Positions 1 to 64,000 of a DNA stretch of 64,000 nt are shown piece after piece. A program made the translations under genes and the position numbers. The notes beneath the pieces are model-generated. The model was given only the letters and a program-made list of their open reading frames with translations, had not been told where the DNA came from and searched no databases. The DNA is from Harriotta raleighana (taxonomy: Eukaryota), in NCBI GenBank assembly GCA_050575255.1, contig JBNZDD010013726.1, forward strand, positions 5,761,678 through 5,825,677, written 5' to 3'. The stretch's first letter is position 1, and the number at the start of each line of letters is the position of its first letter.

Positions 1-200
1 CCAAGGACAACAACAACAACAAAATTAAATTTGTAGAGCGCCTTTCACAACGGGAGGACATCAGCAACAAAATTACACTTGCATAGCTACTTTCACGTCA
101 AGAAGACGTCCCAAGGTGCTGGATGTCCCAAGGCGCTGGGACAGAGCCCTAGAGGATGCCACAGGTGACAGGGCAGGTCTAGAGGAGAAGGGTTGGTATT
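1..200 (-). mobile_element. L2 LINE 3'-tail fragments
   Basis: Repeated caacaacaaaattacacttg...gcctttcacgtc...gtcccaaggcgct tail, shared with other L2-like pieces in the window. Confidence 0.6.
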
Positions 201-2430
201 ACATATTGGGAGCTCATCAGTTAATTTTGTAGCATCCAGAACTCAAGAAATATGATTTTTTTTAAAATAATTTAAATTATTTTGTCAGAAATACTTGCAT
301 GTTTACTTCTTTCAACCGCGGAAACTTATTCCTTGAGTCAATCGTGTGTAAGGAGCTTTGCCTTCAGTAATATTTTATGAGTGAAAACATTGGTCTCTTG
401 GTTGAACTGATTTGGAAAGAATTGGATTCGTGAGATCAAATCACATTCATATTTTAGCCTCTAAACTACAGTTGCAGCCTATAAAGGAAACCAAGCTGAA
501 TTTCAATGAGAGTCAGTCACTAATCCACCCAATAGAGTACTTACATGAAGAAAATCATCCTTTGGTGGTGTTTTAAAGTTTTTGACTGCACTGAACAAAG
601 CAAATAGGGAACCTCTTTAAAGGTTTCAGATACATAAAAACAAAACATTCTGTTAATTTTCTTTGTTTCTATGATCAGGATAGTTTCTTGATTGCTGTTT
701 GCCCCTATTGATACATTGAAACATATATCCTTCCCAACTCATACTGTGTAAGGTGTAACTTAAATATGATTGACAATTTAAAGTGGCTTAAGAACAGGGC
801 TAAATAGTTTTCTAGTGAATCAATCCATTATGAATACAAGTATTGTGGCTGCAAATTAATGCATGTGATTTATTTCTTACAGAATATAAGTACCAACGTT
901 TGAAAGAGTTGCCATTTAGAAATCAGTCTGATTAGTACAGAATCAAACATTTGTGAATATTTTAAAAATATAACAAACAGCATAGTCCACAAAATCTGGG
1001 AAACATGATTTAATAAGCACTTAAAATTCAACTTTTATACATAGCCTTGTAATTTCTAAATGAATAGGTAACAAAACATAAAACATAGAAACTCCTATAT
1101 GTTATATATTTTCACATACATCATAAGTTGCATACAATTTGTACCCAACTTATGGAGAAATAAAATATCGTCTCACCTTTAATTTTCAAGTGCAACCAAA
1201 GCCAAGGTTATTTTTTTCCCCCTGGGATGAGATGGTTCAGACTATAAACATTTCCCTGAGGTACAATGTCTACTTAATTAACTGCCTGTGAAATCTAATG
1301 TAGTGTCTAGAAGACACAAACACTAACGACAAATGAAGTTCTAATTCATGATCAAAATGCTCTGGATGAGTATCTAACCTGTTTGTCTACTCCTGCGATG
1401 TAATCGTGTTTATAATTGGATACACCTTCAGTTATTAGTCCAGTCAGTCACATCAGGTGATCACAAATGTTAGGATATTTATACACTGTGGAAGTGTTGA
1501 TATTGAGCTTTTATTAGAATCTTCTCTTTGTTTCCACTTTGTTTTCTTCCTTGGGTAAATTGTATTGTGTGCATGAGATTCATTCTGTGATGATTCAAAG
1601 TGTTTCAAATGCATGTGTCGGGCACAAAAGGGGTAAAATCAATAGTACTGACGGATATATGGATCTCAGTACAGTATTGCTAGATCCAAACTGATCAGTG
1701 GAGGGGGACATTTTCTCTTATGTTGTACATTTGTGATCAATTTGCATTCATCTCTTTCAGCAAATATTGATTTCCAGAAGGCTATTTAGCAGCTCACTCT
1801 TTAAAGCACCCAAACTGGTAACCAAACAAAGGCCACCCAGAATGACTGATTGTTAAGATTTTAAATTGATTTTACCACATTTTCCTTTTGTACTTCTAAT
1901 GGCAAAATACACTTATACTGGAATGTTCTCATCTGCTATTAATGATGGATGTTGCCTTGAGGTTGGCGGTTATCTTTATCTCTCCAATTTTCTTCTCCAT
2001 GTTGGTGACTTACACTTTAGTATGGTTGCACAGTTACTGGCATCTATCCAGCTCCTCACATAAGTAGCCAATTCTTTATCATGGAGTGTCAGTTAGCTGT
2101 TCAACTCCTGAGATGCCACAACGGAGCTCAGTGTTTATTTGTATTCACACGCGGAAACTTTCACAGCAGAAATTACTGGTAGCGATCAGCAATAATGAAA
2201 ACCTTAGCTTATTTTTCCCTTCCTTGCCTGGAGATAGATTGTGGCATCCCACTGACTTCTTCACGGAAGCAAACCAATTTGTCACAAGCTGCATTGAGAC
2301 TGGAACATTCCTGTTAGGTAGGGCTCCATACGATATCATGTGACAAACTGCTTTCATATGGGATTGTAGTTTCAATTGTACAGAGAGATACATGAACCAT
2401 CATCCCGAGATATGAAAGAATTCATAAGTG

Positions 2431-2757
2431 TAATATTAATAATCCTTGCATTTGAAAAATGCAAACACTTTTCACGTCTTCTAGACATCTCAAAGCACTT
2501 CACAGAATATACAGTAAAGTGAATTGACTGTATATTTGTGGGCGAAATGCAGCAGCCAATCGTGCACAGCAGTGTCCCACAAACAGTCAAGGATTGAAAT
2601 GACCAATTTTATTATTGTGGATTTTTTTTTGACGGATTATTATCAGGGGTGTGGAGTAAGGAAACTTGCCCAAGATTTCGCCCTGACCTGCCTGGATTCA
2701 AACACAGGTCTCATACTTGTAAGGCAAGTGCTCTAACCACTGAGCTGCGGGAGCTCC
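2431..2757 (-). mobile_element. tRNA-headed SINE (family A), near full length
   Basis: Reverse complement has a tRNA-like head (gctcagtggttagagc...gtttgaatcc), body gggcaagtttccttactccac and tail aaatgcaaggattatta. Many copies in the window. Confidence 0.8.
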
Positions 2758-3225
2758 ACAAAATACCACAATGCACACTGTTGAAGCAAACATGTATTCT
2801 CAATGGAACTATGCATAATATGTTTGATAAAATGGTTTTACATTATACAATTAAGGCAAGATTGAGTTAATCAAATAATCTCATAAAATGAGAAGTTAAA
2901 TTTTAACATAACAAATCAATGGGAATCCTATTGTCCGCAGGATTTTGAAAAAATATATAGTTTTAATGCTTGGCTTTTCCAACTACTGTACTGTAGTAGG
3001 ATTTAATTTTCAGTATTTCTCAATAGAATTCCTTAATAGGGTATTTAAATCACAGAAATGGGACTCCTGGTAACTGGAATTATACCAAACTGCTGGAATC
3101 TACTTCCAGAATGAGGTTCCTGCAAATTGATAGGAATTCTGAGCAATCTCCTTAAATTATATCTCAGAGTGTTACTGTGAGTAAGCATCATGTATCCATT
3201 AGTAATGCTGCTATTTCTCTTCCAG

Positions 3226-3353
3226 CAAATACTGCAAAGGTTTTCGTTGAGGTACAAGATGAAAATGACCATGCCCCTGTTTTCAGTAAATCGTTATACT
3301 TGGGTGGAGTGGCTGAAGATGCCAAGACATTTACCTCTGTGCTGGAGGTTGAG
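3226..3353 (+). CDS. PCDH15: PCDH15 internal exon (128 nt), EC10-EC11 linker
   Basis: tccAG|CAAATACT...GTTGAG|GTGAGT. Encodes NTAKVFVEVQDENDHAPVFSKSLYLGGVAEDAKTFTSVLEVE with the cadherin DxNDxxPxF motif, resembling human NTAKVYIEIQDENNHPPVF. Phase 1 to 0. Confidence 0.95.
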
Positions 3354-3580
3354 GTGAGTGGGAATGATGAATTACATTTCCATTTCATTATATAAACGAA
3401 AAAATATTGTCTAAATAATATGCTGAGCAATTGAAAACTTCTAACCCTGACTGATTCTATGTCGATACATTGCTTCAATGGCTACATCAACCAGATAAAT
3501 ACCTCCTAGAATTTATACCAAATTATTTTCAGATATTATAACTAGAGTCAGATACAGTTTAATCCTTGCAAAATGCATGT

Positions 3581-4175
3581 ACAACAACAACTTCGATTTA
3601 TATAACGCCCTCCATGCCGTCTCAGAGCACTTCACAACAACGGATCCCGGAAACGAGCCAGGGCAGGGGTAGAAAGGTGACCAAAGGTGTGGTCAAAGAG
3701 AAAGGTCTTTAGCTGGGAACTGAAACTGGAAAAGAGGGGCGAGGCGAAGGGAGTGAGGAAGGGTGTTCCAGAGCCTCGGGGCGTAGTGGCTGAAGGCACG
3801 GCCACCGAGGGTGGAGTGGAGGATTCAGGGGACACAGAGGAGGCCAGACCACTCAAGGAGGAGTGAAGGTAATGGGTGCTGGTTTGAGGAGAGAGGAGGT
3901 CAGCGAGGTAGGGGGGTGCAGAGGAATGGAAGGATTTGAAAACAATTGTGAGGATCTTGAAATTGATCCTCTCTGGGACAGGGAGCCAGTGAAGTCTGGC
4001 AAAGACTGGGGTAATGGGGGAGCGAAGTTTGGTGCAGGTGAGAATGCGGGCAGGAAGAGTTTTGAATGAGTTGGATTTTATGGATTGTGGTGGAGAGGAG
4101 ACCAGCGAGGAGGGCATTGGAATAGTCCAGCTGAAAGGTGACAAAGGTTTGGATCAGGGTTTCAGCGTTTTTTAT
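3581..4175 (-). mobile_element. L2 LINE 3' fragment with frameshifted ORF2 C-terminus
   Basis: AETLIQTFVTFQLDYSNALL and ITPVFARLHWLPVPERINFKIL are typical L2 ORF2 C-terminal motifs; (GTT)n tail. Confidence 0.88.
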
Positions 4176-6411
4176 GGTCTGTGTCCCTCTCAAATGCAAC
4201 ACGGTTCTATTTATAGGAAGTATATTTTATAATGCTGTTATGTAATATATAGTACTGAATTTAAATTCTTGCCACTGATAACGCACGTTTCACATCGGGA
4301 GAATGCCTCAAAGCACTTCATAGGATTTATGTGTGTATATTTTTTAGGAAAATTATTTATCAATGAGTCAGAGTGCTGATGTGTTTGTGTATCTGGGAAA
4401 ACATTTAATATACACCATGGATGAGATAATTTTCTGAAACATGTTTATCGAAGTACAGAATGAAAGAACAATAATGCAAATAAACCCTAAACTCAATTTT
4501 GTTACAAACATAGGTGTCAAAAGTGGAAATGGAAATGCAAGCCTTCACCCCATGCATATTTTAAACAGATGTATTTTTGTTGTCAAACCAAAGTAATATG
4601 ATTTTAGCCCACTCAGTTTAACTAGTATTTGTCAGCATCTGTTCTTTTCATAAACTAGATTAGGTCACTTAGTGTACAATAAAATCAGAGGGAGCTTGTC
4701 TGCCTCTGTGAGATAAGTTGGCTTAATTAAGCCTGGCCAGTGTAAATCATGAGCCATTTCATGCACATCACTATTTGCACATCTTTTAAAAAAGCTTATG
4801 CCCTTAACATTGAAATAAATTGAAGCACATCTAATAATTTCTAACAATGTCAGGAAATTATCCTATATATACCAAGCTGCTTTTATTTATTGCTGTTTTT
4901 TTGCCTCCCAATGTGGTGGTTTAGGTCATAAATTCAGTTATTCCGCAGCAAATTGGATGCAAACTGTCATTTTTTTGAGGTTATTAAAAGGAATGCATCA
5001 TGTTACATCATTAAGAAAGTTGGCTAATATTCATCCAACAGTAAATCATCCAAAATTATGTGCAAAGCAAAATAACGAAAAAAAATGAGGAGCGGTTTCA
5101 TATGTATCAGAAAATAAATAAAATTTCTCAAAACACCTGAAAGTTGTGATCTCTTAGCTGAAATATAAAATAAACTACCCTTTTGAGAATTGGAATGTGA
5201 TAGAGGCTTTTAATGGACTAAAATATGTGATAAGACTGCAGGAAGCTTGCAAACAATGCGAGGGAATGAGCTAAGGATGGAACGAAGCTCATGAAAACAA
5301 ACCTGAGAGATTTAGACTGTTCAGGTTATACACAGGAGGAAATTAGCACAGATAATTCTGAGCAAGAGATTGCAAAGTTCAGACGAGCCAATATCTGAGT
5401 AGTAGAGCAGGGACCAGGCCAAATGCTGAGAGTAACGCATCCAGGACAGGATTCTCCAGAGGTGTACTGCACAGAAGGATATCCAGAAAGCAAGCAGCAA
5501 AAAAAATCCATATTATTGAAGCTAATCAGGTGTTCAATTCATCCATCTCATGACTCAAACGACAGCAGGACAATGAGTGATCTGGGACAGAAAGTATTGC
5601 AATCAGACTGTTAGAGTCATCAATATATCTATTATTGTACACTTGATATATCATCATCGTTGACTGGTGTACCTCAGGAATCTGAAGTTGACTAGATAAC
5701 AATGCAGCTTCACTCTCAAATTGACTCAGAGGACTGCTTTTGTTCAGCATGGACACACTGTAGAATGTTGCAGCACGCACTGAACTCTCACCATATGGAC
5801 CCTCATCGCCTGAATTTATGCTGGTATAAGTGGCTTGCTTAGAGCCAGTAAATTGGCTGTGAAAAGTTAAATTAGACTAATATAGTTAGAGCTCATTTAA
5901 GTCCAGTAATACATGCTATGGTCAAATTGTTTATTTCTCAAAAATTATACTTCGACTTGCATTTCATCAAAGTGAAGGAAATAAGACCTTGTAGTTGGAT
6001 GATTCACAGCAGATTGATATTCAGGCACAAAGAACCATCTGTGGCCAAAGATTAATGCAAGACAATGAGATGCATTCAACAGTATTTCATATTTGCTTTG
6101 GTACATGTTCCATTCCCTGCTATCCCTTCCCCAATGTCTCGTTAGCAATTAGTGACTCAAATCTAGTTTGTGAATATTACATTTGGGAACCCACTGTGTG
6201 ATGTATGAAAAAAGATCTCACTTTCATTTTGATTGTTGAAAGTTAAATACAGTATACAAGTATGATTGATGCACAAAAGCAATTTGGGATGGAACCATGC
6301 TACCATAGCCAACAATCATCCTTTTCTCTGGGTGTCCAGTAGGCTTTGTGCTACCTAACTTAAGAAACTTTCTAAAGATTATAGGTAAACTTTCGTTTTA
6401 TACCCCAAAAT

Positions 6412-6682
6412 AGGAGTCCTGTAGCCCACAAGCGAGAGACCTAGGTTCGATTCCTGGCCAGTGTGATACTTTGGGCAAGTTTCCGTACTCCACACACCTA
6501 ATAATAATCCCTAAAAAAAAAATTGGTTATTTCAACCACGACTGTTTAGTGGGATACTGCTGTGTACAATCGACTGCTGCATTTCGCTCACAAATATACA
6601 GTCAATTCACTTTACCATATATTCTGTGAAGCGCTTTGAGATGTCTAGAAGATGTGAAAAGTGTTATATAAAACTTATTATT
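6412..6682 (+). mobile_element. SINE family A (head partly deleted)
   Basis: B-box ggttcgattcc, with the same body and tail as 2431-2757. Confidence 0.8.
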
Positions 6683-9600
6683 AAAATCTAGGCACATGAA
6701 TATTACTTGCAGAGGTTGGGTTTGAAGTTGGTATGTCCAACTGTACTTCAGAGCTAGTTTGGGTAATCACAGATCAAAGCTGTCCAATCATCTGACTGCA
6801 CAGGTTGAGGCATACATTAGCAGTACAAACCTTACATGGATCAATATTTGCAGAGAATAACTATAATAACAAATGGGAAAAGAATAATAATAAAAAGAAC
6901 AGAGAATTGAGATGAGAGTAGTAAACTTCAGTAGTGGAATGAGCGACAGCATTTGGCCCTACAGTCAAATGGCCATTTCCTATGTTATAATATCTATCCA
7001 GCCTTTTTTAGCTTATGAAAAAATTCATACATTGTATTGCTACTGAAAATCTATGAGCTGGTTATCATTTGTCATGTATTTGCCTGGCTCTATTTCATCC
7101 TCTTGACCTGCTTGTGTTTTCTGTTCTGAGTGAAAGGATCAGAAGAGTTCCTGGTTCTCAGAGGAGGATGTTGATTTGGCTGCAAGCTTCAAACATTAAT
7201 CCAATAATAGTTGATTGAAATTCATTCAGAAACAATGAAATAATAGGCAAATTGTTCAGAAGCATGTAGTGAATTTATTACGTCTCAGGCTGTTTCTCTA
7301 AATTATGTTGGCCTCCCACTTTCTATAGGAGTGTAGTAGAAAATAAACAGCAATTATCCTCTTCCCTTTCAATTGAATTCAAAGGAATTTTGTATATGAA
7401 TGTGACTATGATGAAATTTAAGGCAATCAGTTGTTTTTTCTGATGCATTAACGTAGCCTTTTCAGGAAACACATGCAAGCTCTCAAATACTCTTCCCACC
7501 CCCAGCTTCAGCTGCAAGGCAATTCGATGAAGTGTTTTGAGACATCTTCCCAACATGAAAGACACACTATAAATGTAAAATTGCTGTTGCAACATCAGTT
7601 TGGTTTGAACTTCTGCAATGCTAACTATGCAACTGCACTTTGAAAAGATGTTGAGAACTAAGTACAGTACTGTACTGACAATCCTTTTGGATCAAATGAT
7701 GAATTATAGCTGCATTATACAGTATTTAACATTTTTTATTTTAAAAAAACTAGGCTTTTTGAAAACAGAATGTAGCTGTAAAGAGAAGTAAGTTATTGAC
7801 TAATAAAAATACTAATTGATTTTATCACACAACAACAACTTGGATTTATCTAACGCCTGCCACCCCAGACGGATCAAGACACTTTAAAATATTTGAATGC
7901 ACAAAATAATCATATTTGAACTTTGTACAACAATGCATTTGCAATAATAAAACTTGGATGGTGGGATTTGATTACAGTACTTTCATTAGATGCATCTACT
8001 ATTATTATCTATCACAGGAGATGGCTACAAATACATCATTTACCATTACAGTATTACACTTTGCAGTAAATCCTATGATACGCTTTCAGAGAATGACATG
8101 AAAGTTGTTATATCAAATGCAAGGATCATTATTGTTAGATGCACAAATATTTGGGAATGATGATCGGAACAGTAGAAGTGTTTAGCAAGTAAAATATGGA
8201 ATTGTAGCAATACAGTATAATACAATCCAATGTAAAATTACTTAAACACACATGCATAAAGAAGCTGGACTTGACTTTCGCCTACTTAAAATCCCAAAGT
8301 ACAAATATGTAAAATTTATAAAAAATTTACTTTAAGAACTGATTAAGAATAAATATCAGTTTAGCAAATCCATTAAGCAAAAATAGTTAATTTGTTCTTT
8401 CTTCACAATTGACTCTGTTAAATGTATCTCGAACATGTACACTTAACCTAATATTTAAAACAGAACATTATTTTTAGATTAAATCTTTGATTAGAAATTA
8501 AGATTCTTTTAAAACTGCTGCTGGCAAAGGCACCACTTTAGTTCTTGTTTCCATGAAGGTGAATGGTCACCGCAGGCAAGTACTGTAGCAAGATGGTCAA
8601 CACTCACACATTTTTTTCGAATATAGATATAATTGGTAGCAAAAACTGACAGCAACTTTAGCACAGATTGGACTGTGGTACAGAGCCTCCCTCTTCTGGC
8701 TGAATTCAGACAGAACCTATATTTAAGCACCCAATTTTTTTTTACTTCTAAATGCAGTTGGTAATGAGTGAGGGAAACACACCATCTATAATTAAAGCAG
8801 TATCATCTAAATTAAGTTGTTTACCAACATTGCATTTTTTATTTTCTGTTGGTTTGTAGTAATAATATTTAAATTTTCACTGCATCAATTTCACTCTGGA
8901 AACTCATTAAACATGGATTTTATGTGATTGCTCCCTCGTTTATTTTTCAAGCAAGAGAAAATAAAGGCTAGGTATGGACTAAATTCTCAAATTTCAAGGA
9001 GGTGTTTACAAACATCAATGAACAGAACATTCATTTTGCTGTACTTCAATAAATAGAAGCTGGAGCATAGCTTCGCTGGATTGTTTCAGCTTCTTATAAC
9101 CACTAATTTAGTGATGCCTTAAGCTGTTTTTGTACCACAGTACAGTATTCACAAGAGATTCACTGTGAAAAATCCAGTATCAATCTGGATTGTGTAGCTT
9201 GATTGGGGAGTGAATTGCAAAGAGATTTTTTTTAGACTGCCCTGAAGAATTGGTTCTTGCAACACTTTGATGTGCACCCAATAACTTTCAAGGGACTGTT
9301 TTGGTAGAAGGCATGCATTTAGTTACGCAACAGCAGAACTAGTACATCAGGATTTCGTTCTTTTACAGCCTCTGGTCAATGCAATAAGCAGAAGGAATTA
9401 AATGAGGCTTCCAGCTCCACATCAGCATTTTAGTCCTGGGAGTTTGAAGTTATGACGAGATTAATTTCCAATGTCAATATAGTTCAGCATCTTTCTGATT
9501 TTGAGCAATTCATTGGCTTTGAAGTTCCAGAAGTTTACATTGGCTCAGCACTCTCACTTGTTTGTCAGAAGGTTGTGGATTGAAGTTTGTCATTTGGACT

Positions 9601-9742
9601 TCAGTTTCAAACTGATACTTCATTGCGGTATTGGGGTCGCATTGCATTTTACAATACCTCCCTTCAGATTAGGTGGAGGATCTTAAGGATCCTGTGACAC
9701 TATCCGAAATAAGAAAGAAGTTTCTCCCAATCCACTGCACAC

Positions 9743-10275
9743 ATAATAATAATAATCCTTCCATTTGATATTGCACTTTTTCCACACTATGGAACTCCAT
9801 CCCACAGTCTCTTCGCCTCACTTCATCCTTTGCCTCCTTCAAGGCTGGTCTCAAAACCCTACTCTTCGATCGTGCCTTCTGCTGTCCTCCCAACTCTCTC
9901 CCTCCCCAACTCTTTCCCTGCCCTCCCCCCTACCCTGCTCCCCCCCTTACTTGGGTCCTGACCTGACTGTTCGGCGCCTTGGGTCGTCCTCCCGACATCA
10001 AAGGCGCTCTTTAAATGTCATTTTTGTTGTTTTTCACGTCTTCTAGACGTTTCAAAGCGCTTCACATCATATACTATAAAGTGAATTGACTGTACAATTG
10101 TGGGCAAAACTTGCACTGATTGAAGTGACCAATTTATTAATTGTTTTTATCTTGAGGGATTATTGTTAGGCATGTGGAGTAAGGAAACTTGCCCAAGATT
10201 TTGTTTTGTTGGGAATCGAACCCAAGTCTCTCGCTATGAGAGACATGTGCTCGAAACACTGAGAAACAGGGCTCC
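9743..10275 (-). mobile_element. SINE family A interrupted by a + strand L2 3' end (about 9782-10030)
   Basis: SINE tail at 9743-9781 resumes at 10031 (ttttcacgtcttctagac). The insert ends in the L2 tail ggcgctctttaaatgtcatttttgttgtt. Confidence 0.75.
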
Positions 10276-10689
10276 ATAATCACTTCATTATTTACCTAAC
10301 GACTGCTTGCGGGCCTTTGCTGTTTGCAAAATGGCCGTCACATGTGAAGTACTTTGAAACTTTTCAATATAAACAGTATTGTATATCTAAAGCAAGGATA
10401 AATATTATTGCTCCTGAGATTGTCTGTGTGCAATCGTTCTCAGGAAAAATTAGACTGATAATATCTTGATATATGGATTGCGGTATTGTTATTTACAATA
10501 ACAATTATTGCTGTACATGATCTCCGGTTACTGCCAATAAAAAATGTTGTCCTGAACCTTTTTTTGTAATTGTCTTCATTGCAAAATGAAACAAAGCAAT
10601 GAAACCAAGTGACATTTTTGGAGGCTGTGTTGTGTTTTATGAATATTGTATGAGACTAGCCCTGGGGGCTTTATTTTTTATATTGTCAG

Positions 10690-10905
10690 ATTGAAGATCA
10701 GGACACTGGAAACTATAGCGCCGTTCAGTACCGACTAATCATACCACCCTCGAAGGATGGTAAGGATGGTTTTGTGATAGAGGCGTACACTGGCCTCATC
10801 AAGTCAGCAATTACGTTCAGAAACATGAGGCGGTCGTATTTTAAATTTGAAGTTATTGCAACAGACAACTATGGGACAGGATTGAGCAGCAGTGCACGAG
10901 TTGTT
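10690..10905 (+). CDS. PCDH15: PCDH15 internal exon (216 nt), EC11
   Basis: tgtcAG|ATTGAAGAT...GTTGTT|GTAAGT. Encodes [72 protein letters not shown]. Phase 0 to 0. Confidence 0.95.
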
Positions 10906-11428
10906 GTAAGTACTTTATTTTGTAACGCTAATTCTCTTCCTTCTAGCTATAAATGGCCTGTCTGAACCCATTTAGCCATACTCTTGTTAAAGCTTTTCAT
11001 TGAATACAGATTGTCGTTTGGGGGCTCCAGATGTACTGGGAAGAAAAGAAAAATCATGTGTTGGAGAGAAACTGTTTCGAAAACAAGTTTGCGTGTTAAC
11101 TAATAATCATTTCTATTGCATTTATCAACTACAGTATATGGCTTAGGAAGTCATTCCCAAAATGCTTGTTTTGACATTTCCTAGCATTTAATTTGGGGGG
11201 CATTTCTTTCAATCACATAATGTAGAACAGGGGTTTTATACTGGTGGTGTGCATGGAAGATTGATGACTGAAGGGGGTGAGGGGGGAGGTGGGGGCTGGG
11301 GTTGCTGGAAAATATTTGAAAAAAGATGCTTTAGAGGGACATGCTTTTATGGATTGAGTTCTTGGCATCATGGAATTCCTGGTTGTGTTTCTGGTATGGT
11401 TACAGTTTGTACATTTCTAACGATTAAA

Positions 11429-11545
11429 TAATAATAATAATCCTTGCATTTGATATAGCGCTTTTCACATTTTATCGACGTCTCAAAGCGGTTTCACAGA
11501 ATATACTGTAAAGTGAATTGACTGTATGTTTTTGGGGCGAAACTA
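11429..11545 (-). mobile_element. SINE family A 3' fragment
   Basis: aataatccttgcatttgatatagcgc...aagtgaattgactgta. Confidence 0.75.
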
Positions 11546-14500
11546 TTGTGGGCTTCCTATCAAGGTGAGGATAACTGTGGCAATCATCTTTTATACCTCA
11601 GCATTTTTCCAGGAACCAACTGGTAACATGGAGGATGAGTCAGTTTATCGTGTGCATTTTCACTTGCCAGATCACCAATTCTCCTTTTACAGTATTAAGA
11701 ATCCAGATGTATGCAATGTTGCCCTGTTATAACATTGTTTTGAGATCCATAAAATCCCAGTCCCTGTTACAGTGAGCGCAATAGCAGTTTGATTGTGCAT
11801 TGTGCAACCAGACAGTTCCCACACTTATGTGTAAATCAAGTAGTCACATTGGTTGTAAATTATTACCCAGAAATTGGTCATTTTGAGCAACAGTTTGACT
11901 AGCATGTGGGAAGCGATAGGGCAGACTGTGCAAATATGCAGTGAATGGACAATGCAACCATGGTATAACCAAATTTTAGCTATAAAGAAACGCATTATAA
12001 CAGGGCAGTACAACATTCAGCAGCAAATTGCATGTTGATAAACCTTCCTCCTAACAGTGAACTTTCCACAGGTGAAAGGAGACAAGAATTGCACAAAAAT
12101 AGCCATTTGTGCACCAATTCGAAATCACATACAGTACTTATCTCAACAGAAAGCACTCAATTAATTCACACATAGCTAGTACTTTCTGAGAGGCAAACCT
12201 AACCGAACCTCATCAATCTTTCTTTATCAAGCAACTAAGTCCTCCTTTTTTTCTTTGTGCTCAAGATGTTATATCTAGACTTTAGCCTGAACTGTCAAAA
12301 TGAAGTTTTCTTTCCGTTATCTGTAAATAAGAGATAACAGGGAATAATTGTTTAATTTCCTGTTACTTTGTTGACCAATGGCAATAAAGATGTCACATTA
12401 GTGTTGAACAAAATTGCTCACCAGGAAAACTGCAGCCAAAATGGCATGTTACTTGGGAAAATGCGACTTTTCTTGCAGGCAAGCCCATTTGTGTCACACT
12501 AGCTCACGACTTGCAAGAACTCAGCTGTGAGTTAAGCTCATCTCGTGATTAATGCATATCTTTTGGAGTCACTGTAATGGCTGAGCTAATCTATTTTCAC
12601 CTTCTAAATAATCACTAACACCAACTCAAAGCAACTCCTTATGATCTCTGTATTCATTAGATAAACACTGATACAGTCCTGTAAAATGTTGCAGGGCGTT
12701 TTACAGATCGATAATGTTAGATTAAAAAAAACACTATACAGTATTCAGAATCTTTCCACTAAGTGGGGTGAGGGAGGTGGGGTGGGTGGGGGGAACAGGA
12801 GAATCAGAATTCTGCCATCGTATTGAGCAGATCAACAATAACACTTTTCTGGGAAGAATTAATTTTATTTTGAAATTATATATTTATTTATAAATATACA
12901 TGGTACAACAGAAATCCCAAACTAAATCCAATATCGTTTCTATTTTTCCAATACAGAAAAAAACATTTTGTTGTTCATGATACATTTTTTCTCTGCACAC
13001 AGGTTGTGCATATTTTATCGGAGACGCCCCCTTTACAACAGTTGGAAGTCACCCCCGTTTGCACCACAGTCATGTGCGCATTCGCACATATCCTGACAAG
13101 ATCTCCTGCCACTTTCAGAAGGATCCTGTATGCACGCATGTTTAGAAAGAATTAAATCTATGGCAGAATATTATATTTATGTATTACTTAATACGCCTGG
13201 CATTTGGGGATATACATATCAAAGCTAGAATGCACACATCATCTTACAGTAATGGTATAGTTCACTATTATATAAGAAAATAACGAGGCACCGATTAGGT
13301 AGATTATTGAAGGTTTATGAACATAAATGTAACACATTTGTTTTCACACCCATTTTACAGTCTCTTTTCAAATCCTGCCTCTACTGATACCAGCAATTTA
13401 CATGCAGAGAAAATTGATTTAAATTTGAGTTAAGAAGCAATTAATTTGTGAAATAATTGCGAGTTTGGCCTTGAGTAACCCCTACCCAAAAACATGGGCA
13501 ATGTCAAAACCTTGACATCCTTGTGGCACACTGTACATAAATACAACAAGGCTAATGTATTTGAAATTACATTGTGCTATTACAGCAGTACAGTTATAGA
13601 CCAGTTTACCAATGTAAGCAATATTAGTACAACAACAGAAATTAAGCTTCCATAGTCAAATTGGAACTGCATCAAAGAATGCAATCTATCAATATTGCCT
13701 CAACAAGCTGAATGATATTACAAAAAGAAGGATGATCTATTTTGTCTGATGTACTAAATGATGTGCAGAATCATTGTGGTGTGGTTCCAGTCCCTTGTGG
13801 TAACAATGAGCAATGATCCATCCACTATTTCAATCTTCTGATTCAGATGCACTCGCACCAATGAATTTGCTTCCTGTCTTCCACTTTGCAGTCCATGTTT
13901 TATGAGGGAAGAAGATAAAATGCTGGGTCCAGCCATATAAGACTAAAATCATCAATGGGTAACATGCATTTTATGTCTCAGTAGTAATGTGCATCTAAAA
14001 AATGGAGAAACTCCAATTAGAAATTGTTGTGGTTTTAGAAGTAATGGATCATATTTCATAAATTATACCGTATTAGACTTTTTTAAGGATGAAAGTAAAT
14101 TTATTGACCAGGGCTATCTAGTTGATAAAATAATCTGCAGTACTTGCATTTTTAAAAGGCATTTGTTAAAATTCCACAATTAATATTCATAAAGAAGATT
14201 AAGGCTTTTTAGAATAAATGGCAAGTTAGATAATTAGATTGAAAAACGGTTTTATCAATAGAAAGTAGAAGTTGATGATAAATGGAAAAGGCAGGCTTCA
14301 GGCAATGATTAGTGGAGTTTCCCAGGGATTCATTCTTGGTTCCCTGCTGTTAACAGTGTTCACAAATGACATGGAGGAGGGAATTTCTTGTAATGGAACT
14401 TCATGCAATACTACATGTCCAGTTGAATGATTTGGTGAGGGAAACCTAATTTATACTGCACTCATTTCCCCAGAGCTAAACAGAATACATTGCCTGGCTG

Positions 14501-27435: not shown

Positions 27436-28947
27436 TCTTTTTCTTCTCTACCATTTTCAACAAAGCAGGGGAAAAAAGTCTGTTTTAGAAGAAGGAGATC
27501 GCCAGAGACTTTTAAGCCAATTTGCTTCACGTGCTATTGAGACTCATAAACAATCTTCTATCAATGGAACATTGAAAAAAAATCTCCCCAAATCTGAAAG
27601 TAATATCACATATCTGTCCGATGAGAATCCGTTAACTACACGGAACCCTATATATAATGATGGTATATTTAAATCTCCTGATACCGGTGGTTTATCTCGT
27701 AAGAAAAAGCGAGCAATTGTAGCCAATCCTTCACCAAGAATAGTTTCAAAAGATTCATTTTTGAAGCTGTCATCTGAGAGTGAACATGATGCATATACTT
27801 TGTCCTCTCGTGATCACAGGCAGCAAATGCATGATGCTCTGAATAGACCATTGATTATGGATCCCGTGCAGTGTCAGATAGAAATGATTAAAGATGAAGG
27901 GGGAGGAACCGAAAATCAATTGAGCCAAATTAACCCTACTTTTAACGATGCCAAGATTAAATTAACTGTTAAAGAACAAGCGAGACAGTTTGAACAACAA
28001 GCCTTGCAAGAAACGAAGCAAGTCAAAAACCATGACTTAAAAGGAACTCAATCACTGATGACCAGAAAGCATTCCATAAGCAACAATTTGTTTGAGATAC
28101 CTCCAGAGTCCTCCATTTCACCTCCGTCAAATCATCATTCTTTGTCTATTCTGCCATCCAATTTTCAGGTTTCTGTTTCTGAATTGCCTGAGGCACCCTC
28201 CATTATCGTTACTCATTCAGACTTTTCCTCGGATGTTTCTCCTCCTCCAACCCGAACACCGTCACCTCCTTCCACAAGGAAGCAAAGCGAATGCAGCTTC
28301 TTCCCTCGTATATGCATCTCAGTGGAATCAAGCATGGATCTGCTTGATGACATTCCAGAACCTACAAATATTCTGCCACCACCTCCCCCTTCACCCCCAC
28401 TCCTGTCCCTCTCCCCACCTCCTCCTCCACTCCCTTCAGGTTTACCTATTCCTCCACCTTTTTCCTTTTGCCCTCGACCTCCTTCACCCCCACCCCTTCC
28501 TCCANTCCACTCCCTTCAGGTTTACCTATTCCTTCACCTTTTTCCTTTTGCCCTCGACCTCCTTCACCCCCACCCCTTCCTCCAGCCCCACCTCCTCCCC
28601 CTATTACTTTTTCTCTTCCTCTAAAGCCATGTTTGCGCAATACTCCTGCACCTGCTCCTGCCCCCGTTCTTACCTCTCAAAATCAGGCCCCCCAGAGAGA
28701 ATTGAAAGGAATTCTGAAACACATCCAGAACCTCGCAGAGATTGAAAAATCTGTTGCCAACATGCATAGTCAAATAGACAAGAACAATGCAGTGTATAAA
28801 CAGACCGATAAACCAAAAGTCGCAACGCAGCCACAAATGCAAAGGACTGAGGCGTTACCTGAGCCAAGTGTGAATAACCAAAATGGTTTGGAATCTGTTG
28901 TACTTGAACTCAAAAACCATTTCCCATCACAGTCGACGTCTTTGTAA
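27436..28947 (+). CDS. PCDH15: PCDH15 CD1 terminal coding exon (contains an 80-nt artefactual duplication around N28505)
   Basis: ttcaAG|TCTTTTTCTT starts LFLLYHFQQSRG. A Pro-rich region follows, then PQRELKGILKHIQNLAEIEKSVANM and C-terminal QSTSL-stop (PDZ ligand). Removing 79 nt plus the N joins ORFs 27572 and 28468 in one frame. Confidence 0.93.
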
Positions 28948-29834
28948 TGCACAGCTATTCAGTTTGGTTACACACGGCATTCGGATTTATCAGCAAAGAT
29001 CTGCAGTGCTCCAGCGAAGGCTTTGCCTGTACTTAGCTGGTACAACTGTACTCTGACTTCTGATCAATTGATTTTCATAATTTAATTGAAGAGACTGACC
29101 ATATAGGATGTGTCACTCGTTAGTACACATAACAAATTGTCCATGGCTTCTGACTACTGTGTGTACATTTTGTATATTAGTTTCGTATTAAATTCAATTG
29201 AATTGAATTGCGGTTTGGATAATTAGCTGCTCCCTGAGCCCATAGGAATATCTTATTAATTATACCCATTTCAATTCTGCTTCAAGCTTATAACAGCATT
29301 TTCTGCACCAAGCAATGTTTCAGCATCCACCTCCCTTTTCATTCCATAAGATATTTCATCTGAATTTGGTTTATATCTCGTAAGGACTTCCAGAAGGGAT
29401 TACTTATTATTCACATCTTGATTCACTTTAAGCTAGTGTCGCAACATGCTGTTGTTACTGTACTGAACAGCAACCACACAATGCCAGCAATTTGTGGCTA
29501 GTATATCATGTTCTTCCAAAAAAATAAATTCATCACTCTCAGGCCCAAATGCCCAATACCAATTGCTCAACTACTGAACAATCCCTCTAGGTGTAAAGCC
29601 AGGGCATTAAACAGCTTCCAAGTGGGGAAAAAAAACGCATACACAACATCTCCAGTTTCCATCGAGCTGGTAGTTTAAATACAGCATTAAAACACTTTGA
29701 TATGCCACTGTCATATTGACACTTACAATTTTTTAAGACTTTACCAAATTGATCCTTTTATGGAACCTAATATGCTCATTTACATAGGTTGAGGTTGCTA
29801 TTTGCACCATCTCCTAATTTCCGAGGTCTTCACT

Positions 29835-29840
29835 AATAAA
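29835..29840 (+). promoter_or_regulatory. Candidate poly(A) signal for the CD1 3'UTR
   Basis: AATAAA downstream of the CD1 stop; another lies at 29523. Which is used cannot be told from sequence in AT-rich DNA. Confidence 0.3.
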
Positions 29841-31544
29841 AGGGGTTTTCTCCACCAAGTGAATATGCAGGAGAAATGGTATATTAAAAATAATGACACA
29901 AGTAAGCAGAATTATGAATATTATTAGCAGAACTTGAAGTCAATTAAATATACGAGTATACTTGAAAATGTTAGTAAGACAAAATGGAACCTGACAGGAC
30001 CAGTGAGGACAGATAATGAAAAATAGACATTGGAGAAGGATTTGGATTTTAAATTAATTATATTTTTTAACCTTGTTCGCAAGTTATTTTCATTAAGGGT
30101 ATTATAGATACATAGATATTTGTTCTTAGATAAGCATTATACAGAATACAGTATTCTGTACTAGAGATGGACTAAAAGAGAGATTCAACAACTTAACATA
30201 CACAGCATTTTGTCTTGTGTTTATCTGTCATTCCATGTTCTCATATTTGTTGGTCTTGTATGTGATTAATAATATAAATACGTTATTGTACTCTATACTA
30301 TTGTTTCTCTGTCTCTTTCATTTTTCCATTATTTTCATACATCAATGCAAAATCTTGTAATTATTTACAGTGATAAGAACAGAATACACTAAAATATTAT
30401 ACTTATAACTTTAATTCCTATTTGAAGACTAACAGTGCTATTTTAGTAAATTTACAACAGTCAAATCATCATAATTTGGCATTGATATCAAAATTCGGAA
30501 TTGTGAGCTTCAGCATAATACTTGTTAGATATTGAAAATAAATTAAATATAGGAATAATTCAAGTTTTTTTTTCATTCAGAGACTGAAGTCCAATCCAGG
30601 ATTAACTCATATCAATTTGACTTCCATCCTTGTGTTAGCAATGCTCCAAGGCAAATACCATTGTATGATTAGAATCTAAACATTTTCTAATGTGCACAAG
30701 TGATTTTAAAAAGCCTGCGATTCTTTTTTCTGCATTATAAATGCTCACCAGAAATTTTACCCATGATTCACCTTAAATGTTCTGAATTTAGCTCCATTAC
30801 CTTGGCAATCAATTTTGAATCTGTTTAGCATAAAGTTTTGTAAAGTTTTGTCTATGTGCATGAATTTCAAACAAAAAAATTATGAAAAAATACCGGACTT
30901 GATATATCTTTCCTTGAAATATGGTTTCTATGTAAAATTAACTTGCCTGTTTTATTTAACGTAAAGGGATAAAATCACTCATTTCCATATTACACAATAA
31001 ATAAGTGAAATTAATTGATACATTACTTATGTACAAGTTGAAAATTCTATTTTCATATAATTTTCCATCTATTTAGAAGAGCCTTTAAGCTGTCTGTTTA
31101 CCAATCTACCCCTCGCTGATACATATTCACAGGAAGTCAGTTGTACAGTTTGTACTTGCATTAATCACCAGTTAAAAGGAAGCCACGGGTAGGTTTTATA
31201 TCGAGCACTATTTTTTTATACATTTGATTTGTGGTTGATCGCAAATTTTTTAAAAGAGGAAAATAAGTTCCTACCCAAAGTCGGGGTTTCAGTCCATTTT
31301 AATTGTTGCAAAATAATATTCTTCTGATCCAAGTCAACATGATCCTAAAGTCAGCAAACTTACTGCCATCCTCTCTTCTAGTGAACTATCCTTTACTTTG
31401 ATCTGAGCCCAATGATAGAGTTACAGCTGTTAGCAAGTTACTGAGTTTTAAATCCCTGACTAACCGCAGCTATTACATTTTGCTTACATTAATTCGAATC
31501 AGCATAATAATGAAGAACATAACATTAAGAAAATGGAAATTAGA

Positions 31545-32055
31545 ATCATAGATATTTTAGCACAAAACGAGGTCATTTGGCCTATCGAGTCTGTGCTGGC
31601 TCTTTGAAAAGAGGTATTCAATCCCATTCCCTGGCTCTCTCCCCCTACCCTGCAAACCACTCCTCCCCAAATAACCATCCACCTCTCTCTTAAAAGTTGT
31701 TATTGAATCGGCCTCCTTCACCCTTTCAGGCATTGCATTTAAGTTTCGAACAACTCGCTGCATGAAAAAAATTCTTCTCACCTCCCCTTTCCTTCTTTTA
31801 GAAACTATTTTAAATCTGTGACCTTGAGTCACTGACAGACCCATCACTGGAAACAGTTTTTCCCTGTTTACCCTATCGAATCCCCTCATGATTTCTCCTC
31901 GTAACTTTCTCTGCTCCAATGAAAATAATCCCAGCCTCTCTAGCATTTCCTCATAACCAAAGTCCCACATTTCTGGTATCATCCTGGTAAACCTCCTCTG
32001 CATCCTTTCCAATGCCTAAACATCCTTCCTAAAGTGTGGTGAACAGAACTGAAAA
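31545..32055 (-). mobile_element. CR1 LINE 3' fragment
   Basis: ERMQRRFTRMIPEM...LERLGLFSLEQRKLRG...GHRFK is the typical CR1 ORF2 C-terminus. Confidence 0.9.
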
Positions 32056-34352
32056 CAGTTAGGCCATCTAACTCACTATATTATGTAAATTTTGTTTCAT
32101 ATACAATCTTTTTTTTTCAATATACTGTACCTGTATTTTACACCTCACAGAGTAAGGAGTTGATCCAGTTCCTCTTTAAATGTTTCAACTAAGTGAATAA
32201 CTACTGTACTCTGTTGTACATTATTGCAAAAAGTGGCAACTCTAATTAGAATAAAACAATCCTAGAGTTGAATTGAGTTTTTGGCTTCTTCACTGGTTCT
32301 TCTGTTTTATACAAAATCTTCTCCTCTATTCTTCCTATTAATTCCCTTCATTATTTTGAAAACCTAAATTGTTTTGTTTTTAGAATAAACCTAGCTGCTT
32401 TAACTCAGCTTTAGAATCTGAAGTCTGAAATCATAATTGTTGCATTCTGACTTATTTTGACTGTCTATTTTTACAAATGCAGTAAATAGAAATTTATAGA
32501 ATATGCCACTTGCAAATTCACTGAATCTTACAGAGCATATTTATTAGTTCTACAGACTATATAGCTCATATGTTTACACCTGAATATTTAATTCCCTTGG
32601 CAAATGTTTTCCCTACACTCCATTTTGTTTTCAACCATCATATCTAATGTCATTTATTATTTATTTAATGGACCCTACTTTGTAACATTGGCCGTTAATG
32701 TAAGCGTGTATTCCTTGGATTTGATTGTGGTGACAACCATTCCACATTTATTATCTTCACCAAGATCATTGTTGCAGGAGCCAGGAAAGTTGCACCAGAC
32801 CTATCTTTCCATTCAAAATCATTGAACTGCTATAATCAGTTGTATTAGTAAATCAAAAACTTAATTATCACTATAAAAGGTTTAGTTTTAACCAGAAACC
32901 TCAAGTGAGTAATCTTAACAAATGCCTTTTGACAGTCACAGCATATTTAATACACATTACGATATGCCTCGAAAAAGTTCCAGTAAATTTGTCATCCATC
33001 CTTATTAATAACAGCCACTCTTTTCCTTCTTTGATAATAAGTTCCCACTCTTTTTCTGCCAACAATTATGTGGGAAGGGGTCCTGGGTTATTATTTTTTC
33101 AACTGAACCAACATTATTTATTTTCCAATGTTTGAGTGATACTCTAGCTTTTAATGAGATGTGAAAATTTTCAGCCAGGCTTCCCTTCAATTCTATGCTC
33201 ATTTGCTTAAACATTCCACAAATACTCCTGAATTCATTCCATCTGACCTTATTGTACTTAGACAATTCCAATTTCTGATGAAAATTTCATTACAGATTAC
33301 AGATTTCTGTGCTTTACATTAATATCATTGCATCTTCTATTCCTTCAAATAGTCAAAATGGACATAAACAATAGTTGCTCTGAAAATTGTTCCTTTTATG
33401 TAACTAATCTAGATGCAATGCATTCTTCAATGTTTACACAATATTCTATAATACCAGGTCTATAAAGGAGCACAGAAATGTACAGGATTGAAATAGATCG
33501 CTGTGGCCTATCCAGCCAGTCCTAAAGAGAAAAATACTCTTGCATCTTTCAATTAATCTGAACTATTGAATATTGAATTTCTTTGAATTTACTGAAAAAA
33601 ATGTTAAAAAATGAAACAAATTCCCTGGTTATGGAATCTATGCCACATATTCATCAATTTATGCAAACAAATTTAATCTGAAATATCTATATACTGCAGC
33701 TCTTCAAAGTCTATGTTCTTATTGAAGACATTGCCATTGTTACATATTTTAGGGTGTAGTTTATCTCTTTACGATCTTAAATACATCAGTAAGATTCTTG
33801 AATACTTTATTGATTGAAATACTTTTTCAATGATTTGCTTTCCTTAGGAAGAATAAAATGACCAATTGTAGCCATTAATTCTTTAGTGAACAAAACATTA
33901 CATTCATGAAACCTTGTCTTAGCAAGAAGCAGCATTACAAACTGATGATATGTACAATGCTTCCTTGTTGAGGCCTCCAAATTCACTTGTTGGAAAATTT
34001 CCAATGCTAAGTTAGCTTTTTGGTTAGGCAAGCAGGTTGCTGGCATCACCGATGAAATAATTCTTTCCACTGCTTGTTTCAAGGTGTAAGACGTTCAAAT
34101 TTACCTAGTCTTCTGTATAATACAACTATGCCATGTTTAGAGTGGCACATTACTGAGAAGTCTCTGGCCTGTGGCTGTGCAAGTTAGCATCAAAACCCAC
34201 TCCAAGCCTGTGCCCAGTCATTCGGCTGTGAGTTGTAGTTTTAAAAAATTTATATCTCAGGCAAATATTCATTCCACACTTTTGTATTGCCTTATGTGTA
34301 TGATATTACTACATTATAGTATAGTATACATTATAGTAATGTTAAGTATGTA

Positions 34353-34744
34353 CAGTAAAAGCATTGTTATCTCGGGACCTCACCTGTGCTGGTTAATCAA
34401 ATATGTCGAATATTCGAGCGGCAAGTTGCCGAAAATCCTACATAAAAAATGAACTTATTTTAAAACATACCATATTAATATTAGACTAAATAATAACAGA
34501 ATTTTGTATGGGCACTTATCAATAAAGCATACATAAATAGTACAGTTAAGCCTTGCTGAACGCAGGGGTTACGTTATGGGAAAACAGCGCACTCGGTAAA
34601 ATTGTGTTTGGTAAGTTTAATAAATGCGCAAAGTGAGCATATGTGCGGGGAGAACCATGTATACTCAAATTTGACTTGTATTGGGAGATATCGGTTGGTT
34701 GAGCGTGCCGGTTGGTTGATTGCCGGATAACCAAGCTTTTACTC
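34353..34744. mobile_element. Degenerate Tigger-like MITE containing an end fragment (about 34543-34625) related to the 25893-26853 family
   Basis: TA|CAGTAAAAGCATTGTTATC ... GATAACCAAGCTTTTACTC|TA. Internal cagttaagccttgctgaacgcaggggttacgttatgggaaaacagcgcactc resembles the reverse-complemented right end of 25893-26853. Confidence 0.7.
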
Positions 34745-36871
34745 TACTCCTTTTATTAAGCAAGCATATCCATGTGGAATTAATTGTCTGCAGCATTTGT
34801 TAGTTGACAAAAAGCAATGAAACTGAGTATTGATATGAATGTATATCTTCAGAGCAGCAACGCCATCCATGAATCACCGACTCTACATTTGTTTCTTTGA
34901 TGAACCATGATAAGGGTTTTAATATGTGCATTTCTGTGTGAATGCTCGAGTTGATAGCTAAAGTTCTTTGTAACTTGCGCTGCCAATGGGGATAATTTCA
35001 CAACAGACGATAAAAGCTAAGATTATGTAAGATGCTGCATGAACATTGCCTAGATTTCAAATTGAATTCTGTCAATGATCTTGTTCCTATTGTACAATTT
35101 GATTATGGGGCTTTGTATTAGTCTTAATTTCACCAAGTGGTTTCATATCTTCCGCATCCCCATGATGTTGTGTAATTAAAATAAACTTTAGCAGTAAACA
35201 TTGCTTTCTGAGTCTGAAGTGGATTCTGCTTAATGGCTGAGGCATCGCTTGATAGCTTGGTTGGAGGAAAAACATAAAATTCATCAGCTCTTGTGTGCAT
35301 AAAACCCAAAATATTTAAACCAGTAATTTCACCAGAAAGAACCATAAAGGGTTTCTATGGATCAAAATTGAAATGTTTAATATTCATTGATTGAATAGCA
35401 CAGTGAAATGGTTAATATTTGGCTGATTAAAATGCAGTGCCTGTAATTAATGTTTGACTGTATAGAGTAGTGAAATGGGCGCTGTTTAATTGATTTTATA
35501 AAGTAGTGACAAAGTTATGCATAAATTGTTGTGAAATGGTTAAACTTTGACTGACTGATTGACTTATTCTTGACGGCAAAGCCTCTAAAACATCTTTAAC
35601 GTTTTGCGCATTAGTTCGCATAATAAAATCATCTGTTTTGGCCTCCTGAAGAAATTAAGTGCATCACAGTTTTGTGAGGCCAGATGCAAGATACTATTAA
35701 GTAGTTTTTTTGGAAACCTCAAATTATCCCCCATGATAAATCTACATATTAATTCCTCATTACTTTCACATCAGAGGACAATTTAAATAATTTGCTTCTG
35801 ATCATCATCTGCTTGCATTGAATTCTAATTGTTAGCCTTTGCAGATTGCCTTTATTCTATACAATAAATCATCAACCATGTCTTTATGTTCTTCTCGAGT
35901 GTAATTAAATTGTGTTGCCAAATCTATTTTGCCTGACTCTATTCTATTAGTTTTGTACTTTTTTTTTGTTCTTTCCTTTTAAATGTAAATCCCACTAGCT
36001 GATGGCAGAATCCAACTTTGTACGTATTCATTTATGATTTATAACATTGGTTTTTATTGGTGGATTGCATTACAAGGAACACCATACAATGTTCATTTTT
36101 TAGCAATGAGCTGCATTGGATTGTTCTTTCTAAGCATATAATAGGTTATTGCACCTGTTCTATCACTCAACATAAAGTTAGATTCAATTTGAATCAAAGT
36201 TAAATTGCTTCATCTGATAGAATCTTTACTTGGTTCTTTACTCTTATTGCTTTTAAAAATGTCATCACTTAATATCATTCCTAGATACAAATATGCTTTT
36301 GTATTATATGTGAAAAGTCCAATATTCCCCTTAAATCAGTATGTTCCTCAAGTCTACAATGAGAATTATGTATTAAGATCAGGCTATATGCAATAGTTCA
36401 GTACAAATGCTAAAAAAAACTACTTGTACTCAGCAATAAGTGTCATAGGGAAAATGATACTATCTGATTTGAGACTTTATTAAGGATTAATTATACTTAG
36501 TTTCCTGTTAATGGATTTCACAACTTTAGATGTAATGTAGTTACATAATTTAATTATTAAAGTTAATATTTTATCAATTATGGTTCAGTGACTTTTAACT
36601 TGTGTAGTTTGGGGCAGCCACACTATTTATTTCACATAAATCCTAATTTAGAGTGCCCAATCTCTGGTATTCTCTTTGCTGAGTAAGAGGCTGGAAATTG
36701 TCATTTATTCAGTGAAATGAAACCCTCAGTATTTCAGTAATACATGTAATAGTAACCAAGTATGACCAAGGTTTTCAATTATCATATGCAGTATGCTTTC
36801 TGGTTTGTTTTAATTGAAAGTTGAACACCAAACTCTGAAGCCTATTATAATTTTTATATAATTGTTTGCAG

Positions 36872-36893
36872 GAGAGGATATGGACAACAAGAG
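36872..36893 (+). CDS. PCDH15: PCDH15 alternative 22-nt exon (RGYGQQE)
   Basis: ttgcAG|GAGAGGATATGGACAACAAGAG|GTAAGA. Phase 2 to 0, which is what the next two exons need. Confidence 0.7.
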
Positions 36894-37058
36894 GTAAGAA
36901 TGCCCTATTTTTGCAGTTGCGTCATTCTTTTCACATTTTCCTGTCTTTAAATCGGTGTGCTTTAAAACTATTTCAACGGAAACTCGATATATGCTTATTT
37001 ACAATCTCCTGCTCTTTGCTTTTGTCTCTGTCTGTCTCTCTCTTCAACTATTTGCCAG

Positions 37059-37097
37059 CAACAGCAATTACTGAGGCCCTCACTGCTTAGACCTGAG
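37059..37097 (+). CDS. PCDH15: PCDH15 alternative 39-nt exon (QQQLLRPSLLRPE)
   Basis: CT-rich tract, gccAG|CAACAG...CCTGAG|GTACAA. A second in-frame acceptor allows a start at 37065. Resembles the recalled LLRPSLLKPE segment of PCDH15 isoforms. Confidence 0.75.
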
Positions 37098-37286
37098 GTA
37101 CAAATGTCTGTTAACACCTAAACTAATCAAAATCTTCCTGAATGACTACTTGACAAGCTGTATTCAGAGAAAAATATGTTTTCTTATGATTCTCTACTGG
37201 AATTATATTTGTATTTGCTGATAATAGAAGATTAGTCCAGTTGCATATGAATCTAGTGTTCACTATGTTGGTTATCTTAACAATAG

Positions 37287-37360
37287 GAACTCTCAATGGA
37301 ATCTGGCATTGATCCTGGTCAGGAATACTATGCACAGGATTATTACAATTATGAGCCTGG
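37287..37360 (+). CDS. PCDH15: PCDH15 alternative 74-nt exon (ELSMESGIDPGQEYYAQDYYNYEPG)
   Basis: aatAG|GAACTC...CCTGG|GTAAGC. Phase 0 to 2. Resembles recalled ELSMESGIDPGQEYGQDYYSYEHG. Confidence 0.85.
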
Positions 37361-38626
37361 GTAAGCACTGTTCTGTGAAGTTTCTGTTTAAAAATGTTAA
37401 CTGGTATGTAAGGTTTATCTTTAGAGGACTGCAGCAGTAGAGATTTTAATGAGAATGTGTGATTCCATGCATATATAAAAAGTGTAGGGCAAAGCTGTAC
37501 AATTCATCATGCGTCATTTCAGATTAAGTCATTCTATCCTCACATTACAATTAAGACATAATTTTTATGTGTTCAGTATCAAAGGAAACAAATGGCTATT
37601 GCATTGATTACATACCAAGATATTTTTATTTTGAAGGTGACTTTGAAATGTGAATGTGATAGATTTTACATTATTGACCAAAAATATTGAATAGCATTTT
37701 TCTTTCTCTTGTATACGCTACCTGTGATCCTATGTTTTCATTCTTGCTGATTCCAATAAGGCAATCTAGGAAGAGTGTAAGGTTGATTGCTAATATCTTG
37801 CCACATTTTAAAAAAACACAGAAAAGTGATAAATTCTGCTTCGCACCTGCACAATCTCGCATTTGAACCATGTACGTTGCTTCCAACATATAAATGAAGA
37901 ATCTGTCCATAGATTGTATTTATTACCGATAATAAAACTTCAATTACTGTGTCTTTCACATTCTGAATGCTAATCTGCATTTGGAAATGAGGGCAAAATG
38001 TTATAAACTACTAAGTAAGTCAATCATACTACTGTATATGAAACGTTATCCATTCAGAATAAAGTTGATGCTTGATATACAACAACAACTTGCATTTATA
38101 TAGCATTCTCCACACCGGGTGGCGTCTCAGTGGACTTCACAATGGGAGTGAACGAAGATATATGGGAGTGAAAGAGGAAATCGACCCATCCACTCCCTCC
38201 ACACAGCAGCTTCAGCCTGTTACACATCCCCAACCTAACCCGCCCCACCATCTGAAGTCAAACCTTCAGCATTTCTGCCCGTACCCTCTGGAACTTTTTC
38301 CCACATTCCCTTTGCTTTGCTTCCTCCCTTGCCTTTGACATCATCCTGACATGAAAGGAGCTTTACAAATGCAATTTGTTGTAGTTGAAATTGGGCATAC
38401 AAAAACCATTTGTCTATGTCAAATGGACATTGAAATGCTTTGGCAGAAATTGTTGGAGCAAATGCCAAATTTATAATCCAGCTATATATATGAATATATA
38501 TGTAGATATATATATCAACCAAGTGCTAAAATAACCATCAGATGATTTTAGCCATGAGGGTTTCAATTCCTGATCACCATTTCAAGGTGATCTTCTTCTG
38601 ATGACAACTTCTGATCTGGATTCTAG

Positions 38627-38762
38627 GTATGAAGTGCCACAGTATGGAAGTCGTCGTAGATTAATCTCCCCATCTGGTATGTACGACGAATTTGGAGAGG
38701 TAATAATGGAAGATGATGGAAGCTACTATTACAGTCCAGATGGATCTAACGCAGCTCCAGAG
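38627..38762 (+). CDS. PCDH15: PCDH15 exon shared by CD2 and CD3 isoforms (136 nt)
   Basis: ttctAG|GTATGAAGTG...CCAGAG|GTAAAT. Encodes YEVPQYGSRRRLISPSGMYDEFGEVIMEDDGSYYYSPDGSNAAPE; the mammalian counterpart is YEMPQYGSRRRLLP. Phase 2 to 0. Confidence 0.92.
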
Positions 38763-40935
38763 GTAAATTAATTGTTTTTATTTTGCTGAATTTCTTTTGC
38801 GGTATTTGATAAAACAAGAATAATTTTAATTTCTCCCCCGAAAGCAACAACCATTTTGCAAGATACGCAAAAAAAAGGGAGAATCATATTTATAATAATG
38901 ACTACTTTCTTCTTTTGATCCATTCTTATCTTATGTGTTGATATATATTAATGATTAAACCAATATTGATTTAATTCAAGAGCAGTTTTCCATTACCAGC
39001 CAATTCTTATCAGCAGAGTGTAGCCACATAAAGAATCAGCCTTGGATGTCCCAACTGGTGGATGATGTTCAGTGTAGCTATATGCTTTTCTAATAAGGCA
39101 GTAATGAGAGAGGTCTTTCCAGCTAATGGCATCAGCCAACTTCTGTTTCATAGTCCAACCAGGTAACTTTCATGTATGTGGTTCTTATCTTAAAGCAATA
39201 TCCAGTAAATTGGAAATCAGTCCAATTATACTGAGTCAACATTTGCTGTATTACATGAAGATCTGAGCCATGATTCAACTCTTAGTATGAGCAATTGGCT
39301 CATTAAACTGGTTTGCTTCAGGGGTTTCTCAGTTTATAATCTTATCTTCTGGTTCTACTGTCCTATCTTTGCACAGAGTAACTATCTACATCAGCCTTTT
39401 TACTTCCCTTTGAGTTTAAAGACATGTTATTCCCGTTTAGAATATATCTAATTATCTTTGTCTCATTTCATAGCTCAGTGATTTAAAATCTGGAATTATT
39501 TTTGCTGCCATCCTCCAATACATTTCTATTACTTTATTAAAAAAAAGTAGATCCCAACCTTTTATATACACGGGGTGATCAAAAAAGGTTTGATACCATT
39601 GTAGTGTCTAATAAGTCTTAAAGAAATTATGATATTTTCATTTTTTTTAGATAAAAGGGCATCTTTTTGGTAACCCAGTATATGAAATTACAATGAGTTA
39701 AGTAATCTGGGTTAGTTTGAAGTTACAAAACACACTTGTCACACCAACACTGTCAATGTCCCTAATGTAATGATGTAACCTTCTTTTGTGAGTTTCAGTA
39801 ACTTGCATTTGCCCACACGAAATTACTGCTTGTGATATATCTNTTGATCATCTGTTTCCCTGAGTTGACACATTCCCTAATGTAATGATGTAACCTTCTT
39901 TTGTGAGTTTCAGTAACTTGCATTTGCCCACACGAAATTACTGCTTGTGATATATCTCTTCTCCTAAGCATCTATTGGTTTCATTCAGATTTACTCCTTT
40001 AATTTATATGTCTTTTCAACACACACAATCTGGTATTGTTTGCATATGTCTAATACCTTCATCAACACCATCAACAAACATTGAAAACAGAAGAGGACCC
40101 AACAAAGACTTTTGAAATGCACTACAGTCTAATTACTCTCATTGAACAATGTGTTTTGTAGCTATTATTTAGCTAACTTTATTATGCAATTTATATTCAT
40201 CTTGGTTTCAAGAGCTTTGTACTACTCACTCAAATAATTCAGTAATATTTATTAAATGTGGATTGTGATTTATAAACTCCTGATAACCTGGGCATTATTG
40301 CTCTTTTCTTGCTTTTAAATGGTTCCTTTTATACAATGTTAGTAGCCATTGTTTGTCAAAATCTCAATCTAATAGTCCAATAATTTGTGTGATCATGATT
40401 TATCTTATTCAAAGATTGTCTATTTATCGTCTATATTTAATGAGCAATAGAAACATTTCCTAAAGCATGCTAAGATACTACAGTATATATACCAGGCTTT
40501 TACATGAATTGCACATGTAGAGCTCCCCTTCACTCCAGCAAAGCTGCTGTTTCCTTTCAAACAATCTCAGTTGATCTGGTGGTGTACTTTCCCCTAAAAT
40601 GTAACCTTCTGCTGTGTGTCTGCGATCTTTTTGACCTCAGGCAACTTATGACAACTTATGACCTCAGGGAAAACTATCTACTACCAGAACAACTATGTTG
40701 TTTATGCTCAACACACTGCCAGATAAGACAGATATAAGAACTAAGTTTTTTTAAAAATTCAAATGTGAAGATAAACACTGGGGTTGAAATTACAATGAGT
40801 TAAGTAATCTGGGTTAGTTTGAAGTTACAAACAGCATCTCCTGTGACTGAACTATTCAATCATTTAATTCTCAACTAACCGAATTTCACTGTATTGAACG
40901 CAATGTTTAATCTGATTGCATTTTCATAATTACAG

Positions 40936-43098
40936 GGAGCGGATGAACACCAAGGTCCTGTTAGGAAGAGTAGAATTCAGGAAGCAAGAGATCAGGCAGA
41001 GGCAGGGATGTCAAGTAGTGAGGCTTTAGGCCCAACAGGTGTTTCAGAAGGAACTGCTGAGTTGGGGAATGCCTCGCTGGCTGCAGATGAAGCTGTGCAA
41101 GGAACTGCGCGTGAAGAAGGAAGGAAAAAGCTAAAGGGTGTGCTACAGATTAGCAAACTAGCAGCAGGTGGTGTGTCATCTAAACAGCAGATGGACGGAG
41201 AGCAACAAGTGGGAACTCCCATTGCTTTTCATTCTCCGTGGAAAAAGGCAAGAATATTTCCTATGATACTTCAGAAGGTAAAGGCAAGCAGCAAAGATTC
41301 CAGTTATGCCAAACTTGTGTCTGCACGTCGTGTGGATAGCCAAGAGAGTGTAGCGAGTGCATCTTCGGGAAGTGTGGTCAGCGGAACATCTGGTCAGAAA
41401 TCAGCCAAAGGTAAGCCGACAGAGAAAAAAAAGATGGGCAAAGTGCTTAAGCATATCGCCATCTCCAAACAGTTAAAATCCAGGCGTAAATCACAGGGGT
41501 CCATCAGTAAAAGTTCAGCTGCTGAGAGTGAACCAGAGGCAACATCCCAAACCCAGGGTAGCAGTGAATCAGAAAAGGAACAGAAGAAGTCAAAAGTTGC
41601 GATTAGTGTCACCGGAGAGAGTGATCAGGAAAAAAGTGCGACCTCCGAGGACGATGGTGATGGATCGAAGAAGAGACGGGATTCCTCGAAAACGTCCGGA
41701 GATGACCAGTCACAAAGGAGTAGTGTCCAACAGTCACAGACTGAAGAAAAAGAATATCTTAAAGTGACACTGGATCAGGATGAAACCAATGAAAGTACAG
41801 TGGACTCTGATGAAGAAAAAGATGATGAATCAGTGGGAACAGAGGATGACGACAAGTCAAAGATTGACTCTGAGGCAGGAGAAGCAGAATCAGAGGACGG
41901 TGGTACTTCAGAAGGTGCAGATTCTGACAAAGAATCAAAGAGTGAAATCTCTGATAAATCTAGTTCTGGAAGTGGCCAGAGTTCACAGAGTAGAGCTTCT
42001 GATACAGAAGGTCAAGATTCAGCATCGAGAGCATCGGGCAGAACCGAATCCAATGCTGAGGAAATATCTGATGAATCTAATGGCGATGGTAGCACTAGCA
42101 GAACAACAGAATCCAAAACTAGATCAAGTACATTTAGCAAAGGGAGTGTTACCAGCAGGAGTACGTCGATAGCAACTGAAGGAACAGAGATGTCAGATAG
42201 TTCCATAGACAGCGAGGCAAGTCAGCAAACATCACATGTAGGTAGTTCTCAAGGAAAGTCCAACCTGTCAACTCAGACAAGCACATCAAGCACGAAAACA
42301 GATGCGACAACAGGGGGTAGTAGTTCTTCACATGGGTCTTTTTCAGGGAGTGGATCATGTGTAAGAAAATCAACATCTGTCACTGAAGAAAGTCAAAGTT
42401 TCACATCCAAAGCGTCAGCCTCTGCCAGCGATTTTGAAGCAATTCAGGAGGAATCTGATGAAGATGTCATGTCTGAAGACATCACGTCCGAAGACAATGA
42501 AGACGGTGAAAGTAAAATCAGTGAATGTAGAAGTCAAGAAGAGGAAGAGTCTGGGAACAGTAGCGATGGAACAAAATTTGGAACATCAATCAGTCAAAAC
42601 AGTATCAATAGTGAAAATAGGAGTGAGAGCAGATATAGTCAATCAACAGACGCACAGACTGACAGTGCTGGAAATAGTATGAGGAGAATAAACACTGATC
42701 AGTCAGATTACAATGACAGTGATGATGTCAGTCAAGAAACGGTTTCACAACAAATAACTATTAGTAGTGCATTCAGTGAAAGCAGGTTAAAAAGCTTGAA
42801 GAGCAATTATAGTGACAATACTGAACTCTCCAGAATCAGTGATGGAAGCAGCTTGAGACGTAGTTTGACAAGTGCAGCAGATTCTAATCAAAGCGAGATT
42901 TCAGGTTATTCTGAAAGAAGTAGCAGAAGGAGCAAGGCAAGGAGAAAGAGTGGAAGTTTAAGCGAAGGAACATCTTCAGAATATAATGAATCCAGCAGTG
43001 TCGGAGGAGGCCTGCAAGAATCAGCCGAGGACAATGAAGAACTAGATGAAGAAATATCAGAAGCAGAAAGTGTTCAGGACACAGTGACATCATTATAA
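40936..43098 (+). CDS. PCDH15: PCDH15 CD2-type terminal coding exon, 720 codons, Ser/Glu/Asp-rich
   Basis: ttacAG|GGAGCG, phase 0, in frame with ORF 41008..43098. Contains WKKARIFPMILQKV and EEKEYLKVTLDQDETNESTVDSDEE, matching recalled human CD2 WKRARIFPMIFKKV and EEDKDYLKLTLDQEEATESTVESEEE. Ends VTSL-stop. Lies between the shared exon and CD3. Confidence 0.9.
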   Translation, partial: GADEHQGPVRKSRIQEARDQAEAGMSSSEALGPTGVSEGTAELGNASLAADEAVQGTAREEGRKKLKGVLQISKLAAGGVSSKQQMDGEQQVGTPIAFHSPWKKARIFPMILQKVKASSKDSSYAKLVSARRVDSQESVASASSGSVVSGTSGQKSAKGKPTEKKKMGKVLKHIAISKQLKSRRKSQGSISKSSAAESEPEATSQTQGSSESEKEQKKSKVAISVTGESDQEKSATSEDDGDGSKKRRDSSKTSGDDQSQRSSVQQSQTEEKEYLKVTLDQDETNESTVDSDEEKDDESVGTEDDDKSKIDSEAGEAESEDGGTSEGADSDKESKSEISDKSSSGSGQSSQSRASDTEGQDSASRASGRTESNAEEISDESNGDGSTSRTTESKTRSSTFSKGSVTSRSTSIATEGTEMSDSSIDSEASQQTSHVGSSQGKSNLSTQTSTSSTKTDATTGGSSSSHGSFSGSGSCVRKSTSVTEESQSFTSKASASASDFEAIQEESDEDVMSEDITSEDNEDGESKISECRSQEEEESGNSSDGTKFGTSISQNSINSENRSESRYSQSTDAQTDSAGNSMRRINTDQSDYNDSDDVSQETVSQQITISSAFSESRLKSLKSNYSDNTELSRISDGSSLRRSLTSAADSNQSEISGYSERSSRRSKARRKSGSLSEGTSSEYNESSSVGGGLQESAEDNEELDEEISEAESVQDTVTSL

Positions 43099-43314
43099 AA
43101 AGAATGGAAGGTTCAAAAATAAATTTTGAAAATAGACTTTGATGTTTGCTGTGGAGTTTCCAATTGATTGAGTTTGTGAAACTGGTTTGCTGTGTTTCTT
43201 CAATCGATTTATACTGTAGTGGGCTAAATTAACCATGATTTTCCATGGATTCCCGAGCGTAAAAGCAGCCAGATTTCCTGCTCCCAATACCTCTACACAG
43301 TGTCCTTCACTTCT

Positions 43315-43338
<24 letters not shown>
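43315..43338. repeat. (TG)12 microsatellite
   Basis: Read directly from the sequence. Confidence 0.95.
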
Positions 43339-43348
<10 letters not shown>

Positions 43349-43461
43349 TGCATGGCCACCACAGGATCAGGTCAAGTGGCCCACTGATACTCCAAACATA
43401 CCCAATAGCAGAGAGATACATGCGAATAGAGAGAAAGAAAAAAAATTACATTGCACAGACA

Positions 43462-43467
43462 AATAAA
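43462..43467 (+). promoter_or_regulatory. Candidate poly(A) signal for the CD2 3'UTR
   Basis: AATAAA between the CD2 stop and the CD3 acceptor; another lies at 43118. Confidence 0.35.
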
Positions 43468-43942
43468 AATTTATTACAATCCATTGGGAAGCTGGTACTT
43501 TAGGAATCGTGGAGAATCAGCTTCCAAATTAAGAGTTTAGGAAGGATTCACAGTTCAGAGTGTACTTTATATTTGAAGACAAAATGGTTTCAGATTGGCT
43601 GAAACTCGATGGAAAATCAAGCCTCCGGGTAGCCAGACAGAATAGTGTTTTATTGCATGCAGTTGGTTTTCCGAAGGAATGCTGTGTGGAAATTACTTCA
43701 GTTTGCAAGCTATAAACCATTGTAAAATATTGCTTTTTTTAAAAAAAAAGTAAAATTTACACACCCACTATATTGTACCATGTCCTTATTGATTAACTTG
43801 TATTTAAAACTGTCACATTTGGTGTTCAGTATGAAGTATTGCTTTGAACTTGATCCTTTACTAATGTAAACAATTGATTCCCTGTGTGATTTTGACATGT
43901 TTATCTAATGTGAAAACCTTTCTCTTTCCTTTGTTTACACAG

Positions 43943-44518
43943 TGGGCTCGACAGAAACGCGTGAAGTTGGTTGTAGATCGCGAGTATGAAACCAGCTCAA
44001 CTGGTGAGGACAGTGCACCAGAAGCACAAAGAATTCGTATTAAGCACCCGAATAACCACAGCAACATTAATAGTAACATCTATATTGCTCAAAATGGATC
44101 GATCGTCAGAACAAGGCGCGGTTGCCATCCAAGCAACTCAAAAGCAAACTCACCTGCACGAGTCGGAAAACAGTTCAAAAAATTGGATAAACTGGCAGTC
44201 ACGCAGGAAGAAAAAGTTCCTTTGAGCAATCCGCTGGAAAAGCCAACGGCTTCTTGCAGCAATGCCAACCCTAACGCAAGGGCCTCATCTGGCTCTGTGG
44301 GCTCCAGCACCATTGGTCATAACAGCAGCATGTTTAAACTGAGCACATTAAAGACAAGGAATGAGAGAGTAAAAAGCACAGATGACCAAGAGTCAGCTAT
44401 TGATAACGAAGATGTTAAGGAGCCTTTTGAATCTCACAGTGATCAGACACAATCTGATGAGGAAGAGTTGTGGATGGGACCTTGGAATAACCTTCACATA
44501 CCAATGACCAAACTGTGA
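43943..44518 (+). CDS. PCDH15: PCDH15 CD3 terminal coding exon (191 aa)
   Basis: acacAG|TGGGCT, phase 0. Encodes WARQKRVKLVVDREYETSSTGEDSAPE...EELWMGPWNNLHIPMTKL-stop, closely matching the mammalian CD3 ends. Confidence 0.96.
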   Translation, partial: WARQKRVKLVVDREYETSSTGEDSAPEAQRIRIKHPNNHSNINSNIYIAQNGSIVRTRRGCHPSNSKANSPARVGKQFKKLDKLAVTQEEKVPLSNPLEKPTASCSNANPNARASSGSVGSSTIGHNSSMFKLSTLKTRNERVKSTDDQESAIDNEDVKEPFESHSDQTQSDEEELWMGPWNNLHIPMTKL

Positions 44519-45600
44519 TTTACAAATTTTATTGTAACTAGTAGGAAAATCCACTTTTTTTTATAGGTTACACCAAAAGTACCCCCAATGTTTGAAATAT
44601 GCATCAGTAGCATACATTTTGATCTGTATAAATTGCATTCAACAGGATCAGCAAGCGTCCAAATTCCAATGTTTACAGAAAAGGGGTAAGAAATTGCTGA
44701 GTCATAGTGTTTTGTATGCTGGTTGTATCTGTCTTAATCAATTCATCAAACCCCAAACAATCTAGAAGATTCCCAGATTGTCACAACAAGCAAAGTACTC
44801 GTGAGTTTCGGAAACTATAAATAACACCTGACACTGTTGGTATTGGTCCTGCTTGGGAATAACTCGAATTTTTAAAGGAAAAACAATTGCACATTTATAT
44901 GTGGTTACTTAGTTTTGGATGTTCATTATTCTTCTGAAACTGTTTATATGTTTTATGAACTCACCTTAAACAAAATCGAAAAAATTATGGTTTAATTTGC
45001 ATTTAATGAAGTCAGAAGTATGACTCTTAAAATACAAAAATATTAGTTTAATCTCATTCGTGGATATTCACCGTACAATATTCACCAGGTTATGCTGTAA
45101 ATGCTACTGTATTAAGTGAAATGCAGGTTGTAAACATGTACACTCAGTATTTCACTCCTTCACCTTGTTCACCACTTCTTCAGCTTCTCTCACATAATTC
45201 ACCTCCTAGTGGAGATATGAGAATATTGTCAGAAGCAGGTACTGTACTTGAAATTGTTAAACATGATTCTCAAATTTCCAACTTATTTTTAAAAAAAGAA
45301 ACAAATTTCATCATTTGACTATTGTAGTATTTTGTTCAAAAACTTAATTCTGCAGTGCTTTGCAAATAATTTTATCAGGCTACCAGAATATTTGCTTTGG
45401 TCAACATCTCTAAATCTTTAATTTCCCTGCTAGATATGCACCATTACATTTGTCAAACATTTTGAGGAGTTCCTCCAAAACACTATTTAAATGCAAACTG
45501 TTGTTCCTAAAATACATGATAATGCACTTTATTTTATTGCACCCATAATTCATTTTTAAAAGTGGTTATCCTTGTATACTGATATCTCTCATAAACCTAT

Positions 45601-45606
45601 AATAAA
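45601..45606 (+). promoter_or_regulatory. Candidate poly(A) signal for the CD3 3'UTR
   Basis: AATAAA about 1.1 kb after the CD3 stop. Confidence 0.3.
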
Positions 45607-47219
45607 TTCTAGTTGGCCTCTGTCAAAGTAAATAATTGTATATTTTTAAAAGAAAAATAGTTATAAAATAACTTTGGGAATGTCCTGATAGTTTTTGAGG
45701 TATGGCCATTCGAAATATTAACTTCTAATATATTTGTTGTTGGCAGATCCTGTTCATTAATTGACTTTGTACTGCTGCTTACAAAGACAGCACGGATTTC
45801 CACTGATTAAAGACTAATAATTTGTTACTATCTCCCTCTTACCCCTCCCCATTTCTTTTCTATGTTACCATTTTCTGTATTTCCTGTCTGAGCCAGTTAA
45901 CCAAATTGCAGGTTGTCGGTGAAACTAATGTTGTGTTGGCTAAACATTAGGCTTGGAAATTAGGTCCCAAACTAGAAATGTTTTAAGTAATTATTCGAGG
46001 GAAAATACAAGTACATATGGGTTATGCTTTAATGCACAATACATTCCTAGTCTCACAAACTGTTGGATTTGGGTGAATCAAAAGATTCCACACAAAGCCA
46101 CTTTCTACTGTGCATTTTGCATTGTAAACATCTGCTAAATTGTAATGAAAACCAAGTCTATATCTGGTGTTTGCTGTGCAATCTGAAAGCAATTCACACT
46201 GGAGTCTGAGAGCACATGGTTTCAAAAACAACAATGATTTGCCCAGTTGCAGATTTTATTTCTAATCAGATCAGAAATGTCCATTGGAATGCCCAAGAAG
46301 CTGTAAGAAACCGTTTTTCAAGTTTATTAAGGCTCTTTACTAACATTGAAAAAAAAACATTGGTTGTGTACCACTGGTGGAATATAAGCATAAATATCCT
46401 TAACTCTATGTGAGCGTTTATAGCAGTGGGAAGTATAAATCCAGTTCCTCTCATGGAATTGCTTGTCTGTTGGAAGCTGCAACATAAACCAGGCACAGAG
46501 ACATAGGCAGGTTAATTGAAGATAACAGTGGGTTTAGAAAACCAAGAGAGAAATCTTGAAAAGTTATGGTAACAGCATGATAGAATAAGACTATAAAGTG
46601 ACTGACCTGTCAATGCTGGCTGGACTAGCAGAAACAGCAGACACAGGACCCAGGTTGAAGCTGAGATGGTGTAAAATAGGAAATGGAAGATATGGAAGAA
46701 TTGATCAGATATGTCTGAATTTTCAGCATTGATTTCAACTAATGAATTCCAGCAACCAGTTTACGTAAAGTTGATGGCATGAATACTTAATATTGGGTAT
46801 ATAAAATTAAACAAAGACTTGCTTTTTATGCACAAGTCAATTGGAAAGATACACGTTTTGCAAAAAACAAATCTTATAATCACACAGTACCGACTACTTT
46901 TGGACATGAGGAAGGTTGCACAGAATGGTATCCTGGTGAAAGATGTTTATCAGATTACCATTAATTTTAAAAAGAAGCTTTAGCATATTTATATTGATTA
47001 AAAAACGCACCAATATGCCTTCAATGACAATAATCCTTGTAGTTGTATGCTCTGTGTTGGCCTTTGGATGTCACTCTGCTGGCTGCTCTATAACTGTGGA
47101 AAATATCCTGTTTTTTTAACAAAGTGTTTGTACGTACGCTTATGTTGAAAGAATCATTCCCGTCTGTTTGATTTAATAATAAAATACATCGAACACAGTG
47201 CCGATGGTTAATTTTTTTT

Positions 47220-47615
47220 ACACGCTGGAGAAGAGAAGCTTGAGGGGCGATATGATTACGGTCTTTAAGATTCTGAAGGGAATAAATAATGTTGACCTGT
47301 TTTATCTTGTGCTGAACAGTAGAACCAGAGGACACAGGCTGCGATTCAAAGAGGGTAGATTCAGAAGAAATCTAAGGAAATACTACATCAGTCAACGCGT
47401 AGTAAACTAATGGAACAGGTTTCCTAGGGACCTGGTGAAAGCACAAAAAGGTGTTTGTTTCAAGAACAAATTAGATAGATTTCTGCTAGAAAATAATATT
47501 TTGGGACACAGTATATAGTTTGGAAAAATAACATGTCAAGCGACTGCCAAGATAATGGAAGGCGAATTAGATGGATCTTGGTCCTTTTTCGCCCAGCAAA
47601 TTCTTATGTTCTTAA
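47220..47615 (+). mobile_element. CR1 LINE 3' fragment
   Basis: TLEKRSLRGDMITVFKILKG...RTRGHRLR...RRNLRKYYISQRVVN; tail ttcttatgttctta. Confidence 0.88.
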
Positions 47616-49414
47616 TGCAGCTTTTTCTCTTTCTTTTGCATGGCTTACTTAATTGGAAAATATTAGATTGCAAAATGGGCTAGATGAATGGCCTGGCAAG
47701 GTTCCCATTAAAATGCTCCTAAAGATTTTACTGGATGATCTTCAGCTGAGACCAAAGTGGTGTGAGGCCAGCCGGCTCCTCCAGTGAAAGATAACTCACC
47801 ATTAATGCCCTTAGAAATAATACCTTGGGTCACAAAGGATGTCTAAATGGCAATTTCTGTGTGAGTTTTCCTGCTCTTCAGAATTACAGTGATTATTAGA
47901 ACTTTGATGTTAACAAGGTATAAACGGTAAGATGACTTTACAGACAATCATGGTACTGTAATAACTTTCTGCTATAAATGACCATATTTTATTAAATGAT
48001 TAGCAATGGATGAAAAGATAAGTACTGTATTAACAGTCACTGCACAATTGCTTATTGGAAAAGGTTTGCTAAGTAGACCCTGAACTGAGGCCAGCAGTAA
48101 CTTCAAGCTCCATTTGCTTCACATAAATATAATAGAACAGATGAGCGCATGCAATTTTTAAAAGTTGACTTCCTCCTGCTCTATTTCACCATATTGTCCT
48201 GATCCTACTGGTGGGGTGGGGGTGGTGGAGAGAGGGAGAGGTGGAAAGGAAGAGGGAAAGATCAGCCATTATGTGGACAGGATTGTAACAAAAGCTTTGT
48301 GCTAAAGAGAAATCTAGAGTATGGGGCAATTCTCTTGCAGATAGATTTCAGCATGTCCTGAGGATCTTTGTGCATTTGTTCCATCGTTCCATCTGGGTGT
48401 CAGAGCATTTACATAGAGTAATTAGCAATAGTTGGTTAGTTTTTCCAGAATAAAATTGTAGCTGCCTATTTCAAATACATTGTGAATGTTTCTTACGACC
48501 GACATTTTGTTCAACTGGAAGAGTTGCTTGTCCCTGCTCTAATTATATTTTTCTTCGGCGTTTTTTATTGCAGTACGTACTGTTGGCCTCAATCTCAAGG
48601 TCACCACTTTATGATGCCTTATTATTTCTTGCAACTCTTTTTCACTTTTGTACACAGTCTGAAGTCTGACTATAAATAGTTCCTACTTCCTTGAGCTGCT
48701 TCAACATATTTTTATGGCCTGAATTAGATTTAAACTATATACTGTATTTTGAATAGTGGAGCCCCATTTTCAAATTATTTTCCTACTTCTTAACATAAAT
48801 TGAAATTGAATCAATACTTGTAGTTATTCTCTTATAATATGATTTGTGAGTTAGAAATTTATGGGTTTCGCCTTTGGCCCAGCAAACAGCAATTTATTTG
48901 ATATGGTTTTATTTCAAACCATAAACTCCTCTAAGTTCAAATCACTAACCATGTCCAACTCAATGCTAAATTATTGGCCTGTTTGTGTTTCTAACTTCCT
49001 CCCTCGATTCACAAGCTGATAAACTATCGTCAGCTACCTCTATTAGTTTATTCCACCCCTTTTCAGGTGAATTTAGTAGTTTCCTACTGTCTCCGGTATG
49101 TATGAAGGGCTATATCCTAAATGTCCGGAATTCTACTAATTAACCACATTGTATAAAGTAGCATTTATTCTTGTCATTAAACCAATTTGAGCGATATCAA
49201 TGCCAGTCACAAATATCAATGGAGGTTTAACACGGTAGTAAATGTTTTCTACTAGTGGACTAGAAGTTCAATTTGCATTAACTATCAGAACATTACATTA
49301 TGTTCCAATTACATTATGATGCAATTACTTGGCCTACTCTTTTATCGTAATAAGTACCATTTCAAATGGTCTTAAAGTCAATACAGTACAAGAAATGTTA
49401 GAATGGGTTGCCTT

Positions 49415-49585
49415 TAGGTCTAGATCCTCCTCTTTGACCATGCCTTCTGCTGCCTCCTGACTCTCTCCTTCACCTCCTCGCCACCCTGCCCCTCTCCCTT
49501 GCTCGGGTCCCGTCCTGCCTAGTCAGCGTCTTGAGACGTCCTCCCGACGTGAAAGGTGCTCTATAAATGTAATTTTGTTGTTGTT
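49415..49585 (+). mobile_element. L2 3'UTR/tail fragment
   Basis: gagacgtcctcccgacgtgaaaggtgctctataaatgtaattttgttgttg. Confidence 0.7.
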
Positions 49586-50504
49586 ATATTCCAGGATTTC
49601 TTCTGTTATTTCTGTTATTTATGTACATTTATGACCTGGATTTCACGTTCTCTCATCTCCACTTTTGTGGTTCTGTCCTTGCCTTGGTCCTTTCTTTCCT
49701 TTCCCATCGTTTCCACTTTGTTTCCACCAATGACTTGTCCTCTGGCCCTCACACACCCTGGGGCTCTGTCCTCGGTCCTCTCCTTTTTAAAAGATACAAC
49801 TAATGGTGCTAATGTAAGAACTTTTTATTAAATAAAACGTATTTAACTTCAATGTTTTTACTCACGAGGTAAAATGCTGTTCTCTCCTGTACATTTTCCT
49901 TCCAAGTTTAACATTGGATGAAAGACATGAAATATAATTACGGAGATAGTTAATAAGTTATATGATTAGTGCCTATTTTGATTAGCTGTGATTTCTCTGG
50001 TGGCAATCACAGCAGCATCTCTAATCATTTTCAGGAAATTAAACTTTTAAGTACACACTTAAATCTGTACCACATCCTTTCTTTGCTTATCTCCTCATAA
50101 CGTCACAGGGTCTTAACAAATAGCAATTCCAAGGTACAATCCAGGAGTAACCAGATGCTCGGTAACATCAGAGCACAAAAGTTGACATGACAAAACTAAA
50201 ACACAGAACATGTTGAATTCAGTTATGAGAAATCACATGTGAGGCATTGATGCACTTGACTTGTGCTTTAAGAATGGGTTATTAGCGGGCAACCCTAATG
50301 AAAAAGTTGCAGTTTCTGGACTAGGATCTTGCTAGTTTGTGCTGAGATTGTTAGTGTATGCCTGGGCTGCAAGGAGAAGCTTGGGACATCCTTCTGACGT
50401 GCAAGGCGCTATGCAAATGCAATTTGTTGTTGTTGTTGTTGTTGCCTTCCCAAAGTTTGGTAGGGTGAAACCAGCCAGGAATTCCTGCTCCTGCACACAC
50501 TGCA

Positions 50505-50518
50505 GCACCCTCTACTGG
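50505..50518 (-). promoter_or_regulatory. CTCF-like motif
   Basis: Minus strand reads CCAGTAGAGGGTGC. Confidence 0.45.
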
Positions 50519-51665
50519 AAATGTACAGTGTTATCCAAGTGGTGCTTTCTGCAGTCGTGGCCTGACAACATTCACTGCCTCAAAGTGTTTTGAATTCATC
50601 AGTTGTTTGCTAAATGTAAAAGTATTTGAAGTTGTGTTATTTATTATATGCAAATTAGCCATGTGAAGCATTAAGAGTGCCTGAAGATAGGGATCACAGA
50701 TCATTCCTTTCAAAACATGACTGCGGCAATGACTCTGGCTCCACGCTCTTGTAAATACAACACAACATGATTTGTCACCCTAAGAAGCAAGTACAAATCT
50801 GAATTCCAAATTCACCGTTGTTTAGTTGTTTTTGTAAGTGGGGAGCATTTAATTGACACTCTGCCTTGTCTTTGGCAAGGCTTTGTTTCCAAATTTACCC
50901 TGGAGGGAAACAAAACCATCAATTTATGTCTAAAGAGTATATAAACCACAGATGTGTATCGTTTCACATGTATGAAGTTCGAGGGCACATTTAGGATCTA
51001 GAATGGCCTCCTTCTGTGCTAAGATTCTAAAATAAACACCCTGTGGAAATGAGCAGATGGAGGATGTTGACAGAAAGCAGTGTGGTATAACTCTACCGTG
51101 TAGCAGGTGCTTAAATCAGCATTTTCATTCCTCTCCTTCAGTGATTTAAGTTGATTTTCTCATGCACACACAAACTGCTTCTCAGCATGCCCATCAATAG
51201 CTTGGTTGGTAGACGTAAGGTTTCAGTTAAGGGATGGTATCAAAGTATTTTAAAATGTCATCTTTTCTTTATTCCCCATTCACTTTCCCTCTGTTTGTTT
51301 GCCAGGCATTTATAAACATTCAGTAAATCCATAAGGAGACAACTGAAATGACAAAGTAGGAATCGAGCTAGGCCAACAATTTATATTCCTTCTTCACACA
51401 TAGAACTGTTTAATCTTCAAATTGGTGAAATTGCAGTTTAACATACAGGTCACAACAGATTCTGATACAGTTGCAAATTGATTTTCATGGCATGTATTTG
51501 AAATCTGTCAATAGTTTCCGTGTTGTAAAAGATGTCACATTCCAAGAGGCTTTTCACCCTTATCTTGCCAACTGCGTGATTCGTACAAATTTATCAAGCA
51601 GCCGTTCATTGGTTATGAAAATTGCCTGACCCTAAAACATCTTATGAATATAAACTAAATCAAAA

Positions 51666-51679
51666 CTGCCCTCTAGTGG
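51666..51679 (-). promoter_or_regulatory. CTCF-like motif
   Basis: Minus strand reads CCACTAGAGGGCAG. Confidence 0.5.
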
Positions 51680-51829
51680 ATTCAGCATTGAATGTTATAA
51701 GAAGAAGAAAACTTGAGAATCATTTGGAAGCATTTAGTCTTTTGCTGAAAGTCTCCAGGAAATAATACTGTGTAATATGTTCTACTCATTTTCTTACATA
51801 AATAGTATTACAAGATTGTCGAGGAAATT

Positions 51830-52082
51830 GAAGTGGACGTTAAAGATCCCATGGCACTATTTGAAAAGAACAGAGATTCTTCCAGTGTCCTGGCTAACAA
51901 GCCCACAGATACAATTGGTTATTCACTTCATGGCTGCATGTGGGAAATTGCTGTGTGAAAATTGGGTGCTGTGTTCACCATCAAATATACAGTCACTACA
52001 CTTTTCATTAAATCCTGCAAAGCATTTTCAGATGTCTCAACAATATTATAAGATGTAAAATGAAATGCAAATGTTATTATTA
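51830..52082 (+). mobile_element. DeuSINE-like fragment
   Basis: gtggacgttaaagatcccatggcactatttgaa...gtgtcctggc resembles the recalled Deu domain. Confidence 0.65.
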
Positions 52083-52689
52083 ATATGCCCTCTGGAGGGT
52101 AACTTGAGTAATTTGATTTACAGATACAGTTTACCTGTCCACTGAGTCCTTAATAGTCAGCCAGTCTTTGTAGTGTTATGAACTGATTGGGGGAAAAAAG
52201 TTGTTTCTTTGGCCCTTAAAAAATAGTGAAGCTTTACGATTGGGCTCTGAGCTCAAAACAGCTACTGTCAAAAACAGGCTAGTTTATTTCCCTATTATCA
52301 TTGTTCATGGATACATTTAGATTGGAGGTATGTTTCAGATTGAAAAGACTCTAGATGTATTGCAGCCTTGGGATGGAAACTCTCTGAATATTTCAGACCA
52401 ATAAAATGTAAATATAATTTAGATTACTGATAATAATAATCATCAACATTCTTTCATTTGATATAGCACCTTACTGCACAGTCACAAAGTGTTTCAAAGG
52501 ATTTATGGTAANGTACTGATCATAATAATCATCATCATCATTCTTTCATTTGTTATAGCACCTTACTGCACAGTCACAAAGTGTTTCAAAGGATTTATGG
52601 TAAAGTTTAGTGATTGTACATTTAGGTGAATGTGGCAGTTAAATTGCTCAAAGAGATCTCCTACAAACAGCAGTGAGAATAACAAATTA

Positions 52690-52962
52690 TATAATAATAA
52701 TAATCATTGCAATGATATAGTGCTTTTCACGTCTTTTAGATGTCTCAAAGTGCTTCACAGAATAAACTGTAAAGTGAAATGACTGTGTATTTGTGGGCGA
52801 AAAGCAGCAGCCATTTGCACACAGCAGTGGCCCACAAACAGTTGTGAATTGAGTAACCAAATATTTTTATACAAGTGCTTTTATAACAACAAAAATTAAT
52901 TTAAGATGTCTAAGAAGACATGAAAAGTGCTATATCAAATGCAAGAATTATTATTGTTATTA
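52690..52962. mobile_element. SINE family A minus-strand copy followed by an inverted tail
   Basis: Minus-strand copy at 52690-52860 and plus-strand tail at 52901-52962. Confidence 0.65.
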
Positions 52963-53642
52963 TTTGGCGTTTTGTTGGTCAGTCAATTTTTGTTTTATAT
53001 AACTATAAGGATCTATCTGATAAATTATCGGAACACATCATTAGAAAAAAAAATCTTCCTATTCATGGTGATGTAGGGTCATTTTTTTTTACAAATAAAT
53101 TAAAACAGTTAATCTAAACACCAAAAATCTCCTGTGGTCGATGCAAGTTAATGGTTAGCCACAAATGTCATTTCTTCTTTGGAAAATATAATTTCTGTAC
53201 TGGTTTTGATTCATGAATGAAAGCTTTGTGATAAATCTAATACTTACTTTCTGCAAAAACTTTTCTGTACACCCATCTCTCTTAGGAACATAAGAAATAG
53301 GAATGTAGAGAAAAGAAAATGTTTTTAAAAAGCACAATTAAATGCCAAGTCATTGAAAAGCTTTAAAACATTGTATCTCTTAATTACCATAACCAATTAG
53401 TTTAGTGTCAGAACACAACATGTAAACCAAGCAAAGAGCCCAATGATCAAATCCAGTTCAGAGGAAAGGAATAAGAAATTGATGGAGAGAATTGGGAAAT
53501 GTTTCCCTAAATCCCAAAACATTAAAATTTATTCCTATCATTTTCTGAGAATTTGAATTTATTAAATTCTTGGGCTAAGAATAGTGGGTAACATTAGTTT
53601 AATTTCAACCCTGCATATTATATGCTAAAATTAACATTGAAT

Positions 53643-53915
53643 GGAGTGGAGGTCTGTAACTCAGTGGTTAGAGCACTCACCTTCCAAGTGAGAACCTGGG
53701 TTAGATTCCCATCAGAGAAAAAACTTTGGGCAAGTTTCCTTACTCCACACACCTGATAATAATCTCTTGCTTCAATCCATGACTTTGTGAGATCAAATTA
53801 GCTGCCACATTTTGCCCACAAATATACAGACAATTCACTTTACAGTATATTCTGTGAAGCGCTTTGAAACATCTAGAAGATGTAAAAATCGCTATATCAA
53901 ATGCAATGATTATAT
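53643..53915 (+). mobile_element. SINE family A, near full length
   Basis: ctcagtggttagagc head, ttgggcaagtttccttactccac body, aaatgcaatgattatatt tail. Confidence 0.8.
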
Positions 53916-54899
53916 TAGTTAAGATTCATGCTAAGTGTAACCTATTTCTGTAAGAATGCTTTTTAATTGACAATAGAACTTAATATGAACTGTGCATAAG
54001 CAATCAAATCCATCGTTATGACTATCTTCTGAATTGGTCTTAATATAGGAGATAGCATATCGAGCTCGAATGACCAAGATGAGATTCATAGGGAATAACT
54101 AATAAAATCAATGTTAATAATAATCCTTGCATTCGATCTATGATAATACTATCTAGAGTCTTATCACTTAATTGAAGTGTCTCAAAGCACTTGACAAAAT
54201 AAATTGTAAAATGGAGTGACTGTTTACTTTGTGCGTCAAATGTAGCATCCAATTGTCCAAGGCAAGTTTTGTTAGCAAAACGAAACTAAGCCCGGAAATG
54301 AAACAAAACTCCAGCAGAGACTTTGCCGAGGCAGCTGGATTCACACACAACTTCCATCTCTGTGGATAGTTGTAGTGCTGTCAAAATCTCTTACTGCTTT
54401 ATGCAACTAACCCCTAGAGTCCAATATTCTCAAGTTTAATTACAATTAATATAGTTCTACCGATTTCTGCCCCAGTGAAGCAAATTAAATATCGTGAGCA
54501 TTTCACCATATTACATGAAATTAAATTAGACGGCAAACACAACCAGTTACTGCAATTAGCAATCTGTATTCCCTGAACTCGGAGTGTTGTATAAATGGAG
54601 AAATCACATAACAAAAATTATTGCACGTTACATTCCCTTAAATCGCAGATGTGAGTACTGTACTGTATTATTCAACCCACATCAGCCACACACTTGTCAT
54701 AATTACCTGCTCAGAATTTCTTTACACATTTCATGTTCTGTTACCGACAGGAAGCTTGAATACCTAAAGACAAAAGTGACTCACTCAAGAGCACTCAGCT
54801 CTTCCAAGGGAGTACGTAGTACAGAGCATTACAATGCAAGCATCTTTTATCCTTAAAGGTTACAAGTTGTGGATTCGCATCAGCTTGACTCAATGCGAC

Positions 54900-55430
54900 A
54901 GTCTGGCTCAGCCAGTAGCATATGTGCCTCTGAGTCAGAAAGTTGTGGTTCAAGCCGTACCTTGGGACTTTGAGCTCATCGTCTAGACTGATAATTCATA
55001 GTGTGGGGGATTGTTGTATTTATCAGCGGTGCCATCATTCTATGAGATATTAAACTGATATCCTATCTGCCTGGTCAGGTGGTTGATACAGAACCCTTGA
55101 CACTATTCAAAAAAGAGAAAGGAGTTTCTCCTGGCGTCCCGTCAAACAACTCCCCACATAAAACTGAGCATTTTACTTCATGATTGGTTTGGGACATTGC
55201 TGTGTGAAAATTGTCTGTGTTNACACTATTCAAAAAAGAGAAAGGAGTTTCTCCTGGTGTCCCGTCAAACAACTCCCCACATAAAACTGAGCATTTACTT
55301 CATGATTGGTTTGGGACATTGCTGTGTGAAAATTGTCTGTGTTCACCTACAAAATATACGATCACTGAGTAACAGTAAAATCCTATGACAGCACAACAAG
55401 ACAAGGTGCTGTATCAAATGCAAGGACTAT
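54900..55430 (+). mobile_element. DeuSINE/SacSINE1-like element (includes artefactual duplication at N55222)
   Basis: tRNA-like head ggctcagccagtagc...ggttcaagcc, Deu-like core, L2-like tail. Confidence 0.7.
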
Positions 55431-55678
55431 CAAATGCAACTTGCCAGCTACTGTATTACAGGCACTAATTTAAGTGAAAATATCTGAGGATATTTTAGTT
55501 ATGCTCTCCGAAGCCACAAACACATGCGTAGGTATCCTCTGGTACCTTGTCTAAGTAATCAAAGTAAGACTATATATCTGTGAGATGATTTCAAATCTGA
55601 TTTCTGCTTTTCTACAAGAGACCACTGCAATGTACAGCTGACTCACTTTTTACAGCCAAAAACACTAATGCTGGAAAT

Positions 55679-55860
55679 CTGAAACAAAAACAGAAATCGC
55701 TGGGAACACTCAGCGGGGCAGATAGCATCTATGGAGAAAAGAAAAGTGAGTCAACGATTCGGTTCACGACTCTTCCTCAAAACTGAGACTCACGTTTTCT
55801 TTCTCCATAGATGCTGCCTGACCTGCTGAGTGTTCCCAGCGATTTCTGCTTTGGATTCAG
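55679..55860. repeat. Inverted repeat with about 74-bp arms, V-SINE/MER6-like core
   Basis: cagaaatcgctgggaacactcagc...gcatctatggagaaa pairs with tttctccatagatgctgcctgacctgctgagtgttcccagcgatttctg. A single related arm lies at about 17225-17292. Confidence 0.85.
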
Positions 55861-57164
55861 TATGTAGAGTTGTTGGCATTTTCCTTTCATTTTGTCAGCT
55901 GTTCAGTACTGAGGCTTCTTTGCCATCCAACCATTTCTGAACTTGCAAAAACAGTTGTAATTGAGTAGCTGCCATTGGAGGTCATATCATACTGGAATCA
56001 TTTCAACCATATCTGAGGATCCTTTCATCTCTTCTACAAGCTTGACTTATCCTGTTCAACGTAATGACTTGCTTTGTTGAAAGAATAAGTTAATAACCTG
56101 GGTCTTTTCTAAAGAAGATTCATGACATTAACTTCTTTCGTTGCCTGTTACTAAAATCCTTCGTAAAATACCAGCTAGAGTCAGCTGGAATTAGATTTGT
56201 AACTGTCTAAGTATCCCAATTCAGAATACTGTAGTTAGTTTTGAATGCACCAGTTGTTTTATGAGAGCAATCCCACTCAAGCATAGAAGCAAAATGTCTT
56301 AGTATTGGTCCTCAAACGGTTACTTTACTTCATGTTGGAAATAGATGTAACCACATCACCCATTTTCAGGATTATGGAGACTATCTTGTATCCTGCTTAT
56401 CTTGAAATGATTCACTTCTATTTTGGATTTGGACTTCAAATGGAAATTTAAAGTTAATTGGGAGCCTATATCCAAATTTGGTAATGCTCAATTGATAACC
56501 AAAAAATTTTAAACCATTGTTGGTTTGAATTTGCTAACCCTTCCTATTGTGTATTTTCTGGGTAACTATTTACTTATTCTCTATTTACTGAAAGATATAA
56601 TCCTGAAACATATATTTTCCTATAATCCTCAAATCCAACTAGCCCTCATTCTTGGGGCTCATTTCTCATACTAAGTTGATTGCCTTTTTTTTTGAATCAG
56701 TAGCTACTTTGATAACTTCATGGCCAGGAAATGGCTGATAGCAATCAACTTTATAAATGAGTTGGTGAACTAAAGAATCTCATTACTGAATTTGTTTTTA
56801 ATCAGATTCTTAAAGATAAAGTAATCAGGCCAATTAGAAATTCTAACCTAAAGTGGTTTTAGATTTTAATTTGCATCAGGTCATTAACTTGCTATTTTTA
56901 AAAATCTTAGTATTCCTCAATTAGAAAGTTCCATTGTCTGTATGTTTATCATACTTTCCAGTGTGTTTTAATTGCACATTCGACGAAAAAAAATCTTAAC
57001 CACCCCTCCCCTATTTCCGGAACTATTTGTGCATTCTTGTAGAAAATTAATGGGGAGCTTGGGAATAATTCATGGGTGAAAAAGAAGGGAAGATGAATTA
57101 AAACAAGTCTGTAATTGACTACCGTTACAATTGAAGGTGGCAACCTGCCTCTGTCTGAAACAAA

Positions 57165-57480
57165 TAGTCCAGGCTGCAACTCCAATGCAATTCTGGGGGA
57201 GTGCTGCATTGTTGGAGGTGCTGGCCTTCATTTAAGATGTTGAAACCAAGATCCTTTTCATCTGTTCAGATGATCATTAAAGTTGCTGTGGCACTCCTTT
57301 AAAAGAGAAGTTTCTCAAGGTGCTATACATATATAACTTTGTTGTTGGTTTCCTGGGCAACGATCCCCCAAATAAGATTGATCAATCATTTCACAGTTGT
57401 TTGTTGTTTGCTGCCAGGTTTGCCTACAAAATATACAGTCACAACGCTTTATACCCTTTCCTGTAAAGCAGTTTGAAACA
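57165..57480 (+). mobile_element. DeuSINE-like fragment
   Basis: gggagtgctgcattgttggaggtgct...gatgttgaaaccaag resembles the recalled Deu core. Confidence 0.65.
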
Positions 57481-59367
57481 TCCTCCTAACGCAAAGTCAG
57501 GAAGTTTGTTTTTAACGTTAATAACAAATTATTGTCAAGAGAAAATTTCTATTTTATTTGAAAGAAAGGTCAAATAACACTCCAGTTAATGGTAAGAAAA
57601 GGGTTAACCTATAGCACTCCATGGAAATCCAGGTGCAAGTTGTGATCCAATTAAGTTTAATTTTATCTAATTACCATGTGGTATCAAGAATAAGAAGCCT
57701 CAGAGGGTTAGTTAGTTGCTTTTTGGACATTTGACAATTCTTTCACAGTAAAATATTCAGTGATACAGTATAAAGAAACTCTTTGAGTAGCTGTGCAATG
57801 TTAAAAACAAAGGAAAAATATAATCTCTGGTATGAGATTCCCAAAGTTCTTGACATCATATTATTTCCTTCACTTCACCTGAGACAGAAAAGGGTGAAGG
57901 ATGAGCATGTTGGCTGAGAAACAATTACTGCTAAAGAATGAGAAGAGACTTGTGTAGTCATTTTGGGGGCATATCTGACATAGGGGGTAGATACGTAGAA
58001 GTTTCTATGTATATGTGGAACTCTGCCTAATTTGGACACTCTTTAAGAGTAACAATTTGGGTTTGTGTATTCATCAGCCACTTGAACGAATCCAAAAACA
58101 CAAAATGATATCGACCTTCGAGAAGTTGAGTGAAGGAAGCAACAACAACAACAAAATTACACTTGTATAGCGCCTTTCGCATCAGGAAGACATCCCAAGG
58201 TGCTGACTTTGTGCGATACTGAGACGAGGACAGGATTTTAGTAGATGTCCAGGTATGTGATTGTTTGAATTGTATGCTAACCCTCTCTCCTCGCCTTTGT
58301 TGTGCCTGCTTTTCTTATGTCTTATGTCATTGAGTGAATTGCAGTATTTCCTGATTATGTACAGTATTTCACTTGTGAAATAAAGCCCCTGGAGCTCTTC
58401 AACTGTGGCACCCTAGTCGGCCTCTGTCCAGCTCTGGTCTTGATTCTTGCTGACAAATGTCATCAAAAATGGGTGAACAATTGAGTGGGTTTGGTGTGAT
58501 TACCATTCTGCTTAAAGTTAAGCAGATAAGTGGAACAAAGAAAGAATCTTGTGCAGATGTTGCTAGGGTTGGAGTTCTTTGGGCAAATGCTAATAAGGAA
58601 TAAAGAAATCAACCAATTGAATATGATGGGGAAAATTGATTTGCCAGACTTCTATAAGTCTCACTTGTTTTGTTAATGTTATATATTTCCCTCTTTATTT
58701 GTGTGTATGTTTGATCAACACTGGTCTTCCATTTCTGATTACCAAGGAAGCTTAAACCTACCTCTTAAACAGTGTCTATCATCATTCTCATCCTTTGTAA
58801 AACTATCTGAGATGTGTTTGATGTGAAGATCCCTGTGTGAACAGCAATTTGTAAAGGCTGATGATGTTTGATTTGTTTGAATTTTTTTGAAATTTCCCTT
58901 GTACTGCAGTTCTGCCAAGCTCACACTAGAGGGTGCAAATGATTGCATAACTGATTTGAGGGCATTTGAGAAATTCATTCTGAACAAAAGGAGAGGAAAA
59001 GGGCCACTTTATTTTTAGATTTATCTTTCTATGTTGCATCTTTAGAAGATATGAATAACGTTGTCAAAAGTACAAATTGATTATGACCAGTGTTAAAAGT
59101 GCATGCTGAGTTATAAATAGTTGGATAGGTTAGTTTCAGGTCAGAAAGTTATGGTTCATGCCCCATGNCATAACTGTTGGCATTTAATTTGGTTGACACT
59201 CAAATATATTAGTGCCACAAACCTCTGGAACTCCCTCCCTTTACCCTTCTGTCTCTTTTCTCTACATGTCTTTAAACCCCACTTAATAATCTACCTCTTT
59301 GATTGCCATAACCCGTCTCTACCAACTGCTTCCCCTCTCTCTGCATCCAACCCGCCAGTGTGGATTG

Positions 59368-59670
59368 TAATAATAATCCATGCATTTGATGTGCTGTATT
59401 ACGTCTTCTAGATGTCTCAAAGCACTTCACAGAATATACCGTAAAGTGGATTGACTGTATACTTGTGGGCGAAACATGGCAGCCAATTGCACACAGCAGG
59501 GTCCCACAAACAGTCATGGATTGAAATGACCAATTCATTATTTTTTGAGGGATTATTATCAGGTGTGTGGAGTAAGGAAATTTGCCAATGGGTTCGCCCT
59601 GACCTGCCAGGAATCGAACCCAGGTCTCGAATTTGTGAGGCAAGTACTCTAACCAGTGTGCTACAGGATT
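59368..59670 (-). mobile_element. SINE family A, near full length
   Basis: ggaatcgaacc (reverse B-box) with the same body as the other copies. Confidence 0.82.
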
Positions 59671-62048
59671 CTACAGTGTTATCCTGTTTGAAGAGCACCA
59701 TATAAGTGCATGTTGTGTTGCACTAAAATAAATTGTTGTGGATTTGAGGAAAGGGAAGTCCATTGAAAGTTCAACAACCCATTGACAAGATCATCAAAAG
59801 GTGCTATTTTGAAGGATGAAGAATCCTAGTTTATCATTCATTCATCAGTCATTCATTCATGATCATCATTCCTGGTCATTCATCTTAGTTCTTCTCTCTC
59901 ACATTGAGGATCAGCCTTGTTGCTGTCATCTGCAGTATCTCTTGTGTTTTGGAGACCAGGAATGTATACAATCCTCTTGCTGCAGCCTAACCAGAGTATT
60001 GTACAGTTTAAGTGTGACTTCTGGGGGGTCTAAACTCAACTACTGAGATAAATTAGTTGGCCTTGTTTATTGCTGCTTTACATTGTTTAGACTTGTTTTC
60101 AATTCTGTTTGGCAAGTTTTATCCATTTCATGCAGTACACATTTCTCTTATTTGCGGATAGAAAGAACTGGCATTTTTTTAACCTTCATCACCTCAACTT
60201 CTGGGAGATTGGGTTCAGTTGGCTTCTTTGCACACGACAATCATGCCCCTATCTAAGAATTGTTAAGATTCTACGGGTCCAAGCATCCTTTTCTTAGATG
60301 GTTATTAATCTATCTATCCTTCAATCAGTTCAGTTTGATGTTGAGGTCATTGTTTCATTTTGCAGAAGTAATGTACACAATCAAATGTATTTTGCATAGT
60401 GCAGCCATCAAAATTACCTAAATATAATACCCACAATCCCTATCTACATTCATTCTTTAGCAATTTACTGCAAACAGGGAAGAGGTACACAGTATTTTGA
60501 CAAAATATATTTGTTGCAAGTTAATAACATTGTTGCAAGTCTTCTAATAACATTTTTAATGGATTTTGCCCTTTTTGTGTTTTCAAAATCAGAGCTGTAC
60601 AGAATAGTTTCTTGAAGAAATCTATAGATTAGGAAAATGCAATGGATTTGCTTTTGGAGTATCAAGTCCTGGAATATACCATTAGTGAGGATATTGTTAC
60701 TTTGATGTTTTAAAAGCTGATGGTTATCTGTAAAGTATTGCTTTTGGTAGTGTTTTTGAGTTTTATTTTGCTACTTCTATTGCTACAGATAAATAAGGAC
60801 CACGAAAAAGAGCACAGCTCTTGTTTTACTTGTAACATCTCTGTGGATGAGATGGTGGGTATGATTTATTAGGAGCCTGGGTATATCTGACATCACCGTA
60901 ATACGATAATGAAGTACTGAGTTCAGGATAGCATTGCTTTGATCTTGACGGTTACATAATCCCAATGCAATCCTTTGAAACATCTTTAATATATGTAATC
61001 TATTCTGTCATTACGGGTGTACCTCTAAATGCTTCCTAATTATTCCTTAGATTTCGTAAAGCAATCAGTGAGTCTGTCTCCAACCTTGGGCTTGGTTATG
61101 TTTTCCTTTAGTTTGCAGATCGCTTGGCTTTGCCTTTTGAAGATAGCAGTTGAATTGCAGCAACATTCTTCAGGGGGAAAACAACTCTTTTTCATGATGG
61201 ATAATGCTTAATTTGGGGTGGCAGTCCTTGGAAGTTCAGAAATGTCTAAATATGAAATAAAATATCTAGCTTGAATTTGAAAACAGGGCAAAAGTTGCTG
61301 ATCTTGGGTAGAGATCAACATTTAGGAGTCCTGTGTTTTGTGAAGCTTTAATGGTATAACCGAAGGCTGTAACGAAGCTTTGTAGTTTTGAAGTTTTGAT
61401 AGCACAGCTTTGAATGTTTTGATTGTTGAGCTTGTGTCATTACTAGCCTCTTGTGCACTTTCTTGTCAACCAACAGAGAATGATGTGCGGTTTTGGTACT
61501 TCTAGAGGTAAATTGAAAAACCCTCTACCCTGTTCCTTACTCTAATGCTTCATAACTTCACCAATAAGAAAGGACATAACTGGGAAAATTGAGACTGGAT
61601 CTACTAAGCAAGTAATAAACTTGAACAAACTAGTGTTCAACAAGTGAAAAATTCAAAGAATTATACAATATTACACAGAAACCACATATGGACTATTCAG
61701 CCCTTCAACTGTTTTTCTCCATATACATCATTTAATCCAATTCTGCTTGCTTGTTTATTCCCATACTCTTTAATATTCCTCCACTTTAATCTCATTCCAT
61801 TTAAAAATAATTGACAGATATCACTTCAACAATGGCTTTCATATGTGCATGTGTTAGGTCTCACAACACCTTGGGATATCTATCTGATGTGAAAGGCGCT
61901 ACACAAATGTAATTTTGTTGAGTAGAATTTGAGATAATTCTTCAATTGAGTCACATTTAGAAGCAAGTTTACTCAGTTAAAATTTGCAAAATGTAAGAAA
62001 TCTCCAAAATTTCTATTTCTTTATATAAAGTTAGTCCGGCCACCTTAT

Positions 62049-62356
62049 GGAATCCTGTAGCTCAGTGGTTAGAGCCCTCTAACCTTGCAAGCGAGAAACC
62101 TGGGTTCGATTCCAGACAGGGCAAAACCTTAGGCAAGTTTCCTTACTCCACATATCTAACAATAATTCCTCAAAAGAAACAATAATAATTTGGTCACTAA
62201 ATACACAACCTGTTTGTGGGACACTGCTGTGTGCGATTGACTGGTGTGTTTTGCCCACAAATATGCAGTCAATTCACTTTACAGTATATTCTGTGAAGCG
62301 CTTTGAGGCGTCTAGAAGACATGAAAAGTGCCATATCAAATGCAAGGATTATTATA
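62049..62356 (+). mobile_element. SINE family A, near full length
   Basis: tagctcagtggttagagc A-box, ggttcgattcc B-box, aaatgcaaggattatta tail. Confidence 0.85.
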
Positions 62357-63026
62357 ATTGTTGTTTTCCAATCCATCCTAACCCATTTTATGACAGAATT
62401 TCAAAGCAATAATGAATGTTGTTTTTATAAAAACATACACATAATCACCCTTGCAGTGTACATTAGTAAGCATTCCAGAATGCGAATGAGTTTGTCAATT
62501 AAAATTAGTGGCATACTTGAAATCCCCAAATTTCAATAAAGAGATAATTATGTGGAATCTAGTAACTCACTAATGAACTTCCCACAAAACAGTCTGGTTG
62601 AACCACTAAGAATTTAAATGCCACAAATACTATAATTCAGCCCACAAAAAGCTGACCTTAGCAAATGCAGTTGTACAATTGTGTTCTCAATGCATAACTT
62701 GCCTTGTGCTTATTAATATGAGATGATTTTGCTTCCTAGATTGCCACTGCTGTAATTTTGTTGCATCAAGATGTTCTCTATGATAAAAACAGTATTGACC
62801 ACAGGGATAATAATTGTAGTTGAATGTCGCAGCAATTTCATTTGTAATAAAGTAGCATGATGTGATTTGAGCACAAAGATTTATAAATACAGCATTACAG
62901 ACGACAAGGAAACCACTGGCTCCTTGAGAAACAATGGCAGGCATCTCTTCTCTGCTGAAGTGCAAGTATGTCAGAGTTGACATTTGTATGTTTGAGGGAG
63001 AGATCAACAATGTGTAACCGCAGTAA

Positions 63027-63325
63027 CAATAATAATAATAATCCTTACATTTGATTTAATGCTTTTCACTTCTTCTAGACGTCTCAAAGCAATTAAAAAA
63101 TATACTGTAAAATGGATTGACTGTATATTTGTGGGTGAACCACAGCAGCCAATTAGGCACAACAAAGTCCCACAAACAGTCATTAATTGAAGTGACCAAT
63201 TTTTTTTTTCTTGAGGGATTATTATCAGGCATGTGCAGTAAGGAAACCTGCCCAGGTTTCGCCCTCGTGGGAATCAAACCCAAATCTCTTGCTTACAAGG
63301 CGAGTGCTCTAAACACTGATCTACA
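63027..63325 (-). mobile_element. SINE family A, near full length
   Basis: Reverse-complement similarity to 62049-62356. Confidence 0.82.
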
Positions 63326-64000
63326 GCAACACACAACATATTACTTTATGTAAAAATATCCATGAGGAAACTGAAATCTTGACAAAATTAAATATGTTTT
63401 CTATAATTACTTGCTTATGACAAACAAAAATGTTTGTTTCCACATGGCTCAGTAAAAAAGACCGCTTGTTATCTCTGAAGTTTGGTTTGTGTTTGTTGAT
63501 CTCGACCAGCATGGCCTGAGGTCTATGGGAAGAGGAAATAAGATGTAGCAAGTGTTCCCCGCCCCCCCCACCACCCATACACACATGCACATCAGAAAAC
63601 ATGAGGTTAAGGAAGCTGTGTGAAAACAAATTGAAGATTGGTACTAATTCTTCATCCCATCCCCTCTTCTCTCATATAGTTAATGAATATTTGATTGTCT
63701 TATGGCGTTGTCCTTTCACTCACCTCACTTATTCCTCAGTGCATATATGAAAAAGAATCCTATTGTGTTTGGGAAATGTAAGTTAATGAAAACGGACAAG
63801 TAGAAAAGGTGTTGAACCCTTGTGGAATACGTGAAAGAGTTAAAATATGCCATAATAATGAGACCAATCAAATGCCAAACTCCATTACCTCACACTTGGT
63901 AAGAACATTTAACCACAAGGACATAGTGTTTTTAAATCCACAAAGAATGTGTTGATTAATGCTTCAACTTGTAACATTTGATCCTGAGTAATCTTTTTGC

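What the first reader, a model, noticed from the sequence alone, without database searches (positions are those of the whole stretch)
40936..43098. Intact, greatly expanded PCDH15-CD2 exon in an apparent cartilaginous fish
Seen: a 720-codon stop-free terminal exon with a phase-0 acceptor, sitting between the shared YEVPQY exon and CD3 and ending in the class I PDZ ligand VTSL. It has two motif islands, WKKARIFPM (from 41239) and EEKEYLKVTLDQDETNESTVDSDEE (41743-41817). Known: CD2 is the isoform needed for tip links in mature mammalian cochlear hair cells, and zebrafish is reported to have only CD1 and CD3. Inference: CD2 is ancestral to jawed vertebrates and was lost in teleosts. Here it is more than twice the recalled mammalian length, with about 150 residues between two motifs that are close together in human. 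Those two islands are the likely functional linear motifs of CD2.
Basis: partly seen in the sequence, partly recalled or inferred. Interest (0 to 1): 0.82.

Follow-up and report, generated by a model that had tools for sequence, protein, structure and literature searches.

The report
Chimaera hearing-gene tail, ancestral long form
This is the chimaera copy of the tail exon that mammals need for hearing in the tip-link protein protocadherin-15; the long form is normal for fishes, amphibians, reptiles and birds, it was not lost in bony fishes, and the mammalian version looks like the shortened one.

Summary
In detail: 40936-43098 is a 720-codon terminal exon of PCDH15 with a phase-0 acceptor, between the shared YEVPQY exon and CD3, ending VTSL. 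The source is a chimaera (holocephalan): 602 of 720 residues match a Callorhinchus milii model that already includes this exon. The evolutionary reading is half wrong. CD2 was not lost in teleosts: homologues came up in 18 named teleost species, and a 2026 paper lists and detects CD2 for both zebrafish paralogs. Nor is it greatly expanded here: the distance between the two motifs (W to ESTV) is 141-184 residues in 35 of 35 non-mammalian rows and 53 in the one mammal obtained. The long tail is ancestral and mammals contracted it. The two named islands are the only internal ones shared with that mammal, but non-mammals keep four more, including a VxIxVT strand that resembles a proline-less calcineurin docking site. 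It fails the strict PxIxIT consensus and binding is untested. Most likely function: a disordered, acidic, serine-rich cytoplasmic scaffold ending in a class I PDZ ligand. Ordinary orthologue; modest comparative value.

The parts
20355..20575 (+). PCDH15 exon with end of MAD12/PICA domain and the transmembrane helix (start approximate)
   Evidence: 70 of 73 residues identical to C. milii
24670..24782 (+). Cytoplasmic common-region exon shared by CD1, CD2 and CD3 (ends approximate)
   Evidence: 37 of 37 residues identical to C. milii; donor AT|gtaagt
27435..28947 (+). CD1 terminal exon ending QSTSL; frame interrupted at the N at 28505, where flanking sequence is duplicated (probable assembly gap; start approximate)
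   Evidence: ORFs 27416-28624 and 28351-28947; 50-nt flank duplication at the N
36872..36893 (+). Micro-exon (RGYGQQE) upstream of CD2/CD3
   Evidence: tblastn and ag/gt boundaries
37059..37097 (+). Small exon (QQQLLRPSLLRPE)
   Evidence: tblastn and ag/gt boundaries
37287..37360 (+). Exon ELSMESG...YEPG shared by CD2/CD3
   Evidence: 25 of 25 residues identical to C. milii
38627..38762 (+). Shared YEVPQY exon with phase-0 donor to CD2 or CD3
   Evidence: 43 of 45 residues identical to C. milii; donor GAG|gtaaat
40936..43098 (+). CD2 alternative terminal exon, 720 codons plus TAA
   Evidence: 602 of 720 identical to C. milii P0001, which joins the same junction
41122..41163 (+). Island A, basic amphipathic segment (aa 63-76); not found in the mammal
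   Evidence: mean identity to consensus 0.69 over 35 rows; squirrel score reached by 257 of 500 shuffles
41233..41280 (+). Island B, SPWKKARIFPMILQKV (aa 100-115); shared with the mammal
   Evidence: 0.82; squirrel match reached by 0 of 500 shuffles; blastp 11 of 18 identical
41293..41331 (+). Island B2, KDSSYAKLVSARR (aa 120-132); not found at this position in the mammal
   Evidence: 0.79; best squirrel match falls on island E instead, 4 of 500 shuffles
41428..41499 (+). Island C, basic amphipathic segment (aa 165-188); eroded in squamates, not found in the mammal
   Evidence: 0.63; 26 of 35 rows at 50% or more; highest helical moment in the tail
41584..41622 (+). Island D, KKSKVAISVTGES (aa 217-229); proline-less PxIxIT-like strand, candidate calcineurin docking site
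   Evidence: 0.79; relaxed pattern in 33 of 35 rows and 100 of 100 full spacers, strict pattern in 0 of 100
41746..41820 (+). Island E, EKEYLKVTLDQDETNESTVDSDEEK (aa 271-295); shared with the mammal
   Evidence: 0.86; squirrel match reached by 0 of 500 shuffles
41821..43083 (+). Ser/Thr-rich acidic low-complexity spacer, poorly conserved
   Evidence: aa 301-720: net charge -47, 36% Ser+Thr; gappy alignment
43084..43098 (+). Class I PDZ-binding motif VTSL and stop codon
   Evidence: T-x-[F/L] ends 66 of 104 homologues (29 end in the CD3 tail, 9 otherwise)
43118..43123 (+). Candidate polyadenylation signal AATAAA (a second one at 43462)
43943..44518 (+). CD3 terminal exon ending MTKL
   Evidence: 157 of 191 identical to Scyliorhinus model

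Best explanation
This is the holocephalan orthologue of the PCDH15 CD2 alternative last exon (mouse exon 38), in the long form that the jawed-vertebrate ancestor most likely carried. Shown here: exon order, splice phases, vertical descent, conservation pattern. Inferred: the phase-0 donor at 38762 chooses either the acceptor at 40936, with the transcript ending at a poly(A) site before CD3, or the CD3 acceptor at 43943. The CD2 product gives the tip-link and kinociliary-link cadherin a disordered, acidic, serine-rich cytoplasmic tether. Its last four residues dock into class I PDZ scaffolds, as mouse CD2 does with whirlin and NHERF-1. Islands B and E are the ancient linear motifs kept in mammals and are the best candidates for CD2-specific partners such as MYO3A and TMIE (mapping not seen in what I read). 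Islands A, B2, C and D are further motifs kept in non-mammals and deleted on the mammalian line. By analogy with zebrafish, CD2 in this fish is probably a minor isoform tied to kinociliary links rather than the sole tip-link form.
For: 602 of 720 identity and the same junction in the C. milii model. A tree of 35 CD2 N-terminal rows groups chondrichthyans, teleosts and tetrapods each at 100/99. W-to-ESTV distance is 141-184 in 35 of 35 non-mammalian rows and 53 in ground squirrel. Length from PQYGS to the C-terminus: window 762, C. milii 759, bichir 690, gar 689, paddlefish 677, nine teleost models 557-692, two frogs 518-570, turtle 619, three birds 549-570, three squamates 402-451, squirrel 321 (12 hybrid or partial models left out). 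No Pfam or PDB match; AlphaFold2 mean pLDDT 47.7 with one 6-residue helix. Mouse CD2 measured as an expanded disordered chain (10.64898/2026.09.17.752191). PDZ binding of the mouse motif, Thr at -2 critical (PMC13733988; PMC7532178). Zebrafish CD2 expressed but never the major form, and suggested for kinocilial links (PMC13443151). The zebrafish pcdh15a CD2 primers translate to the shared exon and to PEGRGR, the junction region in teleost models.
Against: No RNA data for this species. Only one mammalian CD2 was retrieved (a 'low quality' ground squirrel model), and no monotreme, marsupial, coelacanth, lungfish or cyclostome sequence, so the timing of contraction is open. The two chimaeras are the longest complete forms seen (about 70 aa over gar), so a small holocephalan expansion is not excluded; both elasmobranch models are CD2-CD3 hybrids whose full CD2 length is unknown. 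Composition differs from mammals (net charge per residue -0.065 against -0.163; 11% against 25% Glu), so the mouse polymer behaviour may not carry over. No partner binding was tested.
Confidence: 0.9

Rival explanations
1. One reading: CD2 was lost in teleosts and this exon is a lineage-specific expansion of a mammal-sized ancestral exon.
For: 720 against 284-288 aa; a 2019 paper states zebrafish lack CD2 (PMC6380590); chimaeras are the longest complete forms seen.
Against: CD2 homologues in 18 named teleost species; zebrafish CD2 listed for both paralogs and detected by qRT-PCR; long spacer in 35 of 35 non-mammalian rows; the tree follows species descent.
Confidence: 0.03
2. The exon also or mainly works as an internal cassette that splices from a donor inside CD2 onto CD3, giving a hybrid tail ending MTKL.
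For: 29 of 104 database models carry CD2 sequence and end in CD3. The window has a phase-0 GT at 41278 scoring 4.3, near the real donor's 4.8, on a recalled weight matrix.
Against: Hybrid junctions are scattered, 106 to 450 residues after island E, as expected of gene predictors bridging two last exons. The CD2 end is conserved as T-x-[F/L] in 66 of 104 models, and poly(A) signals precede CD3.
Confidence: 0.07
3. The ORF is an independent low-complexity gene or a non-functional open frame inside the PCDH15 locus.
For: Some bird models label this sequence as FLO11-like, dentin-protein-like or adhesin-like. The first Met is at residue 25.
Against: Clean acceptor with a 100-nt AG-free zone, in phase with the upstream exon; most hits are full-length protocadherin-15 models; motif-level match to mammalian CD2.
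Confidence: 0.02

Closest known systems
Callorhinchus milii protocadherin-15 model (P0001, named protocadherin-15b by NCBI, 2250 aa)
   Same: Same exon, same junction, 717-aa CD2, same C-terminal DTVTSL, 602 of 720 identical.
   Different: A different holocephalan species (about 16% divergence in CD2, 0-12% in the upstream exons compared). Whether the model has RNA support was not seen.
Mammalian PCDH15-CD2 (mouse exon 38; ground squirrel P0206)
   Same: Position in the gene, islands B and E in the same order, class I PDZ ligand with Thr at -2, acidic disordered character.
   Different: 284-288 aa against 720; W-to-ESTV 53 against 184; lacks islands A, B2, C and D; Glu-rich rather than Ser-rich; carries a canonical PxIxIT at the exon start that the window lacks.
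Teleost pcdh15a/b CD2 (zebrafish XP_073775498, XP_073773690 as listed in PMC13443151)
   Same: Long form; islands A-E present in the teleost models aligned.
   Different: Two paralogs; island B diverged in percomorphs; an RVxF-like word near the exon start that the window lacks; mostly ends in Phe. The zebrafish sequences themselves were not retrieved.
AKAP79 IAIIIT calcineurin docking site
   Same: Hydrophobic residue instead of Pro at position 1, then x-I-x-hydrophobic-T, in a disordered chain (PMC6728138).
   Different: Island D has Val at position 1 in the window (Ile in sturgeons, amphibians and most reptiles); no binding data.

Membership tests
PCDH15-CD2 isoform | Lies in a PCDH15 locus downstream of EC11, MAD12, transmembrane and common-region exons | tested here: met
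PCDH15-CD2 isoform | Alternative last exon between the CD2/CD3-shared exon and CD3, in frame | tested here: met
   phase-0 donor at 38762, phase-0 acceptors at 40936 and 43943
PCDH15-CD2 isoform | Sequence homology to the mammalian CD2-specific region | tested here: met
   islands B and E collinear in ground squirrel CD2, 0 of 500 shuffles each; one mammal only
PCDH15-CD2 isoform | [quoted passage not shown] | tested here: met
   VTSL; definition from PMC13733988
PCDH15-CD2 isoform | Intrinsically disordered, strongly acidic tail | tested here: inconclusive
   disorder-like (pLDDT 47.7 for aa 60-300; no Pfam or PDB match) and net charge -47, but charged fraction 0.30 against 0.39 in mouse and 0.42 in squirrel
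PCDH15-CD2 isoform | Spliced transcript expressed in hair cells or photoreceptors of this species | not testable with these tools
   no RNA data; only the zebrafish analogue
PCDH15-CD2 isoform | Localises to tip or kinociliary links and binds TMIE, MYO3A, whirlin, NHERF-1 | not testable with these tools
   known for mouse only
Calcineurin PxIxIT docking motif (island D) | Published consensus P[^PG][FILV][^PG][FILV][^PG], Pro at position 1 | tested here: not met
   0 of 100 full spacers; consensus from 10.1101/632547
Calcineurin PxIxIT docking motif (island D) | Proline-less variant with a hydrophobic residue at position 1, as in AKAP79 | tested here: inconclusive
   pattern present in 33 of 35 rows at one position and 100 of 100 spacers, 97 ending in Thr; the relaxed pattern is recalled or fitted, 10-19% of shuffled tails match somewhere; precedent in PMC6728138
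Calcineurin PxIxIT docking motif (island D) | Binds the calcineurin A beta-strand groove | not testable with these tools

The most novel reading that the evidence does not exclude
The CD2 tail that mammals need for hearing is a cut-down form of a roughly 650-720-residue ancestral tail. The mammalian line deleted about 130 residues between islands B and E, and island A, and in doing so lost an ancient proline-less calcineurin docking strand (island D) while gaining a canonical PxIxIT at the start of the exon. Calcineurin docking would then have been kept by motif turnover across all jawed vertebrates. That would give independent evolutionary support for calcium-dependent dephosphorylation of the CD2 tail, and would single out B, E and the PDZ ligand as the minimal ancient core to mutate or to keep in mini-PCDH15 designs.
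Probability: 0.2. Interest if true: 0.65.

Novelty: new member of a known kind. Interest (0 to 1): 0.32.

Why it matters
The exon itself is already modelled in the elephant shark and CD2 is now recognised in zebrafish, so the headline claims (hidden exon, teleost loss) add little. What remains useful is the comparison. It reduces the 284-residue hearing-essential mammalian tail to two internal motifs and a PDZ ligand conserved from a chimaera to a mammal. It shows mammals as the contracted lineage. It also flags four motifs kept only in non-mammals, one of which may dock calcineurin. The one biophysical study of CD2 that I read aligned six mammals only, and my searches found no paper on CD2 evolution outside mammals and zebrafish. 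The library lacks most subscription journals, so this is weak evidence of novelty. Arguments built on zebrafish lacking CD2 (PMC6380590) need another look.

Tried and rejected
PDB sequence search with the CD2 ORF: 0 matches at E up to 10. Pfam: 0 families for CD2, CD3 and the shared exon. ESM Atlas on aa 60-300: no usable hit. AlphaFold2 on aa 60-300 with 23 rows: no fold, so no fold search was run. Mammalian CD2 did not appear in two homologue searches or among the 11 hits of the representative search (one of these, P0135, is an unrelated repeat protein). The third search gave one mammal among 120 listed of 159 hits. No cyclostome, coelacanth or lungfish name appeared, which is weak evidence given word-limited searches. 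Direct homology between island D and the mammalian PxIxIT: an unfiltered blastp aligns them and the best profile match falls there, but 104 of 500 shuffles score as well and the motifs lie on opposite sides of island B; rejected as homology. Tyrosine phosphorylation as the role of island E: the conserved Tyr is suggestive, but mice with all six CD2 tyrosines changed to Phe resembled wild type in bundle polarity (PMC12370195). Hand-tuned motif tallies were discarded in favour of alignment-based scores; that script stopped part-way. Conserved CD2-to-CD3 hybrid splicing: junctions not conserved. No complex prediction was sent, as no partner sequence was in hand. No DNA of related vertebrates is available, so no dN/dS and no species-level identification.

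Full report
Observation. The window from 40936 reads 720 sense codons and a TAA, ending DTVTSL. The exon begins after ttacag in phase 0. No other AG occurs between 40833 and the acceptor, and branch-point-like pentamers lie at 40875 and 40912. The upstream exon 38627-38762 ends GAG|gtaaat in phase 0, and CD3 begins at 43943 in phase 0. AATAAA occurs at 43118 and 43462. In 1000 base shuffles the longest stop-free run was 245 codons. The two motifs are at the stated coordinates, 159 residues apart.

Source and gene. The best of 104 hits to residues 90-300 was a Callorhinchus milii protocadherin-15 model. It matches the window's upstream exons at 88-100% and the whole CD2 exon at 602 of 720 residues, against 337 for Scyliorhinus and 284 for Narcine (both of those are CD2-CD3 hybrid models). 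It joins the shared exon to CD2 at the same point and has a 717-residue CD2. In a tree of 35 rows (window plus 34 non-mammalian models that I picked from the hits, mostly one per species) the window is sister to Callorhinchus at 100/99, and chondrichthyans, teleosts and tetrapods each form one side of a 100/99 branch. The source is a holocephalan other than C. milii; the species was not determined. The window also holds exons for the last cadherin repeat, MAD12, the transmembrane helix, the common region, CD1, three small shared exons and CD3.

Not lost in teleosts. Named teleost hits covered 14 species (moray, carp, Paramormyrops with two copies, Denticeps, medaka, killifishes, pipefishes, darter, damselfish, stickleback) and four more. 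PMC13443151 (abstract, passages, and part 1 of 2 of supplement 1 read; one supplement was unreadable) states that both zebrafish paralogs have CD1, CD2 and CD3, lists the CD2 accessions (2123 aa for pcdh15a, 1943-1961 aa for pcdh15b), and reports CD2 transcripts in eye and ear that are never the major form. Its pcdh15a CD2 primers translate to RRLITP, in the shared exon, and PEGRGR, which matches the junction region of teleost models; I infer that the amplicon crosses the orthologous junction.

Not greatly expanded. The distance from the Trp of island B to ESTV of island E is 141-184 in 35 of 35 non-mammalian rows and 53 in the only mammalian CD2 retrieved, a ground squirrel model. From PQYGS to the C-terminus the 22 complete non-mammalian models measure 402-759 residues (C. 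milii 759, stickleback 692, bichir 690, gar 689, turtle 619, chicken 561, gecko 402), the window 762 and the squirrel 321; 12 hybrid or partial models were left out (the script printed 763 for the window through an offset of mine, the direct count is 42 + 720). Mouse CD2 has a 284-residue specific region (PMC4119359, passages). Both branches of jawed vertebrates carry the long form, so by parsimony it is ancestral and mammals are the most contracted. Against this: one mammal only, no monotreme or marsupial, no outgroup, and chimaeras are about 70 residues longer than the next complete models.

Motifs. Column conservation shows six islands in the first 300 residues: A (63-76), B (100-115), B2 (120-132), C (165-188), D (217-229) and E (271-295), with mean identity to consensus of 0.69, 0.82, 0.79, 0.63, 0.79 and 0.86 over 35 rows. 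C, B and A are basic and rank among the segments of highest helical moment; calmodulin or membrane binding is a recalled resemblance, untested. The C-terminus is T-x-[F/L] in 66 of 104 homologues (64 Phe, 2 Leu); 29 end in the CD3 tail and 9 otherwise.

Island D. A preprint on mouse CD2 (10.64898/2026.09.17.752191; abstract, introduction, sections 3.4, 3.5, 5.13, first part of the discussion and passages read; supplements closed) shows an expanded disordered chain and proposes a calcineurin PxIxIT site, KPKVEIR, from an alignment of six mammals. The squirrel has it at the exon start; the window does not. Island D reads VAISVT. It fails the published consensus, which needs Pro at position 1 (10.1101/632547, passages; PMC13596366, passage): 0 of 100 full spacers match. 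A proline-less pattern matches 33 of 35 rows at this one position and 100 of 100 spacers (the hits are bird-heavy and not independent), and AKAP79's IAIIIT is a solved precedent with Ile in the Pro pocket (PMC6728138, passages). That relaxed pattern is recalled or fitted, and 10-19% of shuffled tails match it somewhere. D is not homologous to the mammalian site by my test. It is a lead, at about 0.2.

Likely working. Shown: a vertically inherited alternative last exon, no folded domain, net charge -47 and 31% Ser+Thr. Inferred from mouse: the C-terminal motif binds PDZ scaffolds, whirlin at 8.5 uM (PMC7532178, passages) and NHERF-1 PDZ1 through the Thr at -2 (PMC13733988, passages); MYO3A transports CD2 but not CD1 or CD3 (PMC9374675, passages); TMIE binds CD2 (PMC6380590). 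B and E are the natural candidates for such CD2-specific contacts, though I saw no mapping. Tyrosine phosphorylation is unlikely to be their essential role, since a six-tyrosine mutant mouse looked normal in bundle polarity (PMC12370195, passages). The chimaera tail is less charged per residue than the mammalian one (-0.065 against -0.163), so its mechanics may differ. From zebrafish, a kinociliary-link role as a minor isoform is the better guess for a fish (the authors did not test it).

Novelty. The exon is a new member of a known kind, already modelled in a close relative. Searches for prior comparative work (listings only, apart from the papers named) found none on CD2 in cartilaginous fishes or on its contraction in mammals; a paper on selection in hearing genes reported, in the passages shown, ectodomain and PICA sites (PMC8594068). 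The library omits most subscription journals. Left unchecked: junction reads, species identity, cyclostome and basal mammal loci, names of the unnamed hits, and all partner binding. Interest 0.32.

Noticed in passing
window 17972, 26037, 28505, 39843, 52512, 55222, 59168: Seven single Ns; six have 33-84 nt of their left flank repeated to the right, which looks like unmerged assembly overlaps. The one at 28505 breaks the frame of the CD1 exon in its proline-rich stretch, so CD1 is probably intact in the animal.
   Followed up: partly
window 39683-39729 and 40785-40831: An exact 47-nt direct repeat 1102 nt apart in the intron before CD2, the second copy about 105 nt from the acceptor. Origin unexplained.
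   Followed up: no
window about 39563-39684: A 120-nt element with imperfect terminal inverted repeats flanked by TA runs, like a small DNA-transposon remnant (the class is recalled, not tested).
   Followed up: no
window 41278 and 41411: Strong GT donor-like sites inside the CD2 exon: phase 0 at the end of island B (score 4.3) and phase 1 (7.1), against 4.8 for the real upstream donor, on a recalled matrix.
   Followed up: partly
database models, e.g. P0003, P0011, P0046, P0118: 29 of 104 models fuse part of CD2 to CD3 at scattered junctions, probably predictor artefacts that hide the true CD2 end.
   Followed up: partly
P0106, P0110, P0112, P0113: Bird CD2-containing models are named FLO11-like, dentin sialophosphoprotein-like, dentin matrix protein-like and serine-rich adhesin-like, which helps explain why non-mammalian CD2 was overlooked.
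   Followed up: no
start of CD2 in gar and teleost models (P0002, P0067, P0081 and others): An RVxF-like word (possible protein phosphatase 1 docking, pattern recalled) in gar and 9 of 13 teleost rows, where the mammal has its PxIxIT; absent from the window (three teleost rows were trimmed at that spot).
   Followed up: no
C-termini of homologues: The last residue of CD2 is Phe in 64 of 66 CD2-terminated models and Leu in C. milii and one darter, as in the window and the squirrel, which may shift PDZ preference.
   Followed up: no
P0116 (Sphaerodactylus model): The model repeats the MAD12-to-shared-exon block after a partial CD2, suggesting a local duplication or misassembly.
   Followed up: no
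window 3632-4226 and 31557-32015 (minus strand): Intronic ORFs that look like fragments of LINE-type reverse transcriptase (resemblance recalled, not tested).
   Followed up: no
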